Notes under the pieces: generated by a model | Told to the model about the DNA's origin: nothing | Databases searched by the model: none | Seen by the model: only the letters and a program-made list of their open reading frames with translations | Made by a program: the position numbers and the translations under genes | Source: a virus | Virus record (IMG/VR): IMGVR_UViG_3300008055_000251 | Length of the DNA stretch: 64,000 nucleotides | Direction: 5' to 3' (one strand) | Part shown: positions 1 to 64,000 of the stretch, piece by piece | Position numbering within the stretch: position 1 is the first letter of the stretch | Layout of the letters: each line of letters opens with the position of its first letter

Positions 1-559
1 CGGTGAGATAGGCGAGCTGGTTGGCGCAGCGCAGGCGGACATCGCTGAAGAACACGCCGAAGCCGGAGCTCCCGTCATGGGAGTTGAACAGATGCAGGTA
101 GCGGCGCACCTTGTCGCCCGGGACGACCTCGTCTTCGGTGTCGATCGAGGCGGTGGCGAACACCTTGCGGCCGTCACGGATCGAGAGGACGTTCTCGATG
201 GTGACGTCCTCGTGGAGGTAGTCGAGCAGGTTGATCAGGGCGTCGTTTTGTACCGGGGTGTAGCCGGCGCCGTGGATGCCGAGCAGGGCGTCGGTGTCGC
301 TGCGGACGATGGAGCAGTGCTCCGGGGACTGCAGCGGGCCGTCCGGGCCCATGAAGAAGGCGGGGCGCTTGTCGGCGGTCCAGTTGAGGCCGGCGATCTC
401 GAAGGCGTCACGGGCGGTGACGTTCTCGGGGACCATCGTGCCTACGCGGCCGATGAGGGGATTCACGGCGTAGCCCTTGTCGCGGTAGCGGCCGTAGACC
501 AGCGGGCCGTTGCCGTCGGCGGCGTAGGCGGTGGTGACGCGGTTGGCGGTGAAAGTCAC
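1..559 (-). CDS. DUF932-family phage/plasmid protein (partial, runs off the window start)
   Basis: Manual translation from GTG at 559 is open to base 1: MTFTANRV...AFEIAGLNWTADKRP...SIVRSDTDALLGIHGAGYTPVQN...RRYLHLFNSHDGSSGF...VRLRCANQL; the NSHDGS and R-x-x-C-x-N-Q-L motifs are typical of DUF932. Confidence 0.8.
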   Translation of the reverse strand, partial: MTFTANRVTTAYAADGNGPLVYGRYRDKGYAVNPLIGRVGTMVPENVTARDAFEIAGLNWTADKRPAFFMGPDGPLQSPEHCSIVRSDTDALLGIHGAGYTPVQNDALINLLDYLHEDVTIENVLSIRDGRKVFATASIDTEDEVVPGDKVRRYLHLFNSHDGSSGFGVFFSDVRLRCANQLAYLT

Positions 560-618
560 TTGAGTCGATTGGCTGCGTGGATGAATGCGCGTTGTGCCGA
601 GGCGCGCCCCTCGGGGCA

Positions 619-647
619 AGGCTAGAGAGGTTGGGGCGGGAGCTCAA
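619..647 (-). promoter_or_regulatory. sigma-70-type promoter upstream of the DUF932 gene
   Basis: TTGAGC (647-642), 17 nt spacer, TAGCCT (624-619) on the minus strand. Confidence 0.5.
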
Positions 648-829
648 CCCAGACGGGTTGGGTCGGAAGCCGGGAACAGGATCTCGACGCCCCGCTCGAG
701 CAGGTAGGCCATGAGGTTCGACTGGGAGCGGCCTTGCGCATCAGCGATGGTGCAGATGCGCTCGTGGACGTGGAAGGGGAGGGTGATCGTGACCCTCTGG
801 CTGGTGCGCTTGTAGTTGGGGGTGTTCAT
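644..829 (-). CDS. ribbon-helix-helix DNA-binding protein
   Basis: RVTITLP beta strand followed by helices ...IADAQGRSQSNLMAYLLER, a CopG/Arc-like pattern. Confidence 0.7.
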   Translation of the reverse strand: MNTPNYKRTSQRVTITLPFHVHERICTIADAQGRSQSNLMAYLLERGVEILFPASDPTRLG

Positions 830-1095
830 GTGGGTGTGGAGGTGGCGTAGTGCGTAGCGGCCCAGGCGGGAAACTCGGGGTCTTCCGGGAGTGGGTAGCC
901 CTCGTTTTCCCAGTCGGACTCGTGCATGCCGCAGGGGGCGTACCAGCCGCCCTCGTCGCCGGTCCAGCCGGCGCGCCAGCGAGCACCGGCGATGCGGTCC
1001 TCTTCAGCCATGGCGGCTTCGACGGCGCCGAGGTGCTGGTACCAGGAGTCGCCGACCTTGGCGGCCATGGCGAGGTTGAAAGCGGGGTCGTTCAT
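826..1095 (-). CDS. hypothetical phage protein
   Basis: 89 aa ORF with 4-nt overlaps with both neighbours (translational coupling). Confidence 0.7.
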   Translation of the reverse strand: MNDPAFNLAMAAKVGDSWYQHLGAVEAAMAEEDRIAGARWRAGWTGDEGGWYAPCGMHESDWENEGYPLPEDPEFPAWAATHYATSTPT

Positions 1096-1352
1096 TCGCC
1101 TAGGTGGATGAGGTGGGCTTCGAGGTAGTCGCGCACCTGGAGGAGGTGTGCGGCGGCGCAGTCGCGCTCGGTGCGGGCTTTGGGCCAGGCGCCTTCGGGT
1201 TGGACGTAATAGTCCCTACAGTTGAACTCGATGTTGTTGAAAGCGGCAATAGCTTCCTGCAGCTTGGAATAGGCCTCTTGATAACCCTCGGCCAGCATCT
1301 TGCGGCTGGTCCCATTCATATGAACGGTGGGAAGAGTAAGGTCGGAAGTCAT
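1092..1352 (-). CDS. hypothetical phage protein
   Basis: 86 aa ORF, coupled to the downstream gene. Confidence 0.7.
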   Translation of the reverse strand: MTSDLTLPTVHMNGTSRKMLAEGYQEAYSKLQEAIAAFNNIEFNCRDYYVQPEGAWPKARTERDCAAAHLLQVRDYLEAHLIHLGE

Positions 1353-1355
1353 AAT

Positions 1356-1673
1356 TCAGTAGCTGATGTGAACGGTGGCGATGCCGTCAATCGGAACGCC
1401 CAGGCGGTAGGCGGCACCGGCGCTGAGGTCCAGAGACGCGCAATCGCAGCGGTCGGTCACAGGCACCGTGAGCACACGTCCTCGGTGACTGACCCGCACT
1501 CGGGTGCCGCAGGGGAGCCAGGGATGGGCGGCCGAGACGCCCCAGAATTGAAAGGTCTGGCCGCAATACGTCGTGCGGCCGTGATACCACTCGTGGTAGA
1601 CGGTGGCGGTGACGTGGCGCGCTTGGACAGGGGCGCAGAGCGCAAGCGCGGCGAACAGGGCGAGGCGCTTCAT
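1356..1673 (-). CDS. RlpA-like double-psi beta-barrel protein with signal peptide
   Basis: Start ATG 1673 overlaps the upstream stop; MKRLALFAALALCAPVQA signal peptide, then TATVY...AAHPWLPCGTRVRV...VTDR...LDLSAGAAYRLG matching the RlpA/DPBB pattern. Confidence 0.75.
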   Translation of the reverse strand: MKRLALFAALALCAPVQARHVTATVYHEWYHGRTTYCGQTFQFWGVSAAHPWLPCGTRVRVSHRGRVLTVPVTDRCDCASLDLSAGAAYRLGVPIDGIATVHISY

Positions 1674-1876
1674 CGGTCGCCCTCGTGCAAGCGGGAGCCG
1701 GGGGCGAAGTCGACCAGGATGTGCTCGAAGGCATGCTCGATGCGCTGCTTGTTGCGCGGGTCGGCCTTGTACCAAGCCTGGGCTAAGGCGCGGCAGAAGC
1801 CACCGCCGTGGATCTCCATCGAGGCGACGGTGCGGTGAAGCTGCTGCGGGGTGAGTTGTGCAGGGAGGTAAGTCAT
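1670..1876 (-). CDS. hypothetical phage protein
   Basis: 68 aa ORF with ATGA-type overlaps on both sides. Confidence 0.7.
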   Translation of the reverse strand: MTYLPAQLTPQQLHRTVASMEIHGGGFCRALAQAWYKADPRNKQRIEHAFEHILVDFAPGSRLHEGDR

Positions 1877-2217
1877 TTGGCTTCAGAAACAGAGACGTAG
1901 AAAGAGGGTTCGTTACTAGCGATGCCGCGGGATTGCTCCCACTTTTGGGTGATCTGTAGGCGCTCCATCTCGCGCTGCGTTTCGATGGAGTAGATCCAAC
2001 GATTGCGCTGCTTGAGCACGCACTTCACATCGCCCAGGGCGACGTTGGTAAGCGCCTTGGTTTGCATGTGGCTCAGGAGCCAGTCGCGTTCTGCGTCATA
2101 CGCAGCGGTGAGGCGCTGGATCTCGAGTTGCAGCTCACGCGCTCGGGAGAGGTGCTGGCCGACTTCGCCGGTGGGCACATAGGTGCGCGCTCGGCGCTTT
2201 ACGAAAGAGATGGTCAT
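1873..2217 (-). CDS. hypothetical phage protein (coiled-coil)
   Basis: 114 aa ORF coupled to the next gene. Confidence 0.65.
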   Translation of the reverse strand: MTISFVKRRARTYVPTGEVGQHLSRARELQLEIQRLTAAYDAERDWLLSHMQTKALTNVALGDVKCVLKQRNRWIYSIETQREMERLQITQKWEQSRGIASNEPSFYVSVSEAK

Positions 2218-2252
2218 AGTTCTTTGAAAAAGGTTGGCTGATGACTGATTCG

Positions 2253-2453
2253 TTAATCGGTCACCAGCAGCTGGCGGAAGGTGAACGGTTCGCCACGTTT
2301 GGCGTACTCGCTGAGGAGTAGGTCGACCTCGGTGGGGTCTTCCAGCCAGTGCTCGTGCTCATGGTCGTCTGACAGGAAATGCCAGACGGGATGAGTCTCA
2401 GGGCCGGGCTCGGGGTCCGGCGGGGACAGGGGTCGCGGATCGAGGCAGGTCAT
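2253..2453 (-). CDS. hypothetical phage protein
   Basis: MTCLDPRPLSPP...FRQLLVTD; start overlaps the stop of 2450-2629. Confidence 0.55.
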   Translation of the reverse strand: MTCLDPRPLSPPDPEPGPETHPVWHFLSDDHEHEHWLEDPTEVDLLLSEYAKRGEPFTFRQLLVTD

Positions 2454-2629
2454 GGGCCGGGGTACGCCATGGGCGTAGGCGGAAGGGTGTTGCTGGGGCG
2501 TTCGTAGCCGTAGTCGACGGCCATGGCGGCAAGGGCTAGGCCGAGAAGGAAGCCGGCGACGTGCTCGGCTGCGATCCATGGGGGCATGGGGCGGCGGCGA
2601 GGTGCGCGCTTGGAGCGTAGAGAGGACAT
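2450..2629 (-). CDS. small hypothetical membrane protein
   Basis: Manual translation MSSLRSKRAPRRRPMPPWIAAEHVAGFFSALALAAMAVDYGYER...; one hydrophobic segment; fits the gene packing. Confidence 0.45.
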   Translation of the reverse strand: MSSLRSKRAPRRRPMPPWIAAEHVAGFLLGLALAAMAVDYGYERPSNTLPPTPMAYPGP

Positions 2630-2658
2630 GGCAAAAGGTCAACTGATTCAGGAATGGG

Positions 2659-3387
2659 TCAGACGCCGACAAAGGAAGCGCCGACCCCGTGGGCTTCCAC
2701 GAACACGTCTTGCTTGGCGCCGTCGCATAGACGGCAGGTGAGGCACTGCGCTTGCGAGCCCTCGGCCGTCGCCGGGCACAGCTTGCCGCTATAGGGTGTG
2801 TCGCCCTGGGGGACGACAGCGAACGTGCGCCAGCCGGCGTCAGAGGCGGCGAGGTAGTCGGCGAATGAGTCACACGACGCCTGGAAAAAGCCACGCGCCC
2901 ATTGGGCGAACTCGTGGCGCCATTGGTGGGTGTAGCCGGTGTGGCCGTCTGCGATGGCGGTCAACGTGCGAACGACGGACTCGTGAAGAATCGCCGGATC
3001 GCCATAGGCACCCCAGCGAATGCGGCGGCCACGCAGGAAGCGGCTGTGCAGAGATGGGTCGTACTCGGGATAGGAGCCACGCTGAAAGGCGCGGAACACA
3101 GCGCCGACAGACTTGCCCACGTCGACGTAGCAGGTACGGACCCAGCGGAACCGCTTGCGCTTGGCGTCCCACACCAGGCGGCGGCGGTGAGGGCAGTCGC
3201 CGCAGATCGTGCGATCGTCACCGGACGCGATGGCGTCGAGCGGGTGTACGTCTGGGCGGAGGATGAACACCTGCACCATGTCGCCGGTCTTGGCGTTAGT
3301 GCTTTTGAGCGTCGCGATGGCGACGTAAGGCTGACCGTCGATGGGCGAGATGCCACGGTCGATCACGAAGCCGATTGGCTTACGCAT
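2659..3387 (-). CDS. Cys-rich conserved phage protein, possibly metal/Fe-S binding
   Basis: ICGDCPHR...TCYV, RWGAYGDPA, TGYTHQWR, QASCDS, CPA...CLTCRLCDG motifs. Confidence 0.75.
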   Translation of the reverse strand: MRKPIGFVIDRGISPIDGQPYVAIATLKSTNAKTGDMVQVFILRPDVHPLDAIASGDDRTICGDCPHRRRLVWDAKRKRFRWVRTCYVDVGKSVGAVFRAFQRGSYPEYDPSLHSRFLRGRRIRWGAYGDPAILHESVVRTLTAIADGHTGYTHQWRHEFAQWARGFFQASCDSFADYLAASDAGWRTFAVVPQGDTPYSGKLCPATAEGSQAQCLTCRLCDGAKQDVFVEAHGVGASFVGV

Positions 3388-3394
3388 TGCTTGT

Positions 3395-3413
3395 ACTCAC
3401 AGCGAGAGGATGA
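3395..3413 (+). repeat. 19-bp direct repeat copy 1 (ACTCACAGCGAGAGGATGA)
   Basis: Identical to 4639-4657; lies 7 nt upstream of the start codon at 3387. Confidence 0.85.
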
Positions 3414-3467
3414 GGCGCGAGGCGCCCAGAGAGCCCACCCATAGAAGGGAAAGGCTCTGGGGGCGAG

Positions 3468-3692
3468 TCAGGCGTAGGAGCGCAGGAGCGACTCGGCGGC
3501 TTTGCGCTGGGCTTCATTGAATGTCGCAGCGAGCTGTACTTCACCCGCTGTTGAGACAAACTTCCAGCCTTGCTGTATGCGGTATGGATCTACGCCGACT
3601 ATGTTTTCTAGGATCATTCCATGAACACTGTCGTCGTGGCGCACAAGCACCACTGAGAATTTGCGGGTGAATTGAATGTTGTCAATCAGCAT
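3468..3692 (-). CDS. hypothetical phage protein
   Basis: 74 aa ORF in a lower-GC block. Confidence 0.55.
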   Translation of the reverse strand: MLIDNIQFTRKFSVVLVRHDDSVHGMILENIVGVDPYRIQQGWKFVSTAGEVQLAATFNEAQRKAAESLLRSYA

Positions 3693-3847
3693 GACTTGAT
3701 CTCATCAATGGTGGCGTCAGCGGGTGCATCCACACCTCTGACATGGGATGCAAAGTGATCGAGTGCATCGTCGAGATCGACGCACTCGGTGATTTCAGTC
3801 CAGCCGAAGCGGCCGGAGGGAGTAAACCAGGAGATGCGGAAAGTCAT
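3686..3847 (-). CDS. small hypothetical protein
   Basis: Manual translation MTFRISWFTPSGRFGWTEITECVDLDDALDHFASHVRGVDAPADATIDEIKSC; overlaps both neighbours. Confidence 0.55.
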   Translation of the reverse strand: MTFRISWFTPSGRFGWTEITECVDLDDALDHFASHVRGVDAPADATIDEIKSC

Positions 3848-4023
3848 TGTTGAATCTCCAAGCGATTGTGCATTGTGTTGACAACATCCAGGCAGTTAGA
3901 AATGCTGTGCTGGATGTATTCATAGTCGGGATCATTGATGATGAGCTGCTCTACGTCAAAGAGCAGCCGCCACACTTCTAGGCACTTTGTGTAGCGTTCG
4001 TCGGCTGTAGTTGGGCGCTTCAT
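3844..4023 (-). CDS. small hypothetical protein
   Basis: MKRPTTADERY...; ATG 2 nt after the upstream stop. Confidence 0.55.
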   Translation of the reverse strand: MKRPTTADERYTKCLEVWRLLFDVEQLIINDPDYEYIQHSISNCLDVVNTMHNRLEIQQ

Positions 4024-4025
4024 AA

Positions 4026-4316
4026 TCACTCCAGGTAGAGGTAGTCGTAGTCGCCGGGATACTCGGCACAGTTACATGCCCAGATCCAGAGAACACGTTT
4101 GCGGTTCTCCTCGTGATCACACAGATCAGTGCGATCCCATGCGCCGAAACCGCGTAGGTATTCGCGGAATAGCCAGGCCGGGCCGTCGAAATCAAGACGG
4201 TCGACCCATGCGGAGACGTCCTCTTGACGGTCGCCCGCGCCGGAGCAATCGCAAACGCACTCGAGAGGGAGCTGCCGCAGTGAGGCGCGGCCGTGGAACC
4301 AAGTGTTGCGGTACAT
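4026..4316 (-). CDS. hypothetical phage protein
   Basis: 96 aa ORF, Trp/Cys/Asp-rich, normal packing. Confidence 0.65.
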   Translation of the reverse strand: MYRNTWFHGRASLRQLPLECVCDCSGAGDRQEDVSAWVDRLDFDGPAWLFREYLRGFGAWDRTDLCDHEENRKRVLWIWACNCAEYPGDYDYLYLE

Positions 4317-4350
4317 GACTAGGGTGCAAGGTAAACGATTCGGGAATCAG

Positions 4351-4632
4351 TCAAACGAGCTCGCGGAGATGAGAGAAGCCAGGCACCTCGTGAGCCCACT
4401 TAGGGCTAGGAAGCATGCGGCGCAGCTCTTTGTACAGACTTACGGTGATGTCCATACGCTCGGCGTTGTAGGCGCATTCGCGCCAGATTCCAGGCACGCA
4501 AAGGTGGCCGGCGTAGCCCTCGTCCCATGCGGCAACACGGGCAGCCACAGGGAGCTCTTCATCAACTAGAACGTACAAACGACGAGGGTTGCCGTTGGTA
4601 TCGTTGCTAGCGCACAGGTGTTGAAAGTACAT
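4351..4632 (-). CDS. hypothetical phage protein
   Basis: MYFQHLCASNDTNGNPRRLYV...; start chosen at ATG 4632 downstream of the 19-bp repeat. Confidence 0.65.
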   Translation of the reverse strand: MYFQHLCASNDTNGNPRRLYVLVDEELPVAARVAAWDEGYAGHLCVPGIWRECAYNAERMDITVSLYKELRRMLPSPKWAHEVPGFSHLRELV

Positions 4633-4638
4633 GCTGAA

Positions 4639-4657
4639 ACTCACAGCGAGAGGATGA
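4639..4657 (+). repeat. 19-bp direct repeat copy 2 (ACTCACAGCGAGAGGATGA)
   Basis: Identical to 3395-3413; lies 6 nt upstream of ATG 4632. Confidence 0.85.
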
Positions 4658-5297
4658 AGGTGCAAAGCACCTCAGCCAAACAACCCCCGGACGCAGTGCG
4701 CCAGGGGGAATGTCTGGGGGAGATGTTTTGTGCGTGCTGAGCAGAGCCAAATGCTCGGTGCCACCGTGGGCACGCTGGCCACGGTTGCTAGGTGTCACCT
4801 AGCTGCAACGGGGTGTCTCGCAGAGCCCGCCAGTATTGATCGCTGTTCACCACACGTCTAAGTGCAACCGGGAGTGTGCTCAACCGCAGAGGGCACAGGG
4901 TGCCTGTCCGATTGAGGGTCCGGTGAATCGCCGCACTTAGGGCATGGATTCCGTAGATGCTTGCAGAACGTGTGCCAAGGGCCTGTTGGGCTTGCACCGG
5001 AGCAGTCGGGGGCGGCCTTGATCCCGGACCCGCACTAAGGGTCGGGGGATCGGTTCGCCCGGACTGCAGCGGCCGGCAAGGGGATTTGAACCGCGAGGTT
5101 TTTCTCACACCTTGCCTGTGACTAGCTGTGCCACAGGGGATCGGTCACACCTTAGTCGTCGAATAGCGCAGCCTCAGATCCGTCCTGCTTTCGCATCCTC
5201 CCCCGCAAGCGGGATCGCTGGAGACGTCCTGAACCGCCTCTACCGAAAGGCTGTTCCTATCAATAGCTGACACGGTGGCTGTCACCCACCGATCCAT
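4658..5297 (-). ncRNA. candidate large structured non-coding RNA
   Basis: No credible ORF over ~950 bp in an otherwise tightly packed genome; many nested perfect helices (e.g. 4858-4865/4933-4940, 4851-4857/4968-4974, 5020-5031/5039-5051, 5075-5081/5110-5116); a GAAA tetraloop and a GGTTCAAATCC T-loop on the minus strand; promoter-like motifs directly upstream. Confidence 0.55.
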
Positions 5298-5303
5298 GGC
5301 AGT

Positions 5304-5332
5304 AGCCTTGCACAGCTGCCGCCGATTGTCAA
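5304..5332 (-). promoter_or_regulatory. leftward promoter, TTGACA-N13-GTGC-AAGGCT
   Basis: -35 at 5332-5327, 17 nt spacer, -10-like AAGGCT at 5309-5304. Confidence 0.6.
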
Positions 5333-5426
5333 CCCCAGCCGTTTGGCTTAGGTTGGCGCAACGGGTCCGACGGGAGCAGTGCCCCTTAGGGGATGCTCGC
5401 AAGGCCGGATCCGCTCCGATGTGACA

Positions 5427-5455
5427 AGCATTGCACCGATGCTCGCAGCTGTCAA
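5427..5455 (-). promoter_or_regulatory. leftward promoter, TTGACA-N13-GTGC-AATGCT
   Basis: -35 at 5455-5450, 17 nt spacer, -10-like AATGCT at 5432-5427; overlapped by direct repeat CAAGCATTGC (5425-5434, 5453-5462). Confidence 0.6.
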
Positions 5456-5617
5456 GCATTGCTAGTGGGTCTCTTGGTTCTCGGTCTGAGATGGCTGCGC
5501 CGGCCCTATAGGGATAGAGTCGCAGTGAGTCTCATGCGACGTAGAGTAGGATTGTGCGTAGTACTAATGAAGTCATATTCACTGCTACTAAATAAATGTA
5601 TATATGTGTCCTAATTA

Positions 5618-5995
5618 TTACTGCGCGCTAGCCTTAGTTAAAAGTCCGTTGATGATATCGGCTGGGCGGCACTGACGGACAACACACTCGGTGTCGAGCC
5701 ATCTGCGGTTGTTAGGCGTCAAAGTAATAGATATCTTTAGCCTCTCATTCTCTCTGCGTAATTGCTCATTGCTCTTGGACTGAGCGATGCGAGCCGAGGT
5801 CGAGCGCCAGCGGTCGAGGGTCCCCGGTGCGAGGTCGCCGCGCTCGGTGGCGTTCTGCAGGCGCTGCAGGATGCTCTGTCGCGATACCCCGAAGATTTCG
5901 CCGACGTCAGCCCATTTCACGAAGCCGTGCGCTTCGTAAAGCCTTTCGCACGTCTTGATGATGTCTTCGAGTGGTGTGTACCTGGGCGAGGCCAT
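5618..5995 (-). CDS. putative transcriptional regulator (N-terminal HTH, C-terminal RHH-like)
   Basis: VKWADVGEIFGVSRQSILQRLQ helix-turn-helix; LKISITLTPNNRRWLD...RPADIINGLL ribbon-helix-helix-like; start at ATG 5995. Confidence 0.65.
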   Translation of the reverse strand: MASPRYTPLEDIIKTCERLYEAHGFVKWADVGEIFGVSRQSILQRLQNATERGDLAPGTLDRWRSTSARIAQSKSNEQLRRENERLKISITLTPNNRRWLDTECVVRQCRPADIINGLLTKASAQ

Positions 5996-6021
5996 TTCAG
6001 GGTCTCCGGCGAGCAAGCCTA

Positions 6022-6050
6022 ATGGTTGCACAGCACCGCTAAAACGTCAA
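6022..6050 (-). promoter_or_regulatory. leftward promoter, TTGACG-N13-GTGC-AACCAT
   Basis: -35 at 6050-6045, 17 nt spacer, AACCAT at 6027-6022; same architecture as the motifs at 5304 and 5427. Confidence 0.55.
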
Positions 6051-6268
6051 CCCTGCTCTTCCTCGTCAGCGCTCGGCCCGTGGTAGATCCATTCCAGCTG
6101 CTGGCGGAGATCGGCCTCGTGGCGCTCGTCATCGACGTCGTCTTCTTCCTCTGCTTCGTCCACGGGGATCTCGACCATGATCCGGCTGATCCGGGGGCTC
6201 TTCACCAGGAGCTCGAGCAGCCACTGCTCATACCAGCGGAGGCCCGTGTTGAAGTCGTCAGTCGTCAT
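6047..6268 (-). CDS. small acidic hypothetical protein
   Basis: 73 aa ORF overlapping the sigma factor stop. Confidence 0.6.
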   Translation of the reverse strand: MTTDDFNTGLRWYEQWLLELLVKSPRISRIMVEIPVDEAEEEDDVDDERHEADLRQQLEWIYHGPSADEEEQG

Positions 6269-7127
6269 GGCCTTGGCGGGCGAGCTGCGTGCGGAGTTTG
6301 CGGAGGGCGGTCTGCTGAACTTGGCCGGCGCGGGAGCGGGTGAAGCCGAGCTCCTCGGAGATCTCGCGCAGAGTGCGGCCCTCGAAGTACCGGCCTCGGA
6401 CGATGGCTTCTTCTGTGGAGTTCAGCTGGGCCAACGCGGCATTGACATCTTCGCGGGCGGCTGTGGCGAGGATGAACTCGTCGGGCTCAGCGCCGTTGGT
6501 ACCTTCCGGGTTGGCAAGGATGTCGATCAAGGGGCTGGTGCTGTCGGCGCAGACGGCGTCGAGGGAGCAGCAGACCGTGCTGGTGTGGGTTTGTAGGAGT
6601 TGGGCGATGCGCTCGGGGGTGACGTCGACGGCCTCGGCGACTTCTTGGTGCGTAGGAGGGCGGCCGGCATGTGAGGTGAATTCGTAGCTGAAACGCTGCA
6701 CCCGGGTGATCAGCTCGTGAGTATTGATGGGGAGGCGGATCGTGCGGGCGTGGGTGTGGATGGCGCGGGTGATGGCTTGGCGGATCCACCAGTAGGCATA
6801 AGTGCTTACGGCGTAGCCGCGGGTGGGGTCGAAGAGCTCGAGGCCGCGGATCAGGCCGAGGTTGCCTTCCTGGATGAGGTCGGCCATGTCGAGGCCGCGG
6901 TTCTGATAGCGCTTGGCAATGGAGATGACGAGGCGCAGGTTCGTGACCGTCATCACCTCCATGGAGCGTTTGCCGGCGCGGCGGATACCGAGAGGTGCGG
7001 CGTCGCGGCCGTCCTCGTGGTGGAGCCAGGCGTGGATGCGGCGGCAGTGGCGTAGTTGCGCCTCCTTGGAGAGGACGGGGTGCCGACCAACCTGGGTCAG
7101 ATAGTCGTGTATTTCGGATTGGGACAT
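6258..7127 (-). CDS. RNA polymerase sigma-70 family factor (group 2/RpoD-like, no region 1.1)
   Basis: Region 1.2 IHDYLTQVGRHPVLS; region 2 NLRLVISIAKRYQNRGLDMADLIQEGNLGLIRGLELFDPTRGYAVSTYAYWWIRQAITRAI; region 3 RTIRLP; region 4 HTH TLREISEELGFTRSRAGQVQQTALRKLR. Confidence 0.95.
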   Translation of the reverse strand: MSQSEIHDYLTQVGRHPVLSKEAQLRHCRRIHAWLHHEDGRDAAPLGIRRAGKRSMEVMTVTNLRLVISIAKRYQNRGLDMADLIQEGNLGLIRGLELFDPTRGYAVSTYAYWWIRQAITRAIHTHARTIRLPINTHELITRVQRFSYEFTSHAGRPPTHQEVAEAVDVTPERIAQLLQTHTSTVCCSLDAVCADSTSPLIDILANPEGTNGAEPDEFILATAAREDVNAALAQLNSTEEAIVRGRYFEGRTLREISEELGFTRSRAGQVQQTALRKLRTQLARQGHDD

Positions 7128-7178
7128 TGGGGCATTGTCAACCTAATTAGGGCGGGAGAAGGTAAATGAAATGGAGGC

Positions 7179-7490
7179 TTAATGCGGATGGCGCGGGGTT
7201 GGGATGTCCTGCTGAGCGGGGAGCGCAGTGTCCGGGGGCGTATGGATCTGGGCGGGGGACGAAGCGTCCGGGGTGTCATCAGGCAGGACGTTGATCAGGG
7301 CGTCCGGGTCACTTGTGAGGTTCTCTGCGAGGACCCACTGGGCGCGGAGGATGTCCTCGAAGCAGCGCTCGAGCAGAGGCGCCGTGCCGGCGAACTCGAA
7401 GGCGCCGTCCGGGCCGTCGCGTAGTTCCCAGTGGTAGTAGCCGTCCTCGGTGGAGCGGATGGTGATGTGGAGGGAGGAGTTGAAGGTCAC
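7179..7490 (-). CDS. hypothetical phage protein
   Basis: 103 aa ORF coupled to the upstream gene. Confidence 0.6.
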   Translation of the reverse strand: MTFNSSLHITIRSTEDGYYHWELRDGPDGAFEFAGTAPLLERCFEDILRAQWVLAENLTSDPDALINVLPDDTPDASSPAQIHTPPDTALPAQQDIPTPRHPH

Positions 7491-8068
7491 GGCTTTTCTC
7501 CGTGTTCAAAGCGTGCACTATTTGCAGCGATAAAAGCTTCTATTATTCGGGGAGAGTTCGCGGTGTACGCCTTATCTTCATGATCTGCCCGGTACACCCA
7601 TTCTTGTTTTGCCTTGGTTGTATCGCAGTCATCTAAGCGTGCACTTCTGCCGTCGAAGACTATACCAATCTTTCCGCATATGGGGCATTCACAGAAGTAC
7701 ATCGGCTCGTCCCATGTGCATTCTATCCAGCCAGGATAATAAGTGTCCGACAAGTCCTCTTTCTTGGTGGGATTACGCAAGCCATGGGCAACAAAATAAT
7801 CGTGGGGAGTGCTGCATTGAAATGAGTATAGTTTCGGATCTTGCCAAATGTGCGGTGCATCTTTTGAGTAAGGTTTTATCTCTAGCCAGGAGCCTCCGTT
7901 TACTTCAGGGAGCCAAAAATCAGGAAGATACCATCCAGCCTCAGTCATGTAGCCCTCTTTCTCGTATTCCCACTGCACGCCTAACTTTGTTAAGAAGACA
8001 GCCCAGCGCGCTTCTAAACGACTGCGGAAGCGGCACCCATAAATACGGGTCTCAACAGCTTTAATCAT
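7487..8068 (-). CDS. putative PD-(D/E)XK nuclease
   Basis: FRSRLEARWAVF...YLPDFWLP...WLEIKP (PD...ExK motif); visibly lower GC than neighbours. Confidence 0.7.
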   Translation of the reverse strand: MIKAVETRIYGCRFRSRLEARWAVFLTKLGVQWEYEKEGYMTEAGWYLPDFWLPEVNGGSWLEIKPYSKDAPHIWQDPKLYSFQCSTPHDYFVAHGLRNPTKKEDLSDTYYPGWIECTWDEPMYFCECPICGKIGIVFDGRSARLDDCDTTKAKQEWVYRADHEDKAYTANSPRIIEAFIAANSARFEHGEKP

Positions 8069-8072
8069 GACT

Positions 8073-8795
8073 TCAAGGTGCAAGACGAGCTTTATGAAGG
8101 CGCGAAGCGCCGTACCACCCGGCGATCTCGGGGGCCCACGCTTCGAGGTGGGGCCACATCAGATCGCATAGCGCTTGGATCTCAAGTTGGGCGTCGCGCT
8201 TCGCGCGCAGATCCATGAAATGCAGCAGGCTGCGCAGGTTGAAAGACACCACGAAGTCCTGGCGAATTGCGTAGGGGATGATGTCCCTGGCGTGTTCTTC
8301 GCTGAAGCCGTCCTCGAGCGCGAGCTTGTAGCGGCCAGCAGAGTCGATGCAGATGATGCGGTGGATCATCCGCTGGTCTTCGGTGTACTCGTACTTCTTG
8401 CCTTGGCGGTCTCGGTAGGTGCCGACCGGGCGGAGGTAGAAGACTTCTTCGACGTCGCGCTCACCAGTGCAGACATCAAGAATGCGCTTGCCGGTGTAGC
8501 GGCCGGATTGCACATCGAATGAAACGCCCACCCGGTGGGTGCGGGCTTGTTGCATCACCGAGTGAGGGAAGCCGCCGACGTTGAAGGTGATGGCCGGGTG
8601 CTCGAGGGGTCCGTAGTGACCGCGCTCCCCGGCGAGTAGGTGTTTGATGATGAGGGCGCCGGCCTCGGATTCGCTCGGGGGCTCCTCGTCAAAGACGAAG
8701 TTCTCGCTGTAGTCCTGGTGCATTGCCCACCAGCAAAGCGTCTGAGGGTGTTCGGTTCTATTTAGAACCTCAACGCGGAAGTAAGGATCTTTCAC
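8073..8795 (-). CDS. thyX: FAD-dependent thymidylate synthase ThyX
   Basis: GHYGPLEH, QQARTHRVGVSFDVQSGRY (RHRxxSxxxxSxR-type motif, cyanobacterial variant), NLRSLLHFMDLR; GTG start at 8795 overlaps the upstream stop. Confidence 0.95.
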   Translation of the reverse strand: MKDPYFRVEVLNRTEHPQTLCWWAMHQDYSENFVFDEEPPSESEAGALIIKHLLAGERGHYGPLEHPAITFNVGGFPHSVMQQARTHRVGVSFDVQSGRYTGKRILDVCTGERDVEEVFYLRPVGTYRDRQGKKYEYTEDQRMIHRIICIDSAGRYKLALEDGFSEEHARDIIPYAIRQDFVVSFNLRSLLHFMDLRAKRDAQLEIQALCDLMWPHLEAWAPEIAGWYGASRLHKARLAP

Positions 8796-8947
8796 TTCTG
8801 CTCTCCTCGGCGCCAGTAGATATTGAGATTCACCAGGCAGCCAAGTGCGAGGAGCTTCCACGCGCCTTGAGCAAAGATCGCCACCACGCAATACGCGATG
8901 AGCGTGAGGATATTCTCGATGAACTGATGGCGGTTGATGTTGCTCAT
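8792..8947 (-). CDS. small membrane protein
   Basis: Manual translation MSNINRHQFIENILTLIAYCVVAIFAQGAWKLLALGCLVNLNIYWRRGEQK; GTGA overlap with thyX. Confidence 0.55.
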   Translation of the reverse strand: MSNINRHQFIENILTLIAYCVVAIFAQGAWKLLALGCLVNLNIYWRRGEQK

Positions 8948-8951
8948 GGAA

Positions 8952-9206
8952 TCAGCCCTTGCGGAAAGTGATCGGCTTTGACGAGCAGTGCAGCTGCGGG
9001 ATGCGCCACGTCTTGCCGTCGCGGTCGTAGAGATGCAGATGGGGGAAGCCCAGCCACAGTTCGCCTCCGATCACCGTGAAGGTGTCATCGGTCGGGTGGC
9101 CCTTCACGTAGACCAAAGAACCGATGCGGAAGCGCCAGGGGTACACCTGATGGGTATCGGCTGGCTTTGGCGCAAGCGTCATCGGTACTGACGGAATGAT
9201 CGGCAT
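8952..9206 (-). CDS. hypothetical phage protein
   Basis: 84 aa ORF in operon. Confidence 0.65.
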   Translation of the reverse strand: MPIIPSVPMTLAPKPADTHQVYPWRFRIGSLVYVKGHPTDDTFTVIGGELWLGFPHLHLYDRDGKTWRIPQLHCSSKPITFRKG

Positions 9207-9209
9207 GGC

Positions 9210-9782
9210 TCAAGACGCGAGTGAAAGAGGAGTGACGATTTCGCGTACCCGGCTGTGAAGCGTGAGTAGCGAGCCGTCGTTGACCAGGCGGCGGTCGAAG
9301 AGCGGGTATTCGTCGAGGCCGCCCTCGGAGGTGTGATCGGTTTGGCGTTCGTTGCCCGGGCGTTCGATGCGCCAGAGCTCACCGCCGAGACGGCGGATCA
9401 GGGCGGCTTCGTTGGGGAACCTGCAGTCATCCACGACGACAGGGATGCCGGCCTCGAGCTTTTGCTGCGTTGCGCGTTCCCAGCACATCAGCCAGACCTG
9501 GGGGTGTACGCATTGGCGGCCCCACTCGGTACCGAGGAGCTGCATCAGTTGCCGGGGTGTGGTGCGGATGCCTTCGATGACGTCGTTCTTGCCGGCCTCG
9601 AGGAAGTAGTCGATTTCGCTTGGGCCGTAGCCCAGCTGGATCAGGAAGGTGCGGACCATCAACTTGATGGGGCGCGCGAAGGGCACGGTGTAGAAGCCGT
9701 GCTCGGTGAGGTAGGCGGCGACGGTGGATTTACCGCTGCGGGGAGCGGGGCTGTAGAGGCCGATCAGGCGAGGTGAAGTCAT
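9210..9782 (-). CDS. deoxynucleoside monophosphate kinase
   Basis: LIGLYSPAPRSGKST P-loop, FARPIK, PRQLMQLLGTEWGR, VVVDDCRFPNEA, HTSE motifs of the phage dNMP kinase family. Confidence 0.9.
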   Translation of the reverse strand: MTSPRLIGLYSPAPRSGKSTVAAYLTEHGFYTVPFARPIKLMVRTFLIQLGYGPSEIDYFLEAGKNDVIEGIRTTPRQLMQLLGTEWGRQCVHPQVWLMCWERATQQKLEAGIPVVVDDCRFPNEAALIRRLGGELWRIERPGNERQTDHTSEGGLDEYPLFDRRLVNDGSLLTLHSRVREIVTPLSLAS

Positions 9783-10180
9783 GAGCGTGCGCGCTTTTCG
9801 ACGATGGAGGGATCAAGGATTCCGAGTAGGGCGAGGTGCATGGCCGCCCCGGCGCGGCGGTAGATCTCGGGTGGGCGGCCTCCGTTCTTGGGGTCGCCGA
9901 GGATTGACCAGAGCAGCGCGGTGAACTGACCGGTGATCAGGTCGGCGTTGCTGGGTTGGGCGAAGAGCGCGACCAGCGAGTGCAAGCAGTGCGACGCGAG
10001 GATCTCGGGGTCGAATCCGAGGTTCGCGAGCTCATTAGCGAGGGCACGCAGCTGGGTGCTGCCCGGGCCGAGATCTGCGTAGGTCAGGCCGCGCTCGGCA
10101 GCGAGTTGCCCGACCAAGGAGCCGGCGAGCACGGTGGCGAGGTATTCCTCGAGCTTGTTGGGGTCATCTGCCACGGTCAC
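9779..10180 (-). CDS. hypothetical phage protein
   Basis: 133 aa ORF coupled on both sides. Confidence 0.65.
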   Translation of the reverse strand: MTVADDPNKLEEYLATVLAGSLVGQLAAERGLTYADLGPGSTQLRALANELANLGFDPEILASHCLHSLVALFAQPSNADLITGQFTALLWSILGDPKNGGRPPEIYRRAGAAMHLALLGILDPSIVEKRARS

Positions 10181-10857
10181 CTCGCGTAAACGAAGCGTTG
10201 GAGCCGTGCCAAGAAGTGCTGGTAGTACTGCGTTAAGCCGCTCTCGTCGATGACTTCGATCTGAGGTGCTTCGTCAGGCAGAGCGACAACGAGCATCGCT
10301 TGTTTGATGTGCAGGCCCATGTGGCCGTACACGTAGTTGGCGGCGTTGACGTAAGCCGCGCACTGCAGGGAGTACTCGTAGATCTTGTTGGGCTTACGAG
10401 GGGTGTCGGCTGTCTTCCAATCGAGAAGTGTCGGCTGGAGATCGTCCGAATCGAGATAGGCGATGCAATCCAGGGCGCCGGCGTAACCGTCGGGGTGCCA
10501 GACACCGCCCTCGAGGAGGAGGGTGTGATTGATGCGGTCGAGGAAGCGGCGGCTGCTCTTCCAGTACGGGGTGAGCAGGGCGTCAAAGCGGGGCTCGGTG
10601 CCGTCCGTCAGGAAGCGCTCGATGTTGTTGTGGTGCGCGGTGCCGCGAAAGCAGGCGATCTTGAGGATCTGATTGGCGCGCTCGACACCGATGGATTCGC
10701 GCCACTCTTCGAGGCCGGAGTTGTCACGGGAGCCGGAGAGCACCGTGGTGACAGAGGGCATGCGCCCGCTGGGGGTGTCGTAGGTGCGGGTCTCGCCGTC
10801 GTGCCGCACCAATTCGTAGCGGGGCAAGGCGCGGAGACGTTCGGTGAGGACTGACAT
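10177..10857 (-). CDS. PD-(D/E)XK exonuclease (Cas4-like fold, phage recombination type)
   Basis: MPSVTTVLS, RGTAHH, YAGALDCI, LLDWKT, YSLQCAAY motifs. Confidence 0.85.
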   Translation of the reverse strand: MSVLTERLRALPRYELVRHDGETRTYDTPSGRMPSVTTVLSGSRDNSGLEEWRESIGVERANQILKIACFRGTAHHNNIERFLTDGTEPRFDALLTPYWKSSRRFLDRINHTLLLEGGVWHPDGYAGALDCIAYLDSDDLQPTLLDWKTADTPRKPNKIYEYSLQCAAYVNAANYVYGHMGLHIKQAMLVVALPDEAPQIEVIDESGLTQYYQHFLARLQRFVYAR

Positions 10858-10867
10858 GGCGAAGTGC

Positions 10868-10897
10868 AAAAGAAAAGGGCGGGTTGGAAGCCGCCCC
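10868..10897 (-). terminator. rho-independent terminator
   Basis: GGGCGG-loop-CCGCCC followed by TTTTCTTTT on the minus strand, after the SSB-like gene. Confidence 0.6.
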
Positions 10898-10915
10898 GTT
10901 TATGAACCAGTCAGC

Positions 10916-11452
10916 TCAGGCCGTCGGAGCGGCCCAGGGGTCCTTGCCCTCGTACAGGGCATCGAGGTTGACCTCGGGCATCGTTTCGTACTGCTTGGCG
11001 ATCTCGGCTTTGACCGGCTTCGGCGGAGCGGCGAGCAGGGTGTAGGTGATCTTTTCGCCTTTCTGCTCGCGGGCGATCTTGATGTCGTACTGCGACCAGT
11101 CGCCGTAGTCCTCGTCAGCCAGGTACTTGGCGAGCTGCTTGAGCACGGAGATCTGAGTGAGCTCGAGGATCTTGAACTCAGAGTCGTCGTAGTCCCAGAC
11201 GACGCCAGCCATGAACTTCTTGGCAGCGATGCTGCCGTTCATGTCGGGCTTGATGTTGTCGGGGAGCTCTTCGGGCTTCAGTTCCCAGCGGACGGGCTTG
11301 TTTTCGGTCGTCCAGGCGGTGTAACCCGAGATGCCGTGGCCCATGTAGCGCAAGCGCTTTTCGCCGTCAATCTTGCTGAGATTGACGTAGCGACCAGAGC
11401 CGCCGGACTCGGTCAGGACTTCTTCGAAGAAGGTTGCGTCGAGGACTGCCAT
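10916..11452 (-). CDS. putative ssDNA-binding/recombination protein
   Basis: FMAGVVWDY...KILELTQ...YDIKI...TYT pattern and short aromatic-acidic tail (LYEGKDPW); adjacent to the exonuclease. Confidence 0.6.
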   Translation of the reverse strand: MAVLDATFFEEVLTESGGSGRYVNLSKIDGEKRLRYMGHGISGYTAWTTENKPVRWELKPEELPDNIKPDMNGSIAAKKFMAGVVWDYDDSEFKILELTQISVLKQLAKYLADEDYGDWSQYDIKIAREQKGEKITYTLLAAPPKPVKAEIAKQYETMPEVNLDALYEGKDPWAAPTA

Positions 11453-11468
11453 TGGAAAGAGGGTGTTG

Positions 11469-11651
11469 TTAAGTAAGGGGCGACGTGCCCTTGGCCTGGA
11501 CGAGGTGCGAGCGCACCAACACCTCGCATGCCTGCGAAGGTGAAGCGTCCGTGGCCCGGGCGAGGTTGACCAAGTGCTCGTAGGCGGTGTCTGTGAGGTA
11601 CAGGTGCCGCTTGCGCTTCAGCTCGCCGTAGAGGCGGTGCTTGGTGCCCAA
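11469..11651 (-). CDS. small RHH-like DNA-binding protein
   Basis: KRHLYLTDTAYEHLVNLARATDASPSQACEVLVR. Confidence 0.55.
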   Translation of the reverse strand: MGTKHRLYGELKRKRHLYLTDTAYEHLVNLARATDASPSQACEVLVRSHLVQAKGTSPLT

Positions 11652-11672
11652 GGCATTTGGTCAACTGAAATC

Positions 11673-11701
11673 AGCCTAGTTCGGGTGGCTGGTGCCGTCA
11701 A
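11673..11701 (-). promoter_or_regulatory. sigma-70-type promoter
   Basis: TTGACG (11701-11696), 17 nt spacer, TAGGCT (11678-11673). Confidence 0.6.
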
Positions 11702-12030
11702 CCGATCTCGGAAAGGTTGGTCGAGTCTCCTGAGTCCAGGAATGGATAGTCGTGTGCTGCGCCTCGTGTGCAGAAGGTGCGGCGACCTGACCGTTCTCGG
11801 GTGTAGGGGATCAGAGGGGGAGCGACTGTGGCGGGCGTCCGGCGCCACGCAGCGTGCAGCTCGGCGAAGGGAGCTAAGGCGTGTAGCGAGGTGCAGGTGA
11901 CCTCGAACTCGGGTAAGTCGGCCTCGGTGCCACAGAGGAGGGTCGCGCTGTCGCCTAAGGCGCGAACTTCAATCAGATAGGCGTAATCCCAATCAATGGT
12001 GCTGATGGGAACGGGGCGACAGCAGTTCAA
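11698..12030 (-). CDS. hypothetical phage protein
   Basis: 110 aa ORF. Confidence 0.5.
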   Translation of the reverse strand: MNCCRPVPISTIDWDYAYLIEVRALGDSATLLCGTEADLPEFEVTCTSLHALAPFAELHAAWRRTPATVAPPLIPYTRERSGRRTFCTRGAAHDYPFLDSGDSTNLSEIG

Positions 12031-12126
12031 AGCTGCGTTTGGTTACAACGCAGCAAATGTAGCTGGTATGTAGTGCCTGCAGGCTTGGTTAACGCTACAG
12101 ATGGTGTGAGAAATCTGCAGCAAAGC

Positions 12127-12876
12127 TTAAGAGCGTTTTTCTTGTAGCAGATGCAGCAGCTCGTCTTCTGTGCGTGGGCCGCCCAAAGCGCTTGTCAGAG
12201 CAAGGACGGCGGGAAGCTCGGCGATCAGCTCGTCGGGGCTCCAGACATAGGTGTTTTGAATTACACCGCGCGTATTGGTGAGGCGTTCGGGCTCTTTGAC
12301 CGGGTAGGACCCACGCAGGATGCGGTCGAGATCGGTGATCAGATCGAGGTCTTGGTCGCGGATCAGCTTGCGGATCAGGGCGCCCCAGTTGGAAGAGATG
12401 TCTTCAGCCTGGGCATCGGTGAAGAAGGCTTGGCGCAGGTCGATGTCCTGAGGGACGCGCAGGCCGCAGAAGACCTCGTAGAACCAGCCCGCTGAGGGGG
12501 GCTTGCCGTCCTCGGTGATGGCGAATGCTTGTGAGTAGAGGCGGCTGCTGTCCGTACCAGGAATGAGGCGTTTTTCCGTGCTATATCGGTAGACGTAGTA
12601 GTTCAGGCGTTCTATCGCGACGAAGGTGCGGGGTCCTGGGTTCTCAGTCTTGAGGTGGCGCAACCCACTGATTTGGGAGCTGTGCAGCCAGCGCACACCA
12701 CCCATGGCGCAGGAGGCGAGCTCGGTCATCACGGGGTGGGACCAGCAGTTGGTATCCATCCAGCGGGAGAAGAGCAGCTTGAACGTGCGCCGTCCCTTTT
12801 CGTAAATCGCGGGGTAGTCCGGCACGTCCGTTTTGAAGGTGCTATCGGGCGTGTGCTCCAAAAGTGAACCGTGCAA
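12127..12876 (-). CDS. putative HTH regulator (immunity repressor candidate)
   Basis: LHSSQISGLRHLKTENPGPRTFVAIERLN resembles an XRE-type HTH; gene is divergent from the replication operon. Confidence 0.5.
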   Translation of the reverse strand: MHGSLLEHTPDSTFKTDVPDYPAIYEKGRRTFKLLFSRWMDTNCWSHPVMTELASCAMGGVRWLHSSQISGLRHLKTENPGPRTFVAIERLNYYVYRYSTEKRLIPGTDSSRLYSQAFAITEDGKPPSAGWFYEVFCGLRVPQDIDLRQAFFTDAQAEDISSNWGALIRKLIRDQDLDLITDLDRILRGSYPVKEPERLTNTRGVIQNTYVWSPDELIAELPAVLALTSALGGPRTEDELLHLLQEKRS

Positions 12877-13008
12877 GGCGTGTCCTGACTCTAAATACCA
12901 TATCTGCCTTAACTACTAGGCTTCATACATTCTTCTTGCTTATCGGACGGTTGTCCAGAACTGGTTGGACGGTTAGGTTGACCAGTACCTGAGAGCCGCT
13001 AGCGCAGT

Positions 13009-13038
13009 AAAAAGCCCCTCCCTGGCGGGGGAAGGGGC
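13009..13038 (-). terminator. rho-independent terminator-like hairpin
   Basis: AGCCCCT...AGGGGCT stem followed by TTTTT on the minus strand. Confidence 0.45.
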
Positions 13039-13070
13039 TCTCGGGTGTCTCAATTACGTCTAGAGGCTAC

Positions 13071-15803
13071 ATGACCAATGGTACCAATGCAAGCGGTTTT
13101 CCCTGGAAAGGGGAGAGCGCGATCAATTTGCTGCGTAACAACGTCTTCCCTTCTGCTTGGCACTTCGTGCCGGTTGCTGGCAAGAAGACCTTCGTGAAGC
13201 AATGGGCTACACAGCCTCTGACGAAGGACCTCTGCATCGAGGCTTACAACGCCAACAAGGCATACAACGGCGTCGGTGTCGTCACGGGCTCCTTCTCTGA
13301 TGGCTTGATCGCCCTCGATATCGATGGGCCTCTGGCTGATGCTCGCTACAAGGCGCTGGCCGGCGAGGAGTACGAGCCCTACGGCGAAGAGCAGACCATG
13401 GCCTGGACCTCGGGGAAGGAGGGTCGCAGGCAGATCCTCTATCGGCTGCCGTCTCACATCACCGATGAGCTCTCGAGCCTCAAGACGCTGATCCTCAAGC
13501 TGGATGGCGAGTGGTACTCGGGCTCGGGGGACAAGGACCGCGTTGTCGGGGATGAGGCACTGCCCGAAGGCGAGGAATACCAGGAGGTGGTCCTTCGGTT
13601 CAATAACTGCCAGAGCGTGCTGCCGGGCTCGGCGCACCCTGAAGGGCGGCGCTACAAGTTCCTCTCGTACAACGGGGGTATGCCGGCGAAGGCACCGGGA
13701 TGGGTGTTCGATGCTGTGCGGCCCTACCGCAAGCCGGTGGCCTTCCTCTCAGAGGAGATGGCTGAATCGGTCAAGGATCTCGGCGACACGATCATCCCGC
13801 CGCGGCAGATCCGGGGCTGGTTCTTCAAGGATGAGATCCAGGCGAAGCTCATGCCTCGGCTCACCGACCTCGTGTTCAACCACCCGGTGTTCGACGAGTA
13901 CGGGTGGAAGGAGACCGGTGGCAGCAAGCCCCAGATGAAGTGTGGGTGCCCTTGGCACGGGGGGTCGTCTGGAACCACCTTCTCCTTTGCCATGGAGTCC
14001 GGCTGTTGGGACTGCAAGGCGTGCGACGTGCATGGGGACCTGCTGGATTTCGTTCACAAGATCCGCACCAACAACAAGCACGCGGGCAAGCCGTGCGGGG
14101 TCGACCTCGAGAACTACGTCGCGGAGATCACCACCGCCCTCGGGTACAACTACCCAGAGGACGCCAGGGCGCAGGTCGTCAAGGAGGTGCCTCGTCTCCT
14201 GCTTGATGAGGTCCAGTTCCACGAGGCGCTGATCAAGATCAACGACGAGGAGACCAACCCGGCGATTCGCATCGGCCGGATGGCGGGTCTCGCGGCTGAG
14301 ACGGGGCGCCGCCTCACCGGGGTCCAGTGCCTCGCGGCGATGGAGGAGTACCGCTACTACAAGCGCTCGAAGGAGAAGAACGACAAGGCCGAGTGGTGGG
14401 AGAACGTCGAGAAGATGGACTTCCTGGTGCCGAACCTCTTGATGAGGCCGACGCAGGTGATGCTCCACGCCGCTGGCGGCCTCGGGAAGACGTCGGCCTG
14501 CATGGGTCTGGCCAAGGCCGTGGGGCGCGGCGAGAGCATGCGGATCCGGGGGATCGACCTACCGGTGAAGCAGGGCACCGTCCTCTGGATTCAGAACGAT
14601 CAGAACCCGGCGAAGCTGCTGCGTGACTGCGAGGACAACGGCATCAACCCAGCCGTGGACCGGTGGTTCATCGTCAAACGGGGGTGGCAGCTCAACCACG
14701 AGCAGGAGATGGTCTCCTGGATCAAGGCGTACAAGCCCGCCCTCGTGGTTGTGGACTCGATTGGGTCCTGCTCCACTCAGATGCAGATCGAGGAGAAGGA
14801 CAAGGCGTTTGCGCACCCCCTGTACTTCTACGCCGACAAGAACGGGGATCCCACTGATGGGGGCTTCCCGGCGACGACGTTCATCTGGATCCACCACGAC
14901 AACGCTCACGGCGACGCCAGGGGTACCCGCTACCTGATCAATGCCATCGATGAGCAGTGGCACCTCAGGCCGACCACCGAGGACGAGCGGGAGGCGATCC
15001 GCGAGAAGGGGAGCAACCCCTCGAACTGCCGCATGATCGCGATCAAGAAGTCGCGCCTTGGGCGGCAGGGCGACCTGCTGGTGGTGGAGCGCGATGAGAA
15101 CTTCGCGTACTCGGTCTCGGACTACACCCCGACTGAGCGGCGTGAGGACGACGGGAAGGGTGCTCCGGAGCCTCACACGATGGCGCTGCGCATCGTCAAG
15201 GACCGGGTCAAGGAGGCGTGCGAGGAGGGCTCGACCCTCAAGGACCGGATGACCGCCAAGGAGGTCTGGGAGCGTCTTGTGGAGGAGATGAACGGGCAGC
15301 TCCGTCTACCGCCCTCGAGCAAGACGGTGAAGCGCTGGCTTGATCGGTGGGTGGAAGACGGGGTGCTCTCTCAGGGCAAGCCCCTGCCTGTTGAAGGACA
15401 GCGCAAACCGGCCCCTTCCTATACGCTTCCCCCCTCCTGTACGCGCGCGTTGCGTATGGAGAAGAGGCTCGTGTCCGTCCTTCCCCGAGAACGGTTGCAG
15501 GAGAACGGATCTTTGAAAGAACACGCTGAGGGCCGGGAGGAAGTTGTCTCTTCATCCGAGGACGTGACCAACTCGTCCTTGGTTGGCGAGCAAACTGCTC
15601 AGAGAATGAACGGACACGCGCCGGATGAGGTCAAGATGTCTGTTCAGGAGATCCCTGTCCCAGAGGGCGATCTCGGGGATGAGCGCCCAAAAGGCACTTC
15701 TAAGCACACTAAAGAGGAACCCGAGGTCGAACCCCCCGCTCGAAGGGAGCTGCGGTACTACCAGGGACCGGAGGACGACTTCTCGGCACTGTTCGAGGAA
15801 TGA
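13071..15803 (+). CDS. primase-helicase (Prim-Pol N-terminus, Zn-finger, RepA/AAA_25-type helicase)
   Basis: GVGVVTG...LIALDIDG and QSVLPGSAHP Prim-Pol motifs; CPWH...WDCKAC zinc ribbon; Walker A AAGGLGKTS; Walker B LVVVDS. Confidence 0.9.
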   Translation: MTNGTNASGFPWKGESAINLLRNNVFPSAWHFVPVAGKKTFVKQWATQPLTKDLCIEAYNANKAYNGVGVVTGSFSDGLIALDIDGPLADARYKALAGEEYEPYGEEQTMAWTSGKEGRRQILYRLPSHITDELSSLKTLILKLDGEWYSGSGDKDRVVGDEALPEGEEYQEVVLRFNNCQSVLPGSAHPEGRRYKFLSYNGGMPAKAPGWVFDAVRPYRKPVAFLSEEMAESVKDLGDTIIPPRQIRGWFFKDEIQAKLMPRLTDLVFNHPVFDEYGWKETGGSKPQMKCGCPWHGGSSGTTFSFAMESGCWDCKACDVHGDLLDFVHKIRTNNKHAGKPCGVDLENYVAEITTALGYNYPEDARAQVVKEVPRLLLDEVQFHEALIKINDEETNPAIRIGRMAGLAAETGRRLTGVQCLAAMEEYRYYKRSKEKNDKAEWWENVEKMDFLVPNLLMRPTQVMLHAAGGLGKTSACMGLAKAVGRGESMRIRGIDLPVKQGTVLWIQNDQNPAKLLRDCEDNGINPAVDRWFIVKRGWQLNHEQEMVSWIKAYKPALVVVDSIGSCSTQMQIEEKDKAFAHPLYFYADKNGDPTDGGFPATTFIWIHHDNAHGDARGTRYLINAIDEQWHLRPTTEDEREAIREKGSNPSNCRMIAIKKSRLGRQGDLLVVERDENFAYSVSDYTPTERREDDGKGAPEPHTMALRIVKDRVKEACEEGSTLKDRMTAKEVWERLVEEMNGQLRLPPSSKTVKRWLDRWVEDGVLSQGKPLPVEGQRKPAPSYTLPPSCTRALRMEKRLVSVLPRERLQENGSLKEHAEGREEVVSSSEDVTNSSLVGEQTAQRMNGHAPDEVKMSVQEIPVPEGDLGDERPKGTSKHTKEEPEVEPPARRELRYYQGPEDDFSALFEE

Positions 15804-15982
15804 CGCAGGTCGCGTGTCATGTCCTCGAGGCCCTGAAGCATCAGGTGGCAGATCAGGGCTTTGGCGCTGAAGTGACCTCGGATCAGGGAGCTCGCCAGTT
15901 TTTTGAGCTCCCCGAGGTCGGTGCATTCCTCAACTTGGCGTAACGCTGCTTCCTCCGCAAATTTCAGCGAGAGGTTGTCCAT
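15758..15982 (-). CDS. NblA-like (phycobilisome degradation) small helical protein
   Basis: MDNLSLKFAEEAALRQVEECTDLGELKKLASSLIRGHFSAKALICHLM; LS..F-x7-QV spacing and two-helix hairpin resemble NblA; judged by eye only. Confidence 0.5.
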   Translation of the reverse strand: MDNLSLKFAEEAALRQVEECTDLGELKKLASSLIRGHFSAKALICHLMLQGLEDMTRDLRHSSNSAEKSSSGPW

Positions 15983-16006
15983 CCGCTCAATCGCAGTTAT
16001 TTCACG

Positions 16007-17959
16007 ATGCCGACGCTGACTACTGAGAGTGTGAAGAAAGTCCTCGATGCTGTGGACTTCGCCGTTGTCCATGGCCCGCAAGATGCCAGGCTCGTGGCGA
16101 TTTGGATTCGGCAGAACGCAGTTGCCGCAACGGCTCTTGGCGTTGACACAGAAACAACGGGCCTTGATCCACATGCCAATCGAGTGCGGTTGATTCAGAT
16201 CGCATCTAAAGAATCCGTTCTGATTGTTGATCTCGATGGGTTCCGTCGTGGCGAGAGTCGCTACGTGGATTGGTGTGCAGCAGGACTTCGTGAATTGGCG
16301 GAGCTGCTTGAGGGACCGAAGCTCAAGGTGCTGCAAAATGCTGCATTTGACCTGAACTTCCTGATGGGAGAAGGCATCGTCCTCGGTGGGCCGATCTTTG
16401 ACACGATGGTTGCAGCGAAAGTAATCAATAATGGTAGTGGTGTTAAAAACGACTTAGGTGCGATCGTTAGGCGCAATCTCAATTACGAGCTTCCCAAAGA
16501 GCTGCAGAAAGCGAACTGGGCGGGTGAGATTACTGCTGAGATGTTCGAGTACGGCGCTCGTGACGCGCTCTGTTTGCCGTGGTTGGCAGATCTGCTGGCA
16601 ACGGCCCTGAAGAAGAGCCGTGTTCCGAGTGGAAAGCTGTTGTGGGAGGTGTTCGCACTCGAGATGAAGGTGCTCCGGCCCATTGCCCTGATGCAGTGGC
16701 ATGGGTTCGGGTTCGACAAGGAGGCTGCGATCAAGCTCCGGGACACCCTGCATGAGAACTCCGAAGCGCTCAAGATCGTTTTGCTGGAGCACCTCGACGC
16801 GGAGATCAGGCGACTCAATCCGAACGAGCCGCAGATTTGGCTGCCGCGTTACGAAGGCACGAACGAGTTCAACACCCAGGAGAAGGACACAGGCTCGGTG
16901 CGGCTTGGGACCAAGAAAAAGAAAGGCTTCAACCCGAGGTCGACTGATCAGATGGTCGTTCGCATGACGCAGGCTGGCATCAAGCTCAGGCCCAATGAGA
17001 AGGGAAAGCTGAGCCTTGATCAGAACCTGTTGGCATTTCTAAGGAAGACTAATCCGTTGATTGATGAGTATCTGATCTGGAAGGAGTCAGTGACTCAGGT
17101 CACACAGATCGAGAAGCTCATCGAGTCCGTGGGTGCGGACGGCAGGATTCACTGCAATTATAGACAAATGGGTACGGATACAGGACGGCTGAGCGCGGCT
17201 TCTCCGAATCTGCAACAGGTGAATCGCTCGGCAGATTTCCGCAGCAAGTTTGTTGCCGCTCTCGGGAAAGTCCTTGTGGTGGCTGACTTCTCGCAGATCG
17301 AGCTGCGTGTAGCGGCCGAGCTAAGCGGTGAGAAGATTATGATTCAAGCGTATGCAGATGGGAGGGACTTGCACACAGAGACGGCGGCCAGGCTGAAGGG
17401 AGTGGATCAAGACAAAGTGACTAAAAATGATAGAACTTCTGCAAAAATTGCTAACTTCGGATTGCTCTATGGAGCGGGTCCGGCCACCCTCAGGAAGCAA
17501 GCAGTCGCTCAGTACGGTGTGGATATGACACCAACGGAAGCGAAGGAAATCGTTGACGGTTTCCGCGAGGCGTACCCACGTCTTTATGACTGGCAGCAGG
17601 AAGAGGGCACGTCCGAAATCGAGTGCGTTTACACCGCTATTGGACGTAGGCGCCAGCTTCATGGGTTCAACGATAAGTACACAACGCGGATCAACACTCA
17701 GGTGCAAGGCACAGCTGGTGATATTGCCAAGATTGCTATCGGTAAAATCTGGGAGAAATTACGTGGTGTTCCTGCTGATACGGCAAAGCTCATCTCAATG
17801 GTGCACGATGAAATCGTCTTAGAGGTACAGGAAGAAGAGGCTGAGCATTGGGCTACTGCCTTGAAGGAAGCGATGGAGTCTGCAGGAGCTGAGGTTTGTC
17901 AGCAAGTGCCGATCGTCGCTGAGGTGTCATGGGGCAAAACTTGGGCTGATGCCAAATAG
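16007..17959 (+). CDS. polA: family A DNA polymerase with 3'-5' exonuclease
   Basis: ExoI VDTETTG, ExoII NAAFD, ExoIII YGARD; motif A ADFSQIELR, motif B RTSAKIANFGLLYG, motif C VHDEI. Confidence 0.97.
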   Translation: MPTLTTESVKKVLDAVDFAVVHGPQDARLVAIWIRQNAVAATALGVDTETTGLDPHANRVRLIQIASKESVLIVDLDGFRRGESRYVDWCAAGLRELAELLEGPKLKVLQNAAFDLNFLMGEGIVLGGPIFDTMVAAKVINNGSGVKNDLGAIVRRNLNYELPKELQKANWAGEITAEMFEYGARDALCLPWLADLLATALKKSRVPSGKLLWEVFALEMKVLRPIALMQWHGFGFDKEAAIKLRDTLHENSEALKIVLLEHLDAEIRRLNPNEPQIWLPRYEGTNEFNTQEKDTGSVRLGTKKKKGFNPRSTDQMVVRMTQAGIKLRPNEKGKLSLDQNLLAFLRKTNPLIDEYLIWKESVTQVTQIEKLIESVGADGRIHCNYRQMGTDTGRLSAASPNLQQVNRSADFRSKFVAALGKVLVVADFSQIELRVAAELSGEKIMIQAYADGRDLHTETAARLKGVDQDKVTKNDRTSAKIANFGLLYGAGPATLRKQAVAQYGVDMTPTEAKEIVDGFREAYPRLYDWQQEEGTSEIECVYTAIGRRRQLHGFNDKYTTRINTQVQGTAGDIAKIAIGKIWEKLRGVPADTAKLISMVHDEIVLEVQEEEAEHWATALKEAMESAGAEVCQQVPIVAEVSWGKTWADAK

Positions 17960-18015
17960 CCGCTTTCCTTTTGCTGACACCCTCCCTAACCTGGTTAGTC
18001 CATTTCTCTATCCCA

Positions 18016-18402
18016 ATGCTGACTGGAGCGGACCTGATCGCCTTCGTCAAAGAAAACGACGGTATGAACCAGATGGAGCTTGCTCGTGGTGCGGGTTATC
18101 TCCGCGTTACTAAGACAGGCCGTGAGCAGGTACTTGTCAAGCAGTTCTACAACTCGCTGCTTGCTGCTAAAGGCATGCCTATTCCCCTGGGGCGTACTCC
18201 GGGCAAAAGTGCGCAGTTTGCGACCTCGGTGCACAAGTCTGGTGTGATCCTGCTGGGCAAGACCTACTCGGAGAAGTTCGGCCTCAACCCGGGAGACGAG
18301 CTCGAGATTCTTCTCGAGGAGGACTGCATCAAGCTGGTGCCCCTGCCTGTGCAGCCTGCAGCAACACCTGTGATCAAGAAGGTCGTCCTGACTGCGGCTT
18401 GA
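18016..18402 (+). CDS. cyanobacterial-type AbrB-like transcriptional regulator
   Basis: MLTGADL...ARGAGY...FYNSLLAAKG...SVHKSGVILLGKTYSEKFGLNPGDELEI pattern of cyAbrB proteins. Confidence 0.85.
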   Translation: MLTGADLIAFVKENDGMNQMELARGAGYLRVTKTGREQVLVKQFYNSLLAAKGMPIPLGRTPGKSAQFATSVHKSGVILLGKTYSEKFGLNPGDELEILLEEDCIKLVPLPVQPAATPVIKKVVLTAA

Positions 18403-18403
18403 T

Positions 18404-18622
18404 TTGAGCGCGTCAGAGGCCCGGGCTCGGTATTTGCGGAAGCTCGTCCACATTGCAGAGAAGCTGCCGAACGGGTTGCTTCAACGCCTGGTGGATGACG
18501 CTCAGTTCTTTGAGGACTGGAACCTCCGCAAGCGCCGGGCTCGGGCTTCCGCGCGTTTGGCGCAATACAAAGGGTGGGAGGTCAAGGCCGAGGAGCGCTA
18601 CTGGAAGGGCGTTCGGCGCTGA
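18404..18622 (+). CDS. small basic hypothetical protein
   Basis: 72 aa ORF starting 1 nt after the AbrB stop. Confidence 0.6.
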   Translation: MSASEARARYLRKLVHIAEKLPNGLLQRLVDDAQFFEDWNLRKRRARASARLAQYKGWEVKAEERYWKGVRR

Positions 18623-18716
18623 CCTGGAAGGGACGCTCCGCAGACGCCCCCTAGATTGGTTGGGCCTGCGGTGCAACCACACCCAGGCCCCGGATCACCC
18701 AAGTCGCAAAGCGATC

Positions 18717-19463
18717 ATGAGTATTCAAGCGCTTCAGAGCCGTTCGTGGAATGGCACCCCCATCACGCGGCGCTCGACGGATGGGTACGTGAACGCCACT
18801 TCCATGTGCAAGGCCAATGGCAAGCGGTGGTCGGACTTCCGCGAGTCTGTGGCGGCCGCTTCCTACATGGAGGCTCTGTCCCGAAAAACGGGAATCCCGG
18901 TTTACGACCTTGTAGTCTCAAAGCAAGGCGAGGGTACGTGGATCCACCCGGACCTTGCAACGGAGCTGGCCCGCTGGATTAGCGCCGACTTTTCGGTGTT
19001 TGTCAATCAGTGGTTTCGCGAAGAGTTGGAGGCCCGAGTTCGGGATCCTCAACCCACGCTCGTAGCTCTTCCTGTGGAAGTCATGCTCACCACGCTGGAG
19101 CGGGCTGCGATCCTCATGGAGCAGTTCGGCGGGCTCGACGATCGGGATCAGCTGCTGTTCCGGGATCTGACACGCAACACCGTCCTGCGCGCTGCAGGCT
19201 CGACTATCGCGTTGCCCCCAGCTCCCGAGGATGAGGAGTTGACGCTCTCGGATGCCTGGCTGGAAGTGACGGGTTCGCCTCTGCCCCGACGGGATGGTCC
19301 GGGGGTCGGTCGTCTGGTTGCAGCGCTCTACCGGGAGGAGTTCGATAAGGAGCCGCCGACTCGGACGCAGTACGTCGATGGTGCCCCTCGTCAGGTCAAG
19401 AGCTACAAGCGGGGTTGGCTGGTAGAAGCTGTCAAAGCCGTGTGGAGCCGCGTCAGCGCCTGA
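18717..19463 (+). CDS. KilA-N domain DNA-binding protein (antirepressor-like)
   Basis: ITRRSTDGYVNATSMCKANGKRWSDF...GTWIHPDLATELARWISADFSVFV. Confidence 0.9.
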   Translation: MSIQALQSRSWNGTPITRRSTDGYVNATSMCKANGKRWSDFRESVAAASYMEALSRKTGIPVYDLVVSKQGEGTWIHPDLATELARWISADFSVFVNQWFREELEARVRDPQPTLVALPVEVMLTTLERAAILMEQFGGLDDRDQLLFRDLTRNTVLRAAGSTIALPPAPEDEELTLSDAWLEVTGSPLPRRDGPGVGRLVAALYREEFDKEPPTRTQYVDGAPRQVKSYKRGWLVEAVKAVWSRVSA

Positions 19464-19534
19464 CCAGTCCGCTATCGGGTGGAGCTCCAACCAAGACGTG
19501 AATACGCTAGTCTTCGCGTAGATGCGCGTGAGTC

Positions 19535-19807
19535 GTGACTGCCGACATCGGGGTTGTCATTCTTCAGGAGCTCCGCTCCATCAGCCAGCGTCTCGAGCAG
19601 TTAGAGCAAGCTCTGCCGGCTGTCGATCGCACCTGGCTGACGCCTACTGAGATGAGCAAGCTCTGCGGTGTGACTCCTCGGACACTGCAGAGCTATGTCT
19701 CAAGCGGTCGCTTGGGGCAAGCCAGCTTCAAGCGAGAAGCCCGGGGTAAGACGTTCAACTACCGGTACCACCGCGAGTTGGCCTTGCGTGATCTTGGGCT
19801 CCGCTGA
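19535..19807 (+). CDS. putative excisionase / recombination directionality factor
   Basis: WLTPTEMSKLCGVTPRTLQSY winged-HTH; convergent with and abutting the integrase. Confidence 0.7.
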   Translation: MTADIGVVILQELRSISQRLEQLEQALPAVDRTWLTPTEMSKLCGVTPRTLQSYVSSGRLGQASFKREARGKTFNYRYHRELALRDLGLR

Positions 19808-19809
19808 GC

Positions 19810-20940
19810 TCAATCGGCCTCGGTTGCCATGGCGGTTCGAAGGTCTGCGGCTTGGATATGGCGGTGGTAGGTCTGCTCGTGGACCGTGGCGCTGTGGCCC
19901 ATTGCTCGGGCGCAGAGCGTCAGGCGTTTTCCGCCCTCGATGCTGCGGATTGCCCAGCGGTGGCGCAGGTCGTACAGGTCGAACTCGGAGAGGTGCGCTT
20001 CGATGATCGGGCGGATCTCCTGCGAACGACGACTGTGGCGCCAGGAGTCGACGAATTTCTTCCCGAGGGCGGAGTTGTACTCGTCAGGTTGAGTCCAGCG
20101 AGTCCCACAAGGGATTGAGATGTTTTGAAGGTCAAAGCGTGTGATCCATGCGCGCGGTAGCGCGAAACAGGTGCGTTTGGCAGGAGCGCGGTTGCGGCGT
20201 TTGATCGTGAGGCACTCGGCTGTTCCGTCCTCGTGGAGCACGAGCGATGGGACTTCGGCAGGGCGGCATCCGAAGGTTGCCAGAGCGGCGTAGCACCAGC
20301 CCCACTTCGTCGGGCGGAGAGCGTCGAGTAGAGCGAGGATCGCTTCGTCCTCGGGGATGGTGCGGTCGGCGGGTTCGTAGTTGCCCTTGAGAGCGGAGAG
20401 CTCTTCGAGGTTGCCGGGGATTCCCTGGTGTTTCGCGAGGCGCTTGAAGACTTTGCAGCACTCGAGGCGTGTGCGAGTGCCGGGGGGTGTTGCAGCGGCG
20501 GTTCTTAAAAGTTGCTGAAGTGTGCAGGGTGCCCTGGGCGGGAGGCGCCGGAGCTCCAGGGAGATGCGAGACCAAGTGCGCTCCGAAGCCGGGGTGCGTG
20601 GGCGCACTTGCCAGTAATGGGTCTCGAAGGCGTGGATCGCTGCGGCGCAGCTCAAGGGTGCGTCAGGGCGCTCCGCTGGGGTGTGGACCGGTGTGGACCA
20701 CGGAAGATTCGGGGGATAGGAGCCCTTCGTGATGGCTTCCTGTAACTGAAGGCAACGAAGCTCGGCCGTGACCAAGCTCGTCGGGACGGCGGGGAGATCC
20801 AGTGAGATCCGTTTGCGCTTGCGGGTTCCGTCGTCCTCGGGGAAGGTTCCTCGCACGACAAGCGCCTGGCGGCGTTGCTCGATCAGCATCCGGAGCCCCC
20901 GAGAACGGAGGTTTTCGTTCACAGGAGCCAGGTCAAGCAT
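19810..20940 (-). CDS. int: tyrosine recombinase (phage integrase)
   Basis: ATFGCRPAEV (catalytic R), TIKRR (K), YDLRHRWAIR (HxxW variant of HxxR box), MGHSATVHEQTYHRHI (H and catalytic Y); next to attP. Confidence 0.92.
   Translation of the reverse strand: MLDLAPVNENLRSRGLRMLIEQRRQALVVRGTFPEDDGTRKRKRISLDLPAVPTSLVTAELRCLQLQEAITKGSYPPNLPWSTPVHTPAERPDAPLSCAAAIHAFETHYWQVRPRTPASERTWSRISLELRRLPPRAPCTLQQLLRTAAATPPGTRTRLECCKVFKRLAKHQGIPGNLEELSALKGNYEPADRTIPEDEAILALLDALRPTKWGWCYAALATFGCRPAEVPSLVLHEDGTAECLTIKRRNRAPAKRTCFALPRAWITRFDLQNISIPCGTRWTQPDEYNSALGKKFVDSWRHSRRSQEIRPIIEAHLSEFDLYDLRHRWAIRSIEGGKRLTLCARAMGHSATVHEQTYHRHIQAADLRTAMATEAD
20681..20700 (+). repeat. tandem GTGTGGACC pair inside the integrase gene
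   Basis: GTGTGGACCG GTGTGGACCA, same core as the attP arm repeats. Confidence 0.6.
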
Positions 20941-20944
20941 GAGC

Positions 20945-20962
20945 GTGGACCATTTGTGGACC
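20945..20962 (+). repeat. attP arm-type repeat (left) GTGGACCATTTGTGGACC
   Basis: 18 bp identical to 21188-21205; itself a tandem GTGGACC pair; 4 nt upstream of the int start. Confidence 0.85.
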
Positions 20963-21072
20963 ACTTTCCCACGCGCAACGGTGCGAATCAACGCGAGAGC
21001 CCCTGGGAGAGGTGCTGCCCTCGGAGGTTTGAAAAGCTTGTTGGGGCCTGTGATTTCAGGCCCTGGTTGGAA

Positions 21073-21129
21073 CGGAGAGGGTGGGATTCGAACCCACGGA
21101 GGCTTTCACCTCGCCGGTTTTCAAGACCG
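21073..21129 (-). other. attP core: 3' portion of tRNA-Ser(UGA)
   Basis: Minus strand CGGTCTTGAAAACCG (anticodon TGA), long variable arm GCGAGGTGAAAGCCTCC, T arm GTGGGTTCGAATCCCAC, acceptor 3' strand CCTCTCCG; no D arm or 5' acceptor strand upstream. Confidence 0.9.
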
Positions 21130-21187
21130 TCTGATATATCCCGAGAACCCTTGCGATAGCTGATCTCGTTTTTCTGAAGCGAAGAAT

Positions 21188-21205
21188 GTGGACCATTTGT
21201 GGACC
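21188..21205 (+). repeat. attP arm-type repeat (right) GTGGACCATTTGTGGACC
   Basis: 18 bp identical to 20945-20962. Confidence 0.85.
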
Positions 21206-21233
21206 GTTAGCCTGGTTCATAGGCACCATGCGC

Positions 21234-22385
21234 ATGGCCGGCAGCAAGGCAAAGAGCTACCCCAATACCTGGCAGGGGGTGGTGCAGGCTGCGAAGGATG
21301 CAGGAGCGAAGTGGGTCCAGCTTGTTGCGGCGCAGTGGGCGTTGGAGTCGGGCTATGGGAAACACACCAGCGGCAGGAACAACTACTTCGGGCTGAAGGG
21401 GGCGGGCACGACCCGGATGACCACCGAATACGTCAACGGCGCCAGGGTTCACATCGAAGCGGACTTCCTGGACTTTCCCGACCTCGGGGCTTGCGTCCGC
21501 TATCTCGTGACCCGGTGGTACAAGGACTGGGACAAGTACGAGGGGGTGGATCGGGCTCCGACGCTCGAGGCGGCAGCTAAGGAGCTGGTCAAGCAGAGCT
21601 ACGCGACGGATCCGGCCTACGCGGAGAAGTTGCTGCGCATCTGCGACGAGAACGAAGCGAAGGCGGAAAAGCCGGCCACGCCCGTGGTCAAGGCCAACCC
21701 CAAGCCGATCCTGTATCGCATCGAGGCGGTGCAGGCGACATGGCTGAAGAAAGAGCCGGTGCAAGCAGCCGAGCTCGGGGAGAAGGAGAAGGTGTACTGC
21801 CCGAAGGGGCGGGATTATGCAGTCGTTGCATACTCCGAGGTTGCTGCTGATGGCCACGCTCGGGTGGAGTTGGCCTCAGGCGGTGGGACTTGGTTCCTGT
21901 TTGAGCCGCACTGGCGGAAGGTAATCGGCTCGGGCGAAGCGATGCGGGCAGAGGTCGACTGGAGTGACTTCAACTGTCTGGTGACGCCCAACCTCAGCGT
22001 GGGGGAGATCCTGCAGTTCGACAAGCGCCGTGTGCCCGGGCCGGCGGCTTCGGTGCGGACGCGACTGCTGCGAACTGCTGCAGAATTTCAGCGGGTGCGG
22101 GAAGCGTGGGGTCGGCCGCTCGGGGTGACGTCCTTCTACAGACCAGAACCGATCAATGGCCTGGTCGGCGGAGTGCCGGGCTCGAGGCATGTCACCGGAG
22201 AGGCGTTTGACATCTACCCAGTAGACCGGAGCTTGGAGAGCTTCTACCAGTGGATCCGTACTCGGTGGACTGGCGGTTTGGGGGATGGGCGGTCTCGTGG
22301 ATTTGTGCACCTCGACACACGAGGTGGTGGTGGAGGCTTTGTGCCGGGTTCGGGCGCCAGGCCAGCGGCTGAATGGCTGTATTGA
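21234..22385 (+). CDS. endolysin: N-terminal glucosaminidase plus C-terminal peptidase M15-type domain
   Basis: AAQWALESGYG...NNYFGLKG...YATDPAY (GH73-like); FYRPEPIN...VGG...SRHVTGEAFDI...FVHLD (M15 zinc peptidase). Confidence 0.9.
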   Translation: MAGSKAKSYPNTWQGVVQAAKDAGAKWVQLVAAQWALESGYGKHTSGRNNYFGLKGAGTTRMTTEYVNGARVHIEADFLDFPDLGACVRYLVTRWYKDWDKYEGVDRAPTLEAAAKELVKQSYATDPAYAEKLLRICDENEAKAEKPATPVVKANPKPILYRIEAVQATWLKKEPVQAAELGEKEKVYCPKGRDYAVVAYSEVAADGHARVELASGGGTWFLFEPHWRKVIGSGEAMRAEVDWSDFNCLVTPNLSVGEILQFDKRRVPGPAASVRTRLLRTAAEFQRVREAWGRPLGVTSFYRPEPINGLVGGVPGSRHVTGEAFDIYPVDRSLESFYQWIRTRWTGGLGDGRSRGFVHLDTRGGGGGFVPGSGARPAAEWLY

Positions 22386-22415
22386 CTAGATAAATATCAC
22401 GCTTAATTATCAAGG

Positions 22416-22643
22416 TTAAGTAGAGACGGATTGTTGCAACAGCGCTACCAGCGCCGCCTTCTGCTCTTCCGTCAAGCTGGCTAGAGGATCACCAGGCTCT
22501 GGCTGGGGCTCTAGGTGAAACGGATAGAGATTGTCGGGGTCCGCTACGGCAGTGCATCCATCTGGCGGTCGCCACTCAGATTCACCATCCCAAAGAATGC
22601 GATTGATGCACTTGCCGTCTTCATTCAAGATTGCATACTGCAT
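22416..22643 (-). CDS. small tail-fibre-associated protein
   Basis: MQYAILNEDGKCINRILWDG pattern following a Gly-rich fibre gene. Confidence 0.6.
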   Translation of the reverse strand: MQYAILNEDGKCINRILWDGESEWRPPDGCTAVADPDNLYPFHLEPQPEPGDPLASLTEEQKAALVALLQQSVST

Positions 22644-22645
22644 GG

Positions 22646-23620
22646 TTACCAACTCCAAACACGAACAACACCTCCGCCTCCAGCGCCTCCAGCGCCAGAG
22701 TTGGTTCCATTCACGGAAGCACCTCCACCGCCGCCTCCACCACCGGGGAAGGCACCATCACCCCCTGTCTTACCAGCGCCGCTTCCTCCTCCTCCTCCGC
22801 CATCTCCATAAGTGGGACCCATTGCACCACTTGTAGCGCCGCTGCCACCGGTGCCTCCACCACCTGTTGTGCTATTTCCAAATGTATTATTTTTTTGATG
22901 AGCAAAGCCCTGGCCACCATCTCCTCCAGTATTAAGGGCGTTAGTTGTCCCAAGTCCGCCCCCACCGCCTCCGCCTGCAGGACCTAAATTAGACCTTAAT
23001 CCACTATTACCAGTGGCTCCTACGCTGCCGCCACTTCCGGCCGAACCATAGATAGGCTCAGCAGAGCCGTAAGAACTTGCTGCACCGCCTCCACCGCCTG
23101 CTGTGGTGCCTCCATTTCCGTTATTACCGGGTGCGGCCAATACTAAAGAGCCAAAAGAAGAGCCACCTCCACCCGAGCCTGTAGTCCCGTTTGTTGATGC
23201 AGTTGTTACCGCAGCTCCTCCGGCGCCACCAGCGCCAACGGTAACAGTTTCGGTTGATCCCACAGTAGACGCGGGCATATAACGACTTACCCAAAGACCA
23301 CCTGCGCCGCCACCGCCGCCACCTCTACTTGTGCCAGAAGAACCCTGTCGCCCTGAACCGCCGCCACCTCCACCGCCTACACATTCAACGTAAACAAAAG
23401 TTATACCAGTTGGCTTTGTCCAGGTTCCACTGCTTGTAAATTCTTGGTAGTTGGGGGCGACGCCACCTGTACTTGGCCCAACTTGAATCATCGAGCCATT
23501 CGCGTCTTTGACGTATAACTTGCCGTTGGTTTTGTCCCAAGCGGGTTCGCCTACGTCAAAGTCACCTGCGCTAGGCGCGGTGGTGCCGTTGCGCAAGAGA
23601 ATTTTGGCGTTACGAGGCAT
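22646..23620 (-). CDS. glycine-rich tail fibre/structural protein
   Basis: N-terminal GEPAWDKTNGKLYV, FTSSGTWTKP, extensive GGGGG repeats. Confidence 0.8.
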   Translation of the reverse strand: MPRNAKILLRNGTTAPSAGDFDVGEPAWDKTNGKLYVKDANGSMIQVGPSTGGVAPNYQEFTSSGTWTKPTGITFVYVECVGGGGGGGSGRQGSSGTSRGGGGGGAGGLWVSRYMPASTVGSTETVTVGAGGAGGAAVTTASTNGTTGSGGGGSSFGSLVLAAPGNNGNGGTTAGGGGGAASSYGSAEPIYGSAGSGGSVGATGNSGLRSNLGPAGGGGGGGLGTTNALNTGGDGGQGFAHQKNNTFGNSTTGGGGTGGSGATSGAMGPTYGDGGGGGGSGAGKTGGDGAFPGGGGGGGGASVNGTNSGAGGAGGGGVVRVWSW

Positions 23621-23621
23621 A

Positions 23622-24077
23622 TCAGAAGGTGCCGCCGTCTACGGTATTGACCGCAATAGTCACAAAGCCATTGCCGCTATCTTTTGTCCAACTTAGGCTG
23701 CTATTGAGACGAATCACGCCATCGGTACCATCGGTGCCGTAGATGTAGCCGGCGGTGCCACCGCTCACCACAGCAACCTTTTCGTCGGTGCTGGCTGCAG
23801 GAATGTTGAGTGCTGTCTTAAAGGCATTAAAGGTGATCTTCTTCTCTTTCTGTGCCGATCCCTCACTGGCATCATGCATCAAGATCAGATCAGATGCACC
23901 ATCAACGCTGGCAAGCGTGGCCAGGTCATCAACGGCAGGAACAACCGGCAGCTTGGTTGTTGCGTCAGTTGCGACGTGCAGCGTGCCGCGGTCGGTGGTT
24001 ATGTGAGGCTCTCCTACCAGCATTCCGCTGGTGGGCAGGTTGGCCTTCAGGCCGCGCTTTAGTTGAAGGCGAGCCAT
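23622..24077 (-). CDS. tail-associated structural protein
   Basis: MARLQLKRG...GEPHITTDRGTLHV, N-terminus similar to that of the downstream fibre; ends VDGGTF. Confidence 0.7.
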   Translation of the reverse strand: MARLQLKRGLKANLPTSGMLVGEPHITTDRGTLHVATDATTKLPVVPAVDDLATLASVDGASDLILMHDASEGSAQKEKKITFNAFKTALNIPAASTDEKVAVVSGGTAGYIYGTDGTDGVIRLNSSLSWTKDSGNGFVTIAVNTVDGGTF

Positions 24078-24082
24078 GTCAG

Positions 24083-24337
24083 TTAGTTGAACGTTCCTCC
24101 GTCAAGTGTAGCGATCCAGCTTGAGTCGTAATTTGCGTTTGTGTTTTTCATGAGAACGCTTCCTGTGTCACCACCAGTCGGTAATGCGCCAGCTTGAATA
24201 CCGGAAGGGCCTTGAGGGCCTGCAGTGACGATTTCGACGGTAGCGGTTGCTCCCGGGGCTTGTACGAGCGTAAAAGCGCCTGATGTTTCGGTTATTTCGA
24301 CGAACGCCGTTGTCGTTGTGGCGACGACTGTGGTCAT
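24083..24337 (-). CDS. small tail-associated protein
   Basis: GPQGPSG collagen-like triplets, LPTGGDTGSVLMK, ends LDGGTFN. Confidence 0.65.
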   Translation of the reverse strand: MTTVVATTTTAFVEITETSGAFTLVQAPGATATVEIVTAGPQGPSGIQAGALPTGGDTGSVLMKNTNANYDSSWIATLDGGTFN

Positions 24338-24672
24338 GGTGCTGTGTATCCTTGTTCTGCCACTATTCCGCCTTCTAAATAGTACTCTCTTTCACCTAGT
24401 GTATTGACGAGTAGTACATCATAGACAGTTTGATCAGGAAGCGTTTCTGTAGTTGCTGCAGGTAACGACATAGCGATTTTACCGGCAGCGCGGTCTGTAT
24501 ATGTGATTGTGAAATCAGCGTATTTGTTGCTACGGGCTTGATCCCAAATCTGGGAGTAGACGCTCCACCCTGCGAGGTTGATCGCGGCTTTATTGCTGTC
24601 GAGGAAGCGCAGTTGAACGCTGTAATCAGCGCGACGTTGCAACCTGATGTTGTAAACCCCGGGCTGGATCAT
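24334..24672 (-). CDS. tail/baseplate-associated protein
   Basis: QRRADY...INLAGWSVYSQIW...YDVLL...YYLEG pattern common in phage tail regions. Confidence 0.7.
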   Translation of the reverse strand: MIQPGVYNIRLQRRADYSVQLRFLDSNKAAINLAGWSVYSQIWDQARSNKYADFTITYTDRAAGKIAMSLPAATTETLPDQTVYDVLLVNTLGEREYYLEGGIVAEQGYTAP

Positions 24673-24708
24673 TTGCGAGTCCTCCTGGGGCAGTTTACCG
24701 AGCTCGGA

Positions 24709-25017
24709 TTAGCGAGGGGCGTTGCGAAGGACGGCTTTGATGGGGGAATAAAGCGCGACGACCTGATCGATTTGGCGGGCGGTGGCGGGGTTGCCTGTGG
24801 CTTGGGCAATGGAGGCGGCGATCTCGGCAGTCATGACTTCGGGATCGGCGGTGCGGAGCAGCGTTGGCATCTCGTCGTCCAGGCGCTCGTAGATGTAGGG
24901 AAGCGCTTGGCGGAGGGAGCGGTCGATCACAGCCTTGGCGAGGGGTTTGATCACGGCCTCGGTGAGACCAGCGCAGAGGAAGGCGACGAGGCCGTCGATC
25001 AGGGTGCGCGGTGACAT
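24709..25017 (-). CDS. putative membrane-anchored lysis accessory protein
   Basis: N-terminal hydrophobic LIDGLVAFLCAGLTEAVIKPL; within a cluster of small membrane genes. Confidence 0.55.
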   Translation of the reverse strand: MSPRTLIDGLVAFLCAGLTEAVIKPLAKAVIDRSLRQALPYIYERLDDEMPTLLRTADPEVMTAEIAASIAQATGNPATARQIDQVVALYSPIKAVLRNAPR

Positions 25018-25021
25018 GAGC

Positions 25022-25273
25022 TCAGGAGGTAGGGGGGCCATTGCGTTTGCGTTGGGCCGAGCTCGGGGGGGAGTTGGGGGAATCTGTGATGTAGGCCCAA
25101 AGGGTGGAGGCGGCGCCGCCGGCGACGGTGAAGGCTTGGGTCCACTGGTTACCGCACTGGCCCGGTTTGCGGAGCTCACAGCTGGCGACGTTGGCGCTGG
25201 CCATCAGGAGCATGTAGCCGTAGCAGCCAACGAGGAGACGAAGGACAAGGCTGACGACGGCTGGGTGGTTCAC
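25022..25273 (-). CDS. putative holin-like membrane protein
   Basis: Two hydrophobic segments (VVSLVLRLLVGCYGYMLLMAS; AFTVAGGAASTLWAYI). Confidence 0.55.
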   Translation of the reverse strand: MNHPAVVSLVLRLLVGCYGYMLLMASANVASCELRKPGQCGNQWTQAFTVAGGAASTLWAYITDSPNSPPSSAQRKRNGPPTS

Positions 25274-25512
25274 TTCAGGGCCTCGAGTTTTGTGACTCGG
25301 CGGTCGAGGTCGTTAAGTAAGCCGTAGGTTTGTTTGCGATCTTCTTTGATATCGACGTGTATTTCTTCTAACCGGCTGGCTACATTTTCAACTGCAGTTG
25401 TTAGGCGGATTACAGTGTCTCGCCCGTCACGAGAGCGGCTGAATGCACTGCCGATACCCATAGCGCCGATGGTGATGGAAGCGCCGACGGCGGCGGCTGC
25501 GACTTCAATCAC
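25270..25512 (-). CDS. membrane-anchored coiled-coil protein (holin-associated)
   Basis: N-terminal TM segment then coiled coil RLTTAVENVASRLEEIH...LDRRVTKLEALK. Confidence 0.65.
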   Translation of the reverse strand: MIEVAAAAVGASITIGAMGIGSAFSRSRDGRDTVIRLTTAVENVASRLEEIHVDIKEDRKQTYGLLNDLDRRVTKLEALK

Positions 25513-25592
25513 GGGCTACATAGGGAGACTCCTAAAGCACAGTAGCGAGGGATTGAGGGCTGGGCAGGAAGAAGTAATAGAGAAGAGCTTGA

Positions 25593-25739
25593 TTAGATAA
25601 TCAAGGGTCTGCTATCTTGAGTCACTATGATTTCATTGGTTTCTGTTATTAGTCTCACAAATGCTGCAATAGGATTTAGTATGCCGGATTTCAGTGGAAT
25701 TTTGATGCTCTGTTTTGTGCTTTGCTTTAGCTGTAACAT
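25593..25739 (-). CDS. small hypothetical protein
   Basis: Manual translation MLQLKQSTKQSIKIPLKSGILNPIAAFVRLITETNEIIVTQDSRPLII; starts 2 nt after the upstream stop. Confidence 0.35.
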   Translation of the reverse strand: MLQLKQSTKQSIKIPLKSGILNPIAAFVRLITETNEIIVTQDSRPLII

Positions 25740-25741
25740 GG

Positions 25742-26071
25742 CTAAGCCACTCCTAATTTTGCGCTTACGGTGGGCGAGCCACCGCTGATGCTAACTAGAT
25801 TCAAGCGTGCATAAAGTATGGGGCAGCCGGTTAAGGCGTAGCCGTAAGTGCCAGCGCTTGTAAGTGTGATATTTGATTCGTCCGAGCTTAGGTTGAAGTA
25901 GTTAATGTTGTCTACGCTGCCTTCTAGTCTGATGGTAACCGAAGTGCCTATGTTGGCTACGGTGACTTGAAAGGCTAGGTTTGTGCCGTTTACTGTACGG
26001 GGAGTTGTCGTACCTACGGCGTTTACAGATCCTAGATCTATAGTTTGATACCCCAGTGGACCGAGTTCCAT
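25742..26071 (-). CDS. beta-rich hypothetical structural protein
   Basis: VTIRLEGSVDNINYFNL...ARLNLVSISGG. Confidence 0.65.
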   Translation of the reverse strand: MELGPLGYQTIDLGSVNAVGTTTPRTVNGTNLAFQVTVANIGTSVTIRLEGSVDNINYFNLSSDESNITLTSAGTYGYALTGCPILYARLNLVSISGGSPTVSAKLGVA

Positions 26072-26154
26072 GGTGTCACCGCTGCGGTAATTTGCCTGAT
26101 GCTACGGGCACTATAGCGACGGTTTACCGTAGGCATTCAGGGCGAAGTTGAGTG

Positions 26155-26298
26155 CTAGCGGCCTTGCCCACGCAGCTTTTTACGCCCTCGGCGCGCTGGG
26201 CGCGAGTGTTGACCTTGGCCTTGAGCTGTGGTTTTTGGGGAGCCGGGCTGAAAGACGAGACGAGCGGCAGATACGCCCGTTTTGCTTTTGACAGCCAA
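26155..26298 (-). CDS. small highly basic protein
   Basis: Not in the ORF track; manual translation from TTG: MAVKSKTGVSAARLVFQPGSPKTTAQGQGQHSRPARRGRKKLRGQGR. Confidence 0.65.
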   Translation of the reverse strand: MAVKSKTGVSAARLVFQPGSPKTTAQGQGQHSRPARRGRKKLRGQGR

Positions 26299-26351
26299 AG
26301 CTTTCTGAACGGCTCCTCTACATTACGGCTGCTGTGCCAATCCGCTGCGAA

Positions 26352-26678
26352 TCAGGCTGCAGCCGCGTTCCACCCATCAGGTAGTCCGGCGATCCTCGTA
26401 GGTGCGTGCTTCTCATCGAGCTGCGCCTGGAGGGCGGCCTCGATTTCTGCCACTTTTTCAGCGGTCAGCTTCTCTTTCACCCAGTCAACCACGATCTCTT
26501 CCGTCAGTGAGTCAAACGGAATGAGTTCGGTTTTGGGACGCTCAAGGCCGATGGAGCCGTACGCGCCCGCGCTGTACGAAGAGTCGTTCGCGTCGATCAC
26601 ATAATGAGCCGTGTAGACATAACCGTCTGAGACCTCCCGCTCTAGCTGCGAGATCTTCCAGGTGAAGGTGGTGGCCAT
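26352..26678 (-). CDS. tail-fibre-associated small protein
   Basis: TTFTWKISQLER...VYTAHY...IPFDSLTEEIVVDWVKEKL pattern frequent beside cyanophage fibres. Confidence 0.75.
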   Translation of the reverse strand: MATTFTWKISQLEREVSDGYVYTAHYVIDANDSSYSAGAYGSIGLERPKTELIPFDSLTEEIVVDWVKEKLTAEKVAEIEAALQAQLDEKHAPTRIAGLPDGWNAAAA

Positions 26679-26740
26679 GAGTGAAGTGGCGATGGTTCAG
26701 GTTACAGCCCAAAATGGGCTGCGACGTGGGCTAACTAGCT

Positions 26741-26920
26741 TCAGCCGATCTTGATACCGCCGTCTGAACTCATGGTGATCGAAGCGCCGCCCGTCATCTT
26801 GATCGAGCCGCCTTCTTTCATTTCAACAGTGACGCCATCAACCTTTTCGGCAACGTGCTCAACGAGCTTGGTCACGTCTTCGTCGTTGTCTTCGGCGCTG
26901 ATGATGTAGGTGTCAGACAT
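26741..26920 (-). CDS. small acidic hypothetical protein
   Basis: MSDTYIISAEDNDED...GGIKIG. Confidence 0.5.
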   Translation of the reverse strand: MSDTYIISAEDNDEDVTKLVEHVAEKVDGVTVEMKEGGSIKMTGGASITMSSDGGIKIG

Positions 26921-26966
26921 GGGGTGGTGGTTGAGAGAAGGACTGTAGGACAACTAGAGAAGGGGA

Positions 26967-29333
26967 CTAAGCAAGCTGGGCTTTAACAGCGGCCATTTCT
27001 GTTTCCAGTTGCTCGATGCGCTCCATTGCTTCCTGTAGCGCCTTCACCGCCTTCATGTAGAGCACCGAGTAGTTCACGCTCTTGGTGGTGGTGCCAAGGT
27101 CGTTGCCTTCGGCGTCACGGTCAGGGGATTCGGTGACAAGACCAGGGGAGACAAGCTCAACCTCTTGGGCGACAAGACCGATCTGGGTGTGGGTCTGACC
27201 TTCCTTAAAGTTATACTTGCGGACCTGAAGAGCTTTGACATCATTCCATTGGGAGGTGGCATCAACAATGTTTTCCTTTAGTTTTGCATCAGAGAAAGCC
27301 GCATAACTGTTGTTGGCGTTTTCGATGTTGCCGTTTGTACGTACAGCAATTGCTGCTGTACCTCCGCCTGTATTATTAGTAGCTCCATAGGCTCCTAAGA
27401 TCAAATTGTTAGTAGTTCCAGCGGCAAGCGCAGTCCTTATCTCATGGCTATCGTTGGTACTATTAAACGTAAGAAGAGATCCACCGTTTGTAATCCTCAT
27501 CCGCTCCGTCGGAGAGCTCGCCCCATCCGCAGTAGTGGAGAACACTAATCTGGTCGGAAGATCAGTCGTGTCGCCAGAAGTAAATGGCTCGCCATCTACA
27601 TAAGCACCAATGGACGCACCATTATTTGTGGTTATACTTGTTCCGTCAGCTCCGTAAAACCGAATAAGACCAAGCTCATCGTTATTGATTACTGCAGTAT
27701 TCGCTCCTACTGCAGCTCCGCGTGTTTTTACTAAGTCAATTCTTGGTCCAACTGTATTTTCACCATTGTATACAAGAGATAACTCTTCAGCGGCCCCTCC
27801 TCCAGCCCCTTCAAGTTGTATCCGTGAGCCAATACTGCTACGCGCACTAGACGTGCCCACCAGGAGCCTGCCGGAGCTGTCGATGCGGACTACTTCACTA
27901 GCATCAATATTGGCGATGAAGGGCGCTGTAGAAGCGGCTGCACTTAGTGTTGTAGTACCATCTCTTGAAATACTTGAACGCACAACAGAAGCAGAACCTG
28001 CCGCAGTTCGCGTACTAAAATCCAGGCGAGTTGGCATGCTACCAGTACCTGGCACGGCATCAACACGACAGTTAATTGAACCTCCGTCTAGCCAATTTGT
28101 ACCATCTGCACCGTTAAAACTTACGCTGCCTAAAACGTCGCCGTTTTGCACAATAGTATTTGTGCCTACTGTGCTGCTTCTGGATTTAGATAAAATTAAC
28201 CCACCACCAAATTGATCGCTTCTAAATGAACCAATTTGAATATTTGCATTTAAATTAGCTCCTCTTGAAATTTGAACAGAAAGATCAGGCGAAAAAGTGT
28301 TGTATTGAGCTGCGCCAGATTGGCCAATAAGAAGCCTGCCGGAGCTGTCGATGCGGGCGCGTTCAAACTCCCCAGTGCCAGTGTCTGTATAAAACGAAAG
28401 AAACTTTCCGCCAGATCCTCCGAGCCTCGTTGCAGTTATTCGGGCTTCACCAGTTGCATCATTGGCATACAAATCAATTCCACTATTATTATGGCTGCCA
28501 CGGAAAACAACGCCAGCAGATGAGACAGTGCTGTGAACAATTGCGCTTGGGCTCGTGGTGCCGATGCCGACGTTGCCCGTGTTGCCCTTTACTGTTATGC
28601 GATTGCTTCCATTGGGCGTCTGAAGGAAAATATTGTTTGCACCCTTGACGTATGTATCGTTTCCATCACTAAAGAAGATGTCACCTTGGGCTGTTTTGCC
28701 TAAATAGACATCGCCACCTTGGACATCTAGTCGACCACCAGGCGAACTAGTTCCCACGCCCACGAGCCCTGCCGAGGTGATGCGCAGGCGTTCGCTTAAC
28801 GTAGATGCTGCAGATGTAGCTCTTGTAGAAAAAGCCAAATCACCTGCAGTATTATTTGAACCATCAGTGAGCAATCCTTTAATCGCTGCAAAAGAACCGC
28901 CTTGCGCACCAACTACAAAAGCGCCTCCTGCGCCGCCACTTGCATCGTTATGTCTGGCAACAATAAATGAACCATTATTGATTGAGGTAGAAAGATTGGC
29001 TGTTGTTTGACCACTTGCATTAAATACAACAACACCGCCATTTCCAGTGACTACAGCTCCTACTGAAATTGTTCCATCGCTGTTAATGAACAACCTGCCA
29101 GACCCACCAGTGCTGATGGCTACTTGGTCTGCGCCGGGGGAGTAAATGCCGGTGTTGGAGTCGTCATCAAACGCAATGCCAGGTGCGGCAGCAGACCCTG
29201 CGCTGGCATTTTTTAGTAAGTCAGCAATGCTGATCTTTTTTGTGGTATTGACCGCACTATCGACTATAGGTAAAACGTCACTGCTGACTGGATTAGTCAG
29301 CTGTGTCAGTTCGCTGATTTTAACGTTAGCCAC
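26967..29333 (-). CDS. tail fibre with C-terminal intramolecular chaperone (peptidase S74-like)
   Basis: MANVKISEL start; repeated ERxRIxSxGxxxxGT modules; C-terminal SDAKLKENI...QIGLVAQEVE...VNYSVL...KALQE. Confidence 0.9.
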   Translation of the reverse strand: MANVKISELTQLTNPVSSDVLPIVDSAVNTTKKISIADLLKNASAGSAAAPGIAFDDDSNTGIYSPGADQVAISTGGSGRLFINSDGTISVGAVVTGNGGVVVFNASGQTTANLSTSINNGSFIVARHNDASGGAGGAFVVGAQGGSFAAIKGLLTDGSNNTAGDLAFSTRATSAASTLSERLRITSAGLVGVGTSSPGGRLDVQGGDVYLGKTAQGDIFFSDGNDTYVKGANNIFLQTPNGSNRITVKGNTGNVGIGTTSPSAIVHSTVSSAGVVFRGSHNNSGIDLYANDATGEARITATRLGGSGGKFLSFYTDTGTGEFERARIDSSGRLLIGQSGAAQYNTFSPDLSVQISRGANLNANIQIGSFRSDQFGGGLILSKSRSSTVGTNTIVQNGDVLGSVSFNGADGTNWLDGGSINCRVDAVPGTGSMPTRLDFSTRTAAGSASVVRSSISRDGTTTLSAAASTAPFIANIDASEVVRIDSSGRLLVGTSSARSSIGSRIQLEGAGGGAAEELSLVYNGENTVGPRIDLVKTRGAAVGANTAVINNDELGLIRFYGADGTSITTNNGASIGAYVDGEPFTSGDTTDLPTRLVFSTTADGASSPTERMRITNGGSLLTFNSTNDSHEIRTALAAGTTNNLILGAYGATNNTGGGTAAIAVRTNGNIENANNSYAAFSDAKLKENIVDATSQWNDVKALQVRKYNFKEGQTHTQIGLVAQEVELVSPGLVTESPDRDAEGNDLGTTTKSVNYSVLYMKAVKALQEAMERIEQLETEMAAVKAQLA

Positions 29334-29713
29334 GACGGATCAGAACTGCCTTGCCCCAATCCTAGCGCTGGGTTAGATAGATGAGCCTCCCAGGGAAGCG
29401 ATATAGGCACTGCTTTTTCGGCTTCAGCAGTAGCAATAAGCTCATTATTCATAGCTATTTTAAGAGCTGTAATAGTGTCAGAATCAGCGGCTTCTATCCA
29501 CTGTTCCAAAAGCACTGGAGTAATCAAACTGAAATCTACAAATGATTGAGGATCCGGGCTCGGGAAGGAGACGGTGCGGTTCCGGTACGCATAGTAAGTA
29601 CCGTCAGTACCGACTAAGCGGTAATCAACCTGTAAAAGCACATTTACAAGGCCATTTGCCTCAGGAAGCGCCTTAGCGGAGCCGGACTGAATCTCGAGGA
29701 CGAAGGATGTCAT
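29306..29713 (-). CDS. tail-fibre-associated protein
   Basis: FVDFSLITPVLLEQWIE similar to the 26352-26678 protein. Confidence 0.65.
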   Translation of the reverse strand: MTSFVLEIQSGSAKALPEANGLVNVLLQVDYRLVGTDGTYYAYRNRTVSFPSPDPQSFVDFSLITPVLLEQWIEAADSDTITALKIAMNNELIATAEAEKAVPISLPWEAHLSNPALGLGQGSSDPSWLTLKSAN

Positions 29714-32700
29714 AGGACAACTTGGTAGGTAATGGTAGTGGCATTAGTAGTATTAATGCCTAGCTTGTGACCACGTAGTTGGATGTTCAGCGGTGTGAAA
29801 GTGGTCCAACTACCGATCTCGCCTGTGGATAAGCCAGATACGTACGCATTCACGTTAGGAGTGGCGGAACCTGTGACACTAAGGTCACCGCCAGCAACAG
29901 AGAACAAAGTATCAGCTACGTCGCCATAGAAAATTGTCATAGGCTCAATTCTGCATCCGGCCTCGGTGAGCGTACTTCTTGTCTTTACCGGTGTGCTACT
30001 CGTGGCAGATGTTTGGGAATCGTTGTAGTCACCGAATTTGCCATCAAAGCCACATGTATTAGTACTTCCTACTGCAAATGCATTGAATCTATTCCAGTTT
30101 CTATAAGTTGTAGACGTGGTACCAAATATGACATTTATGAAGTAACTAAATGCCGGACCTACGGTCTTCCATCCTGAATTTGATGGGTCAGATGTGCTGG
30201 TTGCCTTTCCTAGTGTTACAGTGCCGTTGCTATAGTTTGCGTATAATAATGTCCAGTTAACCCATGGAAAGTTATAATAGTATAACCCTAAGTTAGCGCG
30301 ACCAGCTATAGTGCCGAAATTTACGCAGATGGGAGTGCGTTGCTTAAGCGAAGATGGTCCAATCATTGATTGTGCGAACCCAGTATATCTATAGGTTGCT
30401 ATGTTAAATGTAAGACTGTAATGCTGTCTTGTGCGGATCGCCGCATAACTGCCGGTATTTACTTCACTACTGATCTTTGTATTACCTATTAAGCGTATTC
30501 CTGACATTGCGACAGGATCCGCTCCTACTTCAATAGCACTCTCAAATTGCCTTTCACCACCTATAATGCCCTCAGCTGCTGGCGAAATAGAGCCAAAAGC
30601 ACAGTTATAGACCTCTCCTTCTCGGTTAAATCTTATAAAAGCTCTAGCTCTATGGCCGTAGTAGCGTTTTGTGCCTGAGGCTGATTGCGCTTGCATTGTT
30701 ATTTCTCTGATAAAATAGTTTAGGCTATTATCAGGATCAGCAAAAGCAGCATCACGCCAGTTAGTTACTGATATACGCTCGCGCGTGAAGACCGAGTCGG
30801 GAATTAATGCCTTGCCCGCAGTGATACCACGATAACCTGCTGTAACTGTTTCAGTTACTCCCCACCAAGCAACGCCAATTACAACCCCACGATAATTAAA
30901 GTTAAAGCTAAAAGGATATACAAGAGACAATGCGTATCCTTCTCCTGGCGATATGCCATTGTCTCCATAATCTATGTACGGTGAAGATAAGAATATGGGC
31001 TGCTTAGTCGGATCTAAATAATGAGAATATGTTTCATTTTCTCCTCCAAAGAAAGGTATTGTGCCACCGTCGGAGTCATTGTTTAGATAAGTATTGGCTG
31101 CATAGTCCCATGCTCGTACGATCGCTATCGTATTAAAATCGACTCCAAACTGATCCAGATAAACGCCTGCGCCCAGTCTGTACTCAATAGTGGCTGTAGG
31201 TCCAAATGCTTGATTTGCGTAGTTTACTGCTGCTGCGAGAGAGCGAATTGCCTTTGCAGGATTGTTCAAAGGTGGATCAGATAGCAACACATTTATGTCT
31301 GTATCACTGCGTGCTGCATCCGGGCGTACGTAAATATACTGAACACCTACTGGGGTGCTGGCAAGTCGGTTATGTAGTTTCCAGTATTCAAGTCCTTTCT
31401 TGGTCACTACTACTGGATCGGCGTTAATGCTGTTATCTAGCTGCGAGTCGTTGCCACCAAATATAGAAGCTCCATCACGTAACTCCGATGCACTTGCAAG
31501 CTCAACGGGGCCTGCAGTGGTCGTAGTTGTGGTTATTGCTGGTAGTTGTGCAGTGTTATTGACAATAAGATTGTCGACCTCGATCCGACTTGCGGACAAG
31601 CCATTGGGAAAATCTGTGATTTGAAAATCATCGAGAGTGGAGCTACCGATGGCATCTACACTCAATGTGGCGCCAGTTTCGACGTCTTCTAACCCACGCG
31701 GTGTGATATTGAAACCGTCCTCGTTGCTTCCTTGAGGGACGACGCGGCCACCGCTATCGCTGGTGAAGTAGTAGGTAAACTTGTTCTGAGGACCTAGTTC
31801 TTGCTGGGCGGCAGGTAGTGCCTTGGAGTAATTCAAGAAACCGGCCCATTCCCAGGCGTGTCCGTAAAGCCGAAGAACTGAAGGGCGGCGGAACTCAACT
31901 GCCCAGTTACCGAGGCCGGTTGCGGCTCGGCCTGACGGGCTTACGGGAAAATCAGCCGAGCTGGTCGGGTCACGGTCTCGTTGATTAGCTGCGCGCGGTA
32001 CTAGCGCATCGTGCGCGGCCGTGGAGCTGAAGCCCAGCGCTACCAAGAAGGCGTGAACACCGAGGTAGTCCACACCAGTGCGGTACTGATTGCGGAGAGC
32101 GCCCTCGGTTGTCCAACCAGTGTTGAAGTTAAGACCAAGTGTTTCACTATTGGCATTATCGCTTGTGTCAGTATCAAGAAATACGATGGGAGCTTCGTTT
32201 GCTGTGCTGTCTTCTGGGTTGTAATCAGAACGCATGTGGACATAAGCTTCTCCCCATGTAGCAGGATTAGGACCACCGCTCGCACCAGTAGTTTGATCAA
32301 CTAAGGACTGATAGTGTTTGCCTTGATACTTGACAACTGTACCTGCACGATAAAAAGTGCTGGTTGCATAGCTAATGTCAGGTGCGCCACGGCGCAATGT
32401 GATCTCAGACGTTCTCGCGACGCCAGTGGATTGCGTGTCGCCTATACCTGTCGCGCCTACTAGGATTACGTCATCACCAGTAGAGCTGAATAGAGCGCTA
32501 ACGGCACCTCCAGCACGATTTGGGTCTGTCTGCAAGATAAAATTACGCTGAGGCAGTCGGGATACAGCTGTGTTATTCAGCTTGATAGAAACGCGACGCT
32601 CCTCGGGTGTGCGTGTATCGACTAAACGTCGGATGTAGACTCGTTTACCGACAGCGAAGCTTACACCAGTATCAGGATTAATACCAGGAGCTGCATTAGT

Positions 32701-34389
32701 ACCTGATTGCTGTAGAGCTCCGGTGACGTTGATTTCGTTAGGATTGGCAGATGACCATGCAGCAGCAGTGAAGCTTGTGCGCCAGTGGTCGCCTACCGGA
32801 TTCTCTACCCACAGGCGAGTGCCACTGGCGAAGGTATAACCATCACGCAGAAGTATGGCTGGGACTGTGGTGCTCTTGGAGTCAGTAGCAAGGGCGGTGT
32901 CGAGTGTAATTTTGGTTGCAGATATTGCAGCAATAGTGCCTAGATAGATTCTACGTATATTGCCGGTTTTTTCTCCTAGGTTTAGCGGAACACGAATTGC
33001 ATCGACGGTCCAGTTACGATCTAACGGGAAAGCGAATGATTTGTATCCTTTGCTGATTGCTGCACATCCACCAAAGCTGCTATTACTATTGGTTATTGTA
33101 ATTTCACCGCCGCGATCGGTGAAGTGATGCGCACCTTGTCCAATAGCGAAGATTGAGACTTCCTGAATAAAAGCATCGTTGATTGCGCTTATGTGCCTGC
33201 TCATGCGTAGCGGATTCATCCGCACGTTGTCAGGATCGGCTGTGATGTACTGCTCGTAAGTCGTTGTAGTCCAACTGTTGCCGCTGTAGCGCTGCCAGCA
33301 GCTCATATCTTTCTGTAGCGACACCCCGGTGAAGTTGGCGGTCACCATGGATTTGAGGCCACTGACCTTGGCCCCATCCATGAACGCGCCCCCGAGGCCG
33401 TAGTTGGAGCGGACAGAGCAGTTGAAGATATAGGGAGATGCACTGCTGGTTGTATCCCAAGCTGATGTAGGAGCTTGGGTACGCTCGATAGGGCCTACAA
33501 TTTGGTATTCAGTACCGCGAGTAACAGTGAGCGCAGCAGCAAGGTCAGCTCCGTCACCGACAGCACTAAGTGTTTTCGCGTAAAAAGCATCTAGCTCTGC
33601 TTTGCTAGCAAAATGAAAAGCATCCAGTAGATGATGACTGCTGTCATTATTGACTTTATCCATTACAGTAAAACCAAAGAAATATCCTGTTCCCGTAATC
33701 TTTAGCATTCCACGACGATTGCTATAGTCTGCTGCTTCATCTGCTACAGCAGGTACCCAATTTGGGCGGATGGTGACCTTACGGAGGTCGGCTCCGCAGA
33801 GCGAGCAGCCACGAGGAAGCAGCACACCTCCGACAGTTGCAGGATTAAACTTAATAAGGTCTGCAGTGCTGGGATTTTTTGAAGTACCCCAGCTGGTGAT
33901 TGAAGTACTAGCTTCGCCTGGATCGTTATATAAAGTATGTACTCCTGGTGCTAGTACGATGCTGACGCAGTCAACATGCGCAGCCGGATCTGTTATGGTA
34001 TACCAGTCTTTGCTGGTGATAATAGCTGCTTCGATTACAGCCCGGTTGATTGTTCGGAATGGCCGCTGAGGCGTAAAGCCACACGTCAGACGTTGCTTTT
34101 CAAGTCGCTTCAGCTTGGATTCAATTACCTCTTGCTGTGTTGCACCGGCCTCGAAGCTGTTGTAAGCACCTCCTACGAATTCGTCACTACCTGTGTAGGG
34201 GTTTACATACAGCGTAAAAGGTGCGTTGAGTGGATCAACTTGGGATGAATCACCAGCAGATACAGCAGCATTGCCAGCTATTTGGCGCATCAAGTCGTTG
34301 AGCGCCGCGATCTGAGCTCGGAACTCGCCCTGCGTTGCATTGATATCGCTCAAAGAGCCGCTGTCACCGGCAAACCCAAGAGTGGCCAC
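29710..34389 (-). CDS. large tail fibre/spike structural protein
   Basis: 1559 aa, beta-rich, LYVNPYTGSD and PFRTINRA pectin-lyase-like entry motifs; located in the tail module. Confidence 0.8.
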   Translation of the reverse strand: MATLGFAGDSGSLSDINATQGEFRAQIAALNDLMRQIAGNAAVSAGDSSQVDPLNAPFTLYVNPYTGSDEFVGGAYNSFEAGATQQEVIESKLKRLEKQRLTCGFTPQRPFRTINRAVIEAAIITSKDWYTITDPAAHVDCVSIVLAPGVHTLYNDPGEASTSITSWGTSKNPSTADLIKFNPATVGGVLLPRGCSLCGADLRKVTIRPNWVPAVADEAADYSNRRGMLKITGTGYFFGFTVMDKVNNDSSHHLLDAFHFASKAELDAFYAKTLSAVGDGADLAAALTVTRGTEYQIVGPIERTQAPTSAWDTTSSASPYIFNCSVRSNYGLGGAFMDGAKVSGLKSMVTANFTGVSLQKDMSCWQRYSGNSWTTTTYEQYITADPDNVRMNPLRMSRHISAINDAFIQEVSIFAIGQGAHHFTDRGGEITITNSNSSFGGCAAISKGYKSFAFPLDRNWTVDAIRVPLNLGEKTGNIRRIYLGTIAAISATKITLDTALATDSKSTTVPAILLRDGYTFASGTRLWVENPVGDHWRTSFTAAAWSSANPNEINVTGALQQSGTNAAPGINPDTGVSFAVGKRVYIRRLVDTRTPEERRVSIKLNNTAVSRLPQRNFILQTDPNRAGGAVSALFSSTGDDVILVGATGIGDTQSTGVARTSEITLRRGAPDISYATSTFYRAGTVVKYQGKHYQSLVDQTTGASGGPNPATWGEAYVHMRSDYNPEDSTANEAPIVFLDTDTSDNANSETLGLNFNTGWTTEGALRNQYRTGVDYLGVHAFLVALGFSSTAAHDALVPRAANQRDRDPTSSADFPVSPSGRAATGLGNWAVEFRRPSVLRLYGHAWEWAGFLNYSKALPAAQQELGPQNKFTYYFTSDSGGRVVPQGSNEDGFNITPRGLEDVETGATLSVDAIGSSTLDDFQITDFPNGLSASRIEVDNLIVNNTAQLPAITTTTTTAGPVELASASELRDGASIFGGNDSQLDNSINADPVVVTKKGLEYWKLHNRLASTPVGVQYIYVRPDAARSDTDINVLLSDPPLNNPAKAIRSLAAAVNYANQAFGPTATIEYRLGAGVYLDQFGVDFNTIAIVRAWDYAANTYLNNDSDGGTIPFFGGENETYSHYLDPTKQPIFLSSPYIDYGDNGISPGEGYALSLVYPFSFNFNYRGVVIGVAWWGVTETVTAGYRGITAGKALIPDSVFTRERISVTNWRDAAFADPDNSLNYFIREITMQAQSASGTKRYYGHRARAFIRFNREGEVYNCAFGSISPAAEGIIGGERQFESAIEVGADPVAMSGIRLIGNTKISSEVNTGSYAAIRTRQHYSLTFNIATYRYTGFAQSMIGPSSLKQRTPICVNFGTIAGRANLGLYYYNFPWVNWTLLYANYSNGTVTLGKATSTSDPSNSGWKTVGPAFSYFINVIFGTTSTTYRNWNRFNAFAVGSTNTCGFDGKFGDYNDSQTSATSSTPVKTRSTLTEAGCRIEPMTIFYGDVADTLFSVAGGDLSVTGSATPNVNAYVSGLSTGEIGSWTTFTPLNIQLRGHKLGINTTNATTITYQVVL

Positions 34390-34427
34390 GCTTCCTTGGT
34401 CTTAGTTGATTTGAGTCTACCGACAGT

Positions 34428-35564
34428 TTAGGTAGCGGTCACACTGATCTTGATCTCGGAGGTAGCCACGAAGTCGGCGCTGCCGGCGATAATTTCTCCA
34501 GCTCTTGTATTAAGCTTTGAGTTAGTCAATAAGATATCACATTCGTAGTAGACTGAGCCTCCAATCTGAGTACCACGTTCGGCGCGACTCTTGTAAAGAT
34601 GAAACCTGGCTCGAGTGTTGCATTGGTTCTGGATCATTAGCACCAGGCGCAACAGAGCCAGACTGTCCTCTCCACCCGTAACAGCGCGATGATCAAATTG
34701 GAACTGCAACGATCCCGCCCCGCGTACGAGTGACTTGACGTGTTCGCCGAAGGTTTCGCCGATTGCTGTGACATCGAGATTGGCAGCATCGATGGACATA
34801 ACCCACTCTTCGAGCTCGCACTGCTGCTTCCAGTTACGATTAGCAGCCTCACAGAGTGCGTTGAAACCACTAGGTAATGTAATTACATTAGCAAGCAACT
34901 GTTCAGATTTAAGTAGCGACAATGTGCTTAAAGACAAAGCGGCGCTGTCGATTGCTGCTGTGTACGCTGCAGCGTCATCGTAGTAAGCCACAATGAAATT
35001 GCCACACTTTACCTTAGATATAACTTTTTCTGTTCCAGATGCGGAATGTGCTGCTTCTTCTGTTGTCCAAAGGCGGATGCGGTCGAGCTCGTCTCGACTC
35101 ATGTACCCATCACCACGGATGGCTAGTCCAGTATTCGAGAGATTGTTGTAGAAGTCGTTGTTGTCCTCGCTGCCGGTTATGAGTATTAGGATGTCGTTGG
35201 ACTGTGTGACTAATATATCGTTTGACTGTGTCGCTAATGTGCCTGTTGTATCAAATCGGTCATAGAAGGGACTGCTATCGGTTAACGCGCCAGTATAGAA
35301 AGCGCGACTGACTCCCGTGTCCCAGATTCCGCCCCGATAGAAGCCATGGCCGTCAGGGCAGTCTGCATAGCCATCTCCGTTTACATCAAAAGGTACGCCT
35401 AAAGGCGAAGCAATAATGATGCGGTCTCCAGCCCAGTAACTGGTATTAGTCAGAGATATAGTTGCTCTAGCTCCGCCGGTATTTATTCGGGCAGAGGAAA
35501 GGGCGATGGGCTCTGCAATCGCTCTGCTGATATCAAGAACACCACCCGCACCAAGGACTGCCAT
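34428..35564 (-). CDS. tail structural protein with C-terminal tube-like domain
   Basis: C-terminal LDVTAIGE...GAGSL segment resembles LETTGIGQ...SGSGTL of the adjacent 132 aa protein. Confidence 0.7.
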   Translation of the reverse strand: MAVLGAGGVLDISRAIAEPIALSSARINTGGARATISLTNTSYWAGDRIIIASPLGVPFDVNGDGYADCPDGHGFYRGGIWDTGVSRAFYTGALTDSSPFYDRFDTTGTLATQSNDILVTQSNDILILITGSEDNNDFYNNLSNTGLAIRGDGYMSRDELDRIRLWTTEEAAHSASGTEKVISKVKCGNFIVAYYDDAAAYTAAIDSAALSLSTLSLLKSEQLLANVITLPSGFNALCEAANRNWKQQCELEEWVMSIDAANLDVTAIGETFGEHVKSLVRGAGSLQFQFDHRAVTGGEDSLALLRLVLMIQNQCNTRARFHLYKSRAERGTQIGGSVYYECDILLTNSKLNTRAGEIIAGSADFVATSEIKISVTAT

Positions 35565-35962
35565 TAGAAACTACCTATAGGCTTACCACTTACGTTAAAA
35601 GTAATAGGTACAGTCACAAGATCGCCGACACTCACGCTTACTCCGGCTTGTGTCATCACGACATCGCCTTCAATCGTCCCGAGGGCTGTGCTCGTGTCTA
35701 ATCTGATCTTTAACTTTGAGCTCATAGCGTCGTCGCTAAGAACTGAATTCATGACATTGCGCGTTGCTGTGTCTGCGGGGTCGTAGAGCAAAGTGCCGCT
35801 ACCGCTAGTACTGCGAATGCCGTAGGTATAGGTGCGATCTTTTTGACCTATTCCTGTAGTCTCTAAAGCGTCTCGATTGATATTTAGTGTTATATCTCGA
35901 ACTTTGCCTATTACTGCACCCTCGAACTGCAGCTCCGCAGTAGCGGCGGTTTTGACTGCCAT
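35564..35962 (-). CDS. tail tube-like small protein
   Basis: ITLNINRDALETTGIG...SGSGTLLYDP...VSVGDLVTVPITFNVSG. Confidence 0.7.
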   Translation of the reverse strand: MAVKTAATAELQFEGAVIGKVRDITLNINRDALETTGIGQKDRTYTYGIRSTSGSGTLLYDPADTATRNVMNSVLSDDAMSSKLKIRLDTSTALGTIEGDVVMTQAGVSVSVGDLVTVPITFNVSGKPIGSF

Positions 35963-35979
35963 GACGGACTATCTAGGGT

Positions 35980-36384
35980 TTAGGTCAATCTAAGCTCTGC
36001 GACAAGTGCTACTCGCACACTCGACCGGCCTGGTGCAACGCTCTCCACGCTTGGGGGCTCTTCTGAGAAGAACCATTGCATACCGGCACCGTTAGAAGAG
36101 GTGTTCAGCCAGTTGGCGAGATTGGATGAAGCCCCGTTAAAGATGATACTAGGTAAAACAAGATTGATAGTAGAGCCTTTTGCGCTGTTGTAAGCAGCAA
36201 GTATTAAAGCTGCGTTGTCATCAGTGATATTTTCAAAGGTCAGTGCTAGCTGTGCCTGTGAGGGACGGCTGCCCCAGAGGCGGCGGGTGGTGACGCCAGA
36301 CTGCGACGTCATCCCGCTGGTGGGCCACTTCGGTGCGTTGAAGCTGCGGGAGGTGGGTTCGATGCTGGGGAATGTGACAGCCAT
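35980..36384 (-). CDS. distal tail / minor tail protein (lambda gpM-like position)
   Basis: FPSIEPTSRSF...LTFENI pattern; position upstream in the tail-tip cluster. Confidence 0.7.
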   Translation of the reverse strand: MAVTFPSIEPTSRSFNAPKWPTSGMTSQSGVTTRRLWGSRPSQAQLALTFENITDDNAALILAAYNSAKGSTINLVLPSIIFNGASSNLANWLNTSSNGAGMQWFFSEEPPSVESVAPGRSSVRVALVAELRLT

Positions 36385-39300
36385 CAGCCTTCGATAGTCC
36401 AGTTCGCAGTGGTCGTGGTTGTCCCGAGCTCGATGTTCTCGTAGAGCTTCAGAACGCCGGTGGTGTTCGTCGGCATGTGGACCGCTTCAATCGTAAAGGT
36501 GCCGTCCTCGTTGGGGGAAATACGCTCGATCTGGTAGGTACGCACCTGTGTGCTGGGCAGCTTGACGGTGAAAACGATGCCGATGGGTGTGGCTTGAGTA
36601 CCACCGGCGCTCACGGTCAGCGTCGTGTCAGAGGGGGCGGATGCGCTTTCACCGTTCCAGGCGATCACGTCGTAGGCGCCGTCGATGAGGGCTTTAGTGC
36701 TGACCAGGGCGCCGGATTGAGTGACGACACCGTTGTTGAACTCGTCGTACTCGGTCTCGTCCATCGCCACTCGGATGTAGTCACTGGGGGCCATCTGGGA
36801 GAGAACGCCCTCGTGGGTGGTGGTGAAGCGCACCGAGTGCGTCGGTACGCGACGCATGCGGATGATGAATTTCGCAGCGTCGACAGCGTGAGCACGACTG
36901 GTGCAGTAGTCGCTGAGGTCGAGGGATTCGACTGGAGCGCCGGCGTCGGTTCCGGCCTCAGCGACAAGGATCTCGCGCACCGTGGGGAAGATGCCCGGGT
37001 TGGTCAGGTCGGTCGAGGCGCGCTCTTCGCGGTAGCGGACTGAGACACGGATCGGGTCGCGGTCTTCAGGGTCCAGGTACTGGAGCTGGAAGGACCCCTC
37101 GGCGATGTTGCCAGCGGTGAACAAACCTTTGATTGAGACCGCGGTGGATTGGAGAGCGGGGCGTAGGAAGAACTTGCCGTCGCGCTCGCCGAAGATCAGC
37201 AGGTGGGTGGCGGCTGTGTCGGCAGCCCACTGGCGGAGGTTGACGCGGTCGGCGATGACTCCGTCGTAGAAGTAAGTGCGGTCTTGGCACCACTGGGCGG
37301 CGGACTCGAAGGACGCGAGATCGATCATCTCGTCGCTGATCAGGTTGCCGGCTCCGTAGGTCGTGTTGGTGAGGAGGTCGAGGAGGATATCCGGGAAGAG
37401 GTGGGTGGAGCCAACGCTCTTGTTGTTGAGCAAGCGCCGGCACGTTTTGCCGCCCGTGACGTAGCAGCTGAACTGGTTGAACTGCTGCCATTCGACCGAG
37501 GACATGATGTTGACCCCGAGCAGGGCCAAGTTGTCGTAGACGGGCGCTGTGTCGTTCGGAACGATCTCATTGATGTAGACGATCTCGTGCTCGGGACCGG
37601 TGGAGGCTGAGGACTGGATCTCTTCATAGATGAAGGCTTCAGCGAGCTTCCCCCAGGTGTCGATGTAGGAGAAGTCGCCGTTGGGGAAGTCTGTGTTGTC
37701 CGTCCTCGGGTAGCTCAGGCCGCCTTTGGCGAGTTTGCGGCGGCCGACGGCGATGCCGAAGGTGTCGGCTGAGTGGGCGACCGTGGTTCCGTTGAATGTG
37801 ACCGAGACACCGCCGGCTTCAGAGACGGTCTGACGGGAGGACAAGCTCGCTTCGAGCACGTACAAGGTGCCAATGCCGCCGTTGCGGACTTCCCAGCCGG
37901 AGTAGGGCTCAACCTGGATTTCCCACTGTTTGATAGCGGGCATGTTGAGCTGGATGTAGTTGAACAGGTTCTGCTGGGTGGCGCCGCGGACGCCATAAGC
38001 GTTGTTGAGTTTGGTGAAGCCACCGGTGGTGCCGGCCTCGCGGTAGTAGATGGCAAAGAAGCTGTAGCGCTCGACCGGAGCACTGAGCGTGTTGGATTGG
38101 TGGATGTCCGTCTGTAGTGTGCTGCCCTGCTCGACGATGTCGTCCTTGTAATCCAGGCAGGCGCGGTTATCGCACTCGTCGAAGCTGATCGTTTCGCGGA
38201 AGTTGGTCAGTCCGTTGATGCGGATGCCGAGGCGTGAGCGGATACCGAGCTCGATGGCTTGGCAGGGGCGCGTGGTGGAGATGCTGGCGATGGCGCAACG
38301 CAGGACGTGGCCATCAGTCGTGGCGACGTTGCGCCATTCGCGGGTGGCAGAGTCTTCGTCCAGCCAGGCGAGGCCAGTCTTTTCGATCAGCGCGGCCGAG
38401 TTGGTGCTCACTGCGCCTGGGCGCACCGTGGTGAAGGTGGCAGTAACTGGTGTGCCGCTGCCGCTGCTGATATCGGACTCGGAGACGAAGGCGGCGTCGG
38501 TGCGTGCGGTGCAGATGGCTAAGCCAGAGCCGATTTTGTAGAGCTCACCAACGATCAGGGCGTCATCCCAGGACTTTTGGCGGCCGGCGACGGTGGAGGC
38601 GATGTCTTCGCATTTTTCAATGTATGCCTTTTTGGCGTTGAACTTGAGCGAGACGTTGATGGAAATGGAGGATGCATCATCTTCGGTGACAGAGCCTACG
38701 CCGGAGCCTCGAATCTTGAAGCGGGGTTTGTCGCGAGTGTTGGTGGTTGACAGCCCGGAGATTGTGCCACCTCCGCCGGAGATGGTGACGTTAGTGACTA
38801 AGCCATCTCCATTTTTGGACACACTTAGAGAAGGCGCACTAACCGTTCCGCCGTCACTTGTGAATACTTGCTTTGATCTGGTTTTTACTAGCACTTTTAA
38901 CGTGTATTTGACTACGACATCGTCCTCGGGGTCGTCTGCGGTGAGGGGGTTGCGCCACTTGAGTCTGAATCGGGCTGATTTCAGAACTTCCAGCAATTCG
39001 TTGATGTCGTCGGTGCTGTCATTATCGTTGTAGAATCCTGTTATGTTAAAGGATATTGTTGCATTTAGTACGCCCTTTCCTTTTGAGTCAACGGTGACAC
39101 TTGTTACAGTTGTGGAAATCTTGTTCTCTAGTGTGGTGATATAGCTTGATTGATCTTGCGTATTGTCATAGATGTTGTTCCAAGCTTTGTTGCTAGGCTT
39201 GGTATAGACACCTGCGCCATCGTTGATAACGGTCGTGACTGATCGTTGCCAGTCGCCTGGCGTGGTCAGGCTCTTGATGTCGCGGCTGAATGCGGTCTCC

Positions 39301-40340
39301 TTGTCGCTGCTGGAGTACATCGTGTATGTGGTTGTGCCTCCGATGGAGCCGAGGCCACTCGAGGTGATGCCGCTGCGGGAGCCGAAGAAGGCGCGGGCTT
39401 TGCGGCGTTGGGCCCAGGCCACGTCATCGGTGGTGCATTTCACCTTGGCGTCGCCGTCATCGCCCTCGGGGATGAGTTGGGCTTGGACCTGCGGCTTGAA
39501 CACCGGGTTGATGCGCATGCCGAAGTCGTTGCCGCACAGGGCGTAGACGCCGAAGGTGGTCTGGTTGCTGGGGCGGTTGGCGGAGCAGAAGTCAGCGGTC
39601 CACGTACTGCCCCGGCGCACCATGAAAACGTCGCTGCCGCCAGCGTTTTGCGCGTTGCCGGCGTCGGTGCTTGCAGAGCGGCCATAGATCTGGTTGCTCG
39701 AGGCGATTCGCGTGGTGAGCCCACTGGCGTAGCGGCCGTAGACGGCCATGCGGGATCCGACCTGATTGGCGGTGGCGTTCCCGAAGTCGTAACTGGCGAG
39801 GGTGTTGCCACCTGATGCGAAGTTCCGTGCATCGAGCGAGGTGATCGGGCCTTCGCTCACCAGGAAGATGGCGCGTAGGAGCTGCGAGCCCCCCAGGCTG
39901 TAGAGCTGGGACCACAGCAGGGTGGTGTTGACCCGGACGCCGCCGTAGGTGGTGCCACCGATGCTTTCGCGCAGCGCGTAGACGATCGGGATGACGGCCC
40001 CGAGGGTGGTGATGTCCTGGGAGGAGTCGAAGCCGTAGCGAGGGACGAAGCGCTCGTTCTCGGTGCGAGCTCGGCCTCCGCGGTTGCGCGCCTTGAGCTG
40101 TGCAGGGTCTCCCTCGTTGGGCTTTGGCTTGAAGAAGCTCGCAGCGATGGTGAAGCCGACCGAGAGCACGGTCAGCACCAGGGAGATGATCGCGAGTGTC
40201 TCGGCGCCTGCGGTGACGGCGGGTACCGGAGCCTCTGCGTTGCGGCGGCGGACCTCGGCTTTGAACCAGGCGTATTCCTCGTCGGTCAGGCCCAACAAAG
40301 AAGCGAGGTAGCGGTCAGAGGGAAGGAGCCGAGGGTCCAT
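36384..40340 (-). CDS. tail tip / host-specificity protein (gpJ-like hub)
   Basis: N-terminal TM-like segment, TLGAVIPIVY, C-terminal FTAGNI...SVRYR...DYCTSRAHA tail-tip pattern; start at ATG 40340 overlapping the NlpC stop. Confidence 0.85.
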   Translation of the reverse strand: MDPRLLPSDRYLASLLGLTDEEYAWFKAEVRRRNAEAPVPAVTAGAETLAIISLVLTVLSVGFTIAASFFKPKPNEGDPAQLKARNRGGRARTENERFVPRYGFDSSQDITTLGAVIPIVYALRESIGGTTYGGVRVNTTLLWSQLYSLGGSQLLRAIFLVSEGPITSLDARNFASGGNTLASYDFGNATANQVGSRMAVYGRYASGLTTRIASSNQIYGRSASTDAGNAQNAGGSDVFMVRRGSTWTADFCSANRPSNQTTFGVYALCGNDFGMRINPVFKPQVQAQLIPEGDDGDAKVKCTTDDVAWAQRRKARAFFGSRSGITSSGLGSIGGTTTYTMYSSSDKETAFSRDIKSLTTPGDWQRSVTTVINDGAGVYTKPSNKAWNNIYDNTQDQSSYITTLENKISTTVTSVTVDSKGKGVLNATISFNITGFYNDNDSTDDINELLEVLKSARFRLKWRNPLTADDPEDDVVVKYTLKVLVKTRSKQVFTSDGGTVSAPSLSVSKNGDGLVTNVTISGGGGTISGLSTTNTRDKPRFKIRGSGVGSVTEDDASSISINVSLKFNAKKAYIEKCEDIASTVAGRQKSWDDALIVGELYKIGSGLAICTARTDAAFVSESDISSGSGTPVTATFTTVRPGAVSTNSAALIEKTGLAWLDEDSATREWRNVATTDGHVLRCAIASISTTRPCQAIELGIRSRLGIRINGLTNFRETISFDECDNRACLDYKDDIVEQGSTLQTDIHQSNTLSAPVERYSFFAIYYREAGTTGGFTKLNNAYGVRGATQQNLFNYIQLNMPAIKQWEIQVEPYSGWEVRNGGIGTLYVLEASLSSRQTVSEAGGVSVTFNGTTVAHSADTFGIAVGRRKLAKGGLSYPRTDNTDFPNGDFSYIDTWGKLAEAFIYEEIQSSASTGPEHEIVYINEIVPNDTAPVYDNLALLGVNIMSSVEWQQFNQFSCYVTGGKTCRRLLNNKSVGSTHLFPDILLDLLTNTTYGAGNLISDEMIDLASFESAAQWCQDRTYFYDGVIADRVNLRQWAADTAATHLLIFGERDGKFFLRPALQSTAVSIKGLFTAGNIAEGSFQLQYLDPEDRDPIRVSVRYREERASTDLTNPGIFPTVREILVAEAGTDAGAPVESLDLSDYCTSRAHAVDAAKFIIRMRRVPTHSVRFTTTHEGVLSQMAPSDYIRVAMDETEYDEFNNGVVTQSGALVSTKALIDGAYDVIAWNGESASAPSDTTLTVSAGGTQATPIGIVFTVKLPSTQVRTYQIERISPNEDGTFTIEAVHMPTNTTGVLKLYENIELGTTTTTANWTIEG

Positions 40341-40717
40341 CAGACGAAGGCGTAGAAGGGCAGGCGCTTGAAGGCGGACAACGGCGCCCAAAAGACGCCG
40401 CGCTTGTGGTGGACCATGAGGAGCCCGTCGTCCACGACCACACCGACACCGAGGCCGGCGGGACCGTTGCGCAGGAGCGTCACGGCGTACGGCTCAGGGG
40501 CGGGGAGCTCGCGGGTCCCGGAAGCCCACAGCTGTTCAAGAGTGGGCCAGTCGCCTGACTCAGCCAGGTCAAGCCAGCGTTGTTCAAATGATGGATGCGG
40601 CACGCCGGCTGCGTCGAGGACGGCCCAGACCATCAGGACGCAATCGCAGGCAACGCCGTCCTCGGGGTGGGCGCCGAAGCCGTGAGGGAGGCCGATCCAG
40701 CGCATCCAGGTCGGCAT
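40340..40717 (-). CDS. NlpC/P60-like tail assembly protein (gpK-like)
   Basis: WIGLPHGFG...ACDCVLMVW motif. Confidence 0.75.
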   Translation of the reverse strand: MPTWMRWIGLPHGFGAHPEDGVACDCVLMVWAVLDAAGVPHPSFEQRWLDLAESGDWPTLEQLWASGTRELPAPEPYAVTLLRNGPAGLGVGVVVDDGLLMVHHKRGVFWAPLSAFKRLPFYAFV

Positions 40718-41196
40718 CAGCTCACCACCAACGTTGCGGAGCTCGGCAGGGCGCCGACGAGCTTGGTGCTCAGGTAGCGGCGGGGCACCTGATCCCGTAC
40801 GGCGTCCAGCGGTGAGGTGAGCTTGAGCAGGATTTTCTCGGTGTCCATCTCGTAGCGAGCGACGCGCCAGGTCTCGGTGCGGATTAGGGCGGCGTCCGCA
40901 AAGGTGTCAGGGTCGAGGGAGACGGTTTTGAGCTCGAGCAGCCAGCGGCTGTTGACGGCCTCGGCGAAGACGTTGACCGTGATGGCGTTGGTGCCCGCAC
41001 CGAGGGTGGCTTCGGATCGGTCGCCGCCTTTGGCACCGGCGCCGGTGGAGACACCGAAGGGGGCGAACTGGTAGGTAACGCCGCCGTAGATGCGGGGCTG
41101 GTTCACGGAGAAGTTCTGATAGGCGTAGACGGGAGACGTCGGCGTGCCGTTAGGTAGGAGGAAACGGGCGTAGTTGACGAAGGCGAAGGTGCTCAT
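40717..41196 (-). CDS. minor tail protein (gpL-like)
   Basis: YQFAPFG...LKLTSPLDAVRDQVPRR; between tape measure and NlpC gene. Confidence 0.7.
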   Translation of the reverse strand: MSTFAFVNYARFLLPNGTPTSPVYAYQNFSVNQPRIYGGVTYQFAPFGVSTGAGAKGGDRSEATLGAGTNAITVNVFAEAVNSRWLLELKTVSLDPDTFADAALIRTETWRVARYEMDTEKILLKLTSPLDAVRDQVPRRYLSTKLVGALPSSATLVVS

Positions 41197-44100
41197 CAGA
41201 CGAGGCCGACCTGGCGGCGGGATTTGATGGAGTTCTGCAGGGCGGAGAGCGTCAAGGTCCGGCCGCGTTCTGCCGCTTCGGCCATACCTTTGCGGTGTTG
41301 CTCCGCAGTGACGTATTCGACTCCGTTAATCACGCTGGACTCGAAGCGCACGTCCAGTGGTTTAGGACTGTTGATTGCCGCGATGGTTTCGCGTTCAGCG
41401 CGCTCGGCGACAAGGCGCTCGGTTGACTTGGTGAAGGGGATCGCCGTGTTGTTGATGGTGGAGAAGGCGTTGGAGACGGAGGAGCTTCCGCCTTCGGAAG
41501 AGGAACTACCTGCACCGGTGAAGGCGATCCGGTCGTTGGGGATGATCGTGCCGCCGGCGTCAGGGACGAACAGCTCGGGGCCGACCTCGCCGACGATGTA
41601 GGGGCGCCGGGCGGATACGGGGCCGCCACGAGCCTTCATTATTCCCCCAACGCCACCGGCGATGGCGCCGAGGCCACCGAGGATGCCGGCGATGCCCATC
41701 AGGGTTCCGTAGGTGCCGCCCTCGGAGTCCTGCATCGCTTGGATGGCGCCGGTGATGGCGAGGGCGCCGGTAGCGACGCCGGTCATGGCGCCGAGGAATT
41801 TGCCGAAGCCTTTTTCGCCGGTGGCGGCGGCGTTTCCGGTCTGCTGGCTGGTGGTTTCGGCGACGGTGCCGAGTTGGGTCAGGGATTCGCCGATGCCCTT
41901 GAAGGATTGCTCGAGCATTCCCTCGATATCCGCGACGTAGGCCGGTCCGAGGTTCCCAAGTCGCGTCATCATTTCGTACTCGGATTCGGCTCCGGTAAGA
42001 GCGGGAAGTTTGATACCGGCTGCAGGTACTTGTTTTCTTGGGGCTAGAGAACCGACGGTGTCGCCAATTCGGATGCCGTAAGGGATCCCTGAGGTGTTGG
42101 CATCAAGGTCGGGACCGCCAATACCGGCAGCAACAGCTGTAAGGGCAGTTGTGTTGTTGCTTACAGCATCTTTTAACTGATCTGTTTTTTGCCCCAGTGT
42201 TGTCTGTGATGCGGCAAGAGCATCCATAGCTGATTTTGCTCTGTCTTCTGCTGACTGCACGCCGAAGAGCTTCTTCATGCGGTCGAACACTTGCTCTTGC
42301 ATGGGTGCCATTGCGATATCGAGGAATTGCTGTACGAATCCTTGGCTAATAGTTTGTGTGAAATTGCTTAGTGCTTCCCGGAAGTCGGTGGTTCCGCTGA
42401 AGAGGCTCTCGAGAAGGCCACGACTGGCTGTGGCGTATGCCTCCGTAGCTGCGACAGCCATTCCGAGTCTCTGCTCGAAGTTCTCCACGGCTCTATTCAG
42501 TGGATCGAGCTGTTCGTTGGTACGGCGGTAGCTTTCTGCGAGCTGACTTGCTTGGGCTTGGAGCTCTGGAACTAAGTTCGGGTTTGCAGCTCGTTGCTCG
42601 GGTGTCAGTCGGTTCAACTGCGAGCCCAGATAAGTCTGAGCAGCTAGATCTGAGCGTCGGTTTGCATTCTCAAGTGAGTAACCCGGAAGAGTCAGTGCTT
42701 GTTGAGCTTGACTGAAGCGATCAAGCAGCCCTTGAACTCCAGGACGAATATCAATAGCTTGCTGTATGAGCTTGGTGAAGTCATTTCTAAGGGTTTCCAG
42801 CAGAAGCTGCGATTGGAGCTTGGTTAAATCGGCGGCATTGCGTAGAGCGCCGATGATTCCAGTGTTCTTGCCGGGATCTCCAAGTATTGCTTTGATCGCG
42901 TCTGCAAGTATGGGCGCGCCACCGAGTAAGCGATCAATCTCAGCGCGGGCTGCTGCCAGAGACGTATTGCCTGTTGCGGCACTCCTTAAGACATTAGATA
43001 CTCCTTGCTTATTCCCTGAGATAATGTCCGGAGATACACCGTTAAGAAGAGAGCTCTTGGCGAGTTGATCATAAACTTGAGTCAGGAATACATCTATAGC
43101 GGTTTTAACAGGCGTAATGCTCTGAAGAGCTGACGGATCAGTTAATCCGCTGGCAATAGATTTGCTAAGAGCTTCGGTGTCGTTCTTAAGCTGCAGTATT
43201 TCTTTGTCGAGTCGCCCCACTTCAGCTGCGGCCACACCCCAGTTAGCTGGGTCTCCGAGGCGTTCCAGGAATCGAGCTAAGTCCTGGTTGTCACGAATTG
43301 CGCTTGTCCTGTCTACGAGCTCGCGAGCTAGAGCGAAGTTACTTTCGAGACTGGCGCGCATACGTGCGGTGTTACCACCAATATCCACGAATGAACCAAG
43401 CTCCTCCATCTTGGGTGGTGCTACAGGAGCTGTACGCTTAAACCGTCCAGTACCTAGCTCCTGTTCTGCTAATTGAAGAGCAAAAGTTCCGCCTTGGGAC
43501 TGACCCATAAAGACTTTGGCTCTCATATTCAGCGCATTCTCAAACTCGGGAGCAGACATGGTCAAAGCTCCCGCATAGTTCTCTTTCAGGGCAGCGATGA
43601 CTTGCTGAGCTGGTGTGGCGCTACTAAGACCGAGGTTGCGTCCAGCTCCAGTTTTAAGAAGGGCTAGGGCGCGCTCGGCACTCACACCTTGTTGAGTCGC
43701 GGCATTAAGGAAACTCTTTTTGTCTTCGTCAGTAACTACAAAGTCTTCACCTTGAATGGCTGCTGCTTGTAATGCGTAGCGTAAGGCTTCTTTGGATGCG
43801 CGAATCCGTTGTGCTGCTTCGTAATCTACGATTTTCTTGTTCATCTGCCCCATCTTCTCGCGGAGCTTTAATGTCTGCTCTTCCAGCTTGTATTTGTAGT
43901 CGCTTAGTTGTTTTTCAATCTCATTGCGTTTGATAACGAGCTCGGTCTGCTGACGCTGGCTTTCGACCTGTGCGTCGAAGAGAGCTGTCTCGTACTCGTC
44001 AAAGATTTGTTTGAGATTGTTGCCTATATCACTTAATCCTCGATTCTCAATTCGCTGACGCTCTTCTAGCTGGGAACGCTGCTCCTGTGCCAGCGCATCA

Positions 44101-46829
44101 CGCATCTGCTGCTCTAATTGCAGAGATTTCTGCCGCTCACTCCACTCAAAATCTGTGATCTCTTTTGTGAGCTGTTTGCGGACCTCTTTCAGCTCTTTCT
44201 CAAGTCCTAGGCGTTCCTTGGCAAGTATCTGAACGTCATCCTTGGCTTTATCATTTTCTTTTATGCGATCCTGAAACTCAGATAGACGATTTAACTCATC
44301 TCTAACTCGTGCAATTTGTGTGCGGATCTCCTGAGGATCTAGGCTCTGGCTAAAACTTAAGAAGAACGCCTTAGCATTTGCGGCTATGTTGTCAGCACCA
44401 CCCGAGCTCGAAGCTATCTCGGCCTCGAGGTCTCTCAGTTTGGTGTATTGATCTACTAGGCCACCCAGTTTTTTAGTTAGATCATCTACACGACTGCTGA
44501 GTATTTGTTGCTCAAACGCTTTGGCTGCTTTGGTTGCTGCTGTGGCGTTTTCTCCGACCTCGGCGTAAACAGTGCTCAGTCGTTTGACCGCCAGTTCTGC
44601 GCGTGTTTGGTCGGCGATCTCTTGTTGGGCCCGTTGGAAACGCTGGAACAAATCAAAAGCTAGAGTAATTGCTAGCTGTAGGGCAACGAGCTGTAGAGAG
44701 AAACTTACAAAGCTCGTGATCATTTCCTTTATTTTGGAGCCGACTGTTTGGCTGGCTTTCCCTAAGTTATCTCTAACGCTAGTATTGAAATCTGCGATAC
44801 CTTGTCGCACTTGTTGTGTTTTTACCTGCAGACTATCAAGGGCATTGGCTGTTCTTATGCCGAACTGAGCAACACTAATTTGAGCTTTTTGGAAAGCTGC
44901 GTCTACGCCTAGCAGTGCCTGCCCGATCTGACTAATAAAAACAGCGACTTGTCCGAATTTCGGACCAGACTGTTGCACGAGCTCGGCTATCTGAATTAAG
45001 AAGACGCCAAGCTGAACAACCGCAGCTCGTAGTCCGACAATCAGGGCAGTTATGCCCGTTGTAACTGCTGTGACGAGTACTCGACCTAGATTCGATACTA
45101 AGGTCGATGCACCTGCGATAGCTGCAGAAAAACCAGTAAGTATCAGATCAGCGACACCGGCAAGCTGTACTTTGAGCCAGTTGAAGCCTTGTCCTAGTTT
45201 TTGTACGGTATCTAGAACACTTGGAACAACATTGCGAAGTACAAATAAAGTCTTCGCCAAAGGAAGTACACCTACGCGGTTCAAAACATCGAACTGCGCT
45301 CCGAACTGATTTAGGTACTGAGCTATGGGATTCTTTAGAATTTCACCGTATATATTTAGCAGTGCGGTAAATGCGGGGATTACTGTTTTGTTAAGTACTT
45401 CTCCAACGCCGATTAGAGCGCTTAGATAAATCTTGAATTGCTCAAACTTAAAAGCAGCGAAGCCTTTTGCGAGATTTGCTAATCCACTTGCGATCTGCGC
45501 TACCGCTTTTACGGCTTGATCCGCCAGAGTTGCGATTTGGGGACGCAAGCGGTCCACCGCGCTCTGGATCTGCAGGAACATCTGAACAGCGGCCTGCTCG
45601 CCTTGCTGCCCTACGCCGATTTGGCGGCGTTGACTGAAGTTGGCAAGGGTTGGGGCCGCTGCCGCAGCGCCCACGACACCTCGTGCGACTGCTCCGAAGG
45701 CTTTACCCAGTGCGTCTGCGATCCCGAAGGAACTCTTGAAGACGAGCTGAAGGCGCTCATACAGGATGGTCAAGCCATCAAGAAGTGGGGCTAGAAGTCC
45801 TTTACCAAAAGCACGCTTCAGCTCGTCTTGAAACTCAGCGATATTGCTGGTGATGCCGGCGAAGCCCTTTGCGGCCATCGCTTGACCAGCGGTGAAGGCT
45901 GAGAGCCGTCGCTGCAAGAACGCAACCAAACCCTCAGCAGAGTTCTTTGCTTTTGTGACGTCCTCGTTGGTGAGCCCTAGAGAGCGCGCGAGGACTGAGT
46001 TCTGATCGATCGTTCCGGTCAGGATGGAACGTATTTCTTGCGTGGCATACGTCGGGTCAGAAAGCCCGAGGGTACCGAGAGCGGCACTAAAAGTAATAGC
46101 TAGATCCTCGGCATCTTTTAGACCTCCTCCGATATTGCCGATTTGCGACGCTACGACGCCGAAGACTTGAACAATTGCTTCGGACGTTGTACCCGCAATT
46201 TCAAGGGAACGTTGTCTAATATTGTCGATTGTGTTGTTTATGGGTTTTTCTAGTTTGAGAATCGCTTCGTAGGGATCCGTTATTCGGCGACCGTTGACCG
46301 CGACATCGGCTGTAGATACTAGAGTTGTTTTTGTACGCAGTAAGGCTTCTTGCAGCTGGATCTCCCTTCCGATAGTATCGGTAAAGAAAGCTCCGAATGC
46401 ACTTTTTAGTGTGTTTACAGATTGAGTTACTCCAAATACGGTGTAGCCGAGATTGGCTGTGGCTTTAGCTAAGCTGTCGACACCGTTTAGCGACGCGCTA
46501 ATTGATGTGCCTAGTAAATTTCCTGGAGTTGCACTGGAAATTAGCCTAAAGGCTTTTACGACTTTCTCTCCTGTTTTAGACGCTATATCTCCTAGGTCTT
46601 CAATGTCTTGAATGCGGCCGCCTATAATAGGCATTTGGCGCGCTATCTTGTATGTTGTCCCTAATGCCTCTCCTAATTGCTTTACCCCAGCTATAGTCTC
46701 ATTTATACTTGGGATACTTATATTGATTTTCTTGTCTTGACTGATATTGCTTAGACGCTTGTCTAGCTTATTGACTTTATCATCAGCTTCTTTGGTCTCT
46801 GCGACAACTCGGATCGTATAGTCAGCCAC
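41196..46829 (-). CDS. tail tape measure protein
   Basis: 1877 aa, helical Ala/Gln-rich, follows the chaperone pair; C-terminal ARGGPVSARRPYIVGEVGPELFVP. Confidence 0.93.
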   Translation of the reverse strand: MADYTIRVVAETKEADDKVNKLDKRLSNISQDKKINISIPSINETIAGVKQLGEALGTTYKIARQMPIIGGRIQDIEDLGDIASKTGEKVVKAFRLISSATPGNLLGTSISASLNGVDSLAKATANLGYTVFGVTQSVNTLKSAFGAFFTDTIGREIQLQEALLRTKTTLVSTADVAVNGRRITDPYEAILKLEKPINNTIDNIRQRSLEIAGTTSEAIVQVFGVVASQIGNIGGGLKDAEDLAITFSAALGTLGLSDPTYATQEIRSILTGTIDQNSVLARSLGLTNEDVTKAKNSAEGLVAFLQRRLSAFTAGQAMAAKGFAGITSNIAEFQDELKRAFGKGLLAPLLDGLTILYERLQLVFKSSFGIADALGKAFGAVARGVVGAAAAAPTLANFSQRRQIGVGQQGEQAAVQMFLQIQSAVDRLRPQIATLADQAVKAVAQIASGLANLAKGFAAFKFEQFKIYLSALIGVGEVLNKTVIPAFTALLNIYGEILKNPIAQYLNQFGAQFDVLNRVGVLPLAKTLFVLRNVVPSVLDTVQKLGQGFNWLKVQLAGVADLILTGFSAAIAGASTLVSNLGRVLVTAVTTGITALIVGLRAAVVQLGVFLIQIAELVQQSGPKFGQVAVFISQIGQALLGVDAAFQKAQISVAQFGIRTANALDSLQVKTQQVRQGIADFNTSVRDNLGKASQTVGSKIKEMITSFVSFSLQLVALQLAITLAFDLFQRFQRAQQEIADQTRAELAVKRLSTVYAEVGENATAATKAAKAFEQQILSSRVDDLTKKLGGLVDQYTKLRDLEAEIASSSGGADNIAANAKAFFLSFSQSLDPQEIRTQIARVRDELNRLSEFQDRIKENDKAKDDVQILAKERLGLEKELKEVRKQLTKEITDFEWSERQKSLQLEQQMRDALAQEQRSQLEERQRIENRGLSDIGNNLKQIFDEYETALFDAQVESQRQQTELVIKRNEIEKQLSDYKYKLEEQTLKLREKMGQMNKKIVDYEAAQRIRASKEALRYALQAAAIQGEDFVVTDEDKKSFLNAATQQGVSAERALALLKTGAGRNLGLSSATPAQQVIAALKENYAGALTMSAPEFENALNMRAKVFMGQSQGGTFALQLAEQELGTGRFKRTAPVAPPKMEELGSFVDIGGNTARMRASLESNFALARELVDRTSAIRDNQDLARFLERLGDPANWGVAAAEVGRLDKEILQLKNDTEALSKSIASGLTDPSALQSITPVKTAIDVFLTQVYDQLAKSSLLNGVSPDIISGNKQGVSNVLRSAATGNTSLAAARAEIDRLLGGAPILADAIKAILGDPGKNTGIIGALRNAADLTKLQSQLLLETLRNDFTKLIQQAIDIRPGVQGLLDRFSQAQQALTLPGYSLENANRRSDLAAQTYLGSQLNRLTPEQRAANPNLVPELQAQASQLAESYRRTNEQLDPLNRAVENFEQRLGMAVAATEAYATASRGLLESLFSGTTDFREALSNFTQTISQGFVQQFLDIAMAPMQEQVFDRMKKLFGVQSAEDRAKSAMDALAASQTTLGQKTDQLKDAVSNNTTALTAVAAGIGGPDLDANTSGIPYGIRIGDTVGSLAPRKQVPAAGIKLPALTGAESEYEMMTRLGNLGPAYVADIEGMLEQSFKGIGESLTQLGTVAETTSQQTGNAAATGEKGFGKFLGAMTGVATGALAITGAIQAMQDSEGGTYGTLMGIAGILGGLGAIAGGVGGIMKARGGPVSARRPYIVGEVGPELFVPDAGGTIIPNDRIAFTGAGSSSSEGGSSSVSNAFSTINNTAIPFTKSTERLVAERAERETIAAINSPKPLDVRFESSVINGVEYVTAEQHRKGMAEAAERGRTLTLSALQNSIKSRRQVGLV

Positions 46830-46859
46830 CTTGCTCTGCGACCATGCGGTATGTCTATG

Positions 46860-47348
46860 TTAAGACTGCCGGTTGGCGGGAGTCATCAGAGCCGAGAAGA
46901 CGTGCATTGGAATTCTTCGAGCTCGGGCCAAGTTGCTCAATGTGTATCTAGTAACTTCGTCCGGACCTTCAGCAGTTTCTAAGTCCGGTTTCCAGTCAGG
47001 GAAAGGCAAGAAATCTTTTACTTGCAATTTAGGCGCAGGGCCCTTAGAGCCAGAAAAACCATGCGCTATTTGTATTAGAGTAGCTGTTAATCGTGCTGTT
47101 GCCAGCGCTTGCAAGTTGGCTTGCTCTTGTTCGTGATCTAAAGCACGCTTGGTTGCCCAACGTATGACTGATACGGGCGTGCGGACAAACCGCTCTCGGG
47201 TGAAGTCATCTTTGAGAGGGGATGCCCGCAGCTTAAAGTAGATATCGTCCCAGTCCGTTAATGGAGTTCTAAGTAAGGTCTCGCACTCGCTTAGGATTTC
47301 TTCCGGGGTGGGCTGAACTCCTGCTCCGCGTTGTCGTCTGCGTTTTTT
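46860..47348 (-). CDS. tail assembly chaperone GT extension (-1 frameshift product)
   Basis: Open -1 frame without its own ATG from the A-AAA-AAC slippery site (47348-47342) to stop at 46860: KRRRQRGAGVQPTPEEILSECETLLRTPLTDWDDIYFKL... Confidence 0.75.
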   Translation of the reverse strand, partial: KKRRRQRGAGVQPTPEEILSECETLLRTPLTDWDDIYFKLRASPLKDDFTRERFVRTPVSVIRWATKRALDHEQEQANLQALATARLTATLIQIAHGFSGSKGPAPKLQVKDFLPFPDWKPDLETAEGPDEVTRYTLSNLARARRIPMHVFSALMTPANRQS

Positions 47349-47839
47349 GCTTCGTCCTTCTGGGGCCAGCCGTCACGCTCCCACATGACGAGCTCGAAGA
47401 CTTGATCCATGAGTTTAGACGGCATATTTTCGGTGTCTTCTTGTTCCCAGTCCTTTAGTTGTACCCATTGCTCGCCGTCCAGCTTGGATTCACCCCTGTA
47501 CTGCATAAACAGTGTTACGAATTCTACTCGCTGCTGTACGGCACCGATGCTATCGACTTGAAGATCGTCTAATTCTGCTGCGTATTCGTAGACAAGGTCT
47601 GTTTCTTCGCTTCCCACTTTGCCTAGCAGCTCAACTGCTTCTTTGGTGCTAATGCCCTTGTCTTTAGCAATACGCTGCGCAAGCTTGATAGACTTAAACG
47701 TAGAGCGCGATTGCTTCTTAGAGAATTCCTCGATGCCCTTGGCTTCACCAGGCACTAAATCGTGATAAACAGGAAAGCGGAATGGCCCGATTTCACAATA
47801 GGTTGCGGGCTTAAAGAGAAGTGCGCTGTACTTGCTCAT
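47291..47839 (-). CDS. tail assembly chaperone G
   Basis: Acidic 182 aa ORF between tail tube and tape measure containing the slippery heptamer. Confidence 0.8.
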   Translation of the reverse strand: MSKYSALLFKPATYCEIGPFRFPVYHDLVPGEAKGIEEFSKKQSRSTFKSIKLAQRIAKDKGISTKEAVELLGKVGSEETDLVYEYAAELDDLQVDSIGAVQQRVEFVTLFMQYRGESKLDGEQWVQLKDWEQEDTENMPSKLMDQVFELVMWERDGWPQKDEAKNADDNAEQEFSPPRKKS

Positions 47840-48065
47840 TGCGGATAGGGAGCGCTACCTGCCACGCTCGATGCGGCGTGGTTTGGTTGACAAGCTCGGT
47901 GGGGATTTCAACCTCCAGGCTAGCGCCGTCATACGCCAAGCGTATACACTGACTCTGGACGAGGGGTTCAAGGTAGAGGGCTCCGCAGTGGAGCGTGGAG
48001 CCTTCCACCACACAATTCACCGCGAAGACGGTGTTGATGGGATCGATGAGTAGATCGTGCTGCAT
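47811..48065 (-). CDS. small hypothetical protein
   Basis: MQHDLLIDPINTVFAVNC...; fills the gap after the tail-tube terminator. Confidence 0.5.
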   Translation of the reverse strand: MQHDLLIDPINTVFAVNCVVEGSTLHCGALYLEPLVQSQCIRLAYDGASLEVEIPTELVNQTTPHRAWQVALPIRNEQVQRTSL

Positions 48066-48074
48066 GGCGGCATG

Positions 48075-48098
48075 AAAAAAGCCCCGATGTACGGGGCT
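48075..48098 (-). terminator. rho-independent terminator after major tail gene
   Basis: AGCCCCG-TACAT-CGGGGCT followed by TTTTT on the minus strand. Confidence 0.75.
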
Positions 48099-48126
48099 CG
48101 AGTGTGCTGAACCGTCCTCGTGGAGG

Positions 48127-49131
48127 TTAAGCGGTGCGGAAGGTCGTGGTGAACCCTTGGATGGGGCGCTTGACACCAGAGGCGGATGCGGCGCCGTTGG
48201 CGTCGACAGCCTGAGTGATGGCGCCGTCGGCGACAACCAGGCGGAAGATGGTGCCGGCACCGAGGTTCGCACTCGGGTTGATGGTGACCACGTTGCTGGC
48301 CAGGCTGACGGTGGCGGGCACCTTCACACCGGTGGAAGCGACTTCCAGGCGGAAGCCGGAGCCATCGGTTTGGCCCAGAGCGAGTTGGGTCAGCGCAGCG
48401 GTGCCATTGCTGGTGTAGGTCACGGTCAGGTCGTCGCCCACTGCCACAGCCGAAGCATTGTTGGCAGGCACAACTGCGGCCTGACGGGTGCCGTTCACCA
48501 GGAAGAGCAGCGAGGACTGGACGCCGCCGCTGCTGATCGCGGTGGAGCCGGCGTCGTAGCGGCCGAACACAGGGCGTGCTCGGGACATCAGGTCGAACGA
48601 GATCTCGGTGAGGCCCTCAGCAGTGAGGTTCTCCGAGTAGTTCTGGATCACGGCGTTGAAGCCGGTGAAGTCGTAGATGTAGTTGCCGGTAGTGCCGTCG
48701 GCCTGACCCAGCTCTTTAAGGAACTCGATATAGATCTCGTAGTCCTTGTTGTAGCGGGCCTTTTGGATCAGCTCGAAGCCTTCGTTGTAGCCGCCGCGGA
48801 AGACGGGGCAGTCCTGGCCGGCGGGGACTTCGGTGTCCTTGAGGAAGTAGGCGGTGACGGAAGCTTGCACCGAGGAACCGGTGATCACCGAGTCCATCCA
48901 GCCGTCATCGCCCAGGAGGCGGAACTCCTGGTTGTTGTCGTTGATCTGGAAGCTGGTGTTGGTGATGCCCTGCAGTTCGACGTAGCGGGAGCCGGCGTCG
49001 AGGGTGGGCAGGGTGATCAGGCCCGCGGTGGAACGCGAGGCAAAGTAGCGGCAGGGAGGGTTCAGATCCACGGCGCGGACGATGGTCCGGTGAGCCTTGT
49101 GGAACGACAACCCGATGGCGTAGTCGGCCAT
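48127..49131 (-). CDS. major tail tube protein with C-terminal Ig-like domain
   Basis: Very high codon bias; tube-like N-terminus; C-terminal VVPANNAS...VVTINPSANL Ig-like domain. Confidence 0.85.
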   Translation of the reverse strand: MADYAIGLSFHKAHRTIVRAVDLNPPCRYFASRSTAGLITLPTLDAGSRYVELQGITNTSFQINDNNQEFRLLGDDGWMDSVITGSSVQASVTAYFLKDTEVPAGQDCPVFRGGYNEGFELIQKARYNKDYEIYIEFLKELGQADGTTGNYIYDFTGFNAVIQNYSENLTAEGLTEISFDLMSRARPVFGRYDAGSTAISSGGVQSSLLFLVNGTRQAAVVPANNASAVAVGDDLTVTYTSNGTAALTQLALGQTDGSGFRLEVASTGVKVPATVSLASNVVTINPSANLGAGTIFRLVVADGAITQAVDANGAASASGVKRPIQGFTTTFRTA

Positions 49132-49143
49132 GGTGGTGACTCC

Positions 49144-49617
49144 TTAGGGGATCGGGGGGTTCAGGACGGCTCCGCGGATGCGAGCCGTGAGGGCCTCGAA
49201 GGTGACCTCGGTCCGGGCCATGTACGTGACTTGGTCCCGTGGGAAGGCACGTGCCAGGCGGCGGCTGATGTCCAGCAGCGAGACGGGCATTCGGGTGCCT
49301 TCTTTGGTGCCGAAGTTCGTGAAGCGGACGTTCCAGGTCTCAAAAGACAGAACGGCGCCTACCGAACCAGGGCTGGTGATCTCAGGGACGTCCTCGATGA
49401 CGCACTCGATGCCCGTGACGGCCCAGTTGGACGGGACCATGGAGGCGCCGGTGACGTAAACCGCGGGGACGCGGCTGGCGTCGGGGAGCGTGTAGTACCC
49501 AGGCCAGGCGGTGTATGCCTTGAGGGTGGTTCCGTCGCTCTCGTAGAGACCGAGGATGTGGAGCTCAAGAGTGCGCCGAAGCGCAGTCACCGGTGGGCAG
49601 TGGGTTGAGATCGTCAT
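49144..49617 (-). CDS. head-tail joining / tail terminator protein
   Basis: Position directly upstream of tail tube; start ATG 49617 overlaps upstream stop. Confidence 0.6.
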   Translation of the reverse strand: MTISTHCPPVTALRRTLELHILGLYESDGTTLKAYTAWPGYYTLPDASRVPAVYVTGASMVPSNWAVTGIECVIEDVPEITSPGSVGAVLSFETWNVRFTNFGTKEGTRMPVSLLDISRRLARAFPRDQVTYMARTEVTFEALTARIRGAVLNPPIP

Positions 49618-49988
49618 TGCTGCGCCTCCAGAGCGGAGCGCAGCAGTTCGCCGAACTTGGCGGGAGCCTCCTCGAGAGGGGCTTTGGTCCAAGGGCGACC
49701 GGGGAAGCGGAGCCCAGTAGTGGACACTCCGCCCTCGTGGACTTGGTTCGCGTATTCGACCGGCCAGGAGAAGGTGATGGAGCCGTCGGCATTGACGACT
49801 CGGGTCTGGCTGGCGCGAAGGCGACCGGTATCCACGATGTCCCGCACCGCAGGTGGTGTGGGATAGGGCCACTTCACCGCGGAGATCTCCTGGGTGAAGC
49901 GGGTGTCAAGCCAGGTGCCGAGCTGACGCATCGCCTGAGCCTTAGCGAGCTCGACGGCTTGACTGAGTTCGCGTTTTGGGCGGGCCAT
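49614..49988 (-). CDS. tail completion protein (HK97 gp10-like)
   Basis: VRDIVDTGRLRASQ...YANQVHEG...RPW pattern. Confidence 0.7.
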   Translation of the reverse strand: MARPKRELSQAVELAKAQAMRQLGTWLDTRFTQEISAVKWPYPTPPAVRDIVDTGRLRASQTRVVNADGSITFSWPVEYANQVHEGGVSTTGLRFPGRPWTKAPLEEAPAKFGELLRSALEAQQ

Positions 49989-50386
49989 TAGGTCGGGCCT
50001 CCGATAACGCGGAAGGTGCCTTCGATGGATTGACGGAGGTCGTTCCGGTGGAACGCATCCATGCCCAAGTCGAAGACGAGCTCGAAACGACCTCGGTAGC
50101 CGTTGATCACAGCTTCGGCTTGAGAGCCGTTCGTGATACGGGCGTCGAGGATCGCGGGGCTGAGCAGGCGGCCTCGGCAGGAGTAGGTGGTGTTGTCGGC
50201 GCCGGCCTCGGCTTTCCAAGACGGGGCTTGAAGAGTGAGGGCGGCGAGGTATTCGACAATTTCAGTGGACTGGATCGCGTTGCCGGTGGCGGGATCTGTG
50301 GTGGCAAACCCCGTGCCGACTTCAAACGCGAGCTGGGCGTTACCCCAGGGGGCGTAGGAGGCGATGGTGGTTGCCGAGATCGCCAT
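49988..50386 (-). CDS. head closure / head-tail connector protein
   Basis: Position in the neck cluster. Confidence 0.6.
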   Translation of the reverse strand: MAISATTIASYAPWGNAQLAFEVGTGFATTDPATGNAIQSTEIVEYLAALTLQAPSWKAEAGADNTTYSCRGRLLSPAILDARITNGSQAEAVINGYRGRFELVFDLGMDAFHRNDLRQSIEGTFRVIGGPT

Positions 50387-50388
50387 GG

Positions 50389-50697
50389 CTAGAGGGCGAA
50401 TCCACTGAGAGCGCGGCTGTCGAGCAGTCGCTTGTACTCCTGGCCGTAGAGCGTGGCGTCAAAGCCGGAACCCGTGGGAGCTCCGGATTTCGCCTCGATC
50501 TGGAGGCCGATCTGCATCGTTCGAGTCGCTAATAGATGCGCAGTGAGGTAACCGACAGCGTCTGTGTGAACAGCGCCGAAGACGGTGGCGGAGGCGTAGC
50601 GTCCGGCCTCGGCCAGCGCGCCTTCAACCACCGAGAGCGATTGCTCGCCGAACTCGGGGAAGCGAAGGAGGAATGCGCTGGTCGAGGGAACTGCCAT
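50389..50697 (-). CDS. head-tail adaptor (DUF4054-like)
   Basis: FLLRFPEF...YLTAHLL...TLYGQEY pattern. Confidence 0.85.
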   Translation of the reverse strand: MAVPSTSAFLLRFPEFGEQSLSVVEGALAEAGRYASATVFGAVHTDAVGYLTAHLLATRTMQIGLQIEAKSGAPTGSGFDATLYGQEYKRLLDSRALSGFAL

Positions 50698-51113
50698 CAG
50701 CCGTTACCTTCAGTGATCGCAGTGATCCGCTTGCCAATGGCATTGCGGACTTTGATGCGCTGCTCTTTAGCGGCCCACTTGTTGAGCTGCTCGATGTCGA
50801 AGGAGGCTTCGACCAGCTCGAGGGCCTGGGTGATCGGCAGATCCGCGATGGTGTCTGCGTTCACCGAGGTGGTTACACCGTCCTCGGTTGTCACCTCCTC
50901 GGCTTCGATGCGCAGGGCACCGAGCTTGAGGAGGTTCTTCACCACGTCGTAGTCCTTGATCTTTTCCCAGACGGCCTCGGGGAAGTTCCGAGTGACGCCA
51001 GAGGCGACCTGAATGTGGTCAGAGAGACCTGCGCCGCCTACGAACGAGAAACCGATGGTGCATTCTTTGTCCATCGGGGGGTTTTCAAGTTCGGGTCGGT
51101 AAACGAGGATCAT
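50697..51113 (-). CDS. hypothetical head-associated protein
   Basis: 138 aa downstream of capsid gene; C-terminal helical EQRIKVRNAIGKR. Confidence 0.65.
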   Translation of the reverse strand: MILVYRPELENPPMDKECTIGFSFVGGAGLSDHIQVASGVTRNFPEAVWEKIKDYDVVKNLLKLGALRIEAEEVTTEDGVTTSVNADTIADLPITQALELVEASFDIEQLNKWAAKEQRIKVRNAIGKRITAITEGNG

Positions 51114-51152
51114 GACTAAGACGAGATGAATGGATAACCGATTCTGAAAAGG

Positions 51153-52070
51153 TCAAGCCTTCTCAAGGACGATGGCGCTCTTGGGGTAATAGAGCGCGAG
51201 GCCGCCGATGCGTGCGTGAGCGGCAACGGAGAACTCCAGGGCCTGACGCAGGGGAGGCAGGAACTCCAGGGGCTGGGGGATGTGCAGCTGCAGCTTGTCG
51301 GGGCTGCGGTCGTACACCACGATGCGGTCCTTGGAGAGGGAGCCGCCCGATTTGCCGGCCTCGAGCTCGTTGATGGGCTCGATGGCGGAGATCATCGGGT
51401 TGGTGCGCAGGAAGAACTCCATCACCGTGGTGTCGGAGGTGGTGCTGCGCGGGGTGGTGGAGATGACGCGGTACACGTTGTAGGGCACCAGCATCGTGTT
51501 GGGCATCTCCTTCATGTTGGAGTTCTGCACGAGGCGGGTGGGTGCCTCGTTGAGCAGTTCCAGCATTTCGTCGGTGGTAACACCGGACGTGTCGAACCAC
51601 TTGTTGGGGACAAGTTTGTCGACTTGGTCGTTGTTGAAGAAGCCCTTCATGCCGGAGGGGGCATCGCCGAAGTAGGCGATCTCCTGCACTTTCTCCTCGT
51701 AGGCGCGGCGCACAGCGTTGGCGCGGCGCTGCTCCAGGTTCATGCCGGGCACCATGGCGGCGGCACGGGTTTCCTGGATGGTGTAGGCGAAGGATGCACC
51801 GAGGGAGCGAACCGGGTGGGTCACTTCCTTGCGGAGCACGTCAGCGCGGGGCAGGTCTTGGGCCTTGTCCCCGATCACCTTCATCGAGCCTTGCTTGTCG
51901 AAGACGCGATAGGTGAAGGAGTCAGCGCCGTTGCCCACTTCAGAAGAAATGGGGATCAGGCTGCTGTACTTGATGTCGGCGTACTCAACCTCGAAAGTGC
52001 GAGCCAGGATGGTTTCCAGCTCGCGGGCGAGAAAAACGCCGACCTCGTCGTTACGGATTTCGGTGGTCAT
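51153..52070 (-). CDS. major capsid protein (DUF2184-type, HK97 fold)
   Basis: MTTEIRNDEVGVFLARELETI...YTIQE...EIAYFGDAPSGMKGFFN...GGLALYYP; strong codon bias. Confidence 0.92.
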   Translation of the reverse strand: MTTEIRNDEVGVFLARELETILARTFEVEYADIKYSSLIPISSEVGNGADSFTYRVFDKQGSMKVIGDKAQDLPRADVLRKEVTHPVRSLGASFAYTIQETRAAAMVPGMNLEQRRANAVRRAYEEKVQEIAYFGDAPSGMKGFFNNDQVDKLVPNKWFDTSGVTTDEMLELLNEAPTRLVQNSNMKEMPNTMLVPYNVYRVISTTPRSTTSDTTVMEFFLRTNPMISAIEPINELEAGKSGGSLSKDRIVVYDRSPDKLQLHIPQPLEFLPPLRQALEFSVAAHARIGGLALYYPKSAIVLEKA

Positions 52071-52087
52071 GGGAGGAAGCTCCGTGA

Positions 52088-52699
52088 TCAAGAGTCGGCG
52101 GAGTAGGTCATGCCGGGGATGTCAATCTCCAGCAGAGCCAGACCACCGGCCGTGGTTTCGGACACCCAGCGGGCGCCAGTGACGGCGATGGTTTTGGTGG
52201 CGACGGCGGTTTTGCCGAAGCGACCGAGGAAGGCGCCGGCGGTGGTGCCGGTGTAATCAGCCTTGTAGAAGCGGACGGCATCACCGATGGCGATGGCGTC
52301 AACGCTGTACACCCAGACGACCCCTTTGGAGACCACGTTGACGGTCTCTTTGTCGGGGTAACCCAGACGGCCGTCGGAGTAGACGGGGGTGGGGTTCGGG
52401 GTGTAGGCGGAACCACCGGAGACGCCCTCGAGGACTTGGGAGCTCACGGTGATGCCCTGAATCAGGGTGGTGCCGGTAGCGATCTCGACGGCGAGGGCGT
52501 CGTTGCTGGTGGGGGTGTTGTCAGTCGCGACAAGCACGCCGTAGGGAAGGGCGGCGCCGGACTGGTTGCGGTACGAGCGGCAGACATAGGCCTGCAGGTC
52601 GGCCAGCATGCCCTCGTGACCAGCGACTTCGCGCAGCGGGTAGCTGCCCTGAGCGCCGGCCGGATTGGCGACGGTGGTAGCGGTAAAGGTGACTGCCAT
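52088..52699 (-). CDS. capsid decoration/cement protein
   Basis: ALPYGVLV...VNVVSKGVVWV pattern; between protease and capsid genes. Confidence 0.75.
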   Translation of the reverse strand: MAVTFTATTVANPAGAQGSYPLREVAGHEGMLADLQAYVCRSYRNQSGAALPYGVLVATDNTPTSNDALAVEIATGTTLIQGITVSSQVLEGVSGGSAYTPNPTPVYSDGRLGYPDKETVNVVSKGVVWVYSVDAIAIGDAVRFYKADYTGTTAGAFLGRFGKTAVATKTIAVTGARWVSETTAGGLALLEIDIPGMTYSADS

Positions 52700-52711
52700 G
52701 GAAGGAACTCC

Positions 52712-53974
52712 TTACTTAGTGGCGGTGAGGGGACGCTTCCAGGCTTCCGCTTGCTTGGCGCGGTAGGTGTCTACCGAGGAAGCAGAGCCACGGCCAGCAC
52801 CTTTCAGTGCGTCGCGGAGGGAAGTGGTGCTGTCGGCGCGGTCCTCCTTGGTCTCAGGCTCGTCGCCTTCGTCCTCGGGGGTTTCTTCGCCTGCTTCGTC
52901 CTCGTCGGCATCAGCGCGGGCGGCGAGAATGCCGTCAACAACGCCCTGGATGTAGCCAGATTCAGCGTCTTCGCGAGGAGCGGAGCCTGTGAGGTTCTCG
53001 AACGCCTGGGCGTAGAGGTCCTCGTTATCGATGCCGTCGAATTTGAAGTCTTCGGCGAAGGCGGGTGCCAGCTTCTGCAGCGTGGCGAGGCGAGCAGCGA
53101 CGAGTTGGTCGAGCTCGGCGGTGTCGATGCGGGAGGAAGAGCCGTTTTCGAGCTCGGTGACGCGCTCTTCGAGGGCGTCAGCACGGCCTTCGGCCGCTTC
53201 CTTTTCGTAGGCGAGGGCGTCGATCTCTTCCTGCTGCGCATCGAGCTTGGTGGCAAGCTGATCGCGCTCAGTAGTCACAGACTTGAGCTGGCGCTCCATG
53301 TCCCGTGCGAAGGACTGGACCGCGCTAGCTGCTTCTGCGGGCAGATCGATCTCCAGGCCGTCGAGTTTGACGGAAGCCATTACGGGAGATGCAGGTGTAC
53401 AGGGCTGGAGCGCCGGATCGAAGGCGACGGCATCAGCCGCATCCATGCGATCCATGAGCAGGCGAACCTCCGGGCCAGCCCGGCCGCGGGGGACGATCGC
53501 GATGTGGTTCACCCGGATGTTGCGCTGAACGCCGTCGTAGGACTCGCCCTCGGGGGTGATACCGGGAGTCGGGTCGAAGTCGACCTTGTAGCCGGCAGAG
53601 ACCTCAGTGGCGTCTTTGCGCTTGATCTTTTCGATGCTGTCCTGGTCAGTGACGACTAGGGCCACTTCGACAAAACCGTCGTTGTACCGGACCTGGCTAC
53701 CGGAGTAACCGACCTGGAACTGCTTGGTATTGGCGGAATCGAGAAGAACAGGTGGGTGACCCCACGTTGCGGGTTTCATGCCGAACGTGGAGAGCGATTC
53801 CGGGGAACTGACCTCTTCTGGAGGACGGTATTCCCGGACCTGGGAGCCATCCGCGCGCTTGTAGAGCTGAGTGCCTACACGCGCAGCACGACACCAGACG
53901 CGGAGATAACCCTCGTCGGTGGTTTCGCTGCCCGTAATGGGCGCGAAATCGTAGCGATAAGCGGATGCTGCCAT
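52712..53974 (-). CDS. DUF2213 prohead protease/scaffold protein
   Basis: YRYD start, TDEGYL, TWGHP, EVSAGY, QRNIRVNHIAIVPRGRAGPEVRL; acidic coiled-coil C-terminus. Confidence 0.9.
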   Translation of the reverse strand: MAASAYRYDFAPITGSETTDEGYLRVWCRAARVGTQLYKRADGSQVREYRPPEEVSSPESLSTFGMKPATWGHPPVLLDSANTKQFQVGYSGSQVRYNDGFVEVALVVTDQDSIEKIKRKDATEVSAGYKVDFDPTPGITPEGESYDGVQRNIRVNHIAIVPRGRAGPEVRLLMDRMDAADAVAFDPALQPCTPASPVMASVKLDGLEIDLPAEAASAVQSFARDMERQLKSVTTERDQLATKLDAQQEEIDALAYEKEAAEGRADALEERVTELENGSSSRIDTAELDQLVAARLATLQKLAPAFAEDFKFDGIDNEDLYAQAFENLTGSAPREDAESGYIQGVVDGILAARADADEDEAGEETPEDEGDEPETKEDRADSTTSLRDALKGAGRGSASSVDTYRAKQAEAWKRPLTATK

Positions 53975-54026
53975 GAAGGCAGCTTAAGGCTTATTGCTGC
54001 AAGCGTTAGGCTGATTCGGATAGCGT

Positions 54027-54251
54027 ATGGCCGGAGTGGCGATCTATCGACAGCTTGCACTTTGTGAGCGTATTAGACAGCTAAGAGTAAAATCGGGATA
54101 TACTCAGTCGCAGATAGCGGATAAGCTTGCTATTAGTCAAGCGGCGTATTGTCGGCTGGAAAAAGGGGAGATTGAGTTTGCAGTATCGAAGTTATTTGAG
54201 TTAGCAGACTTGTATGGGATCTCGGCCTCTGCGCTGATCGAAGGGCTTTAA
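54027..54251 (+). CDS. XRE-family HTH protein
   Basis: IRQLRVKSGYTQSQIADKLAISQAAYCRLEKGE. Confidence 0.85.
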   Translation: MAGVAIYRQLALCERIRQLRVKSGYTQSQIADKLAISQAAYCRLEKGEIEFAVSKLFELADLYGISASALIEGL

Positions 54252-54412
54252 GCGTTGTAGACCTCGGTGTGATAGACCACAGCGCCCTCGGAGATCAGGC
54301 GGCGGCGGATGTCAGTGGCTTCGTGGGCAGGGCAAAGAAGCGTCTGGGCTCCGGCGTGGTTCCAGAACCAGATTCGGGTGATGGCGTGCTCGGGGGGATG
54401 AGCGGGTTTCAC
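54248..54412 (-). CDS. small hypothetical protein
   Basis: GTG start overlapping the stop of 54409-55458 (GTGA): MKPAHPPEHAITRIWFW... Confidence 0.55.
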   Translation of the reverse strand: MKPAHPPEHAITRIWFWNHAGAQTLLCPAHEATDIRRRLISEGAVVYHTEVYNA

Positions 54413-55458
54413 CGGCGTGATGTCTTGCCTGAGCACTTCCACTTCGCCCGGGAAAGGCACAGCGGTGTGTTGCGCTCGGCGCCGGAGCAGTCGTAGCCCT
54501 CGGATTTCATGTCACCGAAGCTGCGGGCGCAGTAACGGTCGCCTTTTTCGGTGCCGGGGGCGATGGTGTAGCCCTTAGCGCCGTAGCGGACCTTGTTTTT
54601 GCGGCCGGTCTCGGGGTTGGTGACGACTTTGGTGTACTTCTTGCCGTCCTCGGTATCAGCCTGAGCTTTCTTCTGAGTAGGCACGCAGTTGGGAACCATC
54701 CGCTTGCCCTTGGGCTTCATGCCCACCTGCTCATAGCCCTCCCAGCAAGCGTCGCGGCGGGTGGGTGGCTGGAGTTGCGTAGGGGCGTAGTGCTGGATGT
54801 AGTTGTCGGTCCGGCCGAAACCTTGGGGCTTGCGGCGACGGGGTTGACCGGTGCGGGGATCGAAGGGGATGGCCTCGCGCTCGGGAGTGAAGCTGCTGGG
54901 GGTGAGCTTTGGTTGGGTGCCTTCAGGGAGACGCCGTTGATCAGGGGCGCGATACCCAGGCTCGAACCGACGGCGGGCGGCCTCGGTGCGGAGACGAAGC
55001 TCGCGGAGCGTGGTCTTGGCGGCCATGCCCGTGGCTTCGCCGGCAGCGGCCATGGTGTTGCCGATTTGGGCGATGCGGCGGACTTCTTCGCGGGCGGTCT
55101 GAGCGATGCCGGCCTCTGCGTTCTTCACCGCTGCTGCGGTGTTGGCGCGCATGCGCTGTGTTTTGGACTGGCGCGGGGGCGCAGCTTGTAGCAAGGCGCG
55201 CGGCGACGAACCAGGGAGGCGTGGTGTAGGCGAGGGACCTACCGGATTTGAGGAGGTCGAGCCCGAGGGGCGAGTGGAGCCGGAGCGCCCTCGCTTACTT
55301 AGGGCAGCGGCACCGAGAGCGAGAGCACTTGCTGTGAGGCCAATACCAGCAGCGATTGCGACTTTGGTGGCGGGACCCTTAGTGCATTTTTCGCCCTCGG
55401 AGATGGCACCCTTACCGCATTTCAGATCGAGGCGGATCGAGCTCGGTGTCAGTGTCAT
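54409..55458 (-). CDS. modular head-associated protein (RxD / Cys-motif family)
   Basis: MTLTPSSIRLD-LKCGKGAISEGEKC, TM-like helix, RRD-ACWEGYEQVGMKPKGKRMVPNCVP, C-terminal KVRYG...YCARS...KWKC module. Confidence 0.8.
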   Translation of the reverse strand: MTLTPSSIRLDLKCGKGAISEGEKCTKGPATKVAIAAGIGLTASALALGAAALSKRGRSGSTRPSGSTSSNPVGPSPTPRLPGSSPRALLQAAPPRQSKTQRMRANTAAAVKNAEAGIAQTAREEVRRIAQIGNTMAAAGEATGMAAKTTLRELRLRTEAARRRFEPGYRAPDQRRLPEGTQPKLTPSSFTPEREAIPFDPRTGQPRRRKPQGFGRTDNYIQHYAPTQLQPPTRRDACWEGYEQVGMKPKGKRMVPNCVPTQKKAQADTEDGKKYTKVVTNPETGRKNKVRYGAKGYTIAPGTEKGDRYCARSFGDMKSEGYDCSGAERNTPLCLSRAKWKCSGKTSRR

Positions 55459-56201
55459 AGCGAGAGTACCTCCAGATCAAAGTCGAAGCCGTCGGCATAG
55501 ATAGAATCGAGCTTGCCCCGGCGGCGCATGATCTCCTGGTAGGCCGCGTTGATCTGCTGGGCTTTGCGGGGGTCACCTCCGACATCGGGATGGTTTTCTC
55601 GCATTAGCTGGAGCCATTTCTTCTTGATGTCTGCGTCTGACGCGCCCTCGGACATACCGAGGTCTTTGAATGGGTTCGCTACAGCTTTATTGCTGCCTAC
55701 GCTGCGATTTCTCTGACCACCTGCTGCACCTGGCGCTGTTTGACGAGAACCTCCTACTGATTCCCATGTTCTATTGAAGTTTTCATTGCTTTCTCGTTGT
55801 CCTCTGTTAATTGTTTCAGCAGTTCGACGATAGCTACGGTTGAAGTCACCAAGTGACTTTGCTGCGTAACCATGAAATGCAGCAGCTCCAAGATTCGACG
55901 CAGCTATACTGGTAGCCATCAGTTGCTTTGCTCTATTCTTGGTGCGCGAACCTTCCATGGCTACACCTGAAGCTACAGCTCCAAGTGAGGCATGCATGCC
56001 CGCTAGTGCAGCAAATGCATTGGATTTAGGATGCATAGCGTAAGCCACGCTCCCTACTGCACCAGCTACTCCTCCATATTTAAGGATATTTTCTGCTAGT
56101 GAGGCTTTCGTCGCCGGGCCCTTAGTGCATTTCTCGCCTTTGGAGATAGCGCCTTTACCGCATTTGAGGTCTTGTCTGACCGTGCTCGGAGTAAGGGTCA
56201 T
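55455..56201 (-). CDS. modular head-associated protein with C-terminal J-domain
   Basis: MTLTPSTVRQD-LKCGKG...; NPFKDLG...IKKKWLQLMRENHPDVGGD...INAAYQEI (HPD motif). Confidence 0.85.
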   Translation of the reverse strand: MTLTPSTVRQDLKCGKGAISKGEKCTKGPATKASLAENILKYGGVAGAVGSVAYAMHPKSNAFAALAGMHASLGAVASGVAMEGSRTKNRAKQLMATSIAASNLGAAAFHGYAAKSLGDFNRSYRRTAETINRGQRESNENFNRTWESVGGSRQTAPGAAGGQRNRSVGSNKAVANPFKDLGMSEGASDADIKKKWLQLMRENHPDVGGDPRKAQQINAAYQEIMRRRGKLDSIYADGFDFDLEVLSL

Positions 56202-56204
56202 TGC

Positions 56205-57044
56205 TCACATCCCCAGCTGGGTGTAATCGACCTTGAAGCCTTTGGCGTACATACCGTCTTTGTAGCCAACGCTCTTGCGCCAGGCTTTTTCCTTCTTCTC
56301 GTTCTGAGCGTGCTGCTGGAGGTCGGTCATACCGAACGCGCCCACACGACGGGCTGCGCCCAAGCCACCGGATACACCAGTGAGAAGCGTCGAGCCCAGA
56401 ACGGCGGCTGCTTTGGCTCCACCGGACGCTTTCTCGTTTTTGCCTCCAGTGATGCCAGTAGCGAGTGTTTTGCCGATGTTGTAACCAGAGACCCACTTAC
56501 CGGCCTCGAGCACTCCGCGACCTGCACCTTTAGCTGCTTGGCCGACTTGGACAGCTGCGCTTGGGCCTTGGGCTTTGGTGGCGGGGCCTTTGGTGCACTT
56601 CTCGCCTTGCGAAATAGAGCCTTTGCCGCACTTGAGGTCGAGGCGCTCAGCGGCATCGAGCCGGGCGCGGATGTAGGTGCGGCTGCGGCCTTGGATGCCG
56701 AGCTCGCAAGCAGCGAGGTACTCCTGAGGGGTCAGGGCGTCATTGCGGTCCATCTTCTTGCCGCAACTGCCGTCGCAGGACGCTTTGCGCTTACCGCAGT
56801 TGCAGCCTTCGCCGTCCATCGGCTTCTTGCCGTACATGCCACCGTCCATGGGGGCTTTGGTGTGCTTGGCGCCCTTGGCGCTGCGCTTGCGGGAGTGGGG
56901 CTTGTCGCCGTCCATTTCTTCGCCTTCCATCCCCTCTTCCTCTTCACCCTCGGGCTTGATTTCGATCTCGATGGAGGGTTTCTTGCTCTTATCGGCGCGG
57001 CCTTCGCGGTAGGCGGTGGGCTTCTTGGCGGTGGAAGCGGCCAT
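56205..57044 (-). CDS. modular head-associated protein (RxD / Cys-motif family)
   Basis: RAD, RND, RLD motifs; RLD-LKCGKGSISQGEKCTKGPATK; C-terminal YKDGMYAKGF. Confidence 0.8.
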   Translation of the reverse strand: MAASTAKKPTAYREGRADKSKKPSIEIEIKPEGEEEEGMEGEEMDGDKPHSRKRSAKGAKHTKAPMDGGMYGKKPMDGEGCNCGKRKASCDGSCGKKMDRNDALTPQEYLAACELGIQGRSRTYIRARLDAAERLDLKCGKGSISQGEKCTKGPATKAQGPSAAVQVGQAAKGAGRGVLEAGKWVSGYNIGKTLATGITGGKNEKASGGAKAAAVLGSTLLTGVSGGLGAARRVGAFGMTDLQQHAQNEKKEKAWRKSVGYKDGMYAKGFKVDYTQLGM

Positions 57045-57101
57045 GACTACGGGGCGCGTCCGCCCAAGTTGGGATAGGCCAGTGTAAGAACCTATTCCTG
57101 A

Positions 57102-57974
57102 CTAGGACACAGGAACAGGGGCGATTTGCTCGAAGACGGCGGCCTTGTTGAGGGAAACGGGCTGGTCCCCTAAGCGCTTAACCGCTTGCGCGACCTCGCT
57201 TTTATGCGCTTTTCGCATATTGGCATAATCTGGGTCCATTGAGGCGATGTCAGCGTCCCAAGGTGCTAGGTAACAACGACATCTAGGGTGTAGAGGGACA
57301 CGAATATCTTGCCTACGGTAGATGTTGCCCGCTCTCGGGGCGCAGATTGGGCAGGCGCGGTCATCAGCGGTGGCGTAATACATAACAAGTTCTATGCCTT
57401 GTGCTGCGTAGTACGTATTAGAGGCGTCGTTGTAGGCACGAAGCGATTCGGTGCGCACAATCGCTTCAGCGCGGGACTTCACCACACCGAGGCGGGAGCG
57501 CAGGTCCTGGACCATGGCGTCGGTGGGGCGGCCTTCGGCTACACCCTGGGCGATCGTTGCGGCTGATGTGGCCGCAAAGCGCTCACCGTGTTTGCGGAGG
57601 TAGCCCTTGGCTTGAACCGCAGCGGCCGCGGTTGCTTCAAGAGGGATCGAAACGTCGACGCGGGGGCCGGGCTTGACCTGATCACCGAGCTCGGTTGCCA
57701 CGGTGATTCCGTATCGGGCAGCGGTTTGCAGTAGGAGACGGAGGATCCGGTCATATGCATCGATGCGATCCGCTCGGAAGACGGGAATGAGCTGACGGAA
57801 CTCCTGCAGCAGCGCCAAGTTGCGCTGGGCGGGATCGGTGTAGCCCGCCTTCATGTGGATACGAGCTCGTCGCACCAGGCGGTGGAACCCAGCGTCTAAA
57901 GCACGATCCAACATGAGGACGGTGTCGTCCTCGAGAGTGCGGAGGAGGTCGTTGTACCTCTCGACCAGCTTCAT
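57102..57974 (-). CDS. minor head protein (MuF / SPP1 gp7 family)
   Basis: RAEAIVRTE...DDRACPIC...PLHPRCRC. Confidence 0.9.
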   Translation of the reverse strand: MKLVERYNDLLRTLEDDTVLMLDRALDAGFHRLVRRARIHMKAGYTDPAQRNLALLQEFRQLIPVFRADRIDAYDRILRLLLQTAARYGITVATELGDQVKPGPRVDVSIPLEATAAAAVQAKGYLRKHGERFAATSAATIAQGVAEGRPTDAMVQDLRSRLGVVKSRAEAIVRTESLRAYNDASNTYYAAQGIELVMYYATADDRACPICAPRAGNIYRRQDIRVPLHPRCRCYLAPWDADIASMDPDYANMRKAHKSEVAQAVKRLGDQPVSLNKAAVFEQIAPVPVS

Positions 57975-60853
57975 GCGGCGAGCTTCTCGCTCATGAGGAG
58001 GTGGGTTGCGGAGCGCACGGCATCGAGAGCGTCACCGCGGGAGCGACGGAAACGTTCAGCCGCCGATTGGGTGTCACCACCTCGAATCAGTGCGGCGATG
58101 TAGTCCTCCTGTGCTTCAGGGATTGCAGTTAGCTTGCCCTGATTCTTGAGAGCGTACATTTCCCCGCCACGAAGCCCATTAAGCTCACGGAATTTGAAGC
58201 GTTTGTAGATAGAAGCACGCTTTTTACCAAGGCCATCGTCTTTGAATGGCTTGTTGAATAGAACAGCATTCTCTGGTAGTTGAGCTAGCTGGTCGTCGAA
58301 CATTGTCTTGACTTGCTTCGATACGGCGAGGGACTGCGCTTTGGATACGTCTGCTTTCTGAGAGAAGCTGAGATCAGTCTGGAAGGCGACTCCATACTTG
58401 GGGAATTGACCAGCTGCTCCCTTTCGCTCAGATACAAAGGTCACGAGGGTGTCATCAACAGAGCCAATGCTTAGTACGTGACCTGTCTTGGGATTGACAA
58501 GAGTACTGAAGTTGTTGTCGTTATCAATACTGCGGACTTCCATGCCTTGCATGTCCGCGGATATGCGTGCTAAGCCTACTTTGGCTTTCCCTAACAGCTT
58601 GCTGGCTGGTTGCTGCCATTGTTTAGGGAGCTTGCTAAGGCCCTGGCGCACATCTTTCTCAGACATTCGCTTGATGGCCTGGTCCATGTAACGGGCACCA
58701 CCCGTGTACGCAGTGATGCTTCGACGATTTTTGTAGGCTGCGCGGCCGGCTAAGGCAACTCCAGCCACAGCTCCAACAGCAAGCGCACCCTTGGCCAGGT
58801 TGCTCTTTAGATCACTACCACCGGCTTTGATGTGGCACGTCGCTGATTGCGGAATGCAGATCTTGCCGCATTGCTGTGTCCCAGGTGCGCAGGTGACGCC
58901 GGGCTCGGCTGCTCCTTTCGCACGTTGGGCAGCTTCGCGCGATTGCGCTGGAGTCGGTTTGCTGCATTTCTTGTTCTCAGCGATACCCGATTTGCCGCAG
59001 CGCTTGTCGAGGCGGTTCTGTGTCTCGAGATACGCCCGAACACGCAGTGGCAGTTGTGAGCTTGTTTCTACATCTTCCCTCTCATCATTCTTAGCCTGCA
59101 TGCGCTCGTAAGCAGCTTGAGCGGCCTCTCTCGTGGCGTAGCGAGGTGAACCATCTGGATTTTTCTGCCTCATCATGGAGGCGATTGCTTGCGCTGCGGA
59201 GCGACGACGAGCGGGGCGCGGCGTGCTGCTCTCTCCGGAAGCTGCCCTCGGTTGAGAGCTACGTGCTGTCCTAGTTGTGGCTTGAACACCTGAAGACGCA
59301 CCTCTGAAGTCTTGAGTGGCTTGAAGAATGGCAAATGCTTCTTCAGTTGATTGCACACGAGTACCACTAATTTCTTCTGCTGCTGCTCGGGCAATTCGAT
59401 CTGGAACGATAAAGGAACTGGCTTTCTTCTTAAATCCTTTTGTGTGGTAGTGTGCAAGTAAATACAATTCTTCGTGACCTTTGCCTAGGCTGGACTTGAT
59501 GGCAGCGTTGCCGGTGCGCATCATGGTCTGTACTCGAATAGCATCCGCATCTCCAATAAATTCACTGTAGCCTTTTCCTTTGAATACAGGGTCAATTAAG
59601 CTGGCTCCAGCAGTCTTGTCTAAGATCTTACCTATTTCCTTAAACTCGTTATCATAAAAGTCTACGGTTTTCTTGTAGATCTTAGATGCATAGGATCCAG
59701 GGGTGCTTGTCAGCACACTCTCGATATGCTCAGAAGTGCTCTTGCGTACTGCATCGTCTACTATGCCGTCGGTTAAGCGACGTCTAAAGCCCGCATACGC
59801 ACTCGGGTCAATATCTAGCTCCCCTCTAACAGTGCGCATTTTGAAGCCTTGCTGTTGCGCGAGCTGGACGTAATCACTTCGCTCGCGGCTTATAGATGCG
59901 GCTATCCGATCCTTCATAAATGCCGGAGACTCTAAATCACGTCCGCTCAATCCCCATTGCTGTGCTAAGAACTTCTGTGCAGAAGGTTCAGCATATATAC
60001 TCCTTTTTATGACCTTGTCACCTACTTTTACGGCTGTAGCCGCTTTCCAGAAAGCTCCACGATGCTCCTGGTTCCAGTCATAAAAACTGAGAGGCTCACT
60101 TCCTCCTTGAGGGGACCATACTGCGTTATCCACTTTGTCTAAATCCGCCTTTAGCTTATTACGTCCTTTCATCCATTCGTCGTCGATATTTGTGTTCAGT
60201 ATCCGCTCTCGGGGTGATAGGCCGGCTTCTACAGCAAAAGCGCGCTCTCGGGCGCCTGTAGCGGCCACCCGGGATGTGGCTGTGGTGCGAGTTGTGCGAC
60301 GCTGCTGGCCTAGCCCAGGAATAACGTCGAGTACAGCACTGACGCCATCACGCGCGGCTTCGTTGATACGCCTGCCAACTCCATACTTGTAGCTATTGGT
60401 GCGCATGAGAATAGCGTGTGCACCTAAAGCTCCCCCTACTACAGCGAGGCTTATCCCAATAAGTCTAGATTTTTCTTCTAGGTTTGCTTGCAGCTCTTTC
60501 TTTTGCTGAATGTTGCCAGGAGCTACTTTTACGGCTCCACGAATGATAGCTCGTTTGCCTCCTTCAATTTCAGAGAAGTTACCTTTCGGTAAGCCCTTCG
60601 TAATACGTGTGATACCTCGCTGGATGTTGGCGAGTCCTCCCAGTGGGTCTGTCTTCACCGCTCTCAGGTGCGGATCAGCTCCCTGGCCCTTCAAGCGGCA
60701 GTCCCAGTCCGGTGGGATGCAACGTCCTCCGCACTGGACATTAGGCGGTGTGCATTGCACCGTCCGACGAGTCTTGCCACCACGAAAATCCAGTCGCTCA
60801 CGAGCGGCGAGGTAGGCCGCGGTGCGGACGGTCTCGAGAGAAGGATTGCTCAT
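57971..60853 (-). CDS. large modular head-associated protein (polyvalent-like)
   Basis: 960 aa; three CG-x3-I-x5-C modules, two TM-like helices, C-terminal DDGLGKKRASIYKRFKF segment. Confidence 0.8.
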   Translation of the reverse strand: MSNPSLETVRTAAYLAARERLDFRGGKTRRTVQCTPPNVQCGGRCIPPDWDCRLKGQGADPHLRAVKTDPLGGLANIQRGITRITKGLPKGNFSEIEGGKRAIIRGAVKVAPGNIQQKKELQANLEEKSRLIGISLAVVGGALGAHAILMRTNSYKYGVGRRINEAARDGVSAVLDVIPGLGQQRRTTRTTATSRVAATGARERAFAVEAGLSPRERILNTNIDDEWMKGRNKLKADLDKVDNAVWSPQGGSEPLSFYDWNQEHRGAFWKAATAVKVGDKVIKRSIYAEPSAQKFLAQQWGLSGRDLESPAFMKDRIAASISRERSDYVQLAQQQGFKMRTVRGELDIDPSAYAGFRRRLTDGIVDDAVRKSTSEHIESVLTSTPGSYASKIYKKTVDFYDNEFKEIGKILDKTAGASLIDPVFKGKGYSEFIGDADAIRVQTMMRTGNAAIKSSLGKGHEELYLLAHYHTKGFKKKASSFIVPDRIARAAAEEISGTRVQSTEEAFAILQATQDFRGASSGVQATTRTARSSQPRAASGESSTPRPARRRSAAQAIASMMRQKNPDGSPRYATREAAQAAYERMQAKNDEREDVETSSQLPLRVRAYLETQNRLDKRCGKSGIAENKKCSKPTPAQSREAAQRAKGAAEPGVTCAPGTQQCGKICIPQSATCHIKAGGSDLKSNLAKGALAVGAVAGVALAGRAAYKNRRSITAYTGGARYMDQAIKRMSEKDVRQGLSKLPKQWQQPASKLLGKAKVGLARISADMQGMEVRSIDNDNNFSTLVNPKTGHVLSIGSVDDTLVTFVSERKGAAGQFPKYGVAFQTDLSFSQKADVSKAQSLAVSKQVKTMFDDQLAQLPENAVLFNKPFKDDGLGKKRASIYKRFKFRELNGLRGGEMYALKNQGKLTAIPEAQEDYIAALIRGGDTQSAAERFRRSRGDALDAVRSATHLLMSEKLAA

Positions 60854-62712
60854 TAGTACTGCTCCCAGCCGGCGCGGAGGGCTTCTGCTTCGCCCTCGGA
60901 TACAGAGGAGAGCCCTGCCACAGTCTGCCGCGGATAGAAGGATGCGATTGCACGTTGTGCGGCTTTCACGCTGCGAAATCCGATGGCATAAGGACCGGCG
61001 ATCAGTTCTCCCTGACGGTCAAAGCGCGCTCGATACAGCTTGCGTCCGTAAGAGCGATGTGGGCCTACAACAAATAGCGATGCATTCTCTGTGGTATCAA
61101 TTCGCTGCCCGTCGGGTGCAATCAAGTGGCCGATCCGATTGCCATCCCGCTCACCGGTGACGCGGATTCGGTATCCATGCGCCTGGTAGGTGTCAAGGGC
61201 GTCGAGGTTCTGCTGACCCTCTGGAAGAATTGGAGCCTCCTCTTCAGGCGGCGCAGTCTCGTCCAAGGGAGCGCCTGGCTCTTGGGGACCGGAAGCCATG
61301 GCCTGAGCCTGGGCCTCCATATTCATCATTTGCATCTGGAAGTCTGATTCAGCTTTTACCCGCATCTGCTCGCTAAACTCTTCATCTAGTGTGGTTTCTA
61401 TGCTGTACTCCGTACCGCCGAAACGTGCTTCTCGTATCTCAATGGGATTTAGAACACCCATATTTACGTACTGCGAATCGACGGAGGCCATTTTTGCTCT
61501 TAAATCTGCTTTTTCACTTGCTGTCTCGGTGAAAACGCTCGGGAATTCGACGCTCCACTTCTGAGGGGGCCGTCCTCGGGTGGGTCCTTCGCGCGAGGCG
61601 AGGATGTAGGTGAAGACTTCGGTCACCGCCGTGCGGCAGTAGAGCTCCTGCCACTGCTCGACGAGAGTTGCCCAGACGCGCTCCTCGAAGCGGCCCTCTT
61701 TGCCCAGGCCCCCGGGGGAGTCGCCCATGAGGATCGAGGCGGGCCAGCCGGTCGCTGCTTGCAGATCCTTCACGAAGGGATCGGTCGCCGTGGCGATGTT
61801 GCTGAGTGCACGGTTGAGGAAGCTCAGTTCCTCTTCGGTGTCCACCACCATGCCGCCATAGACCGAGCGGCTGAGGTTGTTGGCCTCGAGGCGCTTGCGC
61901 AGATCGCTCTCGTTCCCAGAAGCAATGCGGTTGAAAAGACCGGGGATCTTGTGGACGAACAGGTCCGAGTCGGTGGTCATCGACTCCAGGCCCGACATCG
62001 CGGTCTCGTAGCGCTTGTACGCCTCCCACACGAGCTGAAGCACCGGCAGGCCCCACCCTGTGTTGCGCACTCGGACGTTCCAGGGGAGGTAAAGCCCGTC
62101 GAAGCGCGCTACGCGGGATGAGTGTATGCGCACATTGACATATTGCCCTTGTTGCTCGGGCGTGAGCCGCTGCGCGGTGGTGATCCGGTAGTGCGAGGGC
62201 TTGGTGTAGTCCGTGATCGAGAAGTCTTCCGGAATCAGCTCCCAGCGGGAGAGGGGGACATAGCCCCGGACAGCGCGGATGCGTGCGACGTCGACTGGCT
62301 CCTCCGGAGGGAGGCCGTCATCGATGAGGAGCACCAGGCCGGCGCCGCCGTAGAGGCGCTGAAGCTTGACGACCTCGGCGAAGGCGTGATGGAACTGAGT
62401 GGCTTTGAGGTACTCCTCGAAGTCGGCGATCAGGTCGTTGGCGTTCTTCTGCTCGTCACCACCAAGTTTGATCGTGGTCTGGTGGCGCAGGATCTCGTCG
62501 GAGATGGCGTCGACGTAGCGCCTTGGGATGCCGTGGACATATAGGGCCTCGAGTTCGCCCTCGCTGAGGATGGGTTTAGCGCCTACGGAAGTAGCAACTG
62601 TTTTGTCCTTGGTCGTTAGACCCATGCCGGACAGTACATTTACTAACGCACCATCATTCCGGAAATTATCAGCATTCGTTTCCACGTTGGTCGTAGGCTG
62701 ACTGATATACAA
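60853..62712 (-). CDS. portal protein (DUF1073-type) with C-terminal extension
   Basis: FRNDGALVNVLSGMG, RRYVDAISDEILR, RLYGGAGL, IHSSRV, GWPASILMGDSPGGL. Confidence 0.9.
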   Translation of the reverse strand: MYISQPTTNVETNADNFRNDGALVNVLSGMGLTTKDKTVATSVGAKPILSEGELEALYVHGIPRRYVDAISDEILRHQTTIKLGGDEQKNANDLIADFEEYLKATQFHHAFAEVVKLQRLYGGAGLVLLIDDGLPPEEPVDVARIRAVRGYVPLSRWELIPEDFSITDYTKPSHYRITTAQRLTPEQQGQYVNVRIHSSRVARFDGLYLPWNVRVRNTGWGLPVLQLVWEAYKRYETAMSGLESMTTDSDLFVHKIPGLFNRIASGNESDLRKRLEANNLSRSVYGGMVVDTEEELSFLNRALSNIATATDPFVKDLQAATGWPASILMGDSPGGLGKEGRFEERVWATLVEQWQELYCRTAVTEVFTYILASREGPTRGRPPQKWSVEFPSVFTETASEKADLRAKMASVDSQYVNMGVLNPIEIREARFGGTEYSIETTLDEEFSEQMRVKAESDFQMQMMNMEAQAQAMASGPQEPGAPLDETAPPEEEAPILPEGQQNLDALDTYQAHGYRIRVTGERDGNRIGHLIAPDGQRIDTTENASLFVVGPHRSYGRKLYRARFDRQGELIAGPYAIGFRSVKAAQRAIASFYPRQTVAGLSSVSEGEAEALRAGWEQY

Positions 62713-62866
62713 AGGTTATCGCTGGGCGTCGACACTGCGAGAGAAACTTGTCAGTGAGCGGTTTTGTATAGACTAAAGTTATCGTTGATACTTCGAAACG
62801 TAAGGTAAACTTCTCAATGCTTCGCTTGGCCGGTCTCGGTACGCTGAAACAGCGGCCGGACGGCGC

Positions 62867-63187
62867 ATGTTGGACCATCACATCGATGGGTCCCTCCTCT
62901 GCTCGAAACGCTTTGCGAAGTTGCGATTCCGCCAGGGCATCTTGAGCTCGTGGGGTGGATGCTGCGCGTACTGCGGGGCGCCAGCGGGCACGCTCGATCA
63001 CGTCAAGGCGAAGCGGCGGGGCGGGCCGACGGTGCAGCGCAACTTGGTGGCGGCCTGCGCGACGTGCAACCGTGCGAAGGGTTCAGAGGAGTGGCTCGTG
63101 TGGTTCCGGGCTCAGTGCTTCTGGGAAGAGCACCGGGAAGACGCGATTTACGAATGGATGGGGGCTGCGAGGATCGAACTCGCCTGA
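62867..63187 (+). CDS. HNH endonuclease
   Basis: CAYCG...TLDHVKAKRRGG...NLVAACATCNRAKG. Confidence 0.9.
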   Translation: MLDHHIDGSLLCSKRFAKLRFRQGILSSWGGCCAYCGAPAGTLDHVKAKRRGGPTVQRNLVAACATCNRAKGSEEWLVWFRAQCFWEEHREDAIYEWMGAARIELA

Positions 63188-63231
63188 GGCCGATTATGAG
63201 TCGGCTGCTCTCACCAGATAGCTAAGCCCCC
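63159..63231 (-). tRNA. tRNA with CAT anticodon (non-initiator: Ile2 or elongator Met)
   Basis: GGGGGCT/AGCCCCC acceptor, D arm with TGG, anticodon arm GCCGA-CTCATAA-TCGGC, T arm GCGAG-TTCGATC-CTCGC, discriminator A; no encoded CCA. Confidence 0.9.
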
Positions 63232-63494
63232 GGGCTCGGGATGTCGTTAAGCACGGCGTAGTCCCCCACGATGCGTAGGGCTGCTTCGTTGTAGGCACGG
63301 GCGGCTTCTATTTCGCATTTGTAGACGCCGATTTGGTAGCGAACTCCCATATGGGTGATCGCAGCTCGATAGGGGTGCGTGGCAGTGCCTTTGGTCACTC
63401 CGCGAAAGCGTGAGAAGGCGTCCTTGCGTAGTGGACGGCGAGCTTGCGATAGGTAGAAGTCCTTATCGCTCATGCGTTTGCGGTAGTACGACAT
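63222..63494 (-). CDS. AP2-domain DNA-binding protein
   Basis: SRFRGVT...YRAAI...IGVYKCEIEAARAYNEAALRIVGDYAVLN. Confidence 0.85.
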   Translation of the reverse strand: MSYYRKRMSDKDFYLSQARRPLRKDAFSRFRGVTKGTATHPYRAAITHMGVRYQIGVYKCEIEAARAYNEAALRIVGDYAVLNDIPSPGA

Positions 63495-63498
63495 ACAA

Positions 63499-64000
63499 TT
63501 AAATGTGCGCGAAGAATCCTGCAGTGTTTGGGGTCTCTGGAATGGCGTGACAGGCGAACGCTAGAGCCATGACACAATCGTCGTGTGCTCCAGATGCAGC
63601 TTCTCGTTGGCCGGATTCTTTCTGTTGGAAAGCGCGAAGCTCATTAGGAATGGCGCCCTCGGGGAAGATCAACTCGTCGTGTTCCATCAGGAACAGGATG
63701 CGATCGGTAGCAACGATCTTGCTGGGGCGGCTGGTGTTGAAGGTTTCGATAGCATATTTGGGCAAAGCAGTGGAGAGCGCTTCTGCGATCACAGCGCCCA
63801 TTGCTTGTTTCTCCACGATTACCCGCTCTGGAAGGTAATCCTCGATGAGGCTTTTCACATGGCGCAAGCTGTAATCAGTGCTCTTGCCGTTCTCGTGGTA
63901 CATGCCAACGACCTCGTAGGGCGTTTCGGTGATGTCCAGCACGATCGCTGTGAAGTAATCGTTGCCGCCGGCGTTGGGGTCGACGCCAATCACGTAGGTG
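63499..64000 (-). CDS. terL: terminase large subunit, C-terminal nuclease domain (partial)
   Basis: YVIGVDPNAGGNDY...VIVEKQAMG...HDDCVMALAFA; upstream of portal. Confidence 0.9.
   Translation of the reverse strand, partial: TYVIGVDPNAGGNDYFTAIVLDITETPYEVVGMYHENGKSTDYSLRHVKSLIEDYLPERVIVEKQAMGAVIAEALSTALPKYAIETFNTSRPSKIVATDRILFLMEHDELIFPEGAIPNELRAFQQKESGQREAASGAHDDCVMALAFACHAIPETPNTAGFFAHI

Follow-up and report, generated by a model that had tools for sequence, protein, structure and literature searches.

In lambdoid phages, the early genes are preceded by terminators that are overcome by RNA elements located just downstream of the promoter, either the ~70-nt put RNA, which works unaided, or the nut site together with the N protein (PMC9378689). 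The put RNA of phage HK022 consists of two stem–loops and lies just downstream of the early promoter (PMC9378689). The locus analyzed here, part of a 64,000-nt stretch of viral DNA (IMG/VR record IMGVR_UViG_3300008055_000251, hereafter the window), has a similar order, with a promoter, a folded RNA close to it, an untranslated stretch and a terminator-like hairpin before the genes; by analogy, the early and late leaders of the lambdoid phages (lambda N/nut, Q/qut-tR′ and HK022 put) appear to offer the closest known logic. The 62-nt hairpin that follows the first promoter is similar to the put RNA in position and size, but its architecture is that of one multi-tier hairpin, not two stem–loops. 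Unlike the lambdoid leaders, the leader in the window is far longer, has no sequence or model match to them and is accompanied by no recognised N- or Q-like protein.

A further comparison can be made with T4-type phages, whose exchangeable cassettes are bordered by promoter–stem–loop (PeSL) repeats. As with PeSL, conserved borders made of promoters and hairpins mark the place where close relatives swap unrelated segments. In contrast to PeSL, the piece that is swapped has no coding function, the cassette usually occurs once per genome and there is covariation at the RNA level. Rfam and the papers searched contained no description of the leader, of its conserved terminal cassette (module C) or of the structured core that sister phages carry in its middle.

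The window is a phage genome with a G+C content of ~60%, in which a sigma-70 family gene and thyX stand among many genes of unknown function, and every gene around a 984-nt gap lies on the minus strand (Table 1). Its PolA is 28% identical to that of Pseudanabaena phages, its PolA and phrog_2554 proteins have distant relatives only, and there was no close cultured relative; a blastn search of GenBank phages with the 1-kb region gave no match. For comparison, we collected ~110 related loci (given L-numbers) through their flanking proteins and conserved DNA motifs.

The 984-nt gap is non-coding, in accordance with the initial annotation, which had seen no credible open reading frame in the 640 nt at 4658–5297 and proposed a large ornate RNA there. 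Two minus-strand frames of ~105 codons are open in the gap (106 aa at 4788–5108 and 104 aa at 5145–5459), and these would be the candidates if the stretch encoded one or more small proteins. We regard this alternative as extremely unlikely: neither frame has a match in Pfam or PHROG or a homologue among 5.8 billion protein clusters, neither has a third-codon-position bias against the nearest diverged relative, L001 (8/4/4), gene callers placed no gene in the gap of any related contig, and the reading frame is lost where the middle of the gap is replaced. ARAGORN detected a single tRNA in the window, tRNA-Met at 63159–63231, and no tRNA or tmRNA fold in the gap.

Judged by sequence comparison, the gap is composed of three minus-strand modules: A (5617–5264), B (5263 to ~4803) and C (4802–4633). 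Their features are collected in Table 1.

Table 1. Features of the leader and its surroundings; positions are those of the window unless a related locus is named
Feature	Position	Strand	Description
thyX	8073–8891	minus	
Sigma-70 family gene	6258–7127	minus	
125-aa gene	5618–5995	minus	just upstream of P1 and P2
Gene-free gap, 984 nt	4633–5617		bounded by the 125-aa and 93-aa genes
P1, promoter-like site	5427–5455	minus	TTGACA, 17-nt spacer ending GTGC, AATGCT (extended −10-like)
P1-leader hairpin	5357–5418	minus	~62 nt, four tiers, ~9 nt after the predicted P1 start
P2, promoter-like site	5304–5332	minus	follows P1 at a distance of 123 nt; start predicted near 5297
P2-proximal hairpin	5273–5291	minus	6-bp stem, constant GUGACAG loop
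Core B	4803–5263	minus	orphan, swappable middle of the leader; bears most listed helices
Listed helices	4858–4865/4933–4940; 4851–4857/4968–4974; inner 4880–4887/4910–4917		
Listed helices	5020–5051; 5117–5149; 4788–4802; 4658–4672		
GAAA loop	near 5190		presence confirmed
tRNA-Thr(UGU)-like stretch, 21 nt	5072–5092	minus	identical to the T-loop-to-acceptor 3′ end in L083 (9258–9333)
Module C	4633–4802	minus	~170-nt structured 5′-UTR cassette abutting the start codon
Hairpin a	4788–4802	minus	5-bp stem, constant UGACA loop
Hairpin b	4784–4764	minus	stem versions GUGG/CCAC, GUUG/CAAC, GUCA/UGAC, GUCG/CGAC
Long-range helix GCGUGC/GCACGC	4775–4770 with 4737–4732	minus	98% paired
Hairpin c	4762–4740	minus	100% paired; G-C/G-U and A-U/G-U swaps
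HP1	4668–4725	minus	long GC-rich hairpin with U-rich 3′ flank, terminator-like
HP2	4657–4673	minus	96.6% paired
HP3	4633–4647	minus	4-bp hairpin ending at the start codon
First operon gene, 93 aa	4351–4632	minus	no known family
Sister structured domain	L105:2515–2762, L037:6977–7254, L018:2599–2815 and others		alignments A9, A10

Module A has homologues of 76–88% identity in L001, L012 and L018 and contains the two promoter motifs that the initial annotation had placed upstream of the stretch. Both P1 and P2 conform to sigma-70-type sites in having a −35 element, a 17-nt spacer and a −10 element with A2 and T6, although their −10 elements, AAGGCT or AATGCT preceded by TGC, are atypical. The motif that describes them (TTGACA, a 17-nt spacer ending in GTGC, NANNNT) occurs three times in the window, where 0.01 occurrences would be expected. 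The hexamers of P1 are kept in eight distinct relatives while its spacers change freely; at P2 the −35 and the TGC-NANNNT are kept, the spacer varies and the −10 reads AAGGCT, CATCAT or CACACT, and in one lineage of these relatives the −10 letters also change. Hexamers that are kept while spacers change fit promoter evolution, and the conservation at P1 and P2 is therefore promoter-like; their transcription starts are predictions. Several other elements were observed in this part of the locus. The ~60 nt right after the 125-aa gene (5560–5617) are AT-rich, and the sole classical match in a promoter scan (TTAACT, 16 nt, AATAAT) lies at 5641–5614 on the minus strand. Upstream of P1 there is a perfect 10-bp palindrome, CCCTATAGGG (5504–5513), which is changed symmetrically to CTCTATAGAG in L001 and could serve as an operator or form a small hairpin; a second palindrome, TGACA-N7-TGTCA, follows P2. 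The 125-aa gene has a promoter of the same class of its own at 6022–6050 on the minus strand (TTGACG, 17 nt, TGC, AACCAT), and its product has a weak TetR-type HTH match (TtgR, E 8e-4), making it a candidate regulator of the leader promoters.

A hairpin lies close behind each promoter. The P1-leader hairpin adopts the same minimum-energy shape in two families with unlike stem sequences (the window, L018 and L036 in one; L052, L053, L057 and L073 in the other), with folding z-scores of −1.4 to −3.5; single-sequence folds were used for this judgement because alignment across the families misaligned the stems. In the P2-proximal hairpin, two stem pairs change on both sides, being U-A/G-C in the window and L001, G-C/U-G in L012 and C-G/C-G in L018.

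At the other end of the gap, cassette C occurs in every related locus with 82–99% identity and in more than 60 phage contigs (among them L011–L018 and L035–L082); 48 IMG/VR contigs were retrieved with a motif from the cassette itself. It stands at a fixed distance from the ATG, behind which there are at least eight different first genes, as told from their N-termini. Neither the window's copy nor those of five related loci matched any family in Rfam 15. The upstream part of the cassette holds hairpins a, b and c and a long-range helix. Hairpin a has a constant loop on two kinds of stem, CUAGG/CCUAG (the window, L015 and L047) and GGGG/CCCC (L001, L011 and L012). Hairpin b has four stem versions, and in the long-range helix C-G/U-A swaps occur at two pairs (12 cells). 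Hairpin b, the long-range helix and hairpin c (4732–4784) possibly form a pseudoknot.

The downstream part holds HP1, HP2 and HP3, which were compared across 38 distinct copies. Overall, 98–99% of their pairs are formed, whereas slid controls are ~45% paired, and the covariation score of the three hairpins was reached by none of 500 shuffles. HP1 is 99.9% paired with compensatory changes at three pairs, but about half of it (part of the 3′ half) was fixed by the search pattern, such that its invariance is partly by construction; for this reason, together with its near invariance, covariation in HP1 rests on the three outer pairs. The stem has 10 pairs and one mismatch, closed by the loop ACU and followed by UUGUUUGG, and the 50-nt stretch of its inner and middle stems folds at −23.5 kcal/mol (z = −4.0). 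The U-rich tract after it reads UUGUUU in the window and UCUUUUGG (UCUUUU) in 29 of the 38 copies. A simple consensus terminator scan did not list HP1, which we assume is owing to its U-C mismatch. In HP2, G-C and G-U alternate at two pairs (22/16 and 20/18 copies), which is possible in minus-strand RNA only, and the RNA of the cassette is therefore read from the minus strand. The 5′ arm of HP2, GAGGUG, has two alternative partners: an invariant CAUCUC upstream, with which it extends HP1 by an outer stem, and the downstream arm of HP2 itself. HP3 changes from GCUG/CAGC to GCAG/CUGC in three copies (alignment A4). No conserved −10 element was seen between HP1 and the ATG.

Taken with the hairpins after P1 and P2, these substitutions show that the structures at both ends of the leader exist at the RNA level and lie on the minus strand. 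In this respect the initial annotation is supported, as there is real and conserved RNA structure at the ends of the stretch. Some relatives carry tandem copies of the cassette (L015:1827–2533, L036:3395–3619, L012:2773–3000). In L015, the sequence between the copies starts with ATG and resembles an inserted gene, while the second copy in L012 comes from a 61-nt insertion between direct repeats of GCACAAACCATCTC. Among species-representative genomes, the sole match to the cassette motif was in L084, a 3.4-kb contig in a Myxococcota-labelled metagenome-assembled genome that is probably mis-binned phage DNA.

The middle of the leader is different. All the helices listed in the initial annotation are present when the sequence is re-read, and the inner helix at 4880–4887/4910–4917 is complete on the minus strand only, because it needs a G-U pair. 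In relatives, only the terminal pair of helices (4658–4672 and 4788–4802) is conserved; the others are not. We compared folding energies with those of dinucleotide shuffles (60 for the core). On the minus strand, the whole gap has a z-score of −6.0 (−2.1 on the plus strand) and the interval 4677–5297 one of −4.2, whereas the central 464 nt (4800–5263), where most of the listed helices lie, have z = −1.2 (minus strand) and −0.4 (plus strand). The 200-nt segment with the main nested helices (4801–5000) gives +0.8/+1.8, three coding controls give +1.05, +0.25 and −0.83, and module C alone gives about −2.6 to −3.1. Since the core is near chance while the whole interval is strongly stabilized, the excess stability stems from outside the core. 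The difference in z between the strands arises mostly because the shuffled plus strand gains a G-U bonus, and it is not by itself proof of the RNA strand. The core of the window has no folding excess, and the expectation of stability beyond dinucleotide shuffles is borne out for the interval as a whole and fails for the core. The density of helices, which had been called unusual, is no greater than chance where most of them lie. On present evidence, the ornate look of the core is a chance product of a sequence with 63% G+C. Helices that look dense to the eye in DNA of such composition are no evidence of an ornate RNA, and here the signal is in the flanks.

Nor does the core have relatives of its own. 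Searches of the ~110 related loci, IMG/VR and GenBank phages found no homologue beyond near-identical copies, a six-frame tblastn search with the core, covering all loci and the remainder of the window, gave matches at the shared edges only, and of two core 20–25-mers scanned against IMG/VR, one matched only a tRNA-Thr gene and the other nothing. The core is identical in L095, L096, L100, L102 and L104, with 0 changes in 464 nt, while L085–L094, L097 and L099 have an unrelated core of 438 nt in its place. The breakpoints are sharp, at 5264|5263 and 4788|4787, and contigs with either core type encode an identical or near-identical 125-aa neighbour and have flanks 94–98% identical to the window. 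The alignments show that the core has been replaced between close relatives. Because its copies are invariant, they hold no variation in which covariation could be tested. The conserved ornate fold that had been proposed for this dense middle finds no support, as the near-identical copies, the energies close to those of shuffles and the unrelated sequence in sisters all argue against it. The tRNA-Thr gene that the core 20–25-mer matched is on an unrelated viral contig, L083, and its 3′ end is identical to the core over 21 nt; ARAGORN found no cloverleaf at 5072–5092, and there is no matching 5′ half. The identity could be chance, the relic of an att core or a tRNA mimic.

The uniformity of the core extends beyond it. 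Across the gap, the five contigs that share the window-type core have 1–4 changes per 985 nt, against 1.2–5.7% in the flanking genes. The near-invariant block is 1.24 kb long (~4618–5857); the five contigs, which come from different samples and differ by 1–6% in their flanking genes, have 0–4 changes in it, and it spans the gap and the 3′ two-thirds (240 nt) of the 125-aa gene. Its lower end, ~4618, coincides with the start of the 93-aa gene, where differences turn dense. Between the window and contigs that carry the other core, modules A and C have diverged as much as the genes. In public DNA runs, a fraction of 0.77–0.97 of the gap 31-mers was present, versus 0.55–0.64 for the adjacent coding kilobase. 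Purifying selection on the gap was considered as the source of the low divergence and rejected, as the block includes 240 nt of coding sequence and stops exactly at the next gene. Because the block also covers coding sequence, recent recombinational spread explains it better, and the pattern has the signature of a young allele spread via recombination. Alternatively, the invariance of the core across backgrounds could signal importance.

The 438-nt core is the commoner type in the clade, and here a structured RNA does occur in the middle of the leader. The 3′ half of this sister core is a structured domain of 150–280 nt, closed by a long helix and bearing expansion hairpins that vary, in which 8–11 pairs have compensatory changes and almost no pairs are broken. 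By eye, one of its hairpins keeps a GGGA loop on different stems in L001 and L012. When the relatives' whole leader was analyzed with RNAalifold, the covariation term was near zero or positive and a clear signal appeared only in the 3′ half of the core. We built a covariance model, R1, from the structured core of 11 relatives and searched window positions 3500–7000 with filters off; the best hit had 6.9 bits (E 0.08) and lay inside the sigma gene, with nothing in the core. The window core is therefore an orphan replacement of similar length and not the relatives' RNA domain. The two cores occupy the same slot between modules A and C and are alike in length (461–476 nt and 438–479 nt), but the compensatory pairs were seen in the sisters' core, and that of the window does not match R1.

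Contigs from the RNA libraries of three studies lie on 4730–4991 (identical), 4944–5183 and 5033–5224, covering 4730–5224; they could be DNA carry-over, such that only their presence in these libraries follows. The RNA runs were picked by words from the gap, and their sequences were all assembled contigs. That three RNA runs had no contig on 3900–4700 or 5300–6300 is not counted as evidence. The contigs end near 4730–4753 and 5224–5271, at the borders of conserved modules where the assembly graphs branch and where a DNA run breaks too, so the ends are assembly breaks and uninformative on the ends of the RNA.

GOLLD and ROOL are large ornate RNAs (PMC12286853), and the initial annotation had inferred the stretch to be an RNA of that kind or of a new class. 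In accordance with such a reading, the region is several hundred nucleotides long, non-coding and carried by a phage from lake and estuary metagenomes. At the Rfam gathering threshold, however, the only match in the window was the tRNA at 63159–63231; with E up to 10, positions 4300–6100 returned noise only, the best hit having 21 bits against a 37-bit cut-off, and five related loci gave no match. Absence of any covariance-model match even at E = 10 means that the stretch is not a GOLLD or ROOL RNA. It is also unlike them in its properties: GOLLD and ROOL are judged by a fold conserved with covariation across diverged homologues and by stability above composition-matched shuffles, while the core has near-identical copies only and no folding excess, and the region, instead of being placed among tRNA genes, is joined directly to a start codon.

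The evidence favours the alternative raised in the initial annotation, namely that the operon has a long regulatory leader here, through the cassette glued to the start codon, the promoters and the minus-strand covariation. With somewhat better than even confidence, we read the 640 nt as the body of a long, modular, untranslated operon leader with a terminator-like, attenuator-type cassette at its end. Minus-strand transcription would begin at the tandem sigma-70-type promoters P1 and P2 and run into the operon that starts at 4632, giving a leader of ~665 nt from P2 or ~790 nt from P1. The nascent RNA would fold into the promoter-proximal hairpins, which may serve as sites for a factor or for the polymerase itself, pass through the exchangeable core and then meet cassette C, where HP1 and its alternative pairing lie 36–93 nt before the start codon. 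The cassette would act as an attenuator that gates transcription, and perhaps translation, into the operon, and the two partners of the GAGGUG arm may provide a switch between HP1 and HP2 pairing. We infer the transcription starts, termination at HP1 and the regulatory role.

Other readings account for part of these data. We consider it unlikely that the stretch is a discrete trans-acting RNA of ~620 nt, running from P2 to an HP1 terminator with a lineage-specific core, used for example in host takeover or anti-defence and possibly bearing a tRNA-like 3′ fragment. A promoter and a terminator-like hairpin do bracket the stretch, but, as would be expected of a leader, a start codon always adjoins the cassette directly. 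The core carries the RNA-library contigs and the 21 nt identical to the tRNA-Thr 3′ end, and relatives have a covariation-supported domain in the same place; yet the core itself folds no better than shuffles and has no homologue or variation that would show constraint. The allele is unchanged across backgrounds diverged by 1–6%, and here the 240 nt of neighbouring gene in the invariant block point to recent recombination rather than selection. A bolder version, which we see as a long shot, is that the whole 1-kb block would be a trans-acting RNA gene with an exchangeable, lineage-specific middle, whose alleles sweep by recombination at conserved ends, for example as an anti-defence decoy or sponge, perhaps with a tRNA-like piece; it is drawn from the near invariance of the 1.24-kb block in 1–6% diverged backgrounds and from the covarying domain that relatives hold in the same slot.

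It is quite improbable that the region works mainly at the DNA level, as a control and recombination region in which promoters and operators stand by a small HTH regulator gene, cassettes are exchanged at conserved border sequences and the core is a functionless spacer. The shared sharp breakpoints with at least eight upstream sequence types, the palindromes CCCTATAGGG (with its symmetric change in L001) and TGACA-N7-TGTCA, and the weak HTH match of the adjoining 125-aa protein would all fit; the G-C/G-U swaps and pairing-preserving stem changes are, however, strand-specific RNA features, and a DNA-level role is in any case compatible with the leader model for whatever RNA is transcribed. Very unlikely in our estimate is a mimic of an rRNA operon, in which tandem promoters are followed by the host's boxA antitermination signal: the promoters, 123 nt apart and followed by hairpins, have the expected order, but the best boxA matches in the leader and five relatives had 4–6 mismatches of 12–13 to three consensus sequences (E. 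coli, Bacillus-type and cyanobacterial spacer), from which that of the host may differ.

On present evidence, the leader would belong with the known phage operon leaders under cis-acting RNA control, and the middle that drew attention to the locus would be ordinary sequence. Cassette C, with its conserved position and covarying stems, may well be a new cis-regulatory RNA motif of attenuator or riboswitch type, probably pseudoknotted. The sharp exchange of a non-coding core between near-identical genomes provides a natural case of modular exchange at RNA-structured borders. If the leader reading holds, uncultured freshwater and estuarine phages would control an operon by means of a long modular leader.

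Follow-up and report, generated by a model that had tools for sequence, protein, structure and literature searches.

The module-bearing genes of the window

The window analyzed here, a 64-kb stretch of viral DNA, carries four genes (p960, p279, p248 and p349) with a short cysteine module; these genes are co-directional and bounded by the portal gene and the head scaffold/protease gene. The features, listed from the portal gene onward with an arrow marking unit junctions, are as follows:

60853..62712, minus: portal protein (Pfam Phage_portal_3, 8.8e-55), upstream boundary of the cassette region
57971..60853, minus: p960, with a conserved N-terminal part of ~600 residues, then module(s), hydrophobic helix and swappable C-terminal cargo
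60698..60754, minus: four-Cys unit 1 of p960, residues 34-52, C-x6-CG-x2-CI-x5-C
60404..60460, minus: hydrophobic Gly/Ala helix 1 of p960, residues 132-150
58958..59014, minus: two-Cys module of p960, residues 614-632, RLD-KR-CGKSGIAENKKC-SK (12 bits to the module HMM)
58835..58891, minus: four-Cys unit 2 of p960, residues 655-673
58745..58798, minus: hydrophobic Gly/Ala helix 2 of p960, residues 686-703
58133..58705, minus: C-terminal cargo domain of p960, residues 717-907, GNAT-like alpha/beta fold by structure comparison
57102..57974, minus: MuF-like minor head protein (Pfam Phage_Mu_F, 3.9e-14)
56205..57044, minus: p279, with acidic/basic N-terminal region, CxC...C...C cluster, RND↓ALTP, internal module and C-terminal tail
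56586..56645, minus: two-Cys module of p279, residues 134-153 (56 bits)
56208..56264, minus: C-terminal tail of p279, YKDGMYAKGFKVDYTQLGM
55455..56201, minus: p248, with leader and module, three Gly/Ala-rich helices, J-domain with HPD, and C-terminal tail
56118..56201, minus: leader and two-Cys module of p248, residues 1-28 (73 bits)
55533..55670, minus: J-domain of p248, residues 178-223, HPD at 204-206
55458..55514, minus: C-terminal tail of p248, KLD↓SIYADGFDFDLEVLSL
54409..55458, minus: p349, with leader and module, strong hydrophobic helix, Pro/Ser-rich linker and small Cys modules
55375..55458, minus: leader and two-Cys module of p349, residues 1-28 (71 bits)
55300..55362, minus: hydrophobic helix of p349, residues 33-53
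52712..53974, minus: DUF2213 (Pa193_gp24-type) head maturation protease/scaffold (Pfam 1.9e-41; phrog_530 1.9e-85)

A six-frame scan of the window for CG-x(2-3)-[CGASK]-I-x5-C yields exactly six matches, all on the minus strand, three in p960 and one apiece in p279, p248 and p349. This reproduces the six copies in four genes described in an earlier note on this DNA, together with its two four-Cys units (both in p960), the hydrophobic helices it quoted (p349 residues 33-53, p960 residues 686-703) and the proximity of most copies to RxD, which lies two residues ahead of the first Cys in four of the six. In the N-terminal p960 unit, RLD is found 11 residues upstream, and no RxD occurs near the sixth copy. 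The module consists of a leader of 8-11 residues (xLTPxxhRxD) followed by the basic LKCGKGAISxGEKCxKG, or by its four-Cys counterpart, forming a hairpin unit of ~30 residues.

At the DNA level, the repeat comprises three copies of 69 nt, and pairwise comparison of these closest copies (23 codons) gives 11-13 synonymous versus 2-3 non-synonymous codon differences. Since synonymous changes outnumber the others, selection acts on the peptide rather than on the DNA, and the earlier note's view of a reusable unit under such selection holds. The same pattern largely refutes the idea that what is conserved is a signal at the DNA level, be it a site of recombination or cassette exchange or an RNA element; this idea has a negligible chance of being correct. 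The module does sit at cargo-swap points, and copies are slightly more alike within genomes than between them (0.886 vs 0.858), but DNA identity is just 81-83% over the 69 nt, copies within one genome show synonymous differences at roughly half of their codons, and codon identity at identical residues is 0.59 within genomes and 0.54 between.

The p960 start is coupled to the portal stop by a TAATG overlap, and ATGA overlaps join the MuF start to the p960 stop and the p349 start to the p248 stop. Among 148 homologues of p960, modules and helices keep conserved positions, with a helix about 30 residues past the mid module, while many have a kinase or LRAT domain in place of the C-terminal third; the two-Cys module marks the boundary between conserved and variable parts. 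In the AF2 model of p960 (mean pLDDT 73.7), helix 1 is packed into a four-helix bundle (residues 60-180). The modeled C-terminal cargo resembles the GNAT fold, a moderate match only, as judged from alignment with SpeG, RimL and other GNATs (VIA-align Z 6-7, ~125 aligned residues, rmsd 3.3-5) and local GNAT matches with a Foldseek probability of 0.85-0.87.

The gene p279, first past MuF in nearly all related islands, encodes a weakly hydrophobic Gly-rich stretch between its internal module and tail. p248 matches Pfam DnaJ (3.9e-7); the nearest cellular relatives of its J-domain occur in Cyanobium/Synechococcus genomes (34-38% identity), and D232, G238, F239 and D242 of its tail are invariant in alignment A2. 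The small Cys modules of p349 comprise CWEGY...PNCVP and a KVRYG...YCARS region, the latter corresponding to a part of related proteins that matches Pfam DUF5872; p349 also matches phrog_727 and phrog_9737, both of unknown function.

Cysteine chemistry and the hydrophobic helix

AF2 gave no confident fold for the two-Cys module (p248 residues 1-28, pLDDT 45-53, monomer) and predicted a beta-hairpin in four-Cys unit 1 at 39-41/44-46 (pLDDT about 60) and another in unit 2 at 659-662/665-668. Among PDB sequences, the best look-alikes of the four-Cys unit are N-terminal halves of LDL-receptor class A modules, which account for 12 of 14 weak matches (E 0.2-9, not significant). The arrangement C-x6-C-x3-C-I-P-x2-W-x-C mirrors the first four LDL-A cysteines, but the unit lacks both Cys 5 and 6 and the acidic half that binds Ca, and it has no Pfam match. 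The module further resembles the DUF4215/TIGR02232 "cysteine-rich acidic repeat" (myxo_disulf_rpt), sharing the core C-G-x-G-x-[IV]-x-x-G-E-x-C-x-x-G; its profile matches 16 repeats of one DUF4215 protein, and hhalign gives a probability of 88% (pairwise E 2.8e-6, 21 columns). It falls under the Pfam and NCBIfam thresholds and differs in being basic, with K where the repeat has D, and in standing singly with two or four Cys, whereas the DUF4215 unit is tandem, longer and Cys-rich.

Across module contexts, cysteines number two (404 contexts) or four (92) and never three, apart from one spurious context. This parity, together with the extracellular disulfide repeats that resemble the module most closely, makes a disulfide-stapled hairpin the more parsimonious reading of its chemistry, in line with one of the two stabilization modes suggested earlier. 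The other, a zinc or other metal knuckle binding DNA, RNA or a partner, with two-Cys copies pairing to complete a site, appears very unlikely. Invariant Cys pairs in a Lys-rich context, a His after the second Cys in some copies (with a SHIP variant in the p960 family) and several copies per genome that could pair are compatible with it; against them stand a His that is not conserved, spacings of x6, x3, x6 and x10 unlike those of CxxC knuckles, and the Cys counts and disulfide-type look-alikes described above.

A hydrophobic helix lies downstream of the module in 53% of 477 occurrences (287 related proteins), against 1.9% of 9,565 control windows from the same proteins, which upholds the association proposed in the earlier note. 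The criterion was a 19-residue window with a Kyte-Doolittle mean of at least 1.4 within 70 residues downstream of the module, so the figure describes hydropathy in mutually related sequences and not the output of a dedicated membrane-helix predictor. The helix lies about 18 residues beyond the hairpin and is 53% Gly+Ala. Of 179 helices, 153 contain a small-xxx-small zipper, and net charge is positive on both flanks (+2.3 and +3.4).

Hairpin and glycine-zipper helix might themselves be functional, forming oligomers that serve as channel or anchor for DNA crossing the host envelope, as in podovirus ejection proteins, with the variable domains as secondary passengers. The zipper, the presence of several units per genome and the burial of a p960 helix in a modeled four-helix bundle, like proteins that refold on membranes, fit this improbable explanation, as does the reportedly mosaic and conformation-changing nature of ejection proteins (PMC8954989). 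It is weakened by the generic structural matches of the helices and by the varying number and type of units (one to five per island), which would be odd for an essential channel. In siphoviruses, the tape-measure protein normally supplies the conduit. The window phage is long-tailed and encodes a tape-measure-sized protein of 1,877 residues, for which no Pfam match was obtained.

Head-gene linkage, hypervariable islands and the junction motif

At least 227 protein clusters (50% identity) from metagenomes are headed by the module, and word-indexed searches returned 180 + 37 proteins containing it; identity between module proteins is ~79% in the module and ~18% in the remainder. Isolated phages yielded no copy, and in cellular genomes only one 1-kb contig matched. 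Our comparison places 43 of 44 module loci within one conserved head module (39 distinct complete islands) with the order portal, p960, MuF, module genes, DUF2213 protein, cement protein and major capsid protein. The island, in which an antisense HTH gene also lies, is hypervariable, while the capsid protein remains at least 88% identical. This wide conservation and tight head-gene linkage are among the properties on which the earlier note had made its proposal depend, and neither outcome that it named as contrary was observed.

Cargo types include J-domain, Ser/Thr-type or RIO/Kdo-type kinase, LRAT/NlpC-P60, GNAT-like, DUF5872 and zincin-like domains. Units are encoded as separate genes with translational coupling, or concatenated in one polypeptide downstream of the portal gene, and the module is also found internally and in tandem within proteins. 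About 40% of module proteins end in a conserved tail, DS[IV][YW]AxGF, or more fully [KR]xD-S[IV][YW]AxGF..D...L. This architecture contradicts the bacteriocin- or RiPP-like alternative, in which the module would be a leader directing a membrane-active core peptide to modification or export. A common segment at the N-terminus, with a hydrophobic Gly/Ala stretch after it, recalls such precursors, and it was here that the earlier note went astray in proposing peptide cargo with leader/core logic; its reusable unit, helix and linkage stand. The proteins measure 141 to >1,500 residues and contain folded enzyme or chaperone domains, the module is not confined to the N-terminus, and RiPP-type maturation or export genes are absent nearby, with no modification enzymes, C39 peptidase or ABC exporter at any of the loci listed, which leaves this alternative with next to no probability.

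Fused multi-unit proteins retain the junction [KR]R[TS]D↓[SA]LTP, and units in general are joined by basic-x-Asp↓Ser/Ala, a motif ~9-fold over-represented in the scaffold. R.D[SA] occurs six times in the scaffold part of the window's DUF2213 protein (0.6 expected, p<0.002), 360 times across the DUF2213 family (38.8 expected), 134 times in small cargo proteins (37.5 expected) and 277 times in the p960 family (107 expected), counts drawn from related sequences, so that independence is overstated. Capsid, cement, terminase and MuF proteins display no enrichment in R.D[SA], and the phage T1 homologue has 12 [KR].D motifs versus 4.8. The DUF2213 protein is annotated as a putative prohead protease, its activity and specificity being taken from annotation. 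In Pbunavirus Pa193, a phage with this type of head module, LC-MS detected the gp20 and gp21 products in virions; their ORFs are listed close to genes for capsid, neck and tail, and their numbers fall between portal gp19 and DUF2213 protein gp24, which was treated as scaffold and whose cleavage could not be judged (PMC11456595).

The main rival is that these proteins (a DjlA-like J-protein, kinases, acyltransferases) are not packaged but, expressed late and anchored in a membrane, serve host takeover in the producing cell. The module would then be a common juxtamembrane element, used in sorting or by a shared partner, or forming a small exposed loop with a disulfide bond. We consider it unlikely, yet deserving of serious attention. 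A hydrophobic helix plus cytoplasm-acting cargo is an ordinary plan for membrane-anchored proteins; p248, with hydrophobic helices at its N-terminus and an HPD-containing J-domain at its C-terminus, has DjlA as its best, sub-threshold NCBIfam match (28.5 bits vs a cut-off of 162), and its J-domain model aligns with membrane-anchored Tim14 (Z 7.8). DjlA, however, is a cellular gene product without Cys hairpin or C-terminal tail. In S-CBS4, the nearest isolate, the MuF-to-protease interval carries non-structural genes (glycosyltransferases, methyltransferase, HNH), so position alone is no proof of packaging, and the antisense HTH gene of the island points the same way. Opposing this rival, positive charge on both helix flanks fits poorly with normal short N-tail insertion, the module is found again within p960, whose gene is coupled in translation to those of portal and MuF, unit junctions use the motif over-represented in the scaffold, and the module was never seen away from the head module, the 1-kb contig being its only trace in cellular genomes.

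Comparison with known systems and the proposed delivery role

In phage T4, the internal proteins and Alt carry an N-terminal capsid targeting sequence (CTS) cleaved after Glu by gp21. As there, consecutive head-associated proteins share a short conserved leader (~10 residues) with an acidic end ahead of unrelated cargo. There is no sequence relationship, however: the protease here is of DUF2213 type with an inferred basic-x-Asp site, T4 lacks the conserved Cys hairpin and hydrophobic helix after the leader, and the present module also occurs internally in polyproteins and is accompanied by a second conserved sequence, the C-terminal tail. MuF polymorphic toxins of temperate phages, which Jamet and colleagues are said to have described in 2017, reportedly join a constant, head-associated N-terminal region to C-terminal effectors that can be exchanged, an organization shared by the p960 family. 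Here, the conserved carrier is instead the unrelated p960 N-terminal region or the 30-residue module alone, MuF is a separate 290-residue protein without toxin domain, and an immunity gene is not evident.

The polyvalent proteins described by Iyer et al. (2017, PMC5512222) are large, linked to head genes near MuF/portal, and composed of strings of kinase, GNAT and peptidase domains, with smaller neighboring ORFs bearing alternative cassettes; their packaging and injection were predicted. Cargo repertoire and head-gene linkage match those of the module proteins, but most units in the window are separate small genes. That paper, in which the words "cysteine" and "transmembrane" do not appear, describes no repeated Cys hairpin and helix before each cargo, no J-domain as cargo and no conserved motifs at junction or tail (PMC5512222).

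That the module proteins are head-packaged, protease-trimmed and injected effector cassettes is, in our estimate, about an even bet. This reading draws on the peptide-level selection, the conservation of the module relative to its divergent surroundings, the helix association, the linkage to head genes, the start/stop couplings and the hypervariability of the island. It draws equally on the retained junctions, the R.D[SA] enrichment in scaffold, small cargo and p960 family, the virion products of Pa193 (PMC11456595) and the resemblance to polyvalent proteins (PMC5512222). Counted against it are the membrane-anchored plan, the DjlA match, the S-CBS4 interval, the absence of the module from isolates, the annotation-level standing of DUF2213 protease activity, the treatment of gp24 as scaffold (PMC11456595), the relatedness of the sequences behind the enrichment counts and the low-confidence AF2 fold of the two-Cys module.

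Under the packaged-cassette reading, the cassette would label proteins for building into the head and delivery to the next host. Its conserved ends would act as address labels for prohead incorporation beside portal, p960 and MuF; the DUF2213-type protease would cut at basic-x-Asp↓Ser/Ala, separating the units and trimming leader and tail, and the hairpin would become disulfide-stapled in the oxidized virion. After ejection, the hydrophobic helix would keep the cargo at the host membrane, where an enzyme or co-chaperone domain could act on host proteins. In this lineage, uncultured siphoviruses of picocyanobacteria that probably live in fresh water, the same hairpin and helix ahead of many different enzymes looks like a shared handle for delivering virus-borne proteins to the host.

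The cysteine module and its place in the head region

The proteins encoded between the portal and DUF2213 genes of the window are best read as head-packaged effector cassettes, a proposal that we regard as evenly balanced between right and wrong. They belong to the head module, which fills the 3' third of the window on the minus strand and contains the following genes:

Start of the head module (from gene order), minus strand: large terminase fragment
60853-62712, minus strand: portal
57971-60853, minus strand: p960, 960 residues, with no family match
57102-57974, minus strand: MuF-like minor head protein, 290 residues, with Phage_Mu_F as its only Pfam domain
56205-57044, minus strand: p279, small gene
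55455-56201, minus strand: p248, small gene
54409-55458, minus strand: p349, small gene
54027-54251, plus strand: XRE-type HTH gene, 74 residues, antisense, between the cargo island and the protease gene
52712-53974, minus strand: DUF2213 protease/scaffold protein (Pfam; phrog_530 in PHROG)
After the DUF2213 gene, minus strand: cement protein, then major capsid protein

Genes elsewhere in the window code for a prim-pol/helicase, a family A DNA polymerase, a tape-measure-sized protein of 1,877 residues and fibre proteins. Among isolates, Synechococcus siphovirus S-CBS4 is nearest, with a capsid protein 56% identical. The gene junctions are TAATG (portal/p960), ATGA (p960/MuF and p248/p349) and a 3-nt gap (p279/p248). 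The HTH gene is kept at its position between island and protease in four related contigs with genes listed and in 14 long loci, and S-CBS4 has a 'transcriptional repressor' at the equivalent spot.

The module consists of a leader, xLTPxxhRxD, and a Cys hairpin in a two-Cys (LKCGKGAISxGEKCxKG) or four-Cys (C-x6-CG-x2-CI-x5-C) form. A six-frame regular-expression search of the window recovered the six copies in four genes described in an earlier note, three in p960 and one each in p279, p248 and p349. Three 69-nt DNA copies in the window are 81-83% identical, and over 23 codons they differ from one another at 11-13 synonymous versus 2-3 non-synonymous positions. Because synonymous differences far outnumber the others among these copies, the module peptide is under purifying selection, as that note had proposed, and the copies are neither recent duplicates nor conversion tracts. 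A signal acting at the DNA level was rejected on the same ground, namely that the copies differ mostly at synonymous codons.

Beyond this genome, a query with residues 1-45 of p248 returned 180 proteins 136-434 residues long, plus 37 of greater length, and a module profile matched 227 clusters (E<=0.001) in a search of 1.84 billion cluster representatives. The consensus is M-x-LTP-x3-R-x-D-LKCGKGAIS-x-GEKC-T-KG, with R, D, L, K, C, G, G, I and C invariant. The module stands at the extreme N-terminus in 105 of 120 homologues, which begin M-[TAS]-L-T-P-x3-R-x-D; nearly all homologues with an N-terminal leader have their first Cys at residue 12-16. Across 300 random pairs of proteins with an N-terminal module, identity is 79% in the module and 18% in the remainder, a level at which the remainders are unrelated as judged by sequence. 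Variants comprise GKPCGxSHIPxxxxC, present in the p960 family and some kinases, and the four-Cys form.

No match to the module was found in Pfam, NCBIfam or PHROGs, and none to the two-Cys form among PDB sequences. Neither tblastn of the module and p960 against 50,697 isolate phage genomes nor blastn of the window region matched any isolate phage. In a GTDB scan of species-representative genomes, the module occurred, among the matches listed, only on one 1-kb contig, the others being J-domain relatives, while the ESM Atlas gave no usable match for p349 or the p960 core.

Linkage to head genes is nearly complete. In 43 of 44 module loci from IMG/VR, ENA, JGI and Logan, module genes are found between the MuF and DUF2213 genes, in the same orientation, with homologues of the portal, p960, cement and capsid proteins of the window on the flanks; the sole exception is a 1-kb contig. 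The 39 distinct complete MuF-to-DUF2213 islands measure 2.4-7.8 kb, have at most five module genes each, in combinations almost as numerous as the islands themselves, and nearly always begin with a p279-type gene. One short island has zero module genes under crude first-Met ORF calling.

These islands vary within a conserved setting. The capsid protein is 88-99% identical to that of the window in 80 IMG/VR loci; a closer comparison of 14 long loci showed replaced cargo genes and just 27-45% identity in the p960 N-terminal region. The locus L168 (IMGVR_UViG_3300035703_000069), set against window positions 51153-62712, retains 99% identity in the capsid protein, 98% in the protease and 93% in the HTH protein, versus 75% in the portal, 73% in p349, 69% in MuF and 45% in the p960 N-terminal region. 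Of p248, nothing but the 32-residue module can be recognised there, and the C-terminal domain of the window's p960 has no match within the locus. Judged from these alignments, the comparison marks a sharp mosaic boundary, and the cargo island is evidently an exchange hot spot within a conserved head module. Modules are more alike within than between genomes (0.886 vs 0.858, significant by permutation), an excess too slight to tell co-adaptation and shared ancestry apart.

Hairpin, helix, cargo and tail

In AlphaFold2 (AF2) models, the two-Cys module of p248 has a pLDDT of 45-53, with its three following helices and J-domain confident, and the four-Cys units of p960 form beta-hairpins at a pLDDT of about 55-68. 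A wide VIA search with the p248 model gave generic helical matches only (Z<=9.5). Among 497 distinct module contexts, the two additional cysteines are missing together in 404 and present together in 92; one context, a spurious off-frame match, has just one of them. This both-or-none pattern, though it reflects few independent origins, is what a disulfide pair should give and sits uneasily with a metal site of four ligands; the earlier note had allowed for either kind of stabilisation, and a metal knuckle is a minor alternative.

Two known families resemble the hairpin. The four-Cys unit bears a first-half likeness to LDL-receptor class A modules, which account for 12 of 14 PDB sequence matches (E 0.2-9, not significant), but it has only their first four-Cys pattern and lacks the six Cys and the acidic Ca-binding cluster. 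The two-Cys module shares the core CGxGx[IV]xxGExC with the DUF4215/TIGR02232 cysteine-rich acidic repeat (hhalign probability 88%, E 2.8e-6, 21 columns), and its profile matched 16 repeats of one DUF4215 protein (P0371). That repeat, however, has Asp where the phage module has Lys, and it occurs as tandem acidic copies (CDDGN) in secreted proteins, whereas the phage copies are single, basic (C-T/H-K-G) and without signal peptides. Module proteins had no match to the curated DUF4215/TIGR02232 models at E<=0.01 in Pfam or E<=0.1 in NCBIfam. Since both look-alikes are extracellular disulfide modules, the module is read as a small basic hairpin that would become stapled once the particle is outside the cell.

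A hydrophobic helix, defined as a 19-residue window with a Kyte-Doolittle mean >=1.4, follows the second Cys after a median of 18 residues and lies <=70 residues downstream in 53% of 477 module occurrences, versus 1.9% of control windows. Gly and Ala make up 53% of its residues, 153 of 179 distinct helices show a small-xxx-small-xxx-small pattern, and both flanks carry net positive charge. Channel formation by such zipper helices is a minor alternative. According to the main rival, which we consider rather unlikely, the producing cell both makes and uses the module proteins, as ordinary takeover proteins anchored in a membrane. The plan of p248 is in keeping with it, being DjlA-like below threshold (NCBIfam equivalog score 28.5 bits vs a cut-off of 162, with only the general architecture in common), as are the non-structural genes that S-CBS4 carries in the equivalent interval. 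The positive charge on both sides of the helix speaks against a simple anchor, as does the occurrence of the module inside the portal-coupled p960.

Downstream of the helix, the cargo varies. The parts recognised in the window are these:

58133-58705, minus strand: C-terminal domain of p960 (residues 717-907), GNAT-like fold, a moderate match
56208-56264, minus strand: C-terminal tail of p279
55533-55670, minus strand: J-domain of p248
55458-55514, minus strand: C-terminal tail of p248
54514-54822, minus strand: C-terminal half of p349, with the small Cys modules CWEGY...PNCVP and KVRYG...YCARS...KWKC

J-domains are present in 49 of 120 module proteins. Other cargo comprises kinases of the Pkinase, RIO1, Kdo, APH and ABC1 types, DUF5872, LRAT/NlpC-P60, DUF6496 and, by a weak match, an M90/ATLF-like zincin. 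Among the matches listed, the nearest cellular relatives of the phage J-domain come from Cyanobium, Synechococcus and Aphanothece (34-38% identity), which points to freshwater or estuarine picocyanobacteria as probable hosts. The small Cys modules of p349 match only PHROGs of unknown function, and the counterparts of its KVRYG...YCARS region in p349 relatives match Pfam DUF5872. In these relatives, ...SRR is followed by D-G-ALTPGK, which resembles the beginning of another, truncated unit.

The conserved tail, [KR]xD-S[IV][YW]AxGF..D...L, closes 90 of 221 (~40%) non-redundant module ORFs, including p248 and p279. It ends in aliphatic residues and also occurs without a Cys module in a few small island proteins; packaging signal, removable propeptide and degron are its candidate roles. 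The bacteriocin-like leader/core logic suggested in the earlier note had to be abandoned, as the locus gene lists contain no short precursor with neighbouring maturation or export genes; protein lengths and the enzyme and J-domains likewise count against a RiPP or bacteriocin precursor.

Module, helix and cargo, often closed by the tail, make up one unit, and several units may be fused. The p960 family follows a fixed plan, with a four-Cys unit at about residues 35-55, a helix at ~130, a module at ~600-620 and a helix at ~640; longer members add a third module and helix at ~900-930. Its C-terminal part is interchangeable among relatives, being the window's own domain, a kinase or LRAT/NlpC-P60, with a zincin-like domain also found at the same place. 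The GNAT-like assignment of the window's domain rests on VIA Z-scores of 6-7 over ~125 aligned residues and a Foldseek local probability of 0.85-0.87. The model folds residues 60-180 into a bundle of four helices, one of them the first hydrophobic helix. A Foldseek search of PDB and BFVD with the whole p960 model returned nothing at E<=0.001, and the confident core (180-520), as part of that search, was unmatched.

Two-unit fused proteins are common. A metagenome protein of 936 residues (P0404) has four modules, each followed by a hydrophobic stretch, together with LRAT, DUF6496, a CWEGY...PNCVP module and a J-domain; no close relative of it was found in IMG/VR. Because fused forms carry the same units, a unit is used in two ways, alone in its own gene or strung with others along a polyprotein. 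In the MuF-to-protease interval of S-CBS4, gp018 (L001:9901-10209) contains, by eye, the segment FKxGTL...GKxVxSRxQAIAIAxSEA, and thus appears to carry DUF6496-type cargo, the bead identified by Pfam in P0404; no Cys module was found in S-CBS4.

Junction motif and the putative DUF2213 protease

Units are joined through a recurrent motif. Internal units have [KR]-R-[TS]-D upstream of [SA]-LTP-x3-R-x-D-LKCG, the C-terminal tail is likewise preceded by basic-x-Asp-Ser/Ala (KLD↓SIYADGF, with the arrow at the junction), and the small Cys modules of p349 are preceded by basic-x-Asp (GFGRTD↓N and PTRRD↓A). The same motif is strongly enriched in the DUF2213 protein.

Table. Occurrences of R.D[SA] counted in related sequences, with expectations from shuffling tests
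Protein set; observed; expected
Window DUF2213 protein (sites in the scaffold part); 6; 0.6 (p<0.002)
66 DUF2213 family members; 360; 38.8 (~9-fold)
Small module proteins; 134; 37.5
p960 family; 277; 107

R.E, K.E and D.R showed no enrichment in shuffling tests, and R.E is depleted in the DUF2213 scaffold part. No excess of R.D[SA] was found in the capsid, cement, terminase and MuF proteins. The distant DUF2213 homologue of coliphage T1 (L247:4986-6098) has 12 [KR].D sites vs 4.8 expected (p<0.002), in a Lys version, which suggests a basic-x-Asp cleavage specificity conserved across a widespread DUF2213 head family. The capsid and portal proteins also have a conserved RxD close to their N-termini, in S-CBS4 and T1 as well; since chance alone can account for a single site in each protein, no weight was placed on it.

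As established for T4, a scaffold usually contains many sites at which its own prohead protease cuts. Because the DUF2213 scaffold part is so rich in the motif, we infer that basic-x-Asp↓Ser/Ala is the site of the DUF2213 protease, whose activity is taken from the family annotation, and that this protease also cuts the cargo units, which would then lie within the prohead. A junction motif of scaffold type is a further point against proteins that merely act at the membrane of the producing cell. The structural paper on phage Pa193 describes the DUF2213 protein gp24 as a putative scaffold and leaves its cleavage undecided, but it did detect gp20 and gp21, whose ORF numbers fall between those of the portal (gp19) and gp24, in virions (PMC11456595).

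For head-packaged cassettes, the conserved ends would act as address labels, and the protease would separate and trim the units. The hairpin and helix would be retained on every mature cargo and, after ejection, would seat it at the host membrane, where the DnaK co-chaperone, kinases, acyltransferases and peptidases may act on host proteins.

Known systems and significance

Several described systems share parts of this plan. As with the capsid targeting sequence (CTS) of T4, a short N-terminal leader is common to proteins that are linked to head genes and have unrelated bodies. No Pfam or PHROG match of the T4 IP/Alt or gp21 protease kind was found, the protease/scaffold here being DUF2213/phrog_530. 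Polyvalent proteins, which combine at least two effector-type domains per polypeptide (Iyer 2017), share the linkage to MuF, portal and late structural genes (43 of 44 loci) and the characteristic repertoire of kinase, GNAT, peptidase and other domains. The multi-domain plan occurs in three relatives with kinase and J-domain (P0142, P0143 and P0149) and in P0404, with LRAT, DUF6496, J-domain and four modules, whereas p960 of the window shows a single recognisable cargo domain. The polyvalent-protein survey names kinases, GNATs and peptidases as cargo, and neither 'cysteine' nor 'transmembrane' occurs in its text (PMC5512222). In contrast to MuF polymorphic toxins, no MuF-toxin fusion is present: the MuF protein of the window has no toxin domain, and the modules are in separate genes. 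The system would work like the T4 CTS and the polyvalent and MuF-polymorphic proteins, while by sequence it is a member of none.

A more specific proposal, which we advance tentatively, is that cyanobacterial siphoviruses have an undescribed polymorphic effector delivery system. A basic disulfide-stapled hairpin and a glycine-zipper helix would form a universal head-loading and membrane handle for diverse enzymes and a J-protein, the protease would cut the cassettes at basic-x-Asp, and the tail would be a second removable signal, serving packaging or the destruction of unpackaged copies.

The module, tail and p960 core are useful new annotation markers, since they are missing from Pfam, NCBIfam and PHROGs. 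If the proposed cleavage is true, basic-x-Asp↓Ser/Ala would be the first specificity for the DUF2213 family, which includes coliphage T1 and Pseudomonas PB1-like phages. The leader, 17-residue Cys hairpin and helix would together constitute a compact, portable head-loading tag, comparable to the T4 capsid targeting sequence and present in a different head lineage. The phages of abundant lake picocyanobacteria would then carry a fast-changing arsenal into the cell, comprising a DnaK co-chaperone, kinases and acyltransferases, which would be directly relevant to overcoming host defences.
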